Shown here piece by piece: positions 1 to 64,000 of a stretch of DNA of 64,000 bases. The position numbers were made by a program, and so were the translations under genes. The notes below the pieces were generated by a model. That model ran no database searches. It was not told the origin of the DNA and was given only the letters and a program-made list of their open reading frames with translations. Location of the stretch: NCBI GenBank assembly GCA_951406725.2, contig OX597834.1:6696001-6760000 (forward strand). The letters are read 5' to 3'. Numbering within the stretch: position 1 is the first letter of the stretch; every line of letters starts with the position of its first letter. The DNA comes from Octopus vulgaris. Taxonomy: Eukaryota.

Positions 1-415
1 GGCTGTGCACTGAGTCAATCCCACTCACTAAGCAACAGCAGCCATAATCCGAAAAGAACACGTCAGCATCATCAGTAACCACTGAGCCGCTGGTTTTATG
101 TCGGAGTTATCCCAGCTACCTGAGTTACTTTCTCCTAGAAGTATGCCCTAACAAAGGCTAAGAGTCCTTCATTCCCAATGGTTTAACCACTCAAGCGGGT
201 ATTCAGTCCGATTATTTCTATGTCCCCGCGCATGATACAGCCTTAAGACATTCATTGGATAGCCGTTGACTCTCAAGAGTTCCTCCGCCCTTTGACGGGT
301 TTTGTTTTTTATCTCACAGGGTGTCCAATAAACACCCTCCTCACCAAGCAAAGTTGGTAGGGTTGCCGGTTTAGTCGCCGATGACCCGACCATGCAACAT
401 ACATACATACATACA

Positions 416-472
416 AGATCGCTAGCCACTACACATTCTTTATTTTCTCTCCTTGTTTCTTTCTCTATTCCT
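416..472 (+). mobile_element. Penelope-like terminal fragment, truncated before its HHR
   Basis: agatcgctagccactacacattctttattttctctccttgttt matches the reverse complement of ~13365-13411, which flanks the HHR at 13324-13359. Confidence 0.55.
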
Positions 473-1041
473 ATATCTTCTATCTTCTATCATAGCCTGG
501 GTCTATGATAGAAGACATTTGTCCAAGGTGTCACTCAGTGGGACTGAATCCAGAACCATGTGGTTAGGGGGCAAACTTCATGTTACTCAGCCATGTCTTC
601 ACTTATCTCAACTTTTAATACACAAATTATCTCACACAATATTACACAGATTATACACACTCAGAAAAAAAAAAAAGAAAGATAAAGTTGTGATCCAAAA
701 GAGATTTGGCAGCTATTTCTAGCTCGTCATTTGACTACACAGAGCTTCTTTCTCATTGGTTCAATATGGTTGTTGAGTGGTTTGTTATGAGGCCGGGTGT
801 CAGTGCGCTTAGTGGACATGCATGAGTGGAATTGCATAATGACGTCTATTAGTAAGAGTGTGAAGTTAATATCATCAAAGAGAAAACGAGGAGAATGTAA
901 ACAAATGCAGTGAATGTTGGTATGCAATTTGGAGGAACGAAAGCCTTTCATTGATGAAGGAAAGCGAAGAATGGATGTGCATTAGATACCTCATCTGCTG
1001 TTAGTCTCACTTGCTCTTCTCTAAACATACCAACACACACC

Positions 1042-1052
1042 TATATATATAA

Positions 1053-1083
<31 letters not shown>

Positions 1084-1095
1084 CACATAAATACT

Positions 1096-1177
<82 letters not shown>

Positions 1178-1208
1178 AATGCATATATATATATATACAT
1201 ACATATAT

Positions 1209-1307
<99 letters not shown>

Positions 1308-1332
1308 ATATATATATATATGTATATATATA
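1042..1332. repeat. (TA)n microsatellite
   Basis: Direct reading. Confidence 0.98.
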
Positions 1333-2236
1333 TGCCCATTTTGTTTATATTCTCCAAACAATTCACGCTAAAGCATGGTGGGTGGTTTCTTGTGTACTAA
1401 TTCCAGTGACTATCACCGTGGGAAAAACATGTTTGGGAAAGGATTTCAATAGAGATGCCATTCTGATGCAAAACAGATTGGCCAACATGCCATGCTTCTG
1501 AGATATTTCTACTTTCAACCATTTGTCTGACAACCTGTACATTAAACATTTATGAAGAATTCATTTATTTACATTAGAAATTTCACATTAGACTAAATGA
1601 GAAAAGACATTCTCCAATCTGAGAGCTTCCAAGGGAGATAAACACCTTGTTCTGAACTCTGACTCTTTAATGGCAAACTTGTTAACTAAGCTGCTCTAGA
1701 TACCATCCATTCTCCCAAGAGCAAAGCAAAGATAAACGAATCCTCGCAGAGGCATCAGCGCAAATGGTCAATTTGACTTTTAAGAATTTTTATTTCTCTA
1801 ATGCAATTCTCTCTTTTCTAATTCTTCTGGGAAATAACTAAAACATCAAATCCAACATTTTCCTCTTTAAAGTGGCTTTGGCTAAAAGATAATCTTCCTA
1901 GGACAGATCAAACTTTTATCTAATTATAGACCCCTCTTTCAGAGTTTGACAAAGAAAACATTTAAAGAGACTTTATGTATCATGTGCTTATGCGGAAAAT
2001 GGTCTGCTTGGCTCCTGTACAGAGGGCATTAGTGTATACAAGCTGGAACGGAATGCGTAATCACTGCTAAAGTATTATCTCTCTAACACTTAGTACCCAT
2101 TGCTATCCTTCTTGTTATTGATTTTTACCTTCTTCTTCAGCTTAATAATAACAATGATGATGATGATGATGATGATGATAATAGCAATAATAATGATGGT
2201 GATGATGATGATGATGATGATGGTAGTGGTTTAATG

Positions 2237-2410
2237 GGTGCAGGCATAGCTGTATGATAAGACGTTTGTTTCCCAACCTCACAGTTTTGGGTTCAGTCCC
2301 ACTGCTTGGCACCTTGGGCAAATGTCTTCTATTACAGCTCCTGTAGACTTCTGAGTGGGCTTGGTAGACAGAAACTGAAAGAAGCCCATCGTATCTTTGT
2401 ATGTGTATGT
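2237..2410 (+). mobile_element. SINE family B, 5' half, diverged
   Basis: ggttcagtcccactg...ccttgggcaaatgtcttct...aaactgaaagaagccc, shared with full copies such as 27248-27643. Confidence 0.8.
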
Positions 2411-2465
2411 ATATATATATATGTATATATATATCAAAATAAGCAACAAGGCTATCCAAAGGTAG

Positions 2466-2544
2466 TGTAGTACAATCGTTTCATGCTACTTAAACAATGT
2501 AAGTATTACATCAGTTTTAAAATGTAGAGCACTCTTCAGCCACA
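2466..2544 (-). ncRNA. Type I hammerhead ribozyme, canonical core
   Basis: Minus strand: stem I tgtgg/ctaca; core CTGAAGA; stem II gtgct...agcat with a ~40-nt insert; GAAA; near-palindromic stem III acgattgt; GUA triplet. Confidence 0.75.
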
Positions 2545-2700
2545 TATGGAATTTTTAAAATTAAATTGACATTGTTCATTTTTATACTTATTCACCTCTC
2601 TATCTATATACCTACCCTCTTTGTAATGTTGGCAAATGGAATAAGTATAAAAATGAACATTGTCAATATATGTATGTGTATATATATATATATATATGTG

Positions 2701-3224
2701 TGTAAAAAAATACAAACTGGGACAGGAACGCAAAACATTTAGAAGACAATACAAAAAACACGGACGGGACATTCGGAGCCTTCAATCTTCAGTCAAGAAC
2801 CAGATCATCTTCGCAATTTCAGCTGATTAATCTTGAGATTGCTCCGATCTTGCCAAAGGAAAATCTAAGCCAAGCGCATTAGATTCCTTGGAAGAAAGCC
2901 TCGAATGTATACAAAACAAGGACGGAAAACAGGACGATGTTACACGAATAAAAATACAAAAATACGTAAAAACAATAATGATAATAAGAATAACAACAAA
3001 AACAGGACATCACAGACAAGCGTCTTTTTGACAGGACGAGTAAATTTTTGAGCTGGCGTTACAAAAAGCCTTTAGGGCTAGAGAGAGAAAAAACATTGTG
3101 TCTTGCCGCAACGGCTGCTGGCCACGAAAGGGCTAGCAATTGGTCAGCTAGTCACGTGTGAGAAGAGAGAGGAAAAGAGGGACAGATGAAGAGAGAAAGA
3201 AGGGGAACAAGGAACAAAGGAGGA

Positions 3225-3262
<38 letters not shown>

Positions 3263-3535
3263 CGATCAAAGAGGAGTGCAAAGTGTGAAAGGCAGAGAAA
3301 TGTAGGAGAGGAGGGAGAGAGACAGTGTTATAGAGTCGTACCAAGATAAGAATATGTACTTACATATTAGACCAAAATGGGTACGGACGCCGAGCAATCT
3401 CAAGATTAATCAGCCGAAATTGCAAAGATGATCCGGTTCTTGACTGAAGATTGAAGGCTTCGAATGTCCCGTCTGTGTTTTTTGTATCGTCTTCTAAATG
3501 TTTTGCGCTCCTGTCCCAGTTTGTATTTTTTTACA
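2701..3535. repeat. 144-bp inverted repeat (2701-2844 / 3392-3535), probably Penelope-like terminal sequence
   Basis: The two arms are reverse complements with few mismatches, and both outer ends abut TA-rich microsatellite. Confidence 0.85.
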
Positions 3536-3750
3536 TATACATATATATAGCGACATCCGTACCCCTTTTGGTCTAATATATATATATATACTGATAAAAA
3601 TGGTAAGACAACAAAAGAAAGAAAGAGACCTTGATATTATGTAAATTGAGGAATTTATCTGTAAATGTAATATGTGACAATTATTCGGCACGCTGCCATC
3701 TCTTCAGTTATCTGGCCATCATTTTTCATTTTTCATGGCATTTTTCCGAT

Positions 3751-3822
3751 GGCCGGATAACTGAAAAGATGGCAGCATGGATTTCCACCTCGGCATCTGA
3801 AACTTGGAGTTTTATCATGGCT
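3751..3822 (+). ncRNA. Type I HHR with a G8A core lesion, probably inactive
   Basis: Stem I gataa/ttatc; core CTGAAAA; stem II gatg...catc; GAAA; stem III acttggagt. The inverted partial copy at 3692-3720 keeps CTGAAGA. Confidence 0.65.
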
Positions 3823-3848
3823 ACCGAATAATTGTCACATATTACATT

Positions 3849-3892
<44 letters not shown>

Positions 3893-3908
3893 GGAATAAA
3901 CACATAAA

Positions 3909-3944
3909 TGTCCGACGAACGGGAACATGCAACTCCGAGTAACA
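3909..3944 (+). ncRNA. Decayed minimal HHR
   Basis: tgt CCGACGA acg-ggaa-cat GCAA ctc-c-gag T A aca; topology retained, but GAAA has become GCAA and stem II is mismatched. Confidence 0.45.
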
Positions 3945-4181
3945 GGTTTTGTTGAATTTCTGCTGCTTTTAAATAAAGTATATATATATATATATACACA
4001 TACATATATATATGTATATATATATATTTATATATATATATATAATTTAAAAATAGGATAAAATCTTCATAAGAATTTATCAAGTAGTTAGCATAAAAAA
4101 CCCCATAAGAAAAAAAAAACCACCAATTTTTTCCCTTAAATATCTGTTGATTTTATTCATTCATTATATTTCTTGAATTAT

Positions 4182-4247
4182 GCTTGTACTGAAGAGTAAA
4201 GAGTACAAAATAACGTACTTATTACGAAATCACTGATGATATACAGC
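4182..4247 (+). ncRNA. Type I hammerhead ribozyme, intact
   Basis: Stem I (gc)ttgta/tacag(c); core CTGAAGA 4189-4195; stem II gtaa-a-gagtac[aaaataac]gtactt-a-ttac; GAAA 4226-4229; stem III atca[ctga]tgat; AUA triplet, predicted cleavage after 4241. Confidence 0.88.
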
Positions 4248-4515
4248 TAAATTCTGCTTTTAAATGTCTGGCTTCGAGAGTTTGCATTCGGTGAGATATG
4301 TTTATTTATTTTAGTAGTTTTTACTTTAAGAGCCCCTCATAGCATGTGACATTTATGTGTAATAATGTCCTCTATATAATATAAATATATTCTAATGCCA
4401 AATATGCCGAAAATAGACAAAATAGTCAATAACCATTATAATTATCGGTTGTCAAGCCGATACAAATTTCTACAAATTTTCCATGGGTATGAGTAAGTAT
4501 TTCATTTATGTCTTA

Positions 4516-4586
4516 CGTATTTATCGCTGAGGAGGTGAAAATTCTTATGAATTAACTCTGAAATTGGGACCAATACGGTAATAACG
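4516..4586 (+). ncRNA. Type I hammerhead ribozyme, canonical core
   Basis: Stem I ttatcg/cggtaa; core CTGAGGA 4527-4533; imperfect stem II containing aattc[ttat]gaatt; GAAA 4560-4563; stem III attgg[ga]ccaat; AUA triplet, predicted cleavage after 4575. Confidence 0.8.
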
Positions 4587-5118
4587 GAATTTTCGAGACA
4601 CACATGTATATATATATATATATGCATATTTGTGTGTGTGAGTGCGTGCATGTGTGTGTGTTACAGTACCTTCCTTACCTTAACATTGCATGCTAGTTGT
4701 AAATGTGTGATGCCATCATGCATGCGGTCTCCATAAAAAACATGTCTGACCATGGAACAATATTACCTTGCTTGGAAACAGGTAAGAGTTGGTGACATGA
4801 AGAGCATCCAGCTGTAGAAAAATCTGCCTCAGCAAATTCTGTCCAACCCATGCAGACACAGAAAAGCAGACGTTAAAATGGCGATGTTACAAATTTTAGC
4901 ACAAAGCCAGTAAGTTTTATGATGTGGGTTAGTTGGTACCATCAGACTCCCAGAACTAGATTGGTACTTTATTTTATTGACCTCGAGAAGGACAAAAAAG
5001 CAAAGATGACCTCAACAGGATTTGAACTCAAGACATAAAGAACTAGAACAAATACCACAAGGTATTTTTCTCTGACACAATACTATTTCAGCAAGAAGAA
5101 GAACTACTACTACTACTA

Positions 5119-5149
<31 letters not shown>

Positions 5150-6597
5150 AACAATAATAATGGTTTCAAATTTTGCCACAAGGGTAGCCATTTTGGGGGA
5201 GGACATGAGTCAATTATATTGACCTAATGCTCAACTAGTACTTATTTTATCGACCCCTAAAGGATGAAATTTTTGAAGTTGACCTTCACTGAATTTGAAC
5301 TCACAATGTAAGGACTTCATGCTGCCACACAACCTTAATAACAATCCTTTCCACTATAGGCACAAGGCCTGAAATTTGTGGAAGGGGGAAAGTTGATTAC
5401 ATTGATCCAGTATTCAGCTGGTATTTATTTTACTGATCTTGAAATGACGAAAGGTAAAGTCAACCTTGCCGGAATTTGAACTCACAACGTAGTGGCAGAT
5501 GAAATACTGCTAAGCATTTTGCCAGGCATGTTAATGATTCTGCCAGCTTGCCATCTTTCTACCACCTTAATAATGATAACACACATATGTGTGTACACAC
5601 ACACAATGGGCTTTTATGCTGTTTCTATCTACCAAATTCCCTAACAAGGAACTGGTCAGCCCAGGCCTATAGAAGAAGACATTTGTCCAAGGTGCTGTGC
5701 AGTGGGACTGAACTCAAAACCATGTGGTTTCAAAACAAGCTTTTTGTCCATGCAGCTATGTTTAACTATCCACGTAACATTCACTAGAAAATTTCGTTTG
5801 ATTCCCGGTACATTTTCTGTCAAAATTATTGAGAGTCACTGATATGTACCCATAGACATGAACGTGTTTGCTTTGACAGTTCTTCATTGTGAAGTGACAT
5901 ATAATGACCAAGTGTGTATCTAACAAAGCAATGTGAAAATTATGAAGTTATGATAATCTGCGAAATGTCTGTCCCACAGGCAATAAGAATTAGGTGAGCC
6001 ACCAGAACATAATAATCCAAGACAGAAATGAGAATCTCTTTATTCTGATGGACATTTCAATTGCTTTTTTTGCCGAAATATCAGTTGCAAAGAAGTCGAG
6101 AAACTATTACATAACAAAGGAAAATAAATGAAGATAAACATGAGAAAAACGGTTCCAAGTAATAATAAGTGGAATGGTTGGTATGACAACAAAAAACATG
6201 AATAAACACACGAGAGCCAATTGGAAGATCACAGTTTTTCACACTGTCGAAAACATAGCACGATTGTGTACAGCCTACATCCTTCATCAGATGCATTCAA
6301 TTTCATACTACAACTCATGTGGCAGACAGACAGATAGACAGACGCACACACACACACACACATACCTACACACAAAGGAGTTGTATTCTGTTGATTCACC
6401 ATCAAATACAATAGCCCAATGCACATGACAAACGAAGCTACATACGCTTAACTTTTGATTTCATGTCACGGCAAAATTATCTTGCCTCACATCCTCCGGC
6501 AGTCGATAAACTTAGTACAACTGGCTACGTCTACCTAAAATATGTGTAATTTTGTCTCACTGTCAGAAATCAATATATTTTCGCATTGACAGCTCCG

Positions 6598-6829
6598 TAC
6601 TCTTTACTCTTTACTCTTTTACTCTTTTACTTGTTTCAGTCATTTGACTGCGGCCACGCTGGAGCACCACCTTTAATCGAGCAACTCGACCCCGGGACTT
6701 ATTCTTTTGTAAGCCCAGTACATATTCTATCGGTCTCTTTTGCCGAACCGCTAAGTTACGGGGACGTAAACACACCAGCATCGGTTGTCAAGCAATGCTA
6801 GGGGGACAAACACAGACACACAAACACAT

Positions 6830-6860
<31 letters not shown>

Positions 6861-7026
6861 CATATATACGACAGGCTTCTTTCAGTTTCCGTCTACCAAA
6901 TCCACTCACAAGGCATTGGTCGGCCCGGGGCTATAGCAGAAGACACTTGCCCAAGATGCCACGCAGTGGGACTGAACCCGGAACCATGTGGTTGGTTAGC
7001 AAGCTACTTACCACACAACCACTCCT
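6598..7026 (-). mobile_element. SINE family B, full length (tRNA-like head, CORE-like ccttgggcaagtg motif, internal TA/TG tract, (GAGTAAAA)n tail)
   Basis: About ten near-identical copies in the window; A/B-box-like head tggctgtgtggtaag...ggttcagtccc. Confidence 0.9.
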
Positions 7027-7291
7027 ACAATTATAAAATTTTAAAAAATTGTATCTGCTATGCATGTGTATAAAGAGGGAGCCTGTGTTTAAGTTGCTTT
7101 CTAGATGAGGGCTGAGAGCATCAGGTAGATGGTGCATATGTATGTATTTGCTTGGGTAGATGTATGCAAGGGTGCAAGTGAGTATCAGTTGTGTGTGAGG
7201 ACATTATTTTCATTTTCCTTGTATTTACTTACCAGTTCTTCTGAGCTGGGTTTTACTCCAACAAATAAAAGCAGACTTTCTACTTAATACC

Positions 7292-7933
7292 TATTTCTTT
7301 ACTACCCACCTCGGCGGAATTTGATCTCAGAACGTAACGGCAAACGAAATACCTATTAAGTCGATTATATCGACCCTGGTGTGTAACTGCTACTTATTTA
7401 ATCGATCCCGAAAGGAGGAAAGGCAAAGTTGACATCGGCGGAATTTGAACTCAGAACGTAACGGCTGACGAAATACCGCAAAGCATTTCGCCCGGCGTGC
7501 TAACGATTCTGCCACTACTTAATACCTATTTCTTTACTACCCACAAGGGGCTAAACACAGAGGGGACGAACAAGGACAGACACACGGATTAAGTCGATTA
7601 TATCGACCCCAGTGCGTAACTGGTACTTAATTTATCGGCCCCCGAAAGGATGAAAGGCAAAGTTGACCTTGGCGGAATTTGAACTCAGAATGTAACGGCA
7701 GACGAAATATCTATTTCTTTATTACCCACAAGGGGCTAAACACAGAGGGGACGAACAAGGACAGACACACGGATTAAGTCGATTACATCGATCCCAGTGA
7801 GTAACTGGTACATATTTAATCAACCCCGAAAGGATGAAAGGCAAAGTTGACCTTGGCGGAATTTGAACTCTGAACATAACGGCAGACGAAATACTGCAAA
7901 GCATTTCGCTCGGTGTGCTAACGTTTCTGCCAC
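7292..7933 (-). mobile_element. SINE family A tandem array (two blocks)
   Basis: Repeated ~184-bp units; flank ctacttaatacc occurs at ~7280, ~7515 and ~7934. Confidence 0.9.
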
Positions 7934-8330
7934 TACTTAATACCATCAATTCCATGCCCTTTGTCTCAATTCTGATGCAACTCTGTCACCTTTATTGGTC
8001 ATTAAAACTGACAAGTTCATTTTGGTGACACCTGATCACAGGTTACTTGTCATTATATCAGCTTTTGCTACTTTCCCATAATGTGAGACAAAATTCAGCA
8101 CTAGCCATGGGGCTACATTGTTTTCAATGTATGTTATTTTAACTCTTATGTTTCTTTTAGTCATGGCTGTATGGTAAGAACCTTGCTTCCAAACTACAAG
8201 ACTCTGGGTTCAATCTCATTGCATGGCACTTTGGGCAAGTGTCTTCTACTATAACCTTGGGCCAACCAAAGTCTTGTGAGTAGATTTGGTAGAAGGAAAC
8301 TGAAAAAAGTCTGTTGTATATATGTATGTG

Positions 8331-8667
8331 AAGGTGCATGGCTCAGTGGTTAGAGCATAGAGCTTACAATCCAATCATGAGGTTGTGAGTTTGAATCCTG
8401 GACCGGGCTGCATGTTTTGTTCTTAAGCAAGACACTTTATTTCACGTTGCTCCAGTTTACTCAGCTGTAGAATTGAGTTGTGACGTCACTGGTGCCAAGC
8501 TGTATCGACCTTTGTCTTTCCCTTGGATAACACTTGTGGCATGGAGAGGGGAGGCCGGTGTGCATGGGTGACTGCTGGTCTTCCATAAACAACCTTGCCT
8601 GGACTTATGCCTGAGAGGGTAAATTTCTAGGAGCAATCCCATGGTCAGTCATGACTGAAGGGGGTCT
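8331..8667 (+). mobile_element. SINE family C (tRNA head plus CORE-like motif)
   Basis: tggctcagtggttagagc...gtttgaatcc head; near-identical to 29561-29899. Confidence 0.88.
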
Positions 8668-9212
8668 CAGACGTAGATGCACACAGCATCGACAACAGAT
8701 TGCATTCCCAGAATATAGAATGATACCTTTTAGTGAACACATTGAGAAATGCGCAAAGCAACTACAACCACAATTTTTAATCTTTCCATTTTACCAATGT
8801 GCTTTCGGATCATCATCACAAATTAGACTAAATAAGGAAACATTCTTCATTGAAAAGTACAAACCCAGACTCAACTATCCGAACTCAATAATACAGAGAA
8901 ATTCACACTAAAGGAAAAAAATTTTTTTAAGCGATTATCTCCCTTACACCGGAAGAAATCACTCACTACTTTCCCTTATTTAGAACTCTCCTTAGCAAAA
9001 ATACAAGGATTACGTTATTAAAAATAAACATTAAGTCACAAGAAATTTGAAGAGCTAACTGCAAAACCGGTATTTCTTTAAAAATTATAAAATTATGTCA
9101 TTTTAAGGAAAGGAAAAAAATTTTTCCAATATTCTCCAGACATTTTGACGCAAATATATATATATTTTTTAACATTTAAGCCTTCTGTCGTTTTTTCACT
9201 CTTTACTATTTT

Positions 9213-9215
<3 letters not shown>
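8666..9215 (+). mobile_element. Penelope-like retroelement 3' fragment: C-terminal GIY-YIG endonuclease plus terminal region
   Basis: Translation ...HRQQIAFPEYRMIPFSEHIEKC...FLIFPFYQC...RLNKETFFIEKYKPRLN fits the PLE GIY-YIG C-terminus (R..KE..FI....P.LN); followed by an HHR-like motif at 9040-9078 and (TA)n. Confidence 0.8.
9040..9078 (+). ncRNA. Decayed minimal HHR of the PLE terminal repeat
   Basis: aagaaat TTGAAGA gc-taact-gc AAAA ccggt atttctt: perfect 7-bp stem I, palindromic accggt, two core substitutions. Confidence 0.5.
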
Positions 9216-9248
<33 letters not shown>

Positions 9249-10076
9249 GATACACATGTGTGTGTTTGTGTCTTTGTAACCGTGTTTGTTTCCCCCCGAC
9301 CCAACACTGCTTGACAACTGGTGTTGAAGTTTTTACATCAACTTAGCAGTTCAGCAAAAGAAATAAATAGCATAAGCACCTGGCTTAAAAATAATATGTG
9401 TTGGGGTTGATTTACTGGGCTAAAAATTCTTCAAGGCAGTGCCCCAGCTTGGCGGCTGTCTTATGACTGAAACAAGTAAAAAAAATAAAAGTCAAAGATA
9501 CTGCAGCACAAATGTTTAGTTAGATGCACACCTGACAATTCCAGCCTGTATTTTGGTTACCTTTTCAGTTATAGAGGTACAGCAAATAGTGCCAACGTTT
9601 TTTTTACCGATTTCAATTGAAATAATTTTTTTCTAATATGTCCTGGAGAATTGTTATACTTCTTGACACGATAAAAAAAATTTAACTCTCTTCCATCCTT
9701 TTTTTCCTAAGAAAAATTACATAATTTTTCTCTTCCCCCCAGCCCACCTTTCGTGCCAAAAAATTATATTGTTGGGTTTTACAAAATTCTTCCTTTTCAT
9801 ATATTTCTCTTGTAGCTGTGACAAGTCCACAAACTCTGTTCATTTTGAATCGAGAGAAAGTTTGTCTTCACACAGCTGTTCTATGAATGGACAGGCAATA
9901 TTTGAAATTGTGTAAGAGTTATTTCTTCTACTCTTGTTCTTGTTGTTATTACAGTCATTTCTTGCCAAAATATTTATTAGAGTATTTAGAAAACTTTCTT
10001 CTGTTAATTGTTCTCTAAACTGTCCATTTTTATCTCTTTCCTCCTGCTTATTTAGTTGTTTGTTTTGATTTTTCGT

Positions 10077-10541
<465 letters not shown>

Positions 10542-10849
10542 TTTTTTTTTTCTGGCTATTGAATTATTTTTGATGTGTTGCATAATTGTGTGTGGAAGCC
10601 ATTTTAGATTTGCACACGTAAATAAAAGTATAAACGCTTATAAAAACAAAATAAACCTCATTTTTTGTTTTTTTAATCTGCCCCATGGATATTGAGGAGA
10701 GACTCTATGTTTAGTCATTTTATTTTTGTTTTTGCTTTTCACAAGTACTCCAAATAAAAATTTTGTCTGTAATCCTCCAAGAATTTGTATTTTGAAGGAA
10801 AAATGTTTTTCAAAAGTTACATCATAGCACCGTGAGGGAACAAATATTC

Positions 10850-11088
<239 letters not shown>

Positions 11089-11089
11089 G

Positions 11090-11622
11090 TTTCTGATCTT
11101 AACTGATTGGAGGTGTTATCATGTACATTGTTTTGTCTCAGTATAAAAGGTGGGCTACAGCAAATACTCTGCTCAATACCACAGATTTGCTTGTCAGTTG
11201 TTTGACCTTAACCAGTTGAACATGTACCTTGGTGGCTGACGATATGTGCATCTCCGACTATGAGTAGAAGTAGTGGGGAAGCATCATAGCCGTGTGTTGA
11301 GAGGAGTTCTTTGTGGGGTGGGTGGGTGCATAATTGACCTTTGGAAACACGGGTGGTTCGTTCAACATCCTTAAATAATTCTTATTCAGAGACCTTTTGT
11401 GTTGGATGGGTTACTCAACCTGAAGAAAATTGTAACTGGGCCCCACCTGCAAGGTCATGTGCTGATTGTCATCATATGAGATCACCATGTTGTGGATGTA
11501 TGGTTATGATGCATGTACATGGTGTACCCTTATCAGACGGGTAGTCATGATGGGTACACTGGGCTTCGTATATTTGTACCCCAGTCTCACTTTGATGGCA
11601 TGCATTGCTCTCTCACTCCACA
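11090..11622 (+). mobile_element. Non-LTR retroelement 3' fragment (family F) embedded in (AAT)n
   Basis: Reverse-complement homolog at 42023-42580; both copies share the 3' end gc...gctctctcactc followed by (AAT)n. Confidence 0.8.
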
Positions 11623-11640
11623 ATGATAATAATAATAATG

Positions 11641-11688
<48 letters not shown>

Positions 11689-11891
11689 GTGTAAAATTTT
11701 GGGACAAAGCTAACAGTTTTAGGGGACGTTGATTACATCAGCCCCAAGGCTCAACTAGTCCTTCTCTTATTAATAAACACAAACTCACACACATATATAT
11801 ATCATCATCATCATCATTATTGTTTAATGTCCATCTTCCATGCATGCATGGATACATATACATATATATACATATATATACATATATATAC

Positions 11892-11943
<52 letters not shown>

Positions 11944-12599
11944 GGATTCCACACAATTTCCATTGACCAATTCACTCACACAGCATTCGTCAGCCCAGGC
12001 CAACAGGAGATGGCACTTGCCCAAAGTTCCACACAGTGGGTCTTAACCTGAAACCACATGGTTGCAAATTGAATTTCTTAGAAGTGAACCATGCCTGCAC
12101 TAAGAGAAAGATAATTACATAAGCCATGCATGTGGAGAATTGTGCACAGGTTACATTAAGGAGAGCAAATCTTATAAAGCCACATACCATCATCATCCTC
12201 TAACGTTCATTTTCCATGCTGGTATGGGTTGGACATTTTCACAGGAGCTAACAAGCTGGAGAGCTGGACTAAGGTCCATTGCTTACTTCTGGATAATGTC
12301 TATGGCTGGATGCCCTTCCAATGCAAACCACCTTACAGAGTGTACTGGATGCTTTTTGTGTGGCATCAGCCATATATGTGTGTGTGTGCGTGTGTGTGTA
12401 TGTGTATGTGTGTGTGTGTTTGTGTGTGTGTGATTGTGTGTGTGTTTGTGTGTGTGTGTTGTGTGTGTGTGTGTGTTTATCTGTGTGTTTGTGTGTGTGT
12501 GTGTGTTTGTTTGTTTGTGTGTGTTTATCTGTGTGTTTGTGTGTGTGTGTGCGTTTGTTTGTTTGTGTGTGTGTGTGTTTGTGTGTGTATGTGCGCGCT

Positions 12600-13149
12600 C
12601 TTCAAAAGAAAGTTATGGTGACTGTTAGGAGGTGTACTGCTGGGCTCATCCACTATATCTTCTTTAAACCTGATAAAACCATTACTGCAGAACCATATTG
12701 CCAAAAAAATTGCCAAAATGAACGAAAATCTACTACTCCTCCATCCCAGACTGGTCAACAGAAGAGAACCAATCATTCTTCATGACTGCTTGACCATGCA
12801 TTTCACTAATGACTTTCCAGAAGTTGAGGGAACTTGGCTACAAAGTTCTTTCCCACTCAGCTTATTCCAAAGACCTTTCTCCTACCGACTATCATGTTTT
12901 CAAGCACCTTGATGGTTTCCTGTGAGAGAAGGAATTCAAAAATCAAACCAATGCTGGATTCAAAGAGTTCATCAGCTCCAGAACTCCAGATTTTTATGTT
13001 ACCGGAATAAACAAACTTGTAACTCAATAGAAAAAAATGTGTTGATTGTAGTGGTTCTTGCTTTGGTGAGTAAAGTTTCTGCATTGTTGAAAGATATTGT
13101 GATGAATTTCATGTTTCAAAACGTTCCTTACTTTTTACTCAACCTGATG
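12600..13149 (+). mobile_element. Decayed mariner (cecropia/Hsmar1-like), 3' half
   Basis: LQKKVMVTVRRCTAGLIHYIFFKPDKTITAEPYC and RLVNRREPIILHD with frameshifts; TIR-like end ttactttttactcaacctgat. Confidence 0.8.
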
Positions 13150-13323
13150 TAATCATCATCATCTAGCATTTGCCTTCCATGCTGGTATGGGTTGGACGAT
13201 ATATATATATATATATATATATGTGGGGAAAGTTTACGAAAAAAACAAAAGACAAAGACAGGTGGTGTACAAAACAAACAAACAAACGGATGTATTAGTA
13301 TAATGCTCAGGAATAGAAAAAGT

Positions 13324-13359
13324 CTTTTACATTTCGAGCCTACGCTCTTCTACAGAAAG
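13324..13359 (-). ncRNA. Minimal Penelope-type HHR variant
   Basis: cttt CTGTAGA a-gagc[gtag]gctc GAAA tgt A aaag; lies in a ~200-bp fragment (13222-13418) next to (TA)n; A6U core variant. Confidence 0.6.
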
Positions 13360-14329
13360 GGACAAAGAAAAAACAAGGAGAGAGAAAAATGTGTGTTGTG
13401 GCTAACGATCTATCATGGTGTGTGTAGTGTATTGTTCTGTAATGGTAAGAGCAACGAAAATGTAGTCCATCAGGTGTTGTAAACTTGCGGCCAAGTTCCC
13501 ATTGAAGAATTCAAAAATACCTCCCCAATGAAATTGAATAACTGTACCATAGGCTCTGAAATACTATCTTTCCAGTCATGTAATTTACGGTCTAAGGGAG
13601 ATAACTCTTATACCCCTTTTTGCTTTTTGCTGATTTCTTTTTCATTTTACATTTTACAATCTTCCACTTTTTATAAATATTTCCTTCTCACCTTTTCCCT
13701 CATCTTATTTTTAGTTCATTATGCCATGTGGGCAGTATCTGATGATTGTGCTGGGACACTAAACATGTTATAAAACATTGTATGGCACGTTCTCAGCACT
13801 TGAAACTAATAGTAGCACATAAAAAAGGGACTAATGCAGTTCTGCACTTCTTGAAAAATGCATTTAAAAAAAAAACTTTTCAGATTCCTAAACTTTAGAT
13901 AATGGAGATTATGAATAGGCAAGAAAAACATTTTTAAATTTCATTCCCACCTCTTCCCCTCACTTCTCCCCATCCAATTAAAATTTTTGATTTTGTTTAC
14001 ATTGAAGAGAACGTAACGAACTGACGAACATATGCAAATTGAAATTAAATACAGACAAAAACATTAAAGTGAAAAGAATTTGTGTTTTAATTGTATTTGC
14101 CTAGATAATCGTAAATAATAATATAATGTAAATTAAATATTCTCCACATCCCCATGTGAGCCATTTTATTATTAATATTTAAAAATTAATGTTATAAAGT
14201 TTAATGAGGGGCTCAAATTTCACCCCTTGCCCAATTTTAAATTTTTAACTTTTTCATCCATTTATTTATTTGTCTTTCTATTTATCCCTATCCGTTTATT
14301 CTTAAAATATATTTGTCAACTAAATGTGG

Positions 14330-14500
14330 CGGTCCTATAGAGGACGGTGTTACTGTTGTTTTTTTGTCCCAGGAAGATATTTATATCTATCTGTCTCTTT
14401 ATAAACCCATCTATATGCTTATTGAATTTAAAAGTTTCGAAATGTGGTTTCTTGCATCCGGAATCTGCATCATCTGAAACATAGAGCAAAAATATTACAT
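14330..14500 (-). mobile_element. Penelope-like terminal fragment with a decayed HHR (14434-14480)
   Basis: ggtgttactgt...cccaggaagat motif shared with 44655-44690; minus strand gttt CAGATGA tgca...tgca a GAAA...gaaac. Confidence 0.45.
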
Positions 14501-14698
14501 CCTCATTGCTTTGAAAACGTCGTAAGTGATAGACCCTTGGTGAAATTGCAGTGACTAGGATGCATAACTGCATACAAAGCAGGGTGCAGTTGCTGCAGTA
14601 GAAACATATGTTGGTCATTGTTATATATGCTGCAGAATACTTTTTTAAAATTAAACAAGTTTTGGATGTGAATAAACTCCTTTCTCCTCTTGCTTTTC

Positions 14699-14733
<35 letters not shown>

Positions 14734-14829
14734 TAATCCAAACAAGAAAGCACAAAAAAACACAACAACGCGAGGATGTGGAACAAATATAGTATTATTG
14801 GACGCTCAGGAAATAAGGGAAGAAGGAGG

Positions 14830-14864
14830 GTTTGACGTTTCGAGCAGAGCTCTTCGTCGGAAAC
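14830..14864 (-). ncRNA. Minimal Penelope-type HHR (dimer-type stem III)
   Basis: gttt CCGACGA a-gagc[tct]gctc GAAACGTC aaac; palindromic ACGT stem III, GUC triplet, U4C variant; lies in fragment 14730-14880 next to (TA)n. Confidence 0.75.
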
Positions 14865-15125
14865 ATAGGAGAAGGAAATATATTTATATGTGTAGGTGTC
14901 TTTGTGTTTGTTATCACTACTTGGCAAACCGGTGTTTGTTTGTCTACATCCCAGTAGCTTAATTGTTTGGCAAAAGAGACCAATAGAATAAGTACCAGAT
15001 TTAAATGAAAAAAATTACTGGGATTGATTTGTTTGATCAAACCCTTCAAGGAGATGCCCCAGCATGGCCACAGTCCAATGAGTGAAACCTGTACAAGGTA
15101 GAAAGCAACAGGTATATGACATGAA

Positions 15126-15349
15126 GGCGGCGAGCTGGCAGATACGTTAGCATGCCAGGCGAAATGCGTAGCCGTATTTCGTCTGTCGTGAGTTCAAATT
15201 CCGCCGAGGTCGACTTTGCCTTTCATCCTTTCAGGGTCGATAAATTAAGATCCAGTTACGCACTGGGATCGATGTAATCGACTTAATACTTATGTCTGTC
15301 CTTGTTTGTCCCCTCTGTGTTTAGCCCCTTGTGGGTAATAAAGAAATAG
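15126..15349 (+). mobile_element. SINE family A monomer with a 15-bp TSD
   Basis: Head ggcggcgagctggcaga...gagttcaaattcc; TSD aggtatatgacatga on both sides, overlapping the SINE 3' end. Confidence 0.9.
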
Positions 15350-15699
15350 GTATATGACATGATGGTCATGGTTGGATCTTCCTTGAGCATAGTACTGCTC
15401 AATGAAGAGTGACGTGGGTCTAATAACAATAACTATAAAGTGTGTAGATGGATGTATTGAAAGTGAGCCAAGCTTCAAATGATTAAAAAAAAGAAAAGAA
15501 AAACAGACAGCAGAAACATTGAGCTCAGACAATGTCTGAACATGACAGAATGATAAAAGTTTGGTGTTGTACAAAACTAATAGAAGAACGAATTGCCAAA
15601 GAAGAAAAATGTTGGCTAAGAAAAGTTTAAATCCCAGCAGAATATACAATATTATTGGCTGATGTACCTATGTATGTTACGTGGTTAAATGGATAGTTT

Positions 15700-16210
15700 G
15701 AAGGAGAGTGAGAGTAGGGAGAGAAAGGGAGAGAGGGGAAGAGAGAGGAATGAAGAAAGAAGAGAGGATAGTGAGGGGAGGGGGAGAGAGGGGACAGAGA
15801 GATGGAGAGAGAGAGAGGGGAAAGAATAGCGTTTAGCAGAGGTTGTGTGGTAACAGTGAGAGGATAAAGGGTTGAAGGAAAGAAAAACTATTGTGTAGTT
15901 AATGATAGTAAGAGAGAGAGAGAGAGGGAGAGAGGGAGAGAGAGAGGGAGAGAGAGGGAGAGAGGGATAGAGAGAGGGAGAGAGAGGGAGAGAGGGAGAG
16001 AGAGGGAGGGAGAGAGAGAGAGGAGTGTTTAGCAGAAGCAGTGTAGGAGGAAGGATCATGGTAGCAGTGAAAGGTAAGAGAAGAGGGACACAATTACGTT
16101 TTGTGGTTAAATGGTTAGTAAAAGGAAGGGGCAAATAGAGAGAGAGAGAAAGAGACAGACCAGTGCGTTTACCAGAGAGGACAGAGTAGAGGTCAGAGGT
16201 AGGAGAAAGA
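15700..16210. repeat. GA-rich low-complexity / (AG)n tract
   Basis: Direct reading. Confidence 0.9.
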
Positions 16211-16215
16211 GAACA

Positions 16216-16545
16216 TTCATCATCATCATCATCATCGTTTAATGTCCGTTTTCCGTGCTAGCACGGGTTGGACGGTTCGACCGGGGTCTGATAAGAAAGG
16301 AAGCTGCACTAGGCTTCAGTGTGATCTGGCAGTGTTTCTACAGCTGGTTGCCCTTCCTAACATCAACCACTCCGTGAGTGTAGTGGGTGCTTTTTACGTG
16401 CCCCCCGTACAGGTGCCAGGGGAGGCTGGCAACGGCCACAATCAGTTGGTGATTTTTACGTGCCACCGGCACAGAAACAAGTCAAGGCGGCGCTGGCATC
16501 AGCCATGTTCGGATGGTGCTTTGTACATGCCACCGGCACAGGTAT
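16216..16545 (-). mobile_element. SINE-like family E with (GAT)n tail
   Basis: Homologous to 25421-25740, 39563-39997 and 58819-58978. Confidence 0.85.
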
Positions 16546-16627
16546 CACAACTACTATTTCTATTTGATATTTATTTCGATATTCACAGATAATAACATGC
16601 ACACTTACAAAAACACATTTGATACAG

Positions 16628-17078
16628 GGGTTTCAAATTTTGGCACAAGGCCAGCAATGTCTGGGGAGTGGGTGAATCAATTTGGCAGATCCTAGTGCTG
16701 AACTGGTAATTATTTAATCGCCCCTGAAAGGGTAAAAGGCAAAGTAAATGTTGATGGAATTTGAACTTAGAATATAAAGACAGACGAAATGCCACCACTA
16801 AGCATTTTGCCCCGCATGCTAACGGTTCTGCTGGATTGCCACTTTAGGGAACGGCTATAATAATGGTTTCAAATTTTGGAACAAGGCCAGCAATCTCTGG
16901 AGTGGGGTAAATCAATTACATCGACCCCAGTACTCAACTGGTACTGATTTTAATGATCCCAAAATGATGAAAAGCAAAGCTGACCTCAGCAGAATTTGAA
17001 CTCAGAACATAAAGACAGATAAAATACCACGATGCATTTTACATGTAGTGCTAATGATTCTTCCAGCTTGCTGCCTTA
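16628..17078 (-). mobile_element. Two adjacent older family-A-related SINEs
   Basis: Share the gaatttgaactcagaa/aaaggcaaagt body but have a different 3' end (ccttgtgccaaaatttgaaacc). Confidence 0.75.
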
Positions 17079-17294
17079 CCAATGAGGACTTATAATAAAT
17101 GGTGGAGCTGTGGTAGCACCACTGATAGGTTTATTGGTAAATCACCATGGCAGCAGGGTTTCTAAACAGGATAAGACAAAAACTGTAATTCTCTTTTAAC
17201 GAACTATTTTTTTTCAATTGCCAATCACTTAACACCTGTGCTTTAGTGTAATTAATTGTCATCTGCTAATTCTTTAACAACAAAGTCATATAGT

Positions 17295-17529
17295 AGCATA
17301 TTCTGTTGTGTCTGGGGAGAGTCATTTCCTTTTTGTGCCTTATTATGTAACACACTCACTGGTAAAATTTCCACTTTTTTCTTATTTTTATTTCCCTAAA
17401 ATTTTCGTTGCGTCTTGCAAGCTTTTAGGAAAATAGAAATAAGAAAAAAGTGGAAATTTTACCGGTGAGTGTGTTACATTATAAGGCACTAAAAGAGAAT
17501 GACTCTCCCCAGACACGACAGAATATGCT
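17295..17529. repeat. 107-bp inverted repeat with a 21-bp spacer
   Basis: 17295-17401 is the reverse complement of 17423-17529 with scattered mismatches. Confidence 0.92.
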
Positions 17530-17736
17530 TCAACACACGAACTCACATAAAGAATCTTGCAAACCAAATCCAAAAATGTTATATAGTAGCAGTTTAATAT
17601 TATCAACAGCTTATATCTTTATTTTGTTCTAGAGCAGAGGTTTTCAATGTACGTGGTACCACCCCACAGGGATGTGCTGGGAAATGGAGGAGCCATTGGT
17701 CTTTAGGGAACAGTGAGGCAACATAATTACCATTTT

Positions 17737-17966
17737 TTCTTTTCTTTTTTTTCTTTTATTTGTTTCAGTCATTTGACCGAGGCCATGCTGGAGCACCGCC
17801 TTTTGTCGAGCAAATCGAATCCAGGACTTATTCTTTGTAAGCCTAGTACTTATTCTATTGGTCTTTCTTGCTGAACTGCTAAGTGATGGCGACATAAACA
17901 CACCAACATTGGTTGTCAAGCAATGTTGGGGTGACAAACACACACACAGAAACATATACACACACG

Positions 17967-18006
<40 letters not shown>

Positions 18007-18168
18007 CGACGGGCTTCTTTCAGCTTCCGTCTACCAAATCCACTCACAAGACTTTGGTCAGCCCAAGGCTATAGTAGAAGACTCTTGCACAAGGTGCCAT
18101 GCAGTGGGACTGAACCCAGAACCATGTGGTTGGTAAGCAAGCTACTTACCGCACAGCCATTCCTGCGT
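17737..18168 (-). mobile_element. SINE family B, full length
   Basis: Homology to other B copies. Confidence 0.9.
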
Positions 18169-18596
18169 CTATTATACTGAATTTTATTTATCGTAGTAAT
18201 TATATTACATGTAGGATTCATTGTGGCTTCAATTTCTGACTAAGCAATTAAATAAATTTGTAATAAGTCAAAGAGGAGATTTATAACTTCTTTTGACTGA
18301 CACGAACCCGATGTAGGAAATTTAGTCGCATCTCATCAAGCGGAGGAAAGCCATTAACTTGCATTGTACAAAGTAAATTTACCACTTTTGTCTTTATTAA
18401 TTCTTTATCATTCCACTGTTAGAAGCTTAATTGACATGGGAACCAAATACTTTGAAACCACCAGAAGAGAAAAGGAGGAAATCAAATGAAAAGAGAGAAA
18501 GGCTTAACAAAATTAACCTCATCTTCTATCAACATTTCCATGTAGTTGATTCCATCGACTCTACAATGCAAGAATTGGTTTACTTAGTTATCAATA

Positions 18597-18817
18597 CCTA
18601 TTTCTTTACTACCCACAAGGGGTTAAACACAGAGGGGACAAACAAGGACAGACAAAGGGATTAAGTCGATTACATCGGCCCCAGTGCGTAACTGGTACTT
18701 AATTTATCGACCCCGAAAGGATGAAAGGCAAAGTCGACCTTGGTGGAATTTGAACTCAGAACGTAACGGCAGACGAAATACGGCTACGCATTACGCCCGC
18801 AGTGCTAACGTTTCTGC
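18597..18817 (-). mobile_element. SINE family A monomer
   Basis: Homology to other A copies. Confidence 0.9.
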
Positions 18818-18981
18818 ATCATCATCATCATCATCATCATTGTCATTTAATATCTGTGGTCCATGCTGATGTGGATTGGACGGTGTGACCTGAGCCTGAG
18901 CTGGCCAGCTGGTAGGGTGGAGGACTGTACAAGACTCCCATCTGATTTGGCATGGTTTCCACACACACACAAATATATATA

Positions 18982-19330
18982 TCATCCTCATCATCATCAT
19001 CATCCTCATCATCATCCTCATCATCATCCTCATCATCATCATCATCCTCATCATCCTCATCATCATCATCCTCATCATCATCCTCATCATCATCCTCATC
19101 ATCATCCTCATCATCATCATCATCATCCTCATCATCATCATCATCATCATCATCCCATCCTCCTCCTCCTCCTCCTCATCATCATCATCATCATCATCAT
19201 CCCCATCATCATCCTCATCCTCATCATCATCATCTTCCTCTTCCTCCTCCTCCTCCTCCTCATCATCATCATCATCATCATCCTCATCCTCATCATCATC
19301 ATCATCAACAACAACAACAACAACAACAAC
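18982..19330. repeat. (CAT/CCT)n(CAA)n microsatellite
   Basis: Direct reading. Confidence 0.97.
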
Positions 19331-20020
19331 ATTTTAACGTTCATTTTCCACACTGGCATGGGTTTGCATGGCTTTGACATGAACTGGCAAGGCTAAGAGG
19401 CCACACAAGGGGGTTCCATAGTCTGTTTCGGTTTGGTTTCTACAGCTGGATGCCCTTCCTTCCTAACGTCAACCACTATTCAGGGTGTACAGGATACTTT
19501 CTACGTAACACCACCCCCAGTGCTTTTTACATAACACCTTGGCTTTAGGATCTCAATTCTGTTGAGATGGTTCGGTTTCCTTGAGTACAAGCAATGTGCC
19601 ACATTTCTTGGCAAAATGGTAAACAAAAAAATAAATGAAGGACAAAACCCAATAGTAGGAAGAGATTTTACAAATTCTTTGGGTTTGTTAAAGATTTTGT
19701 TTTCATCTCCATTCTGAAATATCATCTAGACATACTAAATTTGTTTCCAGTTCCTTTTCCTCGCAACCCCTCCCCCTCCATGCTCCGTTTGGTTGTTATT
19801 TGTGGGGGTTTTTTTTATATTATTATATTACACCATGTTCTTTTTTTTGTTTTTTGATTTTGGTGTTTTTTTTTTTGCAATAATCTTAGTCTCTTCAGTT
19901 CTCCATCATTTTAGAGATTTATTGGTTTTTCTTTTTTTACTTTTCTTATTTTTTTCAGTACTTGAAGTTCATTTTTTATTTTACTTCCTTTGCCAAAATT
20001 CTTCCCATCCTCTGAATTAA

Positions 20021-20022
<2 letters not shown>

Positions 20023-20087
<65 letters not shown>

Positions 20088-20317
20088 CTTCTTCTTCTTC
20101 TTCTTCTTCTTCTTCTTCTTCTTCTTCTCCTCCTCCTCCTCCTCCTCCTCCTCCTTCTTCTTCTTCTTCTTCTTCTTCTTCTTCTTCTTCTTTATCTTCT
20201 TCTTCTTCAACTTTATTTTCTTCTTCAATTTCATTTTCTTCAAGTTCATTATCTTCTTCCTCTTATTCTTCCTAACTAGTGCCTTTTTTTTTATGTCATC
20301 TCCAAAATAAAGACACA

Positions 20318-20360
<43 letters not shown>
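20023..20360. repeat. (CTG)(TTG)(TTC)(TCC)n and (CA)n microsatellites
   Basis: Direct reading. Confidence 0.95.
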
Positions 20361-20364
<4 letters not shown>

Positions 20365-20694
20365 TACCAATAATGCCCAGTGTTATTTACCATTATCCAA
20401 ACTCTGCTGGAACTTCTGTATAAACAGAGAAACAACCATGAAGATTATGATGCTGATGATGATATGATCAGCATCATTGCCACCATCACCACCACCTCCA
20501 CCTCCACCACTACCACCTCCACCACTACCACCACCATCATCGTTCATATACAATTTTTTTTAATCAAAAGTATTAAGTATTATTACAATTATTATTTTTT
20601 TTCTGGGGTTAAGGGCAAGGAAGGATGGTCTTGTTATCCCAGTTCTCTAAATTCCCAGAGTTCTAGACCTTTTATTGCATTGTTTATTCCGTTC

Positions 20695-20726
20695 ATACAC
20701 ATACAGACATTCACACATATATACCT

Positions 20727-20771
<45 letters not shown>

Positions 20772-21032
20772 CATACAAGCATACATACATATATATATAC
20801 ACACACCCACACACACATAAATATATACATATACATACATATATGATATATATACACATGAAACATGCATACATGCATACATGCATACATATATACATAT
20901 CAAAATAAGCAACCTTACTTTAAAATTGCATGGATAATACCATACTAAATTCTGGTGCCTCAACTTAAGTACCATATTCATCTGAATCTATGTGTGTGTT
21001 TGTGTGTGTGTATGTATGTATATATGCATATA

Positions 21033-21103
<71 letters not shown>

Positions 21104-21864
21104 TTTGTTTGTGTTGGCATACAGATGTATATATGTGTATGCATGTATGCAAATGTATAGATATATATATATATATAGTATATTATATATAGACACTTAC
21201 ATGTACATCTATCTATATTTACATTTAAGCATATATATGTATATATATATATATATGTACACACACATATATACATACACACATATATACCCTCACACAC
21301 TATACATATATATATATATGTGTGTGTGCATATATATATATATATGTGTATGTATGTGAGTATATATAAATAAGCATACACACATATACATACATGTGTA
21401 ATATAAATGTGTACACACACACACACACATATTCTACATTATACACACACACACACACTTTTCACGAAAAGTCTTCTAGGCCTTCAGGTTTCAATCTAGA
21501 TGGAACAATGATATATTTACAGTTTACTGTTGTGAAAACTCGGTGTCAAAGTTCACTGTGTTTATAGATTTAATCTAATTCATCTTTTTCAATAACAAAA
21601 ATATATTATCAACACCAACAATAAAGACAAAAAAACAAAAACCCAAAGAAAGTTTTAATAAGTAAATAAATGAATATATAAATATATTTCATTCCTAGCA
21701 CCCTTTCTTCCCTAACTCTACCTTTTCCTATCTCTCGCACTCTGTCTGTCTGTCTGTCTGGCTGTCTGTCTGTCTGTCTCCCTTTTTCTCTCTGTCCCTA
21801 CACATGTGTGTGTATGTGTGTGTATGTGTGAGCATGTGTATGTTTGTCTATATATATATATATA

Positions 21865-21924
<60 letters not shown>

Positions 21925-22224
21925 GATATATATATATAATATATGATATATATATATATATGATATATATACACATATATATATAATATATATATATACA
22001 TATATATAATATATATATAATATATATGTATAATATATATATATATGTATTATATATATGTATAACATATATATATATAATATATATATATATATAATAT
22101 ATATACATATATATATATGTGTATATATATATATATATGTATGCATGTATGTTTGTATGTATCTATATGTGTGTGTGTCTGCCTCTACCTTTCTCATTTC
22201 TCTATTTCTAAATAATAAAATTAC

Positions 22225-22256
<32 letters not shown>

Positions 22257-22260
22257 TATT
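20695..22260. repeat. Degenerate TA/TG/CA microsatellite field with short unique spacers
   Basis: Direct reading. Confidence 0.9.
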
Positions 22261-22844
22261 TTCATTTTCTTTTCATTACATGCTTTTTTCTTACTGTGTT
22301 CGTTTTTCAATTCCCCCCCACCCCCACCCCCGCCCTTTATTCTGCACAACACTGTTTCCTTAGTTTATTGAACTCAGTAGACAATAACGTAAGTTAGTTT
22401 AATGAAATTTTCCATATAAAACTGTTTAATCTGTATTTCCATTTTTGTTATTTTAATATTCCTCGTTGTTGTTGTTGTTGTTGTTATTACAGTTATTTCT
22501 TAGCCCAAAGTCACTCCTGACTGAGCAGACCTATGAACAAAGCCTTCTGGCCATCTCTCTCCTCTTTTATATTTAAGAATGGAGTGTCGCCACCGGCAAC
22601 GTCTATCCAATGCCTTCATCATGGTGTTTGTCTCTCTTAAACGGTAGTTTATTGTTCGGGGGACATTTAACTTGTAATTTCTAGTAAGTTGGCTAACTAA
22701 GGAGTTGTACCCTAGCTGTAATATTAATATCTGGGTACTTATACATTGTGCTGTGTGTTCACCATTACCCTTTGAATACAAATAGGCGAAGGGCCATGGT
22801 GAACGCTTTTCACACAAGAAACCTGAGGAAGATATATCAGATAT

Positions 22845-23579
22845 AGTGCCAAGGACTCCAAATTTGCCATCAAGATGTAGGACAAGATACTGTGATAGCC
22901 TGGACTTCAGAGGCCCACAGCTCTTCAATATCCTCCCGAAGAACCTGAGAGACCTGCATGGGGTGGATGCAGATGTCTTTAAAATAAAACTGGATCTCTT
23001 CCTGTCAGGTGTCCCAGATGAAAATATATCAGATATAGTGCCAAGGACTCCAAATTTGCCATCAAGATGTAGGACAAGATACTGTGATAGCCTGGGCTTC
23101 AGAGGCCCACAGCTCTTCAATATCCTCCCAAAGAACCTGAGAGACCTGCATGGGGTGGATGCAGATGTCTTTAAAATTAAACTGGATCTCTTCCTGTCAG
23201 GTGTCCCAGATGAAAATATATCAGATATAGTGCCAAGGACTCCAAATTTGCCATCAAGATGTAGGACAAGATACTGTGATAGCCTGGGCTTCAGAGGCCC
23301 ACAGCTCTTCAATATCCTCCTGAAGAACCTGAGAGACCTGCATGGGGTGGATGCAGATGTCTTTAAAATAAAACTGGATCTCTTTTTATGTCAGGTGTCC
23401 CAGATGAACCAACTTCACGGCAGGAGGTGCAGATGAGGGCAGCTGCATCGAACTCTCTAATGCACCAAATGGCAATTGCTAAAAAGCATTCGTGAAGTGA
23501 AATCATGTAGCAACACCAAATTGTGGGGCCCCAGCATGGCCAAAGCTCGTGAGCTGAAACTAGATAAAATAAAAAAAAA
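22845..23579 (+). mobile_element. CR1/L2-group LINE 3' end with an internal 192-bp triplication
   Basis: ORF2 C-terminus-like SLGFRGPQLFNILPKNLRDL...FKIKLDLFLSGVPDEP...RAAASNSL; 3' tail ccccagcatggcc...ctgaaactagataaaataaa. Confidence 0.85.
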
Positions 23580-23987
23580 GTGGCTGTGTGGTAAGTAGCT
23601 TGCTAACCAGCCACATGGCTGCGGGTTCAGTCCCACTGCGTGGCATCTTGGGCAAGTGTTTTCTGCTATAGCCTCGGGCAGAACAAAACCTTGTGAGTGC
23701 ATTTAGTAGACGGAAACTGAAAGAAGCCCGTCGTATATATGTATATATATATATATATATGCATGTGTGTGTGTGTGTTTGTGTGTCTGTGTTTGTCCCC
23801 CTAGCATTGCTTGACAACCGATGCTGGTGTGTTTATGTCCCCGTCACTTAGCGGTTCGGCAAAAGAGACCGATAGATTAAGTACTGGGCTTACAAAGAAT
23901 AAGTCCCGGGGTCGATTTGCTTGACTAAAAGGCGGTGCTCCAGCATGGCCACAGTCAAATGACTGAAACAAGTAAAAGAGTAAAGAG
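23580..23987 (+). mobile_element. SINE family B, full length
   Basis: Homology to other B copies; begins immediately after the LINE tail. Confidence 0.9.
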
Positions 23988-24774
23988 TTTATAACGACTA
24001 AGTTTCCAATGGCACATTGTACCAAATGGCTGATAAAAAGCAAATGAGTTCAAGGATAAAGGAACACTTAAAGAAACGGATTGGTCACCAACTGCAACAC
24101 CCACCCAATAAATGCTTTCAACAGGGCCTGCTGCTTAACACTCTACAAAGTGGAGAGCACAAGAGGAGATGACCAAGAATGAGTTACCACTGTATGATTT
24201 GTGCAGACTGTGTGATGTCCACTCAATGAAATGCTTTAAGATGGAAATGAGTGGAAAGCCTTAAAAGACCATGTCTGCCAATGATTGACTATACCCTTCC
24301 CCCCCTATTATTCATATTTCTTTTGCTGGATTTTGAATGATGAATATTGATTGACCTTTTACTGTAGCCGCAGTCAGGACAATGCTTTGTGAATGAATGT
24401 GGTAGGCCAGCTCCAGGCTACTTTCCTCTGCTGTTCCTATTTCTTTATTACCCACAAGGGGCTAAACACAGAGGGGACAAACAAGGACTGCCCAGAGTGG
24501 TGGCATGTCTCTCTCAAGGAAATGGATCAGATGGAAAGTAACGGACGCGAAGAGGCAACGATTAGACATAGAAAATGTAAAGAGTGGGTGCACTGTCTCA
24601 TCTCCCACCAACCCTCCCACGATACATGCCCCTGGCTCTTCTATACCACCCTTGGCATGAACAGCCACCCTAGGAACTAGTGCTGTTTGCACCCATCAGG
24701 ATGAAGGGGCTCAATCATTTACTGTAGGTTAACTACTCAGGCATGAGTTGATGTTGTTTGTGCTGCCAACCGAT

Positions 24775-24799
24775 GCATGTATGTATGTATGTATGTATG

Positions 24800-24833
<34 letters not shown>

Positions 24834-25081
24834 TGTATGTATGTATGTATGTATGTATGTGTGTATGTGTATATGTACGTATGTATGTATGTATGTAGTA
24901 TGACTGTATGTGTGTATGTATGTATGTATTATGTATGTATGTATGCATGTATGTATGTATGCATGTATGTATGCATGTATGTCTGTTTGTATGTATGTAT
25001 GTATGTGTGTATGTATGTATGTATGTGTGTATGTGTGTATGTATGTATGTATGTATGTATGCATGTATGCATGTATGTGTC

Positions 25082-25116
<35 letters not shown>

Positions 25117-25135
25117 ATGTCTGTGTGTGTGTGTC
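24775..25135. repeat. (TATG)n/(TG)n microsatellite
   Basis: Direct reading. Confidence 0.97.
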
Positions 25136-25194
25136 TGGACCCCTTGTTGTCATAACCAATGAACTGCCAATATGTTCCTGTCTATTTCTTTTAA

Positions 25195-25420
25195 AAACTA
25201 ATTCTTAATTTTTACTCAGTCTACTTTCAGGCTTCTCACTTCTAAGTTTTGTTCCCACATTTGGAATTTCTTTTTCAATTTCTACAACAGATTCAACTTA
25301 ATGAACGATGGGCAGCTAATCTTAAGCTCCTTTATTATGACATAGAGGATAACAGTAAATAGAAAAGGACTAAGACCCGAACCCTGATGGACATCAAGCT
25401 GCTCATGGCAAATTCATTAC
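25195..25420 (-). mobile_element. RTE-clade LINE reverse transcriptase remnant, partly duplicated at 25863-25960
   Basis: Minus-strand translation DVHQGSGLSPFLFTVILYVIIKELKISCP...KKKFQMWEQNLEVRSLKV resembles the RT motif GVHQGSVLSPLLF. Confidence 0.75.
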
Positions 25421-25740
25421 CGGTGTCACATAAAAAGCACCATCTGAACGTGGCCGATGCCAGCGTCGCCTTGGCTGGCTTCCGTGCCGGTGGCACATTA
25501 AATGCACCAACCGATCGTGGCCGATGCCAGACCCCCCTGGCACCTGTGCAGGTGGCACGTAAAAAGCACCCACTACACTCGCGGAGTGGTTGGCGTTAGG
25601 AAGGGCATCCAGCTGTAGAAACACTGCCAGATCAGACTGGAGCCTGGTGCTGGCCCTGGCTTCCCAGACCCCGGTCGAACCGTCCAACCCGTGCTAGTGC
25701 GGAAAACGGACGTCAAACGATGATGATGATGATGATGATG
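25421..25740 (+). mobile_element. SINE-like family E
   Basis: Internal aaaaagcacc repeats, ggaagggcatccagctgtagaaa, (GAT)n tail. Confidence 0.85.
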
Positions 25741-26203
25741 ATTTACTGCTGATCCTTTGTAAGAAATTCAACATTTGGACTAATTATTACACATCAAATA
25801 CCGTACTGTAGTGTGTCTTCTTCAATCATTTCAGGTTGAATATGCAGCTGTGAAAACAGCTGAAGCTCCTTTATTATGACATAGAGGATAACAGTAAATA
25901 GAAGAGGACTAAGACCAGAACCCTGATGAACATCTAGCTGCTCACTGCAAATTCATTACTATATTTATTGCTGATCCTTATCTAGCTGACTGCATCTCTG
26001 TTTGTGGCTTGCATATCCCCCACAAAGCATTCCCACATTACTGACAAAATCCCAGTAAGCTAGGAAATCTTCAATTGTTTTCTATAAGAAAAATGAGATT
26101 TTATGATGTTTAAATATCCACAATCACATTAAAAAATTATTTTGTTTTTGTTTTCAAGTCATTAAGGATAAAATGGATGGTAATACCAGTTGGTTTTGTT
26201 TAA

Positions 26204-26586
26204 TCTCTCTCTATATAAAGCTGAAGTTGTCTGTGTATGGCAGGTTTGGTAGCCTTCAACTAACACTATCTCCTCCAAGACCCTGCATCGCAAGTTGACC
26301 AAAATTGAGATTATGATAGAAGAAGGCTTGCTCTTCCTTCTGTATCGGACCATGTTAAACACTAGATATTATTTACATCAAAAAGGTACATTTTTTCTAT
26401 GAATATCCCTATTTTTTACGATTTTTTTACTGCTGTGTCGGCATTTTTCGGTGTATTTCAACCAGAAAAATGTTCACTTACAGAGAATAACAAGCTACAT
26501 AATGCAAAATTTTTACTTTCCAAAAATTCCAATTCTAAAGGGTCGAAAAGAAAACAAGCCCGAGCAACACTGGGCTATACTGCTAC
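26204..26586 (+). mobile_element. Non-autonomous Helitron-like element
   Basis: 5' A|TC start; subterminal hairpin gcccgagcaacactgggc 26558-26575; 3' CTAC|T (CTAG-like); no TSD. Confidence 0.6.
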
Positions 26587-27247
26587 TATTGAATACAAAT
26601 AATTTAGGTTTGTTTGAAATGTTGACTGCATCCCAAAGAAGCACCCAGAAAAATAAGGATATGGTAAATATCAGAGAAAAAGTATTGTAACAAGTTTGCC
26701 AATTGTAGCAAATTGGAAGGCATTTTTTTATGTGTTTTGGAACATAATTTCTTTGCTACATTAACCAGAAAGTGTTCATGCAATACAAGAAAAGGAACAT
26801 TCAGATCAAACACCACATATGACAAATGCAGAAAATCTTTGTTAGAAATTCAACATTTGGACTAATTATTACACATCAAATACAGTACTGTAGTGTGTCT
26901 TCTTCAATCATTTCAGGTTGAACATGCAGCTGTGAAAACAACTGATGGATGTGGATGCCAATGGGAATTGATCACTCTGAGGGTGACGTGAGTGGAGAAT
27001 GTCATGGCAGCTCAGACATCTTGACACTCTGCAAAGCTTGACTGTATTGTAAATACAGTCAAGTGTTCATGGAAAATCCAGACAAGCCACTGAACTGTCA
27101 TGTGGACAACAGCCATTGATTGGATAACAATTGGATTTGTGCATATGATAAGAATGCGATTTCTATGTAGCAAAATGTGGGATTGATTCCAGTTGCTACA
27201 ATATCAAACACAAGACTTTAGCACATTTTTTTTATTAAAAATCCTTC

Positions 27248-27643
27248 GGAGTGGCTGTTTGGTAAGTAGCTTGTTTACCAACCACATGGTTCCGGGTTCA
27301 GTCCCACTGCGTGGCACCTTGGGCAAGTGTCTTCGGGCCAACCAAAGCCTTGTGAGTGGATTTGGTAGACGGAAACTGAAAGAAGCCCGTCGTATATATG
27401 TATATATATATGTGTGTGTGTGTTTGTGCGTCTGTGTTTGTCCCCCCCCCCCAACATCGCTTGACAACAGATGCTGGTGTGTTTATGTCCCCGTCACTTA
27501 GCGGTTCGGCAAAAGAGACCGATAGAATAAGTAGTGGGCTTACAAAAGAATAAGTCCCGGGGTCGAGTTGCTCGATTAAAGGCGGTGCTCCAGCATGGCC
27601 GCAGTCAAATGACTGAAACAAGTGAAAAAGTAAAAGAGTAAAA
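27248..27643 (+). mobile_element. SINE family B, near full length
   Basis: Homology to other B copies. Confidence 0.9.
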
Positions 27644-28031
27644 GGTAGGCCTGTTTGCCATTCTTAGTCCATGTGTTTTGCAGAAAGGAGAATGTATCAA
27701 TAATATCCATGAAACTCTCTCAAGAAAGCTGCCTGTTTAAGATGGCTGCTAAAATATGGCAAGGAAATAATTTATGAATTATTTAAATGACTTATTGATA
27801 ATGAGAAGGTAATAAAAGAATGGATGGTAATGAAATACAGCAAATGAGATGATAATAAAAAAAGGCTAATAAAAATGAAGCAATATAAGATGGTAATAAA
27901 AAAGGAATGATAAGAATATTTAAAATTGAAGGAAACTGCTGAGAGTAAATGAGGTTCTTGTTAACTCTGGATTCGAAGATATGAGAAGTTAGATGAGAGA
28001 CACATTAAAGCAAAACAGAAAAAAAACAGAA

Positions 28032-28476
28032 ATGAAGAAGAAGAAGAAGAAGAAGAAGAAGAAGAAGAAGAAGAAGAAGAAGAAGAAGAAGAAGAAGAAG
28101 GGGAGGAGGAGGAGGAGGAGGAAGGAGAAGGGGGAGTAGGAAGAGGAAGGAGGAGGAGGAGGAGGAGAATGAAGAAGAAGGAGGAGGAGGAAGCAGAAGA
28201 AGAAGAAGAAGAAGAAGAAGAAGAAGAAGAAGAAGAAGAAGCAGAGGAGGAAGAAGGGGAAGAAGAAGAAGAAGAAGAAGAAGAAGAAGAAGCAGAGGAG
28301 GAGGAAGAAGAAGAAGAAGAAGGAAAAGAAGGCGGAGAAGAAGAAGGAAAAGAAGAAGAAGAAGAAGGAGGAGGAGAAGAAGAAGAAGAAGAAGGAAAAG
28401 AAGAAGAAGAAGAAGGAGAAGATGGAAGAAGAAGAAGAAGAAGAAGAAGAAGAAAGAGATGAAGAAGAAGAAGAAG
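28032..28476. repeat. (GAA/GGA)n polypurine tract
   Basis: Direct reading. Confidence 0.97.
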
Positions 28477-29335
28477 TTCTATTTTTGACAAGGTTATGCT
28501 TGCAAAGAAGACTTGGTTTCCAGCACATTGTAAGCAATACCCCATTGATGCTCCCACTGTCTATTCTAGTGCTACTACCGCTACTACTATAATACTTATT
28601 TGTAACTCTTCCTAGGAATCCCTTAATGTAGCTCCCTTTCCCTTTATTTGAGTCTCGAGTAAAAGTAAGATTACAAACTTGAAGAACTAACAAAAAGATG
28701 GAGACAGGAACCAACAGCAATAATTCTCTGTTTGCAGAAATAAAATTGATGCAAAAATTTGTCAAGACAAATTTCTCCTAAACTTCTGGAATTTTAGTAC
28801 CATTGATTTTCAGCAATTTATCCATTCTAAGACATCCCTGATCTTGTTGAATCAAAACTCCAGTGGGGTTTTTTTTTTTCAAATTTTTAATGGAATCCAC
28901 AGGTTTTTCTCTATTTTCTGGCTTTCGATATTTTTCAATATTATTTTTCCTTACTTCTAATCTTGTTTTGCCAAATTTTCCTCTCTTGATATCGATATGT
29001 ACAAATTTCCTAATGCTGTTTCACTGAAAATAAATAAGTGTTCCCATCTGTGAATCTAATTTGAATTTTAAAAACAATTTCAAAGAAAACTTGTGTTGGT
29101 TCATAGCAGAAAAGAAAACCTTTATTTCCATTCTGAAAATAGACTCAGCATGAGAACAGTGACTTTCACTTCGTGTTCTATGTTGCCTGGGGGAAAGGAT
29201 TTGATACATAACAAAGTTGCTGCTCAGAGCCAAACCAAACTAACCTCAAGATTGCTTTACTGCCAAAATAAATGTCAAGTTTAAAAAGTTCTAAAGATGT
29301 TGATTATTATCAATGCTTGTCATTCAATTTCTGAA

Positions 29336-29560
29336 TACTCTTTACTCTTTACTCTTTTATTTGTTTCAGTCATTTGGCTGTGGCCATGCTGGAGCACCGC
29401 CTTTAGTTGAGCAAGTCGATCCCTGAATTTACTCTTTGTAAGCCTAGTACTTATTCTGTCGGTCTCATTTTTTTAGTTACTGGGGCGTAAACACACCAGC
29501 ATCGGTTGTGAAGCGATGATGCAGAGACAAATACACACAGAAATATACACACACATACAT
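29336..29560 (-). mobile_element. SINE family B, 3' half
   Basis: Homology; ends at its internal CA tract, where a family C copy begins. Confidence 0.85.
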
Positions 29561-29899
29561 GCGCATGGCTCAGTGGTTAGAGCGTCGAGCTTACGATCGT
29601 GAGGTTGTGAGCTCGAATCCCGGACCGGGCTGCGTGTTGTGTTCTTGAGCAAGACACTTAATTTTCACGTTGCTCCAGTTCACTCAGCTGTAGAAATGAG
29701 TTGCGACGTCACAGGTGCCAAGCTGTATCGACCTTTGTCTTTCCCTTGGATAACACTGGTGGCGTGGAGAGGGGAGGCCGGTATGCATGGGCGACTACTG
29801 GTCTTCCATAAAAAAAACCTTGCCCAGACTTGTGCCTCAGAGGGTAACTCTCTAGGTGCAAACCCATGGTCACTCATGACCGAAGGGGGTCTTTACCCT
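29561..29899 (+). mobile_element. SINE family C
   Basis: A box tggctcagtgg, B box gctcgaatcc; homolog of 8331-8667. Confidence 0.9.
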
Positions 29900-29998
29900 T
29901 TTATATATATATATATATATATATACCACTAACTGGCATATACAGGTGCTTACAGTTATCAAGTATTCACCCTGAATTTTTTGTATATATATATATAT

Positions 29999-30404
29999 CT
30001 TTTACTTGTTTCAGTCATTTGACTGCAGCCATGCTGGAGCACTGCCTTTAATCGAGCAACTCGACCCCGGGACTTATTCTTTGTAAGCCCAGTACTTATT
30101 CTATCAGTCTCTTTTTGCCGAACCGCTAAGAGACGGGGACATAAACACACCAGCATCGGTTGTCAAGCAATGCTAGGGGGACAAACACAGACACACAAAC
30201 ACACACACATACACATATATATATGTACAGATATACGACGGGCTTCTTTCAGTTTCCGCCTACCAATTCCACTCACAAGGCTTTGGTCGACACGAGGCTA
30301 TAGTAGAAGACACTTGCCCAAGGTGCCATGCAGTGGGACTGAACCCAGAACCATGTGGTTGGTAAGCAAGCTACTTACCGCACAGCCACTCCTGCGCCTA
30401 TAGG
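29999..30404 (-). mobile_element. SINE family B, full length
   Basis: Homology to other B copies. Confidence 0.9.
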
Positions 30405-30644
30405 TAACATAAGTATATTTTTTGCCAATCATATTCCTGCTTCTATGCTTTCTATGCCTCCATTGTTTGCATTTTGCTAACCACAAGAACTAGAGGTGCT
30501 GTAAGGATGCCTGAATTTGTTCTGTGCACCAGCGAGACACTGTAGCATGGAAACAATTGGTTAAAATAAATAAATAAAAATGAAATTACAATTAAATTAA
30601 AAATTATATTTAAGCAACGCAATGGGTAAACTGTCACCATTATA

Positions 30645-30860
30645 TATGAAATTTCACGCGTACAAATTGCGTATTTTTGATTTTATCGACTACACAGTAT
30701 AGTAGGGTCAGTTGGGCACCATCTGTGAGGAAAACAGCAGCATGACACAATTCACTCTGTCAGAAATTTGGAAATGATATGCCTTACAGTTTGGCATTCA
30801 TGGTAGAAGCTCCAATATGAACATTTCAGAGTGTTTGGGTGTCAATCTGAGGAGAGTGCA
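30645..30860 (+). mobile_element. Tc1/mariner-superfamily 5' remnant
   Basis: MTQFTLSEIWK*YALQFGIHGRSSNMNISECLGVNLRRVQ resembles a transposase N-terminal HTH. Confidence 0.45.
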
Positions 30861-30936
30861 ATTTTGATACAATATAAAGGACATAATGGAAATTAATATG
30901 CACAAAGTCAGTCAAAATTTGCAATACTACTATATT

Positions 30937-31515
30937 ACATATGAAAAATGACATCGCTTAAATGTCAGGCATTTCTGGCTTCGCATGTCTGTGTTCTTTC
31001 CAAAACACCCTGAAAAGTTTCAGACCCCACTTCTCTGATTTCTCTATTGATGTTCTCCTTCAGCTGCACCAGGGCCTTTGGTTTATTGACACAAACCCTC
31101 TTGTTCAGGTATCCTCACAAGAAAAATCCAGGCTAGTCAAGTCTGGGGAACGTGAAGGCCAGTTGACATTGCCATAGTAGGAGATGATTCTCTCTCCAAA
31201 GCACTGCCATAGCAACTACGTCGTTTCTGTTGTGGTATGGCGGCGAGCTGGCAGAACCGTTAGCATGCTGGGCGAAATGCTTAGCGGTATTTTGTCTGCC
31301 GCTACGTTCTGAGTTCAAATTCCGCTGAGGTCGACTTTGCCTTTCATCCTTTCGGGGTCGATAAATTAAGTACCAGTTATGCACTAGGGTCGATGTAATC
31401 GACTTAATACCTATGTCTGTCTTTGTTTGTCCCCTCAATGTTTAGCCCCTTGTGGGTAATAAAGAAATAGGTATGAGCAGTTTCCCCATCTGTCTGGAAA
31501 CATGTGTGATGTCTA
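30937..31515 (-). mobile_element. Decayed DD41D (rosa/Visitor-type) transposase C-terminus, split by a SINE
   Basis: FQTDGETAHT[SINE]TTETT*LLWQCFGERIISYYGNVNWPSRSPDLTSLDF...HLSDVIFHM*; 41 residues between the last two Asp once the SINE and one TSD copy are removed. Confidence 0.8.
31239..31469 (+). mobile_element. SINE family A monomer, TSD ggtatg
   Basis: Homology; interrupts the DD41D frame. Confidence 0.9.
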
Positions 31516-32197
31516 CTTTGAATGGTCATCACGTTCCCCAAACTTAACTCGCCTAGATTTTTCACATACGCACACACACGGAAACACATTCAACCACACA
31601 CAGAGAAAAAGATAGAGTGACAGAAAGTGAAAGGATAAAGAACTACAGGGTACCATATGATTTCAGATATATTTCTGTACCTTCAGAGATTGCAAAACAG
31701 GGATATTTCACTTAAAGCCTTCAGCCCTTATCTTCCAACCTCATAAAGACAGACAAACAAAACAAAATACAAAGTATAGGTTCAACAGTAAAGGAGAATT
31801 TTGAGTAGGAACATAAAGAATATGTCATGTGAAACACAGTAAAATGGAATCAGAGAGAAGAAGTGTACAATTTCAGAGGAAAAGGTATTTATTGAAACAA
31901 AAAAAGAACCTTATAGACATTATTCTAGCAACAATGGAACTATTTAAAGTGCAATTGAAAAGCAATCTATACATAATTTGAACAATTTTCCCTGTTTGGA
32001 ATTGATTTTTTGCCCAAGATAGGTGATGGAATCAAATTTGTGCTAGATTACTTTGCCATTATTATTCTGGGAATAACTAATTTCAATTTCCAATGTTGGC
32101 TTCGTCCCCCTGTATTTTGTGCAAGAATAATGCAGCAGTAAATATTCATGTAACAGGACTTGTATTGCAATCATTTGATGTCTGATTAGGACGATTT

Positions 32198-32308
32198 GGT
32201 GTGTGTGTGTGTGTGTGGGTATCTGTGTGTGCGTGTGTGTATACATGTATGTGCACATGTATATGTATATGTGTGTGCATGTATAAATATATATATACAT
32301 ATATATGT

Positions 32309-32364
<56 letters not shown>

Positions 32365-32520
32365 GTATGTATGTATATATATGTATGTATATGTATATAT
32401 ATGTATATATATATACGTATATATATATACGTATATATATACATATATATATGTATATATATATATGTATATATGTATATATGTATATATATATATATAT
32501 ACATATGTATATATATATAT

Positions 32521-32567
<47 letters not shown>

Positions 32568-32655
32568 CACATATATACATACACACACACACACACATTG
32601 CATCTATGTGTTTATGTATGTATGCATGAGCTAAAGTACGTCATAAATAAATGAA

Positions 32656-32708
<53 letters not shown>

Positions 32709-32716
32709 GCTCTCTC
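32198..32716. repeat. (TG)/(TA)/(CT)n microsatellites
   Basis: Direct reading. Confidence 0.96.
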
Positions 32717-33149
32717 CATGCTGGAGAGATTCTCGTTGCTCATACCTGGAAACGATGCAGCAAAGAAAGTAGATGATATATAAAACAGGAAAAAAACAAA
32801 AACAAAAAAAAAGGGCCGTCCAAAACAATGGAGCTGGCCAGAATTCAACATGTGAGCTTCTTACCATTTTTGCCATAGACAACTGCATTTGCTGTCTATT
32901 TATGAGATAACTATAGAGCCAAAACATGGTTTATGTTTCCTGTGCTGTATCATTTTACTCCTATCAGATATATTTTACAAATTTCCCTATTCAGATTCTT
33001 TGGAGAAGCATGAGGCTATTAACTGCAGACATGGGGATGGTTAAGAGGTTTGTTTCTCAAACGCACTTCCGTCGGTTCAATCTTACTGCGTACCATGCTG
33101 GTGAAGCGTCTTCCAAAATGGTATTTAGTTGATAATATGTGAGAAGTAG

Positions 33150-33571
33150 ACCTGGCAGAAACGTTAGCACGCCGGGCGAAAAGTGTAGCCGTATTTCGTC
33201 TGCCGTTACGTTCTAAGTTCAAATTCCCCCGAGGTCGACTTTGCCTTTCATCCCTTCGGGGTCAATAAAGTAAGTACGAGTTATGCACTGGGGTCGATAT
33301 AATCGACTTAATCTATTTGTCTGTCCTTGTTTGTCCCCTTTGTGTTTAGCCCCTGTGGGTAGTAATGAAACAGGTATTTCGTCTGTCTTTATGTTCTCGA
33401 GTTCAAATTCTGCCGAGATTGACTTTGCCTTTCATCCTTCCGGGGTTGATAAATTGAGTACCAGTTATGCACTGGGGTCGATGTAATCGACGTAATCCAT
33501 TTGTCTGTCATTGTTTATCCCCTCTGTGTTTAGCCCCTTGTGGGTAGTAAAGAAATAGGTATTTTGTCTGT
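33150..33571 (+). mobile_element. SINE family A tandem dimer plus the start of a third unit
   Basis: Junctions gaaacag|gtatttcg and gaaatag|gtattttg. Confidence 0.88.
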
Positions 33572-33975
33572 CTTTATTACCCACAAGGGACTAAACCCAG
33601 AGAGGACAAACAAGGACAGACAAACGGATTTAGTCAATTACATCAACCCCAGTGTGTAACTGGTACTTAATTTATCGACCCTGAAAGTATGAAATGCAAA
33701 GTCGACCCTGGCGGAATTTGAACTCAGAACATAATGGCAGACGAAATACCTATTTTTTTTTAACACACAAGGGGCTAAACACAGAGAGGACGAACAAGGA
33801 CAGACAAACGGATTTAGTCGATTACATCAACCGCAGTGCGTAACTGGTACTTAATTTATCGACCCCAAAAGGATGAAAGGCAAAGTCGACTTCAGCGTAA
33901 TTTGAACTCAGAACGTAATGGCATACGAAATACGGCTACACATTTCGCCCGGTGTGCTAACATTTCTGCCAACTC
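33571..33975 (-). mobile_element. SINE family A tandem dimer, tail-to-tail with the previous array
   Basis: Reverse complement of the A units. Confidence 0.88.
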
Positions 33976-34596
33976 CTATATATGTGTGTATATGTGCGTG
34001 ATGGGTTTCCACATCTACCAAATTCCCTCACAAGGCATTATTGGTTGCTCAGGGCCCATTGTAGAAAAGAAACTTAATCAAGGTGCCTCACAGTAAGACT
34101 GAACCTGAACTCACATGGCTGCAAAGCAAACTTCTCAACCACACAACCACACAACTGCACCTAAATATGTTGCTGTGGGATATAAACACCAACAAAAACA
34201 AAAGAAACCCTGAAAAATCAGTATTTGTTGAGAAAAATCTGGTGAATAATCTGTTGTGCACTGGGTTACATCTAATCTCTTGCACTGGCTTACTTCTAAT
34301 CTCTCTCCCCCTCTCTTTCTACCTGAAATAATATGAATCATAATGTGGCCCATGGGAAACCGTTATCAAAGAATGTTATTGATTCACAAATTGCATTATT
34401 AAATTAAAACAGCTAAGCTTCCCCCAACCCATCTCCCTATATTAATGTTTAGAAAATTTACACCTTTGTTTATTTGTACATTCATTTATTTATTTTTTTT
34501 TTTTAGAGTGGGTGGATCATCAACTGAATTTCTAGGACATCATTGTTCTTAATCGTATAGCATCTCTAATTAAAAACCATTTAGAATAATGATAAG

Positions 34597-34733
<137 letters not shown>

Positions 34734-34780
34734 AGTAGTTGAATGAATTATCTTGTTATGGATATAATATATATATACAT

Positions 34781-34932
34781 GGTGGCGAGCTGGCAGAAAC
34801 GTTAGCGCACTGGGCGAAATGCGTAGCTGTATTTCATCTGCCGTTACGTTCTGGGTTCAAATTCCGCTGAGGTAGACTTTTCCTTTCATCCTTTCGGGGT
34901 TGATAAATTGAGTACCAGTCACGCACTGGAGT
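34781..34932 (+). mobile_element. SINE family A, 3'-truncated
   Basis: Shares flank and private substitutions with 35323-35550. Confidence 0.85.
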
Positions 34933-35227
34933 TGAACGACAAATTAACAAAATTCCTTTATTTTCCGTCATATTCCCTAATTGCGAAGGAATAAGGAGTA
35001 TATTATGCCGCTTTCTCATCAGGAAAAGCAAGGAACTTATGTCAACATCAAGATGCAATTTAAAAACTTTTAGATGACTGCTCACACGGAGCCCATAGTG
35101 GTAAAAATATTCCTTATTCCTTCGCAATTAGGAATATGCAGCCTTCAATCCCACTGCATGGCACCTTGGGCAAGTGTCTTCTACTATAGCCTTGGGCTGA
35201 CCAAAACCTTGCGAGTGGATTTGTTTA

Positions 35228-35278
<51 letters not shown>

Positions 35279-35322
35279 CACTTTATATATATATACATAT
35301 ATACACACATATATATATACAT

Positions 35323-35550
35323 GGTGGCGAGCTGGCAGAAACGTTAGCGTGCCGGGCGAAATGCGTAGCCGTATTTCATCTGCCGTTACGTTCTGGGTTC
35401 AAATTCCGCTGAGGTCGACTTTGCCTTTCATCCTTTCGGGGTTGATAAATTGAGTACCAGTCACGCACTGGGATTAATGTAATCGACTTAATCCATTTCC
35501 CCTTGTTTTTCCCGTCTGTGTTTAGCCCCTTGTGGGTAGTAAAGAAATAG
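35323..35550 (+). mobile_element. SINE family A monomer
   Basis: Homology to other A copies. Confidence 0.88.
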
Positions 35551-36858
35551 GTATGCAAATACCTTTAACGTTACCATAAATGAATTTAAAAGACATATAT
35601 AGGCGCAGGAGTGGCTGTGCTTAAAAGCAATAAGTCCCAACCACATGGTTCTGATTTGTTTGACTGCATGACACCTTGGCAAGTGTCTTCTACTATAGCC
35701 TTGAGGTGACAAATGAGTGGAACAAGTTGAAAGGAAAGTGAAAGAAGTACGTCGTATGTATATATCGAATTGAGAACCCCTTTGGTCATGAATGACCATG
35801 GGATTGCACCTGCAAAGTTATGCAGTCTGGTCCAGGAATCGAACTCACAACCTCACGATTGTAAGCTCAATGCTCTAACCACTGAGCATGTGCCTTCACT
35901 ATATATATATATATATATATATAGATGTATTTATGTATGTATTTGTGTCTGTGTTTGTTCCCCCACCATAGCCTGACAACCAGTGTTTGTGTGTTTATGT
36001 CCCCGTATCTTAGCAGTGGTGTCATTGAAGGCTAATACAATGTGACCAGTAATACAATACAAAGCGCATTGTGACCAGTGATGTGTAGCAACATCTGATA
36101 GCCTGGTCGGTCATGGTGATCATGGTGATATATACACATAATGCATTGTTACAGAAAATCTTATATATTTAGTGTTGTGAGTCCCCAATGTTTTTATCAA
36201 TTAAAACTACATCCGTGGGGAGAAAAGCAACCATTAACATTTATAATAAGAATTTTTCCAAGGCAGAAAGGAAATTAATACTAAAGTTTAAACTGACCCT
36301 GAATAAAAAAGGTCCGATGCAGACAGGAATGAGTCTGACTTTGAATAGTTACTGTCAAAACTGATTGAAATGGTAGTATTATACACGAGTGTGAAAAGAA
36401 AAGAAAATATATGCAATGATAGTCATTTGAAAATTTATATCCCAAAGGCAAAGACCTGAGACACCGCTAATGTATATATTTGAATGTCTACAGCTCTGAA
36501 ATGGCATCTGCCTAGTGAACATATAGCTAAAGGCAGTTGTTAATTCTTCTACTATGTTGTTTGTATATGTGGTTATATGCTGTTGTTTAAAGGTGATGAT
36601 TTCATTCAAAACGTTTTTTTTTTTTTGGTTTAAAAGCTGTAAGTCACATTACTAACTGACATTAGTTTTAAAATATATTTCCATCTTACACCAAGGGTCA
36701 GTGCTAAAAAGTTCTGGGCTCAATTAGAGAATTGTCAGTGAAGCCTTCTATTCCATAAAAGCTGAAAATTGATGTTTTATGCTTCATGTAGTATGCCAGT
36801 CCTGGCCAAAAAATGTTGAGAGCCTGAGGCTCCACCTTTAGCTACAATGATATACTGT

Positions 36859-37158
36859 GGGGGCACATGGCCTAGTGGTTAGAGCAGCGGACTTGCGGTC
36901 GAAGGATCGCAGGTTCAAATTTCAGACTGGGTGATGTGCGTGTTTATGAGCAAAACACCTAAACTACACGCGGCTCCGGCAAAAGGTAATGGCGAACTTC
37001 TGCTGACTCTTTCACCACAACTTTCATTCTTTCCTCCTGCATCTTGCCGTTCACCTATGACAGATCATCGTCCCATCCAGGTGGGGAACCTATACGCCAA
37101 GGAAACTGGGAAGCTGGCCCTTATGAGCCAGGCATGGTTCGAGAAGGAACAAACAATG
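36859..37158 (+). mobile_element. tRNA-derived SINE related to family D, with a different 3' part
   Basis: tggcctagtggttagagcagcggact...ggttcaaat head; gtgtttatgagcaaaacacctaaa shared with D. Confidence 0.75.
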
Positions 37159-37837
37159 ATATACTAAAAATTCATCATACCATCTTCTCTTAGCACAGGG
37201 CCTAATTGAACAAATCTAATTGGCTTAAAACTGGGCCTGCTCACACCCCAATAAATAAAGTTACGGATGTGAAAAAGAGTTGTGTTATTTGCAGTGTAAA
37301 GACTGAAACTAGAAATAATTGAATAAACTGAAAAAGAACATCTTTTGTGCAGTTCGTAGGAAAGTGGTGTTTGAAGATATGAAGGAAGGACAAACTCCAG
37401 CTTCAAAAAATGCAAATAAATCATTTTTAAGCAGAAAACTGTCTGACTATCTAGAACTCAAAATAGAATTTAGTACATAGGTGTAAAACAAGAGAAAAGA
37501 CGGATATATTTGTAACAACACCATGTAAAATTACATGCAAAGAAAATATCAAAATGGAAGAAAATATAATGGAAGCAGTGAGCTAGCAACAATAGGCGAA
37601 ATGCTTTGTGGCATTTTGACTAGTTTCATATTCTGAGTTCAAATTTCACTGAGATCAACTTTACCTTTATCCTTCTGAGGTCGATGAAATAAGAAGTTGC
37701 TGTAATCAGCTTACCCCATCCCTAAAATTGATGGCCTTTTGCCAAAATTTGGGACCAAGGTGAGAAATATAATGTTAGTTGATGTTTCACTTTTTGAAAT
37801 GGGTCATGCAAGAGACCCTTGAGAAGATAATCTATAG

Positions 37838-38056
37838 CAGTGCTTTTCAAACTTTTTGCTGGAGCAGAACCTCAAGGAAACATTCCACTGGCTTGGGGAA
37901 TCCCTGTGCAATAATTTAATAGTTTTATGCACACATATCTGCACAGGAGAATTAAAAATTACTGCCGATTTTAGCAGTTTTGTAACTTCTTGCAGAACCC
38001 CTGGACTGTACTGGTGGAACCCTAAGGTTCCGCGGAACCCTGGTTGAAAACCACTG
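37838..38056. mobile_element. hAT (Charlie/Buster-type) MITE, 219 bp
   Basis: TIRs cagtgcttttcaa / ttgaaaaccactg; perfect 8-bp TSD atctatag with central TA. Confidence 0.92.
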
Positions 38057-39562
38057 ATCTATAGCTTTACATTAGAAGACAAAACTTTCACAGAAGCCTC
38101 TCTCCGATTCCTATGACAAAACTGTTCTAAGAAAAGAGCATGACTTCAAACTGAATCAAAATAGAAATATGGGTTAGACAGCTTGACAGGAATTGGCAAG
38201 GCCAGGGGTTGCACCAAATTCCAACTGCTGGTGTTGGCTTGTTTGTGTCTCTTTAACTCAGTAGTTTGGCTTGAGTAACTGAGAAAATAAGTACCAGAAT
38301 TTAAAAACAAAACTCTTTGAAATAGTGCTCCAGTATGGCCAAAGTTTGATTACTGAAACCATAAAAGATAAACGATCTGGAACACTTCTAAAGAATCTTG
38401 CAATTTTGGTGTAAGACCAGTTAGAGAGTTTGCCTTATTAAACCAGTGAAGCATGTCTTGTAAGTTTGTGAAATTTCATTAAGTTTTTCCTCCAGGAGGT
38501 TTATCTGCTGTCCATGTCCTTGGGGTTTGTTTTAAACAATTTAAGGAGAAAGTTAAGAAGCACTGGATATCATAATGTCTCTGGATGATTAAAAGGGAAA
38601 AAATACAAGCAGAAAATAGGCTCTAAAGGCTATTGTTGCTGCCAGGGGTTAAATTAGCTTGAAACACTTGAGCTGCTAAACAGACATTTTTCCAAAAGGT
38701 TTCAAGACTGGTTTTAGAAATGAATTAGATGAAACAGAAGATAACCTTCTTTAGTATTATCAGGTTGCAATTATGGACAACACTGAATAATTAAATGAAG
38801 AATATAATTAAGTTATAGGATAAGATATTGATGAAGCGTTAAGCCAAGAAGAATGGCTGGAGTTCTTTAAAAAAAAATTGATTTTTAAGCAATAAACCAA
38901 TTTTAGGAACAATTGAATTTTTAACCTATGAAACGACTTTTGTTAAATAACAAAAGCAAACATCATTCTTGCTTAATTGTTTGTCTTCAAGGTTGTTTAA
39001 TATCTGTGTGATACGTCTCAATTTTCAGTGATATTTGTTTTTGTTTTTTTTTAAATAAGGAAATAATTGTGGTTTTCTATTTGGGATAAAATTATCATCT
39101 TCATCGATTTTGATTATTCGCTTTTTCAGCTGGAATTTGTTGAAACAGAGTTTCTATAGATGGATAGATGGATGCTCTTTCTGTCCTCAACTCTTACCCA
39201 TTTCTGAGTAAGGTAATATTTCCCCATGAACAGACATGTTTTAAAGGCGGCGAGCTGGCAAAGACATTAGCCTGCCGGGTGAAATACTTAGCGGTATTTG
39301 GTCTGCCGTTACGTTCTGAGTTCAAATTCCGCCAAGGTCGACTTTGCCTTTCATCCTTTCAGGGCCGATAAATTAAGTACCAGGTGCATACTGGGGTTGA
39401 TCTAATCGACTGGAAGAGGTAAATCCAGGAAGACATGGGATGAAGTAGTGAATCATGATCTTTGAACAGAGGGCCTCACAGAGGCAATGACAAGAGACTG
39501 ACACTTTTGGAGATATGCTGTGAAAAGACCCGGCAACTAAAGTGAGATCCCAGTCATGCATG

Positions 39563-39995
39563 TCCAACCCATTTAAGATGCATTGGGTGATACGATATGC
39601 TTGAAAAGACTTGTTGAGTCAAGTAAAACCAGATTGTAGCTGTGGCAAGTGGCCCCTGACTGGCTCCCATGCTGGTGGTATGTGAAAAGCACCATCCAAA
39701 TGTAGCTGATGCCAGTACCCACTGACTGGCCCCTGTGATGTTGGTACGTAAAAAGCACTATCCGAACGTGACTGAGACCAGGCCTGCCTGATCAGCTCCT
39801 GTGCTGGTGGGATGTAAAAAGCACTGACTAAATTCTTGGAGTGGTTAGTGTTAGGAAGGGCATCCAGCTGTAGAAACATTGCCAGATCAGATTGGAGTCT
39901 GGTGTAGCTGCTGGCTCTCCAGACCTCAGTCAAACCGTGCAACCCATGCCGGCATGGAAAACGGACGTTAAACAATGATGATGATGTTGATGATG

Positions 39996-39997
<2 letters not shown>
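39563..39997 (+). mobile_element. SINE-like family E
   Basis: Homology to 25421-25740; (GAT)n tail. Confidence 0.85.
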
Positions 39998-40043
<46 letters not shown>

Positions 40044-40062
40044 CTTATGTCAGGTGTCCCAG

Positions 40063-40096
<34 letters not shown>

Positions 40097-40195
40097 TGGC
40101 AGTGCCCCAGCATAGCCACAGCTTCTGAGCTGAAACTAGATAAAATAAAATAAATATATATATATATGTGTGGGTGTGTGTGTCTGTGTGTGTGC

Positions 40196-40510
40196 GGAGG
40201 CACAATGGCCCAGTGGTTAGGGCAGCGGACTCGTGGTTGTAGAATCGCTGTTTCGATTCCCAAACTGGGCATTGTGAGTGTTTATTGAGCGAAAACACCT
40301 AAAGCCCCACGAGGCTCCGGCGGGGTGGGGGGGGGCCATCCCTGCTGTACTCTTTCACCACAACTCTCTCTCTCACACTTTCTTCTGTTGGCCTGCTCGC
40401 TTAGCCAGCGGGGTGGCGTCATTTGAAGGCTAAAACAATGCGAAGTGCATTGTGACCAGCGGTGTGTAGCAACATCAGATAGCCTGGTCGGTCACGATGA
40501 TCACGGTGAT
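40196..40510 (+). mobile_element. SINE family D (tRNA-derived)
   Basis: tggcccagtggttagggc...gtttcgattccc head; homolog of 54616-54921. Confidence 0.88.
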
Positions 40511-41318
40511 ATATATATATATGTATGTGTGAGTGTGTGTGTGCGTGACATGTTTCTTTCAGTTTTTGTCTCCATATCTACTCACAAAGCATTGCTCAAA
40601 TAATGTATATTAGAGATTTTAAGCTACAAAATGTAGGGGTAGCATTATATCTGAGATTGCATTGTACTCAAATCAATATACAATAACTACAATCTTGCAG
40701 AATGGACAACTTTTAGTGAATATAGTTTTGATGTAACAATAATTTGTTAGTCTGGCAATTTAATATATTGATATTGGAAAATATCTGAAGGGCTCCGTGA
40801 GTGTGGAGAATATATAACCAAGCACAAGCTAACAGATTTAATATAGTACAACCAAAATAGATTTTTAATCATTTGAAATCACATATATGATAAGAATGAA
40901 AATTCCTTAGCATTAAGGATAATTATTTTCCAATGATGTAAGGGACGGAATTATGAACATGGATTTATAAAAATCAGCTTTCTGTTCAACAAGTTCCTCG
41001 GCTTCATTTGTTGATGTTGTCATTGTTGTTGTCCTTGTTGTTGCTATTGAGGTTGTTGTTGTTGTTGTGATTGTTGTTGTTGCTGCTGTTGTTCGCCTGA
41101 TAATTATTCAGGTGGTGAGCTGTCGGAATCCTTAGCACGACGGGCAAAATGCTTAGCTGCAGTTTATTCGTCTTTACATTCCTAGTTCAAATTCCGTTGA
41201 GGTCAACTTTGCCTTCCGTCCTTATGGGGTCGATAAATTAAATACCAGGCAAGTACTGGAGGCAATGCGATAGACTACCCTGCTCCCCACAAATTCCAGG
41301 TCTTGTGCCTATAGTAGA

Positions 41319-41367
<49 letters not shown>

Positions 41368-41492
41368 ATTATTTATGGGTTTTTCTTCATCTTTCAAATT
41401 TGCTTCCATTTCTTGCCAAGTGTCTTCTCGACTCCTAGGGCAAAGAAACTCATAGTATACATTGGTAAGCAATTAAACTAAACTCACTAGTT

Positions 41493-41913
41493 CTCTTACT
41501 CTTACTCTTTTACTCTTTTACTTGTTTCAGTCATTTGACTGCGGCTATGCTGGAGCACCACCTTTAGTCGAGCAAATCGACCCTGGGACTTATTCTTTGT
41601 AAGCCCAGTACTTATTCTATCGGTCTCTTTTGCCGAACTGCTAAGTGACAGGGACATAAACACACCAGCATCTGTTGTCAAGCAATGCTAGAGGGACAAA
41701 CACAGACACACAAACATATACACATACATACATATATATACATATATACGACAGGCTTCTTTCAGTTTCTGTCTACCAAATCCACTCACAAGGCTTTGGT
41801 CAGCCCGAGGCTATAGCAGAAGACACTTGCCCAAGGTGCCACGCAGTGGGACTGAACCCGGAACCATGAGGTTGGTTAGCAAGCTATGTACCACACAGCC
41901 ACTCCTGCGCCTA
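41493..41913 (-). mobile_element. SINE family B, full length
   Basis: Homology to other B copies. Confidence 0.9.
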
Positions 41914-41991
41914 TTTTCGTTCATTTTTTTTTTTTTAATAGAAATAAAGTTAAATTAAAATACATGGGTGGTAATAGTTCTCACATCGACA

Positions 41992-42718
<727 letters not shown>

Positions 42719-42949
42719 CATTATCATCATCATCATCATCATCATTATTATTATTATTATGATTATTATTATCATTATTACAATTATTATTATTATGCTT
42801 CTTCACACTTATTTAGCTAGTGGGTATTTTATCTTGAGTTCTGGATTATCATTATTCACCAATCAATTGCACACCTTCAAACACAGCTCTGTGTACCTTG
42901 GTTTGTTTTTGACTTTGTTATTTCCACTGCATTGAAAGTGCTCAACATA

Positions 42950-42993
<44 letters not shown>

Positions 42994-43081
42994 TGCCTAG
43001 CAATGCTCTTTTGTGAATATTGTTTATATTTGCAAGTCCTGGGGTTTTGGTTATGTATTTGTCTGCATGTCTTATTGGTTA

Positions 43082-43140
43082 CTAGCAGAAATACCTGGCG
43101 TTGCCTGGGTAAACAAAAAATAAGGAAATTTTAAAATACC
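43082..43140 (-). mobile_element. Helitron-like 3' end
   Basis: Minus strand acccaggcaacgccaggt hairpin-like segment followed by atttctgCTAG|T. Confidence 0.5.
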
Positions 43141-43447
43141 TTCTAAATCTCTAACATGAAATATAGACTACTCAGGTGTTACCTCTTAGTAGCTGAGATG
43201 CCAACTTTATATATTAATAACCTGGTGTTTCCCAGGTTATTGAAAATAATGAAATTTAAGTAGCTTGCTAACCAAGCATGATTCCGGGTTCAGTCCCACT
43301 GTGTGGCATCTTGAGGTACAAGTGTCTTCTGCTATATGTCAATAAATGCCTTGTGAGTGGATTTGGTAGACGGAAACTGAAAGAAGCCTGTCGTATATAA
43401 TAACAGGTTGTTCTTTGTGTTTGTTGTCTGTGTTTGTCCCCCACCCT

Positions 43448-44521
43448 TCTCAGAGCTGGAGCTTTTCAACAGAGTCCCATAAATTAGTTTTCAAAATATT
43501 TTGGTACATCTCTGCATTCATTCTACCATCTATCACATGTAAATTGCCAGTACCATTTGCAGAGAAACACCCCCACACCATTATGTTGCCACTTCCAAAC
43601 TTTACGGTAGGAATTGTGCTTTTCGGCGAATAGGTGTTACCATCTTTCCTCCAAACATGGCTACGTGAATTTTGTCCAAACAATTCAATTTTCGACTCAT
43701 CTGTCCATATAACATTTTCCCAGAATGTATCAGATTTATCTTTATGTTCGTAAACAAATTTTAAACAGGCATCTCTATTCCTTTTAGTCAACAGTGAAGT
43801 TTTTCTTGGAGCGCGTGACTTCAGTTCATTCCTATGAAGTTCATTGCTGATTGTTCGTAGTGTAACACTAGTCCCTGAAGCTAACAAATCTTCTTGCAAC
43901 TCTTTTCTGGTGATCATTGCATTTTTTTTTCGATTCTTTGCTTCAACTTTTCTTAAAGATCTAGGGGAAATCTTGCATGGTGCACCGGATCTTATTCTGT
44001 TTTCAACAGTTCCCGATTTTTTATATCTTTGAATAAATGAAGATATGGTAGAAAATGGAATACAAAAGGTCTCTGATATTTTCCTGTAACTTTTACCTGC
44101 TTTCCACTGTTCAATAATTAAGTTTTTCACTGAATTTGTGAGTTCTTTACTTTTCGTCATTATTACGATACTACTTTATGTTGTCTCAGTGCTGAATGGA
44201 GTAGCTAGCGTTTTGACACTTAAAAATGACAACTGATAAGATTATTGGAACAAACGAATATGTTCTAGTAAAAAAAAATTACTTTAACAGTATTTTGTGG
44301 CATAGAAAATTATAAATTTATTTTGTACAAATAATTTTTTCACTCCTAAATACTTATAATTGTATATAAATTCCTTAGTTACTATAATTTATTAGTTTCT
44401 TTTGCATATTCTTAGTTTATGCATGTGTATGCAAATATAGTATTGGTATATCATTTATGTTCATTAGAAATTAAATAAATAAATAATTTTGACATGTATG
44501 AATGTTTATTTCCCCCCACTG
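43448..44521 (-). mobile_element. Tc1-like transposon, 5' part (3'-truncated)
   Basis: TA|CAGTGGGGGG terminus at 44521 inside (TA)n; contains the transposase ORF. Confidence 0.9.
43450..44160 (-). pseudogene. Tc1 transposase, uninterrupted 236 aa, lacking the second D and the E
   Basis: Paired-like HTH, RSGAP, PRKTSLL, WTDESKIELFG, TVKFGSGNIMVWGCF; cut off at a SINE boundary. Confidence 0.92.
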
Positions 44522-44523
44522 TA

Positions 44524-44565
<42 letters not shown>

Positions 44566-44566
<1 letters not shown>

Positions 44567-45002
44567 CAATAATAAATCTCTGAACGAGATGTAAACAGTA
44601 ACTGCACGACAACGTAAAGTATACTAGCCATCTTAATATGGCTAACCACTAAGGGTGGGTGTTACTGTAGCTTTTAGCCCCAGGAGATTATCGTCTCCAG
44701 CTGGCTTTAGGCACACTTTCTGTGCCCTTATGGTATTTGAAAAGGGAGGTCATCCCTCTCTCATCAACCTAAGTGATACGCATGGACTGCAGTTTCTAGG
44801 TATTTGCCTGTCTTCGGCGTACGACAATCACCGGTTTTCGATGAAGGGAGACCGTTTGCAAATACTTATTTATTGTTTTTCCAGTAACTTCCGTCACTGA
44901 TTTCGAAAACTGTCTGCAAGCAATGATAAATCTCTGAACGAGATGTAAACAGTAACTGCACGACAACGTAAAGTATACTAGCCATCTTAATATGGCTAAC
45001 CA
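44566..45002 (-). mobile_element. Penelope-like terminal repeat as a partial tandem (83-bp direct repeats, 354-bp period)
   Basis: 44566-44648 matches 44920-45002; HHR between them; abuts (TA)n. Confidence 0.75.
44779..44823 (-). ncRNA. Type I HHR with palindromic stem III
   Basis: cgtacg CCGAAGA c-agg[caaata]cct-a GAA ACTGCAGT C catgcg; GUC triplet; stem I extends with gtgat/atcac. Confidence 0.7.
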
Positions 45003-46327
45003 TATTTGCAAATACCATACATAGATGTACACTAACACTTTAGGTGAAGTATAGGTATATACATACACAACTGTGGCAGATATACGGAAATAAAATGGAA
45101 CACTACACAATAAACTGAAATAACAAAGAAAATAATTTTAATTGTTTACACAATTCCAGAGAAGATGGGAATAATAAGAACCAGTATATATAACGATCAA
45201 ATTCTATTCTGTCTTAGAATTCAGCTACATTCTCAATAGTTCAATTAAAATAATGAGTTCGAAGACCACCATAGAAATAACACTTGACAGATATGGACGC
45301 AGTTAAAGAATTGTTCTACATTTAGTATGTATATAAGATACATAATTAAGGCGCTCAATGCAATAATATGTCTAATATCTTCTTAAAACATCTTCATGTT
45401 GAATTCCAGAGATAAATTTGGTTATTGTGTTTTTGTTTACATTGATATCACTCGAAGAATGAATATCAAGTAATGCATCTACAAATGTGGAGGTAATTCA
45501 TTTGAATATCTCTAAAGGGAATTATATGACATACAGAATGATAATAAAAGATTCTGCTTTTAGTATTTCTTCTCTTTTAAAGAGATTTAGAATATCTTAT
45601 TAGAAGGATAATTAGCGAGAATCTTTGTTAATAAGATTTCGCACCACTAATGTTGTGTAAACAGTCTACTTGATCAAAGAGTCTTAAGGTATTTTAACAA
45701 ATGAAAATAAATATTGTATTCATGTGTAAATATATAGGGAAAATTCCAATCTTCTTAAGGGATTTCAATGAGGGATTGATTGTGGGACTAGAAACGTTTT
45801 TAACAGGTGTTAAACATAAAGGTAATGAAAAGAACAATGTAGAAATAGAAAAATACAATATTGGACATTTTATCTGGTTTCCAGAAATTTGGAATTTTCA
45901 GAAATCTAAGGGTGCTTTACAATATTGTTCAACATACTTTTCCCTGTACCGAATAAACAAATCCTGTTTCTGAAGTTGGTTAATTTGCATAAAATGTGTT
46001 AAGAATCATTTTGTTATTTTTGTTCATTTTGGTGGACTAATAAAAAAAAAAGTAAACAAGTTCTGCTTTAGAATTGTATTAAATTATTTATTATCTTTTG
46101 TATTTTACTGGTTTCAGTAACTAGATTGTGGCCATGCTGGGGCACCCCCTTCAAAGATTTTTTCAGTTGAAAGAGTCAATCCCAAAACTATTTTTTTAAG
46201 CCTGGTACTTACTTTATTGGTCTCTTTTGCTGAACTGCTAAGTTACGGGGATGTAACAGACAGACCAATGCCAGTTGCCAAGCAGTGGTGGGGGACAAAC
46301 ACAGACACAAAGACCTCCAAGCACACA

Positions 46328-46378
<51 letters not shown>

Positions 46379-46530
46379 ACAAACACACACACACACACAC
46401 ATACATACACACACACAAACACACGCTCACACACACACACACACGCTCACACACACACACACATCATGGACTGAGACCCATGCGGTTGGTAACCAAGCTT
46501 CTTACTACACAGTCACATCTCTACATGTAT

Positions 46531-47134
46531 CTGCCGATTTTTAAAGGAAAGAAAAAGGTCAATAAATACTTGCCATTACATATTTAATCAACCAAATATG
46601 AAACATTTTGTAGCACAGTGCGTCTCCATCTTTCCTTTAACTTGGAAATGCCCTCTTCCCAGAATTGAGGTGGTTTCATGGCAACGAATTCATCAAGGTA
46701 TCTTGTTACATCATCCAAGGAATTGAAATTTTTACCATTAAGACTATTCTGCAGAGACCTGAATAAGTGGAAATCCGAAGGAGCAATATCTGGTGAATAT
46801 GGAGGCTGGGGTAACACATCCCAACCGAGCTGCAGCAATTTTTGTCTGGTTCCCAAAGAATCAAGTGCTGAAAATGAACTTTCTTATCTTCCATTTTAAA
46901 CCAGCCGGAACCTTGCGAACGGTGCATAATTCTTTGGGTGCCTGTGAGGCATTTTTTCCTTTACAGAATTAACACAAGTTATATGAACGTAAATCTTCTT
47001 CCACGAAAAGATAGCTTAAACTCTGCTCTAAATGGAGGTGTAGTCAAATCCTCTTTTATGGACTCAACCATGTTGTAAAATAAGTCGAAAGATAAGCTGC
47101 TATAAATCAGCACGAACTTTCCAGACAACCCAAT
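46531..47134 (-). mobile_element. Internally deleted mariner
   Basis: TIR tattgggttgtctggaaagttcgtg; MEDKKVHFQHLIL joined to GTRQKLLQLGWDVLPQPPYSPDIAPSDFHLFRSLQNSL. Confidence 0.9.
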
Positions 47135-47500
47135 ATGATATTACACTGCATGAATGATGAACAGAAATGAGCAGAGCTGAAGGAATGAAAAAAAATACCT
47201 GGGTATGAGAAGAAGCAGTTGTAGGATGCAAGAGTGATGGCTATAAAAGGTATACGAATAATGTTTACAAGTGATTGAATCTGTGCCAGGAGGAGATTCT
47301 TGTGGATGGATCCAATGGTAGATGGTTAAGAAAGACACAGGCCAGAGGTGATGAGTTACTAGACTCATCCAACCCATGCCAGCAGGAAAAACAGACATAA
47401 GGTGTAGATGATGGGAATGATGGTGGTGCTGCTGGTGGTAGTTGTGATAGTGGTAATACGCTTCTGGCTAGTTTTTATTTTGCTATCAAAAGGGATTACT

Positions 47501-48142
47501 TATTTCTTTACTATCCACAAGAGGCTAAACACAGAGGGGGCAAACAAGGACAGACAAAGGGATTGAGTCGATTATATCGACCCCCAGTGCATAACTGGTA
47601 CTTATTTAATCGACCCCAAAAAGATGAAAGGCAAAGTCAACCTCGGCAGAATTTGAACTCAGAACATAACGGCATACAAAATACCTATTTCTTTACTACC
47701 CACAAGGGGCTAAACACAGAGGGGGCAAACAAGGACAGACAAAGGGATTGAGTCGATTATATCGACCCCCAGTGCATAACTGGTACTTATTTAATTGATC
47801 CCGAAAGGATGAAAGACAATGTCAACCTCAGCGGAATTTGAACTCAGAACGTAGCAGCAGACGAAATACCTATTTCTTTACTACCCACAAGGGGCTAATA
47901 CCTATTTCCATTTCTTTACTATCCTCAAGGGGCTAAACACAGAGGGGACAAACAAGGACAGACAAACAGATTAAGTCGATTATATCGACCCCAGTGCATA
48001 ACTGGTACTTATTTAATCAACCCCGAAAGGATGAAAGGCAAAGTCGACCTTGGCGGAATTTGAACTCAGAACGTAACGGAAGACGAAATGCAGCTAAGCA
48101 TTTTGCCCGGCATGCTAACGTTTCTGCCAGCTCGCCACCTTA
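47501..48142 (-). mobile_element. SINE family A tandem trimer with a 13-bp TSD
   Basis: TSD aaaagggattact at 47488-47500 and 48143-48155; one head and three bodies. Confidence 0.92.
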
Positions 48143-48397
48143 AAAAGGGATTACTGGTCAAACTAAAGACATGGTACCAGATACTGAATGAGGTGTGTAG
48201 TGAGATTGAACCCAGAACTACAGAGCTGTAATGTGAACTTAATTACACAGCCATAATTACAAAACTTGACTACTGGGATAGATCCATCCAACAAGAAACC
48301 CTCAAATGTTTGCTGTTCACTGAGCAAATAGTTGGAACTGTCACGACAGGAATTCTTTGATCATAGGTTTGCTTAATCAGGATTGATTTGACATAAA

Positions 48398-48741
48398 TTA
48401 ATAATAATAATAATAATAATAAAAATAATAATAATAATAATTATTATAATAATAATAATAATCAATAATAATAAAAATGATGATGATGATGATGGTGACA
48501 ATAATAATAATAATAATAATTAATAAGATGATGATTAATACATAATAATGATGATGATAATAATAAAATAATAATAATAATAATAATAATAAATAATAAT
48601 AATAATAATAATAGTAATAATAATAATAATAACAATAATAATAAAAATGATGATGATGATGATGGTGACAATAATAATAATAATAATAATCAATAATAAT
48701 GATGATGATGATAATAATAATAATGATGATGATAATAATAA

Positions 48742-48790
<49 letters not shown>

Positions 48791-49006
48791 GTAATAATAA
48801 TAATAATAATGATGATGATAATAATAATAATGATAATAATAATAATAATGATAATAATGATAATAATAATAATGATGATAATAATGATACTGATGATAAT
48901 AATAATAATGATAATAATGATAATAATGATAATAATAATAATAATGATAATAATAATAATAATGATAATAATGATAATAATAATAATGATGATAATAATA
49001 ATAATG

Positions 49007-49037
<31 letters not shown>

Positions 49038-49219
49038 TGATAATAATAATAATGATGATAATAATAATAATGATAATAATGATAATAATAATAATGATGA
49101 TAATAATGATAATGATGATAATAATAATAATGATAATAATGATAATAATGATAATAATAATGATGATAATAATGATAATGATGATGATAATAATAATAAT
49201 AATGATGATAATAATAATG

Positions 49220-49250
<31 letters not shown>

Positions 49251-49960
49251 TGATAATAATAATAATGATGATAATAATAATAATGATGATAATAATAATG
49301 ATGATAATAATAATATATGATAATAATAATAATAATAATAATAATGATGATAATAATAATAATGATGATAATAATAATAATGATAATAATGATAATAATA
49401 ATAATGATGATAATAATAATAATGATGATAATAATAATAATGATAATAATGATAATAATGATAATAATAATGATGATAATAATGATAATGATGATAATAA
49501 TAATAATGATAATAATGATAATAATAATAATGATAATAATAATAATAATGATAATAATGATAATAATAATAATGATGATAATAATAATAATGATAATAAT
49601 GATAATAATGATAATAATAATGATGATGATAATAATGATAATGATGATAATAATAATAATGATAATAATGATAATAATGATAATAATAATGATGATAATA
49701 ATGATAATGATGATAATAATAATAATAATAATGATGATAATAATAATAATAATAATAATGATAATAATAATAATAATAATGATAATAATGATAATAATAA
49801 TAATGATGATAATAATAATAATGATAATAATGATAATAATGATAATAATAATAATGATGTTGATGATGATGATGATAATAATAATAATAATAATAATAAT
49901 GGCAGTAGTAGTAGTAGTAGTTGTAGTAGTAGTAGTAGTATTAGCAATAGCAACAACAAC
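48398..49960. repeat. 1.56-kb (AAT/GAT)n compound microsatellite
   Basis: Direct reading; source of the 438-535 aa low-complexity ORFs. Confidence 0.98.
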
Positions 49961-50192
49961 TAAGGCAGATAAATCTTGTCTCTGTTCATTTGCTGCTGGA
50001 AGCAATAAAAGGATGGACTGAGAGTAAAGTCAGTTTGGAATCGTTTGGAAATGGTTAAGATAAAGAAAGTCTTTGATGAGACAGAAAAGACAAAGAGATA
50101 ATGAATTCAAGATTCAGCCTCTGCACTTAGTCATCTCTCACCACTCATCTACCCCCCACCTTTGAACTGCGCTTCTGTACATTGTGTCATTG

Positions 50193-50198
50193 TGTGTG

Positions 50199-50249
<51 letters not shown>

Positions 50250-50251
50250 GT

Positions 50252-50330
<79 letters not shown>

Positions 50331-50399
50331 ACATATATGTATATATATGTATGTATATATATATTATATATATTATATATATATATATACGCTTGTTTA

Positions 50400-50435
<36 letters not shown>

Positions 50436-50602
50436 TGTGTGTGTGTGCGTGTGCATGTGTGTGAGTGGTGTGCCTTATTTCTTTATGTATATTTTTATAT
50501 ATATATAAATATGTATACATATATATGTATACGTATACACGTAGCAAATATATATATATACACATATATATATATGACACAATACATACATACACACATG
50601 CA

Positions 50603-50633
<31 letters not shown>

Positions 50634-50860
50634 TTATGTATGTATATGTATATGTATATATATATATCATCATCATCATCATCTTCATCATCATCGTTTA
50701 ACATGTGACTGTATACACATACACATGCATGCACATACTGACATATATCTGTATGTGTGTGACTATATATATACATATAGGTATGTATGTCTTTATGTGT
50801 ATTATGGGTAACTAGTTGTTCCTGCTTATATATATACACATCCTGCTTATATATATATAT
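50193..50860. repeat. TA/GA/TG/CAT microsatellite field
   Basis: Direct reading. Confidence 0.95.
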
Positions 50861-51230
50861 ACATTCTTGCTGAATGTAGGTACACAGACATTAGATGAAA
50901 GTCTAAGGGTAGTCTGGTGCGTTACATCAATGGCATCTATGTTTGATAATCTTTGTGTTTAAACCTCTCTGCTATCGACTTTGTCATTTATTACCTTTAG
51001 GTTTGTCTGTACGAAAGCCAATAATCTGCTTCATACAGATCAGTGACCTGTGCCTCTTTCTCTCCTACAAAATCCATTTTAGTTTTTAGCTTTTAGTTTT
51101 TGGTTCTTATTAATATACATATAACCAATACCTTTTAATTACATGGCCGTTGTGATTGAAATTTCTTTGCACCTAACCAGGGTATGTAATTGAGCAATTT
51201 TTGCAGAGTGAGCAATAAGTTATGAAAGTA

Positions 51231-51638
51231 GTGAGCTGGCAGAAATGTTAGCACGCTGGGCAAAATGCGTAGCCGTATTTCATCTATCATTATGTTCTGA
51301 GTTCAAATTCCGCCGAGGTTGACTTTGCCTCTCATCCTTTCGAGGTCGATTAAATAAGTACAAGTTACTGGGGTCGATATAATCGACTTAATCTGTTTGT
51401 CTGTCCTTGTTTGTCCTCTCTGTGTTTAGCCCCTTGTGGGTAGTAAAGAAATAGGTATTTTGTCTGCCGCTACGTCCTGAGTTCAAATTCCGCCGAGGTC
51501 GACTTTGCTTTTCATTCTTTCAGGGTCAATTAAATAAGTAGCAGTTATGCACTGGGGTCAATATAATCGACTTAATCCGTTTATCTGTCCTTGTTTGTCC
51601 CTTCTGTGTTTAGCCCCTTGTGGGTAGTAAAGAAATAG
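51231..51638 (+). mobile_element. SINE family A tandem dimer
   Basis: Junction aagaaatag|gtattttg at ~51455; TSD-like gaaagYagtgagc. Confidence 0.9.
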
Positions 51639-51920
51639 AAAGCAGTGAGCAATGAAGAGGTTGGTATGTGAAGTCTGCAGGACATGGTGACTAAGCAGCA
51701 GATGAGTTTGCTGACCATGTCCTTGATTCGATTGGTGCAGGAGAGACATGCAGTGGATTCCGGAAGACTGAGTAGAAGACCAGAGAAAATGCGATTCTGT
51801 ACATTCCAGGATGACATAATGGCAATGAAGGTTGGTTCAAGTGGAACTAAGAGAAAAGTGAATGATCAGGATGTTTGGAGAAAGCTTGGCACCTGTTGTG
51901 CTGGTAAGCTGGTTAAGTTC

Positions 51921-52149
51921 AGTGAGCTGGCAGAATCGTTAGCACGCCGGGCGAAATGCTTAGTGGTATTCCGTCTGCCGTTATGTTCTGGGTTAAAATT
52001 CTGCCAAGGTCGACTTTGCCTTTCATCCTTTTGGGGTCGATTAAATAAGTACCAGTTACGCACTGGGGTCGATATAATTGACTTAATCCGTTTGTCTGTC
52101 TTTGTTTGTCCTCTCTGTGTTTAGCCCCTTGTGGGTAGTAAAGAAATAG
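51921..52149 (+). mobile_element. SINE family A monomer
   Basis: Homology to other A copies. Confidence 0.9.
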
Positions 52150-52245
52150 GTACCTATTGTGCTGACAGTACTTGAGGATCTAAGAGCTAAAAGCAAGGTA
52201 TTGCATTTTACAGCTTGTTGAAACGCCTTAATTTCGCAAAAAGCT

Positions 52246-53074
52246 ATGCTCAATGGATCAGATGGTAAAACATACATCAGAGATCGCCCAACTGAGGAAT
52301 TCAATCTGAAATGCTTGAAAAAGATGGCGCAAGTGGGTGGTAGGGGTGTGATGGTGTGGACAGCATCTAGTAGCTTTGGTGTTGGCCCTCTAGTTAAATT
52401 TGATGGAAAGTTAAATAGTGTAGGTTATATAAACCTACTAAAGGATAATGTTGTGCCATATTTGACTCACCAAATGCCTCCTGGGGCTATTTATCAGCAG
52501 GACAATAGTCCTGTGCACAAAGCCAAAAAGGGTATGGAATTTTTTGATCACCATAATATTGACATAATCGAATGGCCTTCCCAGAGCCCAGATCTGAATC
52601 CGATCGAGAACTTGTGGAATTACGTTTCCAAAACAGTCCATGCTAAAAAAACCATCTAAAACAATTATTCGATTATATCAATGAAATATGGCAAAACATT
52701 CTCATAGAATTTTGTAGTCACTTAGCGTATTCAATACCGAGGCATTTCTCAGCCGTTATCAAGAATAAGAGCTACAGCACAAAGTACTAATATGTATTTC
52801 GTTCTTGTTGCTCATTTTTGGTACAATCTTAAGCTTTAAATAAAATTATAATGATACGGACTTAAACTAATTTTGCCGGTAAATTTGAAACGTTTATATT
52901 AATTTAGCATTAGAATTCTTCAAGTTGTAAAAAAATAGTTATTGTCTTCATCATTCAAAAGAGAAGTAATTTCTGCATTAGGTGTAAAAGATAGAATTTG
53001 TATGGGGTTAGTAACAAAATATTTTGTAAGAAATAGAACTTTTATCATTGGTCTTAAATTTATTTTCGCCAGTG
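52246..53074 (+). mobile_element. Tc1-like DD34E transposon, 3' half with IR-DR-type terminus
   Basis: GGRGVMVW...YQQDNSPVH...WPSQSPDLNPIENLW (34 aa between D and E), frameshift near 52655; ends cagtg|TA; inner and outer direct repeats at ~52858 and ~53050. Confidence 0.9.
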
Positions 53075-53281
53075 TAACTGTCTAGAAAAACTGATGTAAA
53101 TATGATGATGATGATGATGATAACGATACATGTGTGTATGTGTGTGTGTGTGCACTCACAAAAACTTACATATATCTAACCTCACTTAATCATGAATGTT
53201 CTGTTGGAACAAACTGTACTGCAGGAGTACCACGAGAGAAACTCTCATATTGGTTTTTGGTGCAAAATGAATCTTTTTATA

Positions 53282-53436
53282 TAGGTGCGGGCATGGCTGT
53301 GGGGTAAGAAGCTTGCTTCCCAACCACATGGTTCCAGGTTCAGTCCTACTGTGTGGTACCTTGAGCAAGTGTCTTCTACTACAGCTTAGGGCCAACCAAA
53401 GCCTTGTGAGTGGATTTGGTTGATGGAAAGCCTATC

Positions 53437-53484
<48 letters not shown>

Positions 53485-53493
53485 GCATGTATG

Positions 53494-53552
<59 letters not shown>

Positions 53553-53740
53553 TTATGTGTGTGTGTTAGTCCCCCTGCCATTGTTTGGCAACCAGTGTTA
53601 GTGTGTTTACATCTCTATAACTTAGTGGTTCCGCAAAAGATACTAATAGAAGTACTGGGCTTACAAAAAATAAATCCTGACTTACAAAGAATAAGTCAAT
53701 TTCTTCAACTAAAATCCCATAAGACAACGGAAACTAAAAT
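53282..53740 (+). mobile_element. SINE family B, diverged
   Basis: Homology to other B copies. Confidence 0.8.
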
Positions 53741-54307
53741 AATATTTGTCATCGCATTGATGACGATGACGACGATGATGATGACGATTACAACATCATC
53801 ACCACCAACAACAACAATGGTGATGACCACAGCAATGATGATGGCCACACCGCTGATAATGGGGGCTGCAGCATTGATGGTGGCAATAATTACCAAAATA
53901 TTGGTGACAAAAATGATTATGATGTTAATGATGATGTTGATAATGACAATTTTAATTTTTTATATTTAATTTAATTCTATTTCTTTATTTTTATTCTATT
54001 TTATTTGTATCTTATTTTTAATTTCAATTGTAATTATTTTATTATATTTTTATTTTATTTTTATTTCATTTTAATTTTTAACATTTTATTTTCATTTTTG
54101 ATTTTTATTTTTATTCTGATTCTTTATTTTTGATTTGACTTTGATTTTAATCTTTTATTTTTATTTTTATTTTTATTTTATTCTATTTTAAATTTATTTT
54201 GGCTTTAATTTTTATTTCATTTTATCTTAATTTTTAACCATTCCAATCTTTATTTTTTTATTTAATTTTAATTCTAATCTTTTATTTGAATTTATATTTT
54301 AATCACA

Positions 54308-54520
54308 TACTCTTTTACTCTCTTTAACTTGTTTCAGTCATTTGACTGTGGCCATGCTGGAGCACCGCCTTTAGTTGAGCAAATCGACCCCAGAACTTAT
54401 TCTTTGTAAGCCTAGTACTTATTCTATCGTTCTCTTTTGCCGAACCGCTAAGTTACGGTGACGTAAACACACCAGCATCGGTTGTCAAGCGATGTTGGGG
54501 GGACAAACACAGACACACAA

Positions 54521-54613
<93 letters not shown>

Positions 54614-55097
54614 TGTGGAGGCGCAATGGCCTTGTGGTTAGGGCAGCAGACTCGTGGTCGCAGGATCATGGTTTCGATTCCCAGACTGGGCGTTGTGAGT
54701 GTTTATTAAGCGAAAACACCTAAAAGCTCCACGAGGCTCCGGCAGGGGGTGGTGATCCCTGCTGTACTCTTTCACCACTCTTTCTTCCACTCTTTCTTCT
54801 GTTGGCCTGCTCGCTTAGCCAGCGGGGTGGCGTCATTCGAAGGCTAAAACAATGCGAACGCATTGTGACCAGCGATGTGTAACTACATCTGATGGTCTGG
54901 TCTGTCACGTGATCACGTGATATACATATATACGAAGGGCTTCTTTCAGTTTCTGTCTAGCAAATCCACTCACAAGACTTTGGTCGGCCCGAGGCTATAG
55001 TAGAAGACACTTGTCCAAGGTGCCACGCAGTGGGACTGAACCCGGAACCATGTGGTTGGTAAGCAAGCTACTTACCACACAGCCACTCCTATACCTA
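54308..55097 (-). mobile_element. SINE family B split by a family D insertion
   Basis: 3' half 54308-54615, 5' half 54922-55097. Confidence 0.9.
54616..54921 (+). mobile_element. SINE family D
   Basis: Homolog of 40196-40510. Confidence 0.9.
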
Positions 55098-55631
55098 TAT
55101 ATTTATTTTTCTTCTTTATATTTATTCAAAATTTTGTTTAATCATTTTCGTCGTTAATTTTACTTTCCCATTTTTATTGTAAGTCTATATCTTTATCCAT
55201 TGTTTCCATTCTCATTTATTTGCATTCCTGATTTGAACTAATTTCTCAAGAATGGTTTTCAATGCCAAGGTTTGGTGTTAGACTCTCCATTAATTTCCAG
55301 ACATAAATGACTGACTTCATGTCTTATTAGGAAAGTAATTATTCCACACCATTTCTTTGGATTCCTTCCAATTCAAAAGTGAGCTTGGCACGATGTGAAG
55401 ACATTAGCTGGGAGCAATAATCCAGCCAGTCAAGGAAAAACCATGATCTCTTCAGTTCTTCTGTCTCTGTTTTGAACGAGTTCTGTAAGAATCTACATCT
55501 TCTGCTTGTTTCATTGAAGCCAGGAAAAAATCTTGCAACACAGAAAGAAGAATTACCAATGTGAAGTTGTTGATTGAGAAATAATTACATAACATAGGCA
55601 CAGGTGTGGCTGTGCGGTAAGAAGCTTGCTT

Positions 55632-55864
55632 AAGGTGGAGAGCTGGCAGAAACGGTAGCACGCCAGGCAAAATGCTTAGTGGTATTTCGTCTGCCGTTAT
55701 GTTCTGAGTTCAAATTCTGCTGACGTCCACTTTGCCTTTCATCCTTTCGGGGTCGATATATTAAGTACCAGTTACGCACTGGGGTCGATGTAATCAACTT
55801 AATCCGTTTGTCTGTCCTTGTTTGTCCTCTCTATGTTTAGCCCCTGGTGGGCAATAAAGAAATA
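55632..55864 (+). mobile_element. SINE family A inserted in a B head, 14-bp TSD
   Basis: taagaagcttgctt on both sides. Confidence 0.9.
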
Positions 55865-56440
55865 AGAAGCTTGCTTCCAAACTAATTCTTCAAGATGGTG
55901 CTTCCGCATGGCCACAGTCTAATGACTGAAACCAGTAAAAGACAAAAGATGAAAGAAGATTCTGTTACAAGTCAAGGTCTTCCCCCTTAACTGCCCCCTT
56001 TTTATCCCTCAAGACTTTTCTGCAGTCCCCTGGATCTCTTCTTCAATTGGCAATATTCTTCTTCAATAAGGAGCCATGAGCAAGCAGAATCAATAACACA
56101 CTGGGCAGTTTGTCTGTCTTTGCATTCTTGGTTCAAATTCCACCAAGACCTCTCAACACTTCAGGGTCAATAAAATAAGTACCAGTTAACCAATGGGGTT
56201 AATGTAATCAGCTTACCTGCTTCCTTGAACTTACTGGAATTACAACCATGTTTCGTGGTCTGCTACTTCAACGGCTCCTTTAAAGGATCCAGTTTGCTCA
56301 AGACATCATCAGGAGGAACCACGTCTGGTTCCAAATTCTGAAACCAATAGTCTCCTTCAATTAATATTTTAACGATGCTAATTACTATTTGCTGATCAAT
56401 ACTGGACTATTGAGCTATTCGTGATTGGTTTTTAGTCATT

Positions 56441-56897
56441 AGTTAAGTTAAGTTAATTATTTGGCTCAAAAAGCAAAAAGCAAGGCCATGTAGGGGGACA
56501 TGGAGTTATGTACAGGGAGGATGTTCATGCAAAGAGTTCAGGCCATTTCTGGTCAAGAGAGACTTTGAACCGAGCAGTCATCGGCATCTTCACTATCTCG
56601 TCCGGCAGCTTATTTCCATGGATCCGCAACCCGGATGGAGAAAGCCCCTCTCCTTCGATTGGGATGAAATCGTCACAGATAGAGCTTTTTGGAGTGACCC
56701 CACAGCCGACGCTGTGGAGCAGGAGTGAAGAACAGCTCTTTTGAGAGGTTACTCTTTCTGCTTATGATGTTGTGAGCGAGAATGAGATCACCACGGCGTC
56801 GTCGTTTTTCTAGAGAATAAAGGCCGAGCATCTTCAGCCTTTCTTCATAAGACAAATGCTTGAGACCAAGAACCATGCAGGTAGCCAGCTTCTGGAC
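56441..56897 (-). mobile_element. CR1-clade LINE 3' end
   Basis: GLKHLSYEERLKMLGLYSLEKRRRRGDLILAHNII...RRLWGHSKKL; (TAACT)n tail. Confidence 0.9.
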
Positions 56898-57559
56898 TTG
56901 ATATAAGTTGATGACTTACCCCTACTTGTAAATTTATCGGCATCATTTTTTAATGATTTTTCAGTGTTGTGCTTTGTTGAATTAAAGTTACAATTAATGA
57001 AATTTAGATATGTATCTGAAAAGAATAGAAAACATATAATTACAAAAAAAATTTTTTAAATCAAATGGTTGGTTAAAAACGCTTTGTGGGTTACTGTGTA
57101 ATAGATGTGTGTATTCATCTATCTGTCAACCTAGCTCTCTACATTGTTGTTTGTGTTGATATAATATGTGTGTGTGTGTGCGTGTGTGTATTAATATGTG
57201 ATGCTTTTTATTTATGTATTTATTTACTACTACTATTTTTTTTTAATCTCAAAATAAATAAATGTCTGTGCAAAATGCCATTGTTGCAAATTTCAGGGAA
57301 GACAAAAAAATATTTTCAGCTTCAATGAATCATATTTGCATATTATAAACGTTTACCTAGATTCTTTTAGAAAATCTTTTTTTTTTCTTACTTCTACTGA
57401 GAATTTCTGACTCTCTGCTTCATTGAAGACAATGAATGCCAATAATTTCTACAAATCAATGGTTTTTGTGGAAAAGGTATTTTTACAATTTTCCAGATGT
57501 TATACATTGATATACAAACTGAATGCTTATGACTTCGGGCCCCTAGCAAATGATTCGGA

Positions 57560-58589
57560 AAGCATGCGTTTCATTGTGGATATTTCTTCGGAGGCGTAAA
57601 AGCTGTAATTCTAATATTTAGGACAGCTGAGAATAAATGCAAGCGTTCAAAACTCCCATCTTTCTTGTACAGAGTAATACCAAAAGGGTTCCCTAGACGA
57701 GTTATGTAGTACACCAACAGGTGGCAGCACTTGTGCAGTGAGAGGTAGCAGTGACTTTCGTGAGTCAGTGTGTTGACTGACATTGCAGTGTTTATTTTGC
57801 GAATTGTGAAATTTGTGTTTTTGTGATCACGTGTATGCTGTAGTCTGGGGTTTTTATCATGGACAGGGAAGTTGGAAGAAAGGGCCAACGGGAAATTTTG
57901 CGTAAAACATGGGAAGTCTGCTATAGAGACATTGACCATGTTTCAGCAAGCTTGCAACAACGAGGCACTTGGTTGAACACAGTGTTTTGGGTGGCATGGG
58001 TGTTTCAAAAGTGGAAGAACATCCTTGGGAGATGATGAGTGGTCTGGAAGATCTGCCATGGCCACCACCCCAGAAATGTAGAGAAAATTCCTCAGCTCGT
58101 GCATGAGGATCGGTGGGGGACAATCAATGATGTTTTTGAAGCATTTGAGGAAGGACATTCGGTGACAGCAACTGGATCTGTGGAGCCCAAAGAATTTGGA
58201 TTCTTCACGATGATAATGCACCCTGTCACTGAGCTCTCCTCACTCATGAGTTTCTCACCAAAAACACCTTGGTATCATTTTCACACCTGCCCTATCTATT
58301 TACCAGATTTAGCAGCGGCAGACTTCCATCTCTTCCTTAGGATGAAAATGTACCTCAAAGGTCACCAGTTTAACACTGTTGTCAAGATACAAGAGGCAGT
58401 CACAGAAGGTCCTTGGCTCACTCATAGAAAACGACTTTGAGGCTGGATTCCAAAAGTGGCAGGAACACCAGAACTTGTGTATTGCTGTTCAAAGAGACTA
58501 CTTCGATGGAGATGATGGTAAAACTTCAGTAAATAAGTCATTTTTGATTAAACATTACTTGTCTGGGAACTTTTTGATACCATTTCATA
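57560..58589 (+). mobile_element. Decayed mariner (irritans-like), internally deleted
   Basis: QRANGKFCVKHGKSAIETLTMF...FKSGRTSLGDDEWSGR; HDNAPCH; DLAAADFHLFLRMKMYLKG; TIR-like ggaactttttgataccatttcata. Confidence 0.85.
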
Positions 58590-58818
58590 TAGTGTTTAAG
58601 TTCTGAAATCTTGGCCTTGTGCCAATATTTGAAACAAATATTTTCTTCCAAACGTATTCTTCAACTTTATAAACCTCCTGTTGTCCCTTCAATGGAAAGC
58701 CTTCATCACATTTAGGATGGTATCTCTGTTGATTTTCTTTCTCTCTTTGATTGAGTTTAAAATGAAATTTCTAGCGTTATTGCCTCTGATTTCATAGTTA
58801 AACTTCCACCCTTCTTGC

Positions 58819-58978
58819 ATCATCATCATCATCATCATCATCATCGTTTAACGTCCATTTTCCACGCTAGCACGGGTTGGATGGTTCGACCGGAGTCTGG
58901 GAAGCCAGGGCTGCACCAGGCTCCAGTCTGATTTGGCAGTGTTTCTACAGCTGGATGCCCTTCCTAACGCCAACCCAC
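58819..58978 (-). mobile_element. SINE-like family E, 3' part
   Basis: Homology to other E copies. Confidence 0.85.
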
Positions 58979-59685
58979 TATATTATTTCTTTATCTGTAT
59001 TCTCTAAATACTTCTACCGTTGTTGGTCTGCCATTAGTTTCATTGTTCTAAACCACACTCCATTCAGGCTTACTAAGTGACTCATCTTTCTGAAAATTCT
59101 TCTCAATTTACTATCATTATCTTCTACAAGAACTATTTCTGCTCTTCCTCTTTCTTTCTTTGCATATCTATTTTACTAAACAATCTTTTCCTATTTCTCA
59201 AATATAAATGTTATCTTAGTTCTGTTTAATCTTGCCTTGATCCTTTTAGGATTTTTAGGGTAGCTTTTCTTTAAATATCTATATTGTTTTGCTTTCCCTT
59301 TTCTTTTTTGAATATCCCATCATATTAAGTGGCCGCTCACAGCCTCTTTTATAACTAGATTCTTGTAGCATTGGATGGAATGACTTTCAATAAATTTTTA
59401 GAAAATATCATTTATCTACAATCTCACTTTTAAAATAATATTCATATGCTTCAAGTCGTAAATCTTTTGATAGCAAACTAGCAAAAAAAAACAACAAAAG
59501 CAATATGGTCTTAGTTAAAATAAATCAGTTGGTTCTTATCAAAGAGAAGAGGCTGACATCAGGCAAAGATGATGGATCAAAGTACAGTACTTTAAAGAAG
59601 TACAACATGTGTGTTATCATTCGATGTCTAAAACACTCAAACTCCAGGGGAGATGAGGCATGAGACAGCGGGAAGCAAAAATGAA

Positions 59686-60096
59686 TACTCTTTTACTTGT
59701 TTCAGTCATTTGATTGTGGCCATGCTGGAGCACCGCCTTTAGTCGAGCAAATCGACCACAGGACTTATTCTTTGTAAGCCTTGTACTTATTCTATTGGCC
59801 TCTTTTGCTGAACCTCTAAGTTACGGGGACGTAAACACACCAGCATCGGTTGTCAAGTGATGTTGGGTGGGGGACACACACAGACACACAAACATATGCA
59901 CACACATACATATATATATATATACACATATACGACGGGTTTCTTTCAGTTTCCGTCTACCAAATCCACTCACAAGGCTTTAGTCGGCCCGAGGCTATAG
60001 TAGAAGACACTTGCCCAAGGTGCCATGCAGTGGGACTGAACCTGGAACCATGTGGTTCGTAAGCAAGCTACTTATCACACAGCCACTCCTACACCT
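59686..60096 (-). mobile_element. SINE family B, full length
   Basis: Homology to other B copies. Confidence 0.9.
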
Positions 60097-60509
60097 AATG
60101 TCTATGACAAATATTAAACTTAGACATATTTAGAAATTTGTAGAGATTTTATTATAAATGAGGAAAAATGTCTGCTAAAGTGTAAAAGTGCAACTTAAAG
60201 AATAAACATGGAAAATTGAAAAGGAAACTGACCTTACATCAAATGTTCTGTTTCTATAAACTGATGGAAGCTCAACAACAAATTGTATTTGATGCACAAT
60301 GCATAAGCCTCTCTGCAACACAGCAAAGACGATCATGCAAACAACAAATAAGAACTCAAAAGACAATAGAAGTACAACTACAGAAGCGGCAACATGCCAA
60401 CAAGACAAGGCAGTGCTGCAAGTAAATAAATAAGTTGTGTCCAACCCATGCTAGCATGGAAAACAGACGTTAAATGATGATTATGATGATGATGACGATG
60501 ATGACGATG

Positions 60510-61109
60510 ACGGCAAGCTGGCAGAATCGTTAGCACGCCGGGCGAAATGCTTAGCAGTATTTCGTCTGTCGTTACGTTGTGAGTTCAAATTCCGCCGAGG
60601 TCGACTTTGCCTTTCATCCTTTCGAGGTCGATAAATTAAGCACCAGTTGCTTCGTGGGGTCGATACAATCGACTTAATCCGTTTGTCTGTCCTTGTTTGT
60701 CTTCTCTGTGTTTAGCCCCTTGTGGGTAGTAAAGCAATAGGTATTTCGTCTGCTGCTACGTTCTGAGTTCAAATTCCGCCGAGGTCGACTTTGCCTTTCA
60801 TCCTTTCAGGGTCATAAATTAAGTTACCAGTTACGCACTGGGGTCGATATAATCGACTTAATCCATTTGTCTGTCCTTGTTTGTCCTCTCTGTGTTTAGC
60901 CCCTTGTGGGTGGTAAAGAAATAGGTATTTCGTCTGCCGTTACGTTCTGAGTTCAATTTCCGCCGAGGTCGACTTTGCCTTTAATCCTTTCGGGGTCGAT
61001 AAAATAAGTTACCAGTTACACACTGGGGTCGGTGTAATCGACTTAATCCGTTTGTCTGTCCTTGTTTGTCCTCTCTGTGTTTAGCCCCTTGTAGGTAGTA
61101 AAGAAATAG
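60510..61109 (+). mobile_element. SINE family A tandem trimer inside (GAT)n
   Basis: Units start gtatttcg at 60557, 60741 and 60925 (period 184); array ends aaatag at 61109. Confidence 0.93.
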
Positions 61110-62451
61110 ATGATGACGACGATGACAACGATGATGATGATGATGATGATGATGAAGTTTACACAAATAATAAAATCACAGAATGAGCCCCGAATTCACA
61201 TGAGGACTCCATGGAAACAAGCAACCGACAATCGAGTCACAATGGATATGAATCATAATTCTTTATTCAACAACAAAGAGGCCAAAGCATTTATCACAAC
61301 AGATTAATTAGAGTTAACACTGAGGCAAAATCTAATGTAAAAAAAAAAAAAAGTGGAGATAGCAGAAGGATTTGATAATAAAAAATCAATAAGCAGAGAC
61401 CATGAGAATTGTTGCCCAAGTTACCAAAAAAAAAAAAAAACATTTCAAGTAACCTCAAGTAAATAATATATAAGTACAAGGACCTTCATGAAATGATGTC
61501 CCTTAAAACAAACCTGAATATCAACACAGTTTAATCCATTTGGTAGTCATGGCATTGTCAAGGGAAATCAGGATCAATCCTAATAGAGTAAGACCCTCAC
61601 AGCAAAATCTGACTTAAAACTTTGGTAGGAGAAAAGAAAATATGTTATGTAAAATTGTAAGAAGAGAAAAGCAACGAAAGAAGCTATTTTTCCTCAGGGA
61701 AATAAAAAGGAAAAAAGATAAAAATTATTTTTTCTCCTTGAAAGGGGAAAAAAAAATGACTTAAGTAAATCTTATCAAGAAAGTGATGGCGGATAAGATG
61801 TTTGGAAAATTCTATCGTGAGAATAATTCATTTGAAACAAAATACAAAAAAAAACATTTTATAAAGATATCAACAACAATAACAACAGCAACAACAACAA
61901 CAACGAAAATAAACAGTTGATGTCATTCCAACATAAAAGAAATGAAAACACATTGGAAGAAAATATGAAACAAAAGCACAGAGCACAATCAAAGCGCCGA
62001 GTCTGTGGAAAGGATAAATAAACTGGAATAACACCAAAAACATGGATCAACAGAACCATTGAGGAATTGGGCAATGTAATATAGATTACAAGTGGGAATC
62101 TCACAAAATTGACAGTGTCCTCAATTTCTTGATGAATTCATAGAAACTTTGGCAACAATATTCAATGAATGTGTTAACAGACCAGAATTCCCAACAGAAT
62201 GGTTACTTTTGGAGAAAACATTATTATTTCTGCAAAACAAACCAACTGTAAATATTTATTTATCGTGTTTTTGTTTCTCTCGCTGTCTTCCAAAAAATTT
62301 AGGGAACTGGTTCTGAAAATGCCATTAATTTTTTTCTGTAACCAAATGTTTCAAAAGTTATGCTTATAATAGTGATATTTGAGTTTTTGGAGAATTGCGC
62401 CGTAATAAACAGTCCTTTTAACTGCACATCAAGAATTATATTTTCATATAT

Positions 62452-62857
62452 CTCTTTACTCTTACTCTTTACTCTTTTACTCTCTTTTACTCTTTTACTT
62501 GTTTCAGTCATTTGACTGTGGCCATGCTGGAGCACCGCCTTTAGTCGAGCAAATCGACCCCGGGACTTATTCTTTGTAAGCCAAGTACTTATTCTATTGG
62601 TCTCTTTTGCCAAACCGCTAAGTGACGGGGACGTAAACACACCAGCATCGGTTGTCAAGCAATGCTAGGGGGACAAACACACACATATATATATATATAC
62701 GACAGGCTTCTTTCAGTTTCCGTCTACCAAATCCACTCACAAGGCATTGGTCGGCCCGGGGCTATAGCAGAAGACACTTGCCCAAGATGCCACACAGTGG
62801 GACTGAACCCGGAACCATGTGGTTGGCTAGCAAGCTACTTACCATACAGCCACTCCT
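62452..62857 (-). mobile_element. SINE family B, full length
   Basis: Homology to other B copies. Confidence 0.9.
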
Positions 62858-63131
62858 ATCTAAATCATATTTTTATGTTTCAGATCGATTTCTTGAGCTG
62901 TGAATTTTAGCATCATAGAATATGGTAAGTAGAAAATGCAATAATCCATCAGATCCATTCTTATGTCTGTGGATATGTTGGAACTGAACAGGTAACACTT
63001 AGAATAGTGAAAAGAGTCAAATTCTGTATAAAATGTAGAACAGTGTTTTTCAACGATATTCCACCCCCACCTCACCCAGAAAAATACATGCCCCCACCAA
63101 TGGTTGGAAAACAAAAACAACTTTATTTTTA

Positions 63132-63520
63132 GCATGGCTGTGTGGTAAGAAGCTACCTTCCCAATCACAAGGTTCCAGGTTCACCCCCCTCTGTGTGGCA
63201 CATTGTGCGAGTGTCTTCTACTATAGCCTTGGGCTGACTAAAGCCTTGTGAGTGGATTTTGTAGACAGAAACTGAAAGAAGCCCAATGTGTGTGTGTGTG
63301 TGTGTGTGTGTGTTGCTGTGTCTGTTTGTTCCTCCATCACTGCTTGGCAACTGGTGTTGGTATGTTTACATCCCTGTAACTTAGCAGTTCGGCAAAAGAG
63401 ACCGATGGAATAAGTACTAGGCTTCAAAAAAAGTCCTGGGTTCGATTTGTTTGACTAAAAGCCCTTCCAAGGCAGTGCTCCAACATGGCCACAGTCAAAT
63501 AGCTGAAACAAATAAAAGAA
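63132..63520 (+). mobile_element. SINE family B, diverged
   Basis: Homology to other B copies. Confidence 0.8.
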
Positions 63521-63817
63521 TAACAAAATAGAAGAATATATATTTTCGTTAAAGATATATCCACCCCAGGGCATTAGTATAGGTCTATACTGTAGCAAAC
63601 AGTATGCTTGGTTGGAGGGATTGGTTTACCTAGGCTGAGTATAAGTGTAGTACGTTTGCTGTGAAAAAGTAGATTTTCACAATTCCATGTCCCACTAAGA
63701 ACAAAAAAAAAACAAGAAAAATTGTTGGATCTCATGCCCCACCACAATTTTCCTAGGCCCCACCGGTGGGGTACATGCTCCACATTGGGATCACTGATAC
63801 GGACATCATTACATATA

Positions 63818-64000
63818 TATTTCTTTATTGCCCACAAGGGGCTAAACAATAGAGGGGACAAACAAAGACAGACAAAGTGATTAAGTCGATTACATTGACC
63901 CCAGTGTGTAACTGGTGCTTTATTTATCGACCCCGAAAGGATGAAAGGCAAAGTCGACCTCGGCAGAATTTGAACTCAGACTGTAACAGCAGACGAAATA
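63818..64000 (-). mobile_element. SINE family A, running off the window edge
   Basis: Homology to other A copies. Confidence 0.88.

Follow-up and report, generated by a model that had tools for sequence, protein, structure and literature searches.

For Penelope-like elements (PLEs), both dispersed single motifs and forward-plus-inverted pairs have been reported (PMC4209133, PMC8557442). The minimal metazoan PLE hammerheads of PMC4209133 occur in many families per genome, mostly as single motifs from truncated PLEs, with opposite-strand pairs 100-700 bp apart and a short palindromic helix III. The Hydra clade of C-terminal-endonuclease PLEs, which includes Hydra-1_Obim, is characterised by a CxCX5C linker and by an endonuclease that lacks the CCHH cysteines; its members carry a canonical hammerhead close to their 3′ end, target (TA)n and show 5′ truncation with an inverted partner (PMC8557442). 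Animal non-LTR retrozymes lack ORFs and consist of units that each contain a single type I hammerhead and are arranged as head-to-tail direct repeats; they have been proposed to be non-autonomous PLE derivatives (PMC7229834; bioRxiv 10.64898/2026.07.22.740005). In the type-SGC hammerheads, HRIMA-1 and its variants, the order of the core elements is permuted, and none of these RNAs was found in genomes of known organisms, according to the excerpted part of PMC10085705. Naiad PLEs, finally, are reported in the excerpts of PMC8557442 to lack canonical hammerheads and to possess an ‘HHR_half_core’ only.

Here, we describe six modules, each from a different repeat family, that are packed into 2.2 kb of (TA)n-rich Octopus vulgaris DNA. 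Only four further modules, all of them M6, were found in 130 kb of flanking sequence, and none elsewhere in the window, that is, the whole 64-kb stretch of DNA analysed. In every module, forward and inverted parts are combined in the way known from PLE insertions. M1-M5 are the 3′ ends of five separate families of dispersed repeats, each of which has a canonical type I hammerhead core. Candidate relatives numbered, at first look, 1622 for M1, 2928 for M2, 1090 for M3, 3701 for M4, 2372 for M5 and 4007 for M6. All five motifs of the initial annotation were recovered, each with its own repeat family, and its reading of the locus as a pile-up of several hammerhead-bearing PLE families in a TA microsatellite is supported. 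With a probability of roughly 0.85, the cluster consists of the truncated 3′ ends of six families that were inserted successively by TA-favouring PLE enzymes, and the hammerheads are decaying passengers here. The motifs of M1-M5 are further examples of known hammerhead kinds; a stack of five families such as this one is not discussed in the excerpts of PMC4209133, and the word ribozyme is absent from the main text of the 2026 Octopus vulgaris repeat annotation.

M1 (2435-2593, minus strand) is flanked at its 3′ end by a (TA)n-like tract (2401-2434) and contains a type I hammerhead at 2466-2544. It is followed by an inverted fragment of the M1 family tail (2590-2666, plus strand), a PLE-type 5′ inversion that is on the opposite strand in most relatives. 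M2 (3729-3850, plus strand, hammerhead at 3751-3822) is preceded by an inverted M2 tail together with the inverted 5′ half of its hammerhead, CUGAAGA without GAAA (3591-3720, minus strand), while M3 (3891-3978, plus strand, hammerhead at 3909-3944) lies between a (TA)19 tract at the M2 boundary (3852-3890) and a (TA)n tract at the M4 boundary (3979-4044). Longer copies of all three families elsewhere run upstream into Hydra-type endonuclease sequence, and those of M2 and M3 also reach reverse transcriptase (RT) sequence. The endonuclease was present in 2/20 longer copies of M1 (L307/L308), collinear with the hammerhead end, in 2/15 of M2 (L314 and L323; L322 has the RT only) and, as fragments, in 9/20 of M3, with RT motifs in L306. 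The CxCX5C linker without a CCHH motif was seen in L305/L306 for M3, L307/L308 for M1 and L323 for M2, and the endonucleases linked to M1 and M3 are 34% identical. In L306, DNT replaces the DKT expected in the RT and the RWK region was not recovered, no RT was recovered for M1, and all ORF copies that we encountered for the three families are broken. Pfam gave no match for the Hydra-type RT or endonuclease fragments, and the clade call therefore rests on motifs read by eye rather than on a tree.

Judged from these sequence features, M1-M3 are the 5′-truncated ends of three protein-coding Hydra-clade families. They share with the Hydra clade of PMC8557442 the linker and the endonuclease type as well as the position of the hammerhead, the (TA)n targets and the truncation with an inverted partner. 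Two published Hydra entries contain the same helix III and cleavage-site sequence as the M3 family, and the M2-linked RT stretches resemble Hydra-1_Obim by eye; in the excerpts of that paper, the hammerhead listed for Hydra-1_Obim is unlike those of M1-M3, which are three further families. The multiplicity of families, the mostly single motifs, the opposite-strand pairs and the short palindromic helix III also match the minimal PLE hammerheads of PMC4209133, from which M4 and M5 differ by a helix III of 4-5 bp. A Neptune-like RT fragment beside an M1 copy in L084 was considered as a partner of M1 and rejected, as M1 was present in 0/19 relatives and in 0/14 downstream extensions; the family of this fragment terminates in a decayed hammerhead-like motif of its own, and Pfam was blind to the L084 fragment as well. 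The families of the cluster had been called non-autonomous in the initial annotation, which holds for M4 and M5 but not for M1-M3, since these come from protein-coding families with an endonuclease.

M4 (4145-4390, plus strand) is part of an ORF-less unit of ~497 nt and carries a type I hammerhead with an extended stem I (4175-4254, core region 4182-4247). An inverted fragment of its family tail (4045-4143, minus strand) precedes it, and an inverted 3′ fragment of the M5 family (4389-4480, minus strand) adjoins its end. M5 (4477-4593, plus strand, type I hammerhead at 4516-4586) belongs to an ORF-less unit of ~465 nt and is followed by the (TA)n tract that ends the cluster (4606-4624). In relatives of both modules, what lies upstream is another stretch of the unit's end, giving direct repeats with a period of 487-502 nt in 12/20 relatives of M4 and 450-515 nt in 17/20 relatives of M5. 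Two whole hammerheads one unit apart were found at three M5 loci (L058, L362 and L366), whereas M4 shows 1.x-mers only. An upstream PLE ORF was present in 0/20 relatives of either family, and an autonomous partner was not found for M4 or M5. By sequence, both units are like the non-LTR retrozymes of PMC7229834 and bioRxiv 10.64898/2026.07.22.740005, with which they share the lack of an ORF and the single type I hammerhead, and their direct repeats suggest a similar head-to-tail arrangement. With 465-500 nt they are longer than the 170-400 nt RNAs in the excerpts of PMC7229834 and fall within the 51-972 bp range given in the preprint. In contrast to those retrozymes, most of their copies are monomeric or 1.x-mers and have inversions of the PLE type.

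The association with (TA)n extends to the families as a whole. A (TA)4 sequence occurs ≤300 nt downstream in 36/40 copies of M1, 56/58 of M2, 43/47 of M3, 27/31 of M4 and 33/37 of M5, compared with 29% of random windows. Of 159 anchored loci, 23 have another of the six families within ~1.5 kb, where 10.2 would be expected, and this ~2.3-fold clumping makes the cluster appear as a dense tail of (TA)n targeting. None of the 159 loci had two or more other families. At the measured average clumping, ~1.2 five-family clusters but only ~0.03 six-family clusters would be expected per genome; hence, a stronger local hotspot or a larger pool of other families must be invoked. In the mechanism that we propose, a GIY-YIG endonuclease would nick (TA)n, and the RT would copy the RNA from its 3′ end, usually stopping early, so that the hammerhead, being located near the 3′ end, would be the part most often left behind. 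As each insertion would leave TA on both sides, the site would stay a target. In the source elements, the hammerheads likely serve to cut the element RNA out of longer transcripts, and those of M4-M6 probably also generate RNA circles or RNA of unit length. Here they would be passengers that have decayed since insertion. The initial annotation had placed most motifs in TA-bounded modules, and four of the five type I cleavage sites have a (TA)n tract at a distance of 31-40 nt, the exception being M4, which adjoins M5 instead.

This junction without an intervening TA tract would fit a cluster that had moved, wholly or partly, as one composite element, or had grown because one family preferentially inserts into the ends of another, and the joint occurrence of M2 and M3 in 7 of 14 mixed loci points in the same direction. 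However, among the relatives of each module, none has the neighbouring modules arranged and joined as they are here. Moreover, M2 and M3 are the commonest of M1-M5 in an unselected sample (3 insertions each of 9), and their pairing is therefore expected. We regard such a joint movement or preferential insertion as improbable compared with independent hits on (TA)n.

The initial annotation had counted three canonical cores, which are those of M1, M4 and M5; the cores of M2 and M3 are mutated in the window. The M2 copy has G8A at 3766, where 48/54 relatives have G, and the M3 copy has a private A13C at 3930, where 41/41 relatives have A, together with a shortened stem I and a U4C that is a family trait. 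Both copies are predicted to be dead and can be recognised as hammerheads only through their families; the private core mutations fit decay. In the relatives, the core is intact in 28/34 copies of M1, 35/54 of M2, 36/41 of M3, 26/30 of M4 and 24/34 of M5. The predicted cleavage sites at 2471/2470 (minus strand, M1), 4241/4242 (M4) and 4575/4576 (M5) agree with the descriptor and core analysis. M1 combines its intact core with a G-U pair at 10.1-11.1, a 2-bp palindromic helix III and a 10-nt deletion in loop II compared with the family, and in M5, likewise with an intact core, a private change at 4536 weakens stem II. For both, the best fold is more stable than the hammerhead by 5-9 kcal/mol, and of the window motifs M4 alone folds readily as a hammerhead. 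M4 and M5, with their 4-5 bp helix III, could work as monomers, and M4 is the best candidate among the window motifs for monomeric cleavage.

The locus had been expected to self-cleave any read-through transcript on either strand. This expectation is not supported. Of the type I cores on the plus strand, two out of four are broken, and M1, the sole type I motif of the minus strand, has a palindromic helix III of just 2 bp and lacks a second copy as pairing partner. In a plus-strand transcript, M4 would probably cleave and cleavage by M5 would perhaps be weak; in a minus-strand transcript, M1 by itself would be a poor cleaver for want of a partner with which to form a dimer. It is very unlikely that the cluster is a selected two-strand trap that cuts read-through RNA as an insulator or terminator, even though the extreme density of six modules in 2.2 kb, the intact type I cores on both strands and the compensatory pairs in stems I and II of the M4 window copy might be taken to favour selection. 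The compensatory states occur in other copies too (3/31 rows each), two of the five type I cores contain inactivating changes, as do both copies of M6, the best folds of M1 and M5 are far from the hammerhead, and single minimal PLE hammerheads showed no detectable in vitro cleavage in the excerpts of PMC4209133. Pfam, applied to 54 of the 113 candidate unique frames of the window, returned no host exon and transposase only. The long frames in the 130-kb flank appeared by eye to be LINE and transposon fragments. Ranging from intact to dead, M1-M5 offer a panel with which to find out if host pre-mRNA is cut by motifs of this kind.

A relaxed type I descriptor matched exactly M1, M4 and M5 in the 64-kb window, and a strict one M1 and M4 only. 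The relaxed version had no match in 2000 dinucleotide shuffles of 2401-4650 and 19 matches in a 590-kb sample versus none in five shuffles. Extrapolation from this sample suggests ~90,000 hammerhead motifs per genome, and they probably number in the tens of thousands in Octopus vulgaris. In the M4 family, 95.6% of the alignment cells are paired compared with 24-44% in slid controls, and two pairs are changed on both sides, but covariation is modest (6 cells, matched by 11/500 shuffles; 10-14/500 shuffles reach three of five measures). Position N7 takes all four bases in M4 relatives and H17 is A, C or U but never G, while the remaining core positions are kept in at least 29/30; in both the M4 and M5 families, N7 and H17 are the sole freely varying core positions. 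The stems had been described as unrelated, and between the motifs the best local alignments are indeed only 7-12 nt long, although the M2 and M3 families have a common palindromic helix III. We can dismiss almost entirely the idea that AT-rich repeat DNA has produced some or all of these motifs by chance, because the shuffles refute it for M1, M4 and M5, relatives that keep the core refute it for M2 and M3, and the core of the M4 and M5 families varies freely at N7 and H17 only, even if Rfam gave no hammerhead match at gathering thresholds, single-strand folding z-scores of -1.5 to +0.4 did not separate the motifs from shuffles, and M2 and M3 fail the descriptors.

Between M1 and M2, a sixth module had been overlooked (2687-3590), with a hammerhead-like motif on each strand. 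M6 consists of an ORF-less unit of ~700 nt (2687-3391, minus strand) and, on the plus strand (3392-3590), an inverted 5′-truncated copy (3392-3549) plus a tail fragment, and its inverted arms of 158 nt are 94% complementary. Direct terminal repeats with a period of 695-748 nt occur in 5/19 relatives. The order of the motif from 5′ to 3′ is scrambled to cleavage site, GAAA and CUGANGA (S-G-C). In the left copy (2773-2856, minus strand, predicted site 2837/2836), GAAA is at 2820-2817 and CUGAAGA at 2792-2786, and a 6-nt deletion takes out the upstream stem II strand; in the right copy (3392-3463, plus strand, predicted site 3399/3400), GAAA is at 3416-3419 and CUGAAGA at 3444-3450, and the module is truncated before that strand. 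Across the family, stem III is paired in 98.5% of cells with two pairs changed on both sides, stem I in 94.9% with three such pairs, and the whole-structure measures were reached by 0/500 shuffles. Directly after CUGANGA, only 0-1 stem II pairs are possible. The best partner found for stem II is a 6-bp, G-C-closed pairing located 20 nt upstream of the predicted cleavage site (91.5% paired, two pairs changed on both sides), which would split the core after A9. A model with stem II formed by the GGC five bases after CUGAAGA was weaker than the upstream partner, leaving the closing pair unpaired in 5/26 rows, and was discarded.

The M6 family likely carries a rearranged hammerhead, predicted from sequence and damaged in both window copies. 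Undamaged natural copies of the family exist at L154 and L257, and an unrelated motif of this type is present at L263; predicted cleavage would follow an AUC or GUA triplet. Its order, the stems I and III as pseudoknots and the short link joining stem I to stem II are those of type SGC (PMC10085705). In that type, however, the 5′ strand of stem II directly follows CUGANGA, whereas the pre-GAAA strand of M6 pairs best with a stretch upstream of the predicted cleavage site, and extra helices are present. In the proposed architecture, the backbone would be opened between A9 and G10.1 and stem II supplied from upstream. Our searches turned up no description of a hammerhead with this scrambled order in animals. 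By eye, the 3′ ends of Naiad_Obim and Naiad_Ovul in the excerpted supplement of PMC8557442 have the same strand order and pairings without sequence likeness; M6 has no ORF, unlike the Naiads of that paper with their N-terminal-endonuclease ORF, and is linked to them by topology only. A PLE ORF was found upstream in 0/19 M6 relatives and at 0/5 unrelated motif loci, and an autonomous partner of M6 was not found. We lean towards the view that the M6 family has an active hammerhead of undescribed architecture, occurring in several unrelated families and thousands of genomic copies, and that this would be the ribozyme that Naiads reportedly lack. If so, the locus would hold three classes of ribozyme-bearing PLE cargo, namely Hydra ends, retrozyme-like units with type I hammerheads and a unit whose hammerhead is scrambled. 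Cleavage by M6 would mean that the hammerhead core is naturally wired in a new way in an animal genome and would overturn the published view that Naiads spread without a hammerhead, and a Naiad hammerhead, if true, would bear on what ribozymes do in Penelope-like retrotransposition. The scrambled motif itself recurs in families unrelated to M6.

Five type I hammerhead motifs and their repeat modules lie together near the start of the window: M1 (2466–2544, minus strand), M2 (3751–3822), M3 (3909–3944), M4 (4182–4247) and M5 (4516–4586). The initial annotation had read them as a cluster, which holds. Each is a separate dispersed repeat. Across the 64 kb the relaxed type I descriptor matched only M1, M4 and M5, with no match in 2000 shuffles of 2401–4650; the strict descriptor found M1 and M4. 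Neither recovered M2 or M3, Rfam at gathering thresholds gave no matches in the whole window, and the folding z-scores of the motifs were weak. The predicted cut sites named earlier agree with those derived here, while the claim that the stems share no sequence needs amending: the motifs have at most 7–12 nt in common, but the M2 and M3 families have an identical palindromic helix III.

The assembly searched (2.8 Gb, 227 contigs) yielded 1090–3701 first-look candidates per M1–M5 module, of which 40 per family were scored and 30 fetched, so that the relatives are the closest ones and not a random draw. After removal of five duplicate loci and of rows with <60% identity at either core half (M2 3/57, M3 6/47, M4 1/31), the core was intact in 28/34 relatives of M1, 35/54 of M2, 36/41 of M3, 26/30 of M4 and 24/34 of M5. 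The window copy of M2 has A at G8, where 48/54 relatives have G, and that of M3 has C at A13, where all 41 relatives have A. These changes at G8 and A13 would abolish hammerhead activity, and M2 and M3 in the window are, to judge from their cores, broken. The C3-G8 pair covaries as U3-A8 in hammerheads, according to PMC4209133. In M4 relatives, variation was concentrated at N7 (G 7, C 8, U 13, A 2) and H17 (A 15, C 14, U 1), with the remaining core positions conserved in at least 29/30, a pattern to be expected if selection maintained the hammerhead in the source elements. M4 stems were paired in 95.6% of cells versus 24–44% in slid controls. M1–M5 are all high-copy families, and the majority of relatives keep their cores. 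Stem covariation, seen in six cells of M4, is only modest and was reached by 11/500 shuffles.

Every module consists of a 5′-truncated 3′ end in forward orientation, next to which lies a fragment of its own family in inverted orientation, a layout known for Penelope-like element (PLE) insertions (PMC8557442, PMC4209133). Upstream extensions were traced through longer copies of each family. For M3, an endonuclease frame lay upstream in 9/20 loci, joined by reverse transcriptase (RT) motifs in one (L306); for M1, a related endonuclease, 34% identical to the M3-linked protein, lay upstream in 2/20 loci, collinear with the hammerhead end; and among 15 M2 loci, two (L314, L323) had the endonuclease and two (L322, L323) RT. 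Pfam detected nothing in these M1–M3-linked RT and endonuclease fragments, and all ORF-bearing copies seen of the three families are broken. Read by eye, the PLE proteins of this genome are like those of the published Hydra-1_Obim. A Neptune-like RT beside one M1 copy was rejected as the partner of M1, as the join is a chimera; at L084:1620–2210 the Neptune-like RT fragment runs directly into the 3′ end of the M1 (Hydra) copy, a fusion that may have arisen by template switching between PLEs of two clades. A Neptune-like family (L171–L204; 1102 first-look candidates) encodes RT, a CxxCxxC linker and a GIY-YIG domain with an internal CxxC, and terminates in a decayed hammerhead-like motif ahead of (TA)n.

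Loci selected for matching the upstream portion of the M4 or M5 unit had no shared ORF further upstream (0/20 for each family). What lies upstream is a repeat of the unit's own end, with a period of 487–502 nt in 12/20 M4 and 450–515 nt in 17/20 M5 loci, and three M5 loci have two whole hammerheads spaced one unit apart. On this layout, M4 and M5 are ORF-less, retrozyme-like units, resembling the retrozymes described in PMC7229834 and bioRxiv 10.64898/2026.07.22.740005. Elsewhere, L205:2307–4513 (G000:C1, near 20.00 Mb) carries identical type I hammerheads every 353–359 nt, five in plus and two in minus orientation; the array is a young, partly inverted tandem of retrozyme-like units. Upstream of one M5 copy (L036) is an inverted-repeat element with short (TTAGGG)n runs.

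How unusual the cluster is was gauged in an unselected sample of 59 stretches of 10 kb at fixed round coordinates (590 kb), where the relaxed descriptor matched 19 hammerheads, spread over 12 sites, and none in five shuffles; extrapolation gives roughly 90,000 motifs per genome, with a wide error. Insertions of the six families of the window, M6 (see below) included, numbered 15 in this sample. A (TA)4 run lay within 300 nt downstream of 87–97% of M1–M5 copies versus 29% of random windows. Another of the six families occurred within ~1.5 kb of 23/159 anchored loci versus 10.2 expected, and two others near none of the 159. Uniform placement predicts 0.05 five-family and 0.0006 six-family clusters per genome, average clumping 1.2 and 0.03. 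By these figures the locus is a real hotspot; however, the six families were picked for their presence here and most sampled hammerheads belong to others, so the larger pool makes the true expectation higher than calculated. The cluster is an unusually dense yet ordinary pile-up of known element kinds, of which the M1–M5 motifs are new members.

What may set the locus apart from known kinds lies in the M6 family, whose rearranged motif lies inside the cluster coordinates. M6 (2687–3590, between M1 and M2; 4007 first-look candidates) is a unit of ~700 nt that lacks an ORF and is accompanied by a truncated copy in inverted orientation. Read 5′ to 3′, its motif has the first strand of stem III, which ends in AUC, and then the first strand of stem I; next come GAAA together with the second strand of stem III, and last the second strand of stem I and CUGANGA. 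This S-G-C order (cleavage site, GAAA, CUGANGA) is identical to that of type SGC (PMC10085705), from which M6 differs in that stem II cannot form straight after CUGANGA. Instead, the strand before GAAA forms a 6-bp helix, G-C closed, with a partner that lies 20 nt ahead of the predicted cut site (91.5% paired, two pairs changed on both sides). Between the upstream arm and the segment preceding stem I there is a further helix, which is only moderately supported by the alignment (86% paired; one position lacks a pair in 11/26 rows) and would bring A9 and G10.1 back together. Diverged relatives show variation at N7 and H17, and their changes in stems I and III fall on both sides; no shuffle of 500 reached the observed pairing or covariation (26 distinct rows), which is support and not proof because kin sequences may beat such shuffles without any structure. 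We infer that the M6 family carries a rearranged hammerhead-like motif, with cleavage a prediction. In the window the upstream strand of stem II is missing from both copies: a 6-nt deletion has removed it on the left, and the right copy is truncated before it.

The arrangement extends beyond M6. A descriptor for its layout matched five times in unselected DNA totalling 720 kb and never in 20 shuffles, at least one match (L263:1509, minus) representing a family unrelated to M6 in sequence. Four further unrelated S-G-C motifs were present among the loci fetched (L282:383, plus; L327:1112, L041:383 and L308:1643, minus); in these the strand before GAAA could also pair over 3–4 bp right after CUGANGA, as in type SGC (PMC10085705). 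Read by eye, the strand order and pairings of M6 recur at the 3′ ends of Naiad_Obim and Naiad_Ovul, as given in the supplement of PMC8557442. According to that paper, Naiads lack canonical hammerheads, and some are tagged as having half cores. Neither the 19 M6 relatives nor the five other S-G-C loci had a Naiad ORF upstream. A literature search without most subscription papers located no publication on octopus hammerheads beyond PMC8557442 and, also without the supplements of bioRxiv 10.64898/2026.07.22.740005, a possible source of further families, none that assigns a scrambled hammerhead to Naiads or to any other animal repeat.

The proposal that the locus would cleave any read-through transcript on either strand was overstated. 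The M4 hammerhead (plus strand) is the local minimum-energy fold, 2.4–4.8 kcal/mol above the best fold in longer contexts, and cleavage of plus-strand RNA there is plausible; the M5 fold lies 5–9 kcal/mol above the best. The minus strand has a type I core in M1 only, with a 2-bp palindromic helix III, a fold 6–9 kcal/mol above the best and no second copy close by. Hammerheads with such a short helix are thought to require a dimer, and cleavage of a single minimal PLE hammerhead was undetectable in vitro (PMC4209133). Pfam recognised no host exon in the 54 of 113 candidate frames of the window that were scanned. With M2 and M3 broken, M1 and M5 folding unfavourably, M1 alone on the minus strand and no host exon recognised, a two-strand transcript trap is unsupported.

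The window is AT-rich and microsatellite-rich, and the M1–M6 families have no insertions in the 60 kb downstream of it; four more M6-family insertions lie in the 70 kb upstream (L370, L371, L264). Elsewhere in the window, one ~184-bp repeat forms short tandem arrays at 33191–33933, 47497–48089, 51297–51638 and 60557–61109, a (TAA)n tract of 1.5 kb spans 48399–49900, and Tc1/mariner-type transposase fragments (Pfam HTH_SB, HTH_Tnp_Tc3_2, DDE_3) occupy 43453–44175 (minus) and 52222–52656 (plus).

What the first reader, a model, noticed from the sequence alone, without database searches (positions are those of the whole stretch)
60510..61109. SINE A multimerises through a fixed AG|GT junction: possible circular or multimeric RNA template
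Seen: independent loci (7527-7933, 33150-33571, 33571-33975, 47501-48142, 51231-51638, 60510-61109) each have one 5' head followed by 2-3 copies of a ~184-bp body. The bodies are almost always joined as aagaaatag|gtatttcgtctg. The unit starts GT and ends AG, keeps the B-box-like gagttcaaattcc, and lacks the A-box head. The family has no simple-repeat tail. Inference: local slippage would not give the same junction everywhere. The template is either a master copy with a tandem 3' region, or a circularised 184-nt RNA copied by rolling reverse transcription.
Basis: partly seen in the sequence, partly recalled or inferred. Interest (0 to 1): 0.75.

Follow-up and report, generated by a model that had tools for sequence, protein, structure and literature searches.

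The report
Short repeat that stacks inside itself
Copies of a very common short jumping repeat carry one head and one to three 184-letter bodies always joined at the same point, likely because new copies land on a short motif inside the repeat's own head rather than being copied from an RNA circle.

Summary
In detail: one head plus 2-3 bodies of 184 bp; 8 of 8 full-unit junctions in the window are in one register, and the same joint leads in public contig sets. The AG|GT circle reading is not supported. The joint is ambiguous over GGTATT, the head supplies no splice acceptor (0 of 17), there is no ribozyme, the closed unit folds no better than shuffles, and no array lacks a head. GGTAT(T) looks like the family's landing site: 9 of 14 3' ends run into GTA(TT), 4 of 8 target duplications hold GGTAT in the upstream copy, one site was used twice (triple duplication), and truncated tails sit at the junction itself. 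The SINE carries this motif at its own head-body boundary, so copies likely insert into each other, the second head being lost by in-register annealing (inferred). Against a simple version: units of one array share private variants (p about 1e-4), so added bodies often share a source with their neighbour. The scan's unchecked notes already describe Tx1-driven self-nesting of a SINE on other DNA of this genome; they changed my reading. New variant of a known kind.

The parts
60510..60556 (+). SINE head with A-box-like motif at 60519-60529 (box consensus recalled); present once per array
60557..60740 (+). body unit 1 (B-box-like motif at 60581); its first letters GTATTT are the proposed landing site
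60741..60924 (+). body unit 2; shares a 1-base insertion with unit 3 that unit 1 lacks
60925..61109 (+). body unit 3, ends at the tail AG; closest of the three to the majority (3.8%)
60474..60510 (.). GAT/GAC microsatellite flank; continues at 61109-61155, so a target duplication cannot be read
7280..7944 (-). two elements head to tail (head + 2 units; head + internally deleted dimer) separated and flanked by three copies of a 12-bp target duplication that begins GGTATT
33152..33571 (+). head + 2 units + 13 bases of a third; abuts the next array tail to tail
33572..33975 (-). head + 2 units
47488..48155 (-). head + 3 units with a 13-bp target duplication around the whole array
47870..47907 (-). 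extra piece at the unit 1/2 junction: a 27-bp 5'-truncated tail with GTATT on both sides, plus 6 repeated tail bases
51231..51638 (+). head + 2 units, about 13-bp target duplication with one mismatch
15125..15349 (+). monomer; target duplication holds AGGTAT in both copies
18598..18817 (-). monomer closest to the majority (2.7%), followed by GTATT; reference for the read comparison
31238..31470 (+). monomer; 6-bp target duplication GGTATG
35323..35550 (+). monomer followed by GTAT; no duplication found
51921..52149 (+). monomer followed by GTA; 16-bp duplication with 2 mismatches
55634..55865 (+). monomer with 14-bp duplication that does not start with GTAT (counter-example)

Best explanation
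This is a tRNA-type SINE whose 3' ends often lie at GGTAT(T) and which carries that motif at its own head-body boundary, so new copies likely insert into existing copies at that base, and each insertion is predicted to add one 184-bp body behind the old head. Inferred steps: (1) a LINE enzyme (Tx1 clade according to unchecked scan notes; not seen in this window) nicks the lower strand at the motif and primes reverse transcription at the SINE tail; (2) the upper strand is cut about 12-15 bases further on, as the target duplications at ordinary sites imply; (3) at a SINE target that overhang equals the start of the body, so it anneals to the new cDNA in register and the incoming head is lost, leaving a seamless unit; (4) short cDNAs leave a truncated tail between two copies of the motif; (5) the motif is rebuilt, so the site can be used again. 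Because neighbours often share private variants, many additions must come from the same source locus soon after the first insertion, or multimers are themselves transcribed (no T4 stop in most units) and moved whole.
For: Shown: 9 of 14 3' ends continue with at least GTA (binomial p 4e-13; 6 of 11 after leaving out the partial third unit, the one-mismatch case and one of the paired 7.9-kb elements). In 4 of 8 readable target duplications the upstream copy holds GGTAT, so the motif was in the target before insertion. 24 of 51 GGTATT and 19 of 28 GTATTTC sites in the window lie inside this family (partly circular, junctions are counted), enough to explain about 9 of 23 events landing there. One target was used twice, giving three copies of a 12-bp GGTATT duplication. 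A 27-bp truncated tail sits at a junction between two GTATT copies. In run X23, 25 and 28 reads show a 67-base tail joined to the first 12 bases of the body, the size of a target duplication (may be one locus). 6 of 6 arrays have exactly one head. In both trimers units 2 and 3 share private marks that unit 1 lacks, as expected if the latest unit is added next to the head. Known: R1 elements stack by inserting into their own duplication, and cDNA annealing to the upper strand gives precise 5' joints (PMC2718515, passages); Tx1-Mar gives SINEU a target inside another repeat (PMC4494074, passages).
Against: Independent donors would make units of one array no more alike than units of different arrays; they are more alike (2.6 against 1.2 shared derived variants, p=1e-4; 6 of 16 doubletons within arrays), so a same-source assumption is needed. 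No age order from last to first unit: the last is the most diverged in 3 of 6 arrays. No double-headed insertion seen. No LINE domain found among 18 of 65 long frames scanned, and no foreign element at the site in this window or in the 20 loose ends shown (522 not shown). GGTAT at targets could come from RNA-DNA pairing alone, without a specific nuclease. 4 of 8 duplications lack GGTAT upstream.
Confidence: 0.55

Rival explanations
1. Tandem source loci: head + 2-3 bodies is transcribed as one RNA; reverse transcription starts at any tail, using the GUAUU that follows it to pair with the target, and in-register switching or conversion keeps units alike within a lineage.
For: Target duplications flank whole arrays; units share lineage and private marks; 15 of 21 units have no run of 4 T; explains GTAT run-ons and one head per array. 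One variant (column 16) is in unit 2 of 3 of 6 arrays and in no other array unit.
Against: Position-specific sharing is not significant (p 0.14 and 0.23, 14 units, low power); column-16 C is common (28-29% of contig depth) and also in a monomer. Does not explain the first dimer, the triple duplication or truncated tails at the junction. Probably a secondary route rather than an exclusive rival.
Confidence: 0.2
2. Template jumping in one insertion event: when the cDNA reaches the body start, its end pairs with the GUAUU at the 3' end of the same or another SINE RNA and copying restarts.
For: Explains same-source units, roughly geometric counts (6 monomers, 4 dimers, 2 trimers) and small junction rearrangements. 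LINE-1 ORF2p jumps templates and extends 5-6-nt primers in vitro (PMC10830420, passages). Older relatives end in GTATT(ATT)n, so the 5-base match may predate the arrays.
Against: Needs a strong stop or cut at one internal base; headless arrays should then occur (0 of 6). 21 mismatches at common marks over 10 within-array pairs, including a double mark in the 7.9-kb dimer.
Confidence: 0.13
3. One reading: a 184-nt headless RNA is closed into a ring and copied round and round, with a final switch to a head-bearing RNA.
For: The unit's two ends can pair (6-bp stem, reached by 0.45% of shuffles, plus a 5-bp stem). Units 2 and 3 are alike and unit 1 differs in both trimers.
Against: No ribozyme; no splice acceptor at the head-body boundary (0 of 17); purine-rich 3' end, so not an intron end; circle no more folded than shuffles; no headless or permuted starts; at most 3 units; dimers share marks with the head-linked unit. 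The end pairing is equally read as tail-to-target pairing.
Confidence: 0.06
4. DNA-level duplication after insertion (unequal exchange or slippage), as in SINE-derived satellites.
For: Gives shared private variants; a 79-bp tail repeat appears amplified in X23 reads; described in reptiles (PMC10702118, part 1 and Discussion).
Against: Within-array divergence (7-13%) is close to between-array (mean 12%), so no late duplication; short reptile arrays vary in unit boundaries, these do not; a 5-base match is too short to fix one register at every locus.
Confidence: 0.06

Closest known systems
Tx1-Mar LINEs and SINEU of crocodilians (PMC4494074, passages read)
   Same: A SINE inherits a preferred target inside another repeat from its LINE partner.
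   Different: There the target is a Mariner transposon; here it would be the SINE's own head, and the product is a seamless tandem body.
Tandem R1 arrays in Drosophila 28S genes (PMC2718515, passages read)
   Same: Re-insertion into the rebuilt target duplication; precise 5' joints by cDNA annealing to the upper strand.
   Different: Autonomous elements in rDNA, whole copies separated by the duplication; here a non-coding passenger whose target is part of itself.
Head-to-tail multimers of Dip, B1 and B2 SINEs (PMC8466645, passages read)
   Same: Up to about half of copies in multimers; authors leave open insertion versus dimeric template.
   Different: Full-length units each with a head; here one head and an internal, base-exact junction.
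SINE-derived satellites of scaled reptiles (PMC10702118, part 1 of 5, passages and Discussion read)
   Same: Tandem part-SINE units with a longer terminal unit reaching a SINE end.
   Different: Long, subtelomeric, ascribed to DNA amplification; short loci vary in boundaries. Here dispersed 2-3-mers with target duplications and one register.
Metazoan non-LTR retrozymes (PMC7229834, passages; bioRxiv 10.64898/2026.07.22.740005, abstract)
   Same: Dispersed tandem units of 150-450 bp proposed to be copied from small circles.
   Different: Defined by a hammerhead in each unit and highly self-paired circles; neither found here.

Membership tests
tRNA-derived SINE | short, non-coding, dispersed, high copy number | tested here: met
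   230-bp monomer; young family covers 4720 bp (7.4%) of the window; 80771 and 14147 contigs laid in two runs
tRNA-derived SINE | variable target-site duplications | tested here: met
   8 of 12 ends examined, 6-16 bp
tRNA-derived SINE | tRNA-related head with A and B boxes | tested here: inconclusive
   box-like motifs present by recalled consensus; ARAGORN finds no tRNA, Rfam none
tRNA-derived SINE | RNA polymerase III transcription | not testable with these tools
   only contigs of guessed RNA runs were available
SINE mobilised by a target-specific Tx1 LINE | shared insertion site and 3' tail with a Tx1-clade LINE | not tested
   no LINE domain in 18 frames scanned; rests on unchecked scan notes, which do not give the base or prove it is this family
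SINE mobilised by a target-specific Tx1 LINE | non-random target sequence | tested here: met
   GTA(TT) after 9 of 14 ends; GGTAT in 4 of 8 upstream duplicates
non-LTR retrozyme | hammerhead ribozyme in each unit | tested here: not met
   no CUGANGA core (motif recalled) in 21 of 21 units, both strands; no Rfam ribozyme
non-LTR retrozyme | highly self-paired circular RNA | tested here: not met
   circular fold z -0.28 to +1.04, 54-61% paired, 4 units; the RNA itself not testable
back-spliced or intronic circular RNA | acceptor AG before and donor GT after the unit, pyrimidine tract at the 3' site | tested here: not met
   0 of 17 head-body boundaries have AG before GTATTT; tail is purine-rich
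Deu/Nin or other SINE superfamily | conserved central domain | tested here: inconclusive
   resemblance recalled; motif searches of two papers' supplements (one file each not searchable) and the library found nothing
SINE-derived satellite | long homogenised arrays (4 or more middle units) | tested here: not met
   2-3 units, 7-13% apart

The most novel reading that the evidence does not exclude
The headless 184-nt body is cut from SINE RNA, held end to end by its terminal stem and ligated into a ribozyme-free circle that a LINE enzyme copies round more than once: a SINE with a circular RNA intermediate. A milder novel reading (about 0.15) is that the tail palindrome GAAAUA-GG-UAUUUC pairs with both strands of the SINE's own head and guides the insertion.
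Probability: 0.06. Interest if true: 0.8.

Novelty: new variant of a known kind. Interest (0 to 1): 0.5.

Why it matters
A passenger element that carries its own landing site would feed its own spread and turn ordinary retrotransposition into exact tandem repeats, a direct route from SINE to satellite-like arrays. With very many copies, it offers a natural data set for how the upper strand captures cDNA at the 5' joint. It also warns that back-joints at this junction in RNA data will mimic a circular RNA, since the joint exists in DNA.

Tried and rejected
Splice or intron reading of AG|GT: rejected. Ribozyme: Rfam gave 12 weak matches, all in or touching the flanking microsatellites, none a ribozyme. 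tRNA gene: none. Monomer folds not beyond shuffles (z -1.9 and -1.0). Metagenome scan with a 20-base motif: 7 of 7 loci match only the motif, chance hits. Sequencing runs: no RNA holder listed; X15 and X17 are guessed RNA and contigs cannot show a circle. Raw-read runs X22 and X23 laid only 18 and 223 of 12.9 million reads each, far below the window's repeat density, so they were not used for frequencies. Scan notes by sequence: nothing. Position-specific variants: not significant in 14 units; no genome-wide test was obtained, so this is open. The partial third unit at 33559-33571 was first read as sharing an older variant with unit 2, but 6 of those bases overlap the inverted neighbour's tail, so I dropped it. 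An intron-containing pre-tRNA origin of the head, with a cut near the boundary, was considered from recalled tRNA numbering; the predicted site is off by several bases; untested. Literature: no description of a self-targeting SINE with a seamless internal junction in searches; the Octopus vulgaris repeat paper (PMC13282606, parts 1-2 of 3) does not describe SINE structure, and its library on Zenodo, Repbase and Dfam could not be seen and may already record this.

Full report
What is there. The stretch 60510-61109 is a 47-bp head and three 184-bp units in a GAT microsatellite. The window holds six such arrays (four dimers, two trimers), six monomers, a truncated tail, a copy cut by the window end, a rearranged element next to the 7.9-kb dimer, and about ten older relatives that share the head and up to the first 118 bases of the body but have other tails. 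The young family covers 7.4% of the window. All 8 full-unit junctions are in one register. The organism is probably an octopus; this is a recalled resemblance that the scan's notes share, not a result of my calls.

Beyond the window. No assembly was available, so genome-wide counts could not be made. A monomer was laid on four public runs. Among the 15 joints shown (72 not shown), the 183-184 back-joint is held by 89 contigs in X15 and 21 in X17, and by 1 and 2 raw DNA reads in X22 and X23; each other joint shown has 1-2 contigs. In X15, 565 contigs carry a SINE tail upstream of the body start. X15 and X17 are only guessed to be RNA, and the joint exists in DNA, so these data say nothing on circles. 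X22 and X23 laid 18 and 223 of 12.9 million reads, too few for frequencies.

The junction is not a splice joint. The joint fits over about five letters on either side, so AG|GT is one of several ways to draw it. Back-splicing of a monomer would need an acceptor AG before the body start; 0 of 17 head-body boundaries have one. There is no hammerhead core in 21 of 21 units (motif recalled), no Rfam ribozyme, and four units folded as circles score z -0.28 to +1.04. No array is headless or permuted (0 of 6). One point remains for a circle: the unit's ends can form a 6-bp stem, reached by 0.45% of shuffles.

The junction motif is a landing motif. 9 of 14 3' ends continue with GTA, GTAT or GTATT (p 4e-13; 6 of 11 after leaving out three doubtful cases). 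Target duplications of 6-16 bp were read at 8 of 12 ends, and in 4 of the 8 the upstream copy also holds GGTAT, so the motif was in the target; the other 4 do not. The SINE has (G)GTATTT at its head-body boundary, and nearly half of all GGTATT sites in the window lie in the family (24 of 51, junctions included). At 7280-7944 two elements are flanked and separated by three copies of one 12-bp duplication starting GGTATT, so a rebuilt site was used again. At 47870-47907 a 27-bp truncated tail lies at a junction between two GTATT copies. In X23, 25 and 28 reads join a 67-base tail to the first 12 bases of the body, the size of a target duplication; these reads share variants and may be one amplified locus. 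An older relative ends in GTATT(ATT)n after a similarly spaced tail, so the motif may be a remnant of a simple-repeat tail (inference from short homology).

Lead from earlier notes. Before my reading was template jumping (60%). Unchecked notes on other pieces of this genome describe a Tx1-clade LINE, and SINE copies, inserting at one base in a SINE head. They give neither the base nor proof that it is this family. I tested the self-nesting signatures above; I could not test the LINE, and found no LINE domain in 18 of the 65 long frames scanned.

Mechanism (inferred). A lower-strand nick at the motif primes copying from the SINE tail. The upper-strand cut about 12-15 bases on leaves an overhang equal to the body start, which can anneal to the cDNA in register and drop the incoming head. 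The result is head + new body + old body with the site rebuilt. R1 elements stack by re-using their duplication, and annealing of cDNA to the upper strand gives precise 5' joints (PMC2718515, passages). Tx1-Mar confers a target in another repeat on SINEU (PMC4494074, passages).

Results against this reading. Units of one array share more derived variants than chance (2.6 against 1.2 per pair, p=1e-4), and 6 of 16 doubleton variants lie within arrays, 0.76 expected. Four of six arrays have a private shared mark (one of them a single insertion seen only in a pairwise alignment); two have none. Yet pairs also differ at common marks (21 over 10 pairs), including a double mark in the 7.9-kb dimer. 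So neither fully independent donors nor strict re-copying fits. Within-array divergence (7-13%) is near between-array (mean 12%), so the arrays are about as old as the family, and no age order is seen. Position-specific sharing is not significant (p 0.14, 0.23) with little power. The self-targeting model therefore needs same-source additions or re-transposition of multimers; tandem sources (0.2) and template jumping (0.13; PMC10830420, passages) stay open and can act together with it.

Comparison and verdict. It works like Tx1-Mar/SINEU targeting combined with R1-type stacking. It differs from Dip and B2 multimers, which keep a head per unit (PMC8466645, passages), from reptile SINE satellites (PMC10702118, part 1, passages and Discussion), and from retrozymes (PMC7229834, passages; bioRxiv 10.64898/2026.07.22.740005, abstract). 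I found no description in ten searches; Repbase, Dfam, the Zenodo library of PMC13282606 (parts 1-2 of 3 read) and one supplement file each of PMC4824008 and PMC4758252 (passages read) were not seen and may bear on the family's name and novelty. Real feature, circle unlikely, self-targeted stacking most likely; new variant of a known kind, interest 0.5.

Noticed in passing
window 7280-7944 (-): The two stacked elements start at the same truncated base and share head variants, so they seem to come from one source or one event; the downstream one is a dimer with two internal deletions at short matches.
   Followed up: partly
window 33559-33577: Two arrays meet tail to tail through a 6-base overlap, forming a long imperfect inverted repeat; could be a deletion between inverted copies or two-sided priming.
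   Followed up: no
window 15128-15349 and 31241-31470: These two monomers share a variant near body position 120-130 that is complementary to the tail plus the following GTAT and folds with it.
   Followed up: partly
run X23: A 79-bp tandem of the young tail module plus 12 bases of body start; its 5' edge coincides with the point where older subfamilies switch to other tails. A second short tail tandem with a 15-base spacer also appears (12 reads).
   Followed up: no
window 60697-60746 and equivalents: In sense orientation the tail has a pyrimidine-rich stretch ending in TTTAG, 25 bases before a GT at the junction: a possible cryptic micro-exon in multimers (judged by eye, not scored).
   Followed up: no
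window 22828-23408: 192-bp unit in 3 copies at 97% identity inside open frames; no convincing Pfam match.
   Followed up: partly
window 43453-44175 (-) and 52222-52656 (+): Tc1/mariner transposase fragments (HTH and DDE domains).
   Followed up: no
window 34784-34940 and 35326-35550: Two nearby copies share several variants and the same upstream flank, suggesting a local duplication.
   Followed up: no
window 4960-5555 (-) and 16690-17075 (-): Older relatives with other tails also lie in head-to-tail clusters; 55641 is inserted in the head of a second abundant SINE family.
   Followed up: no
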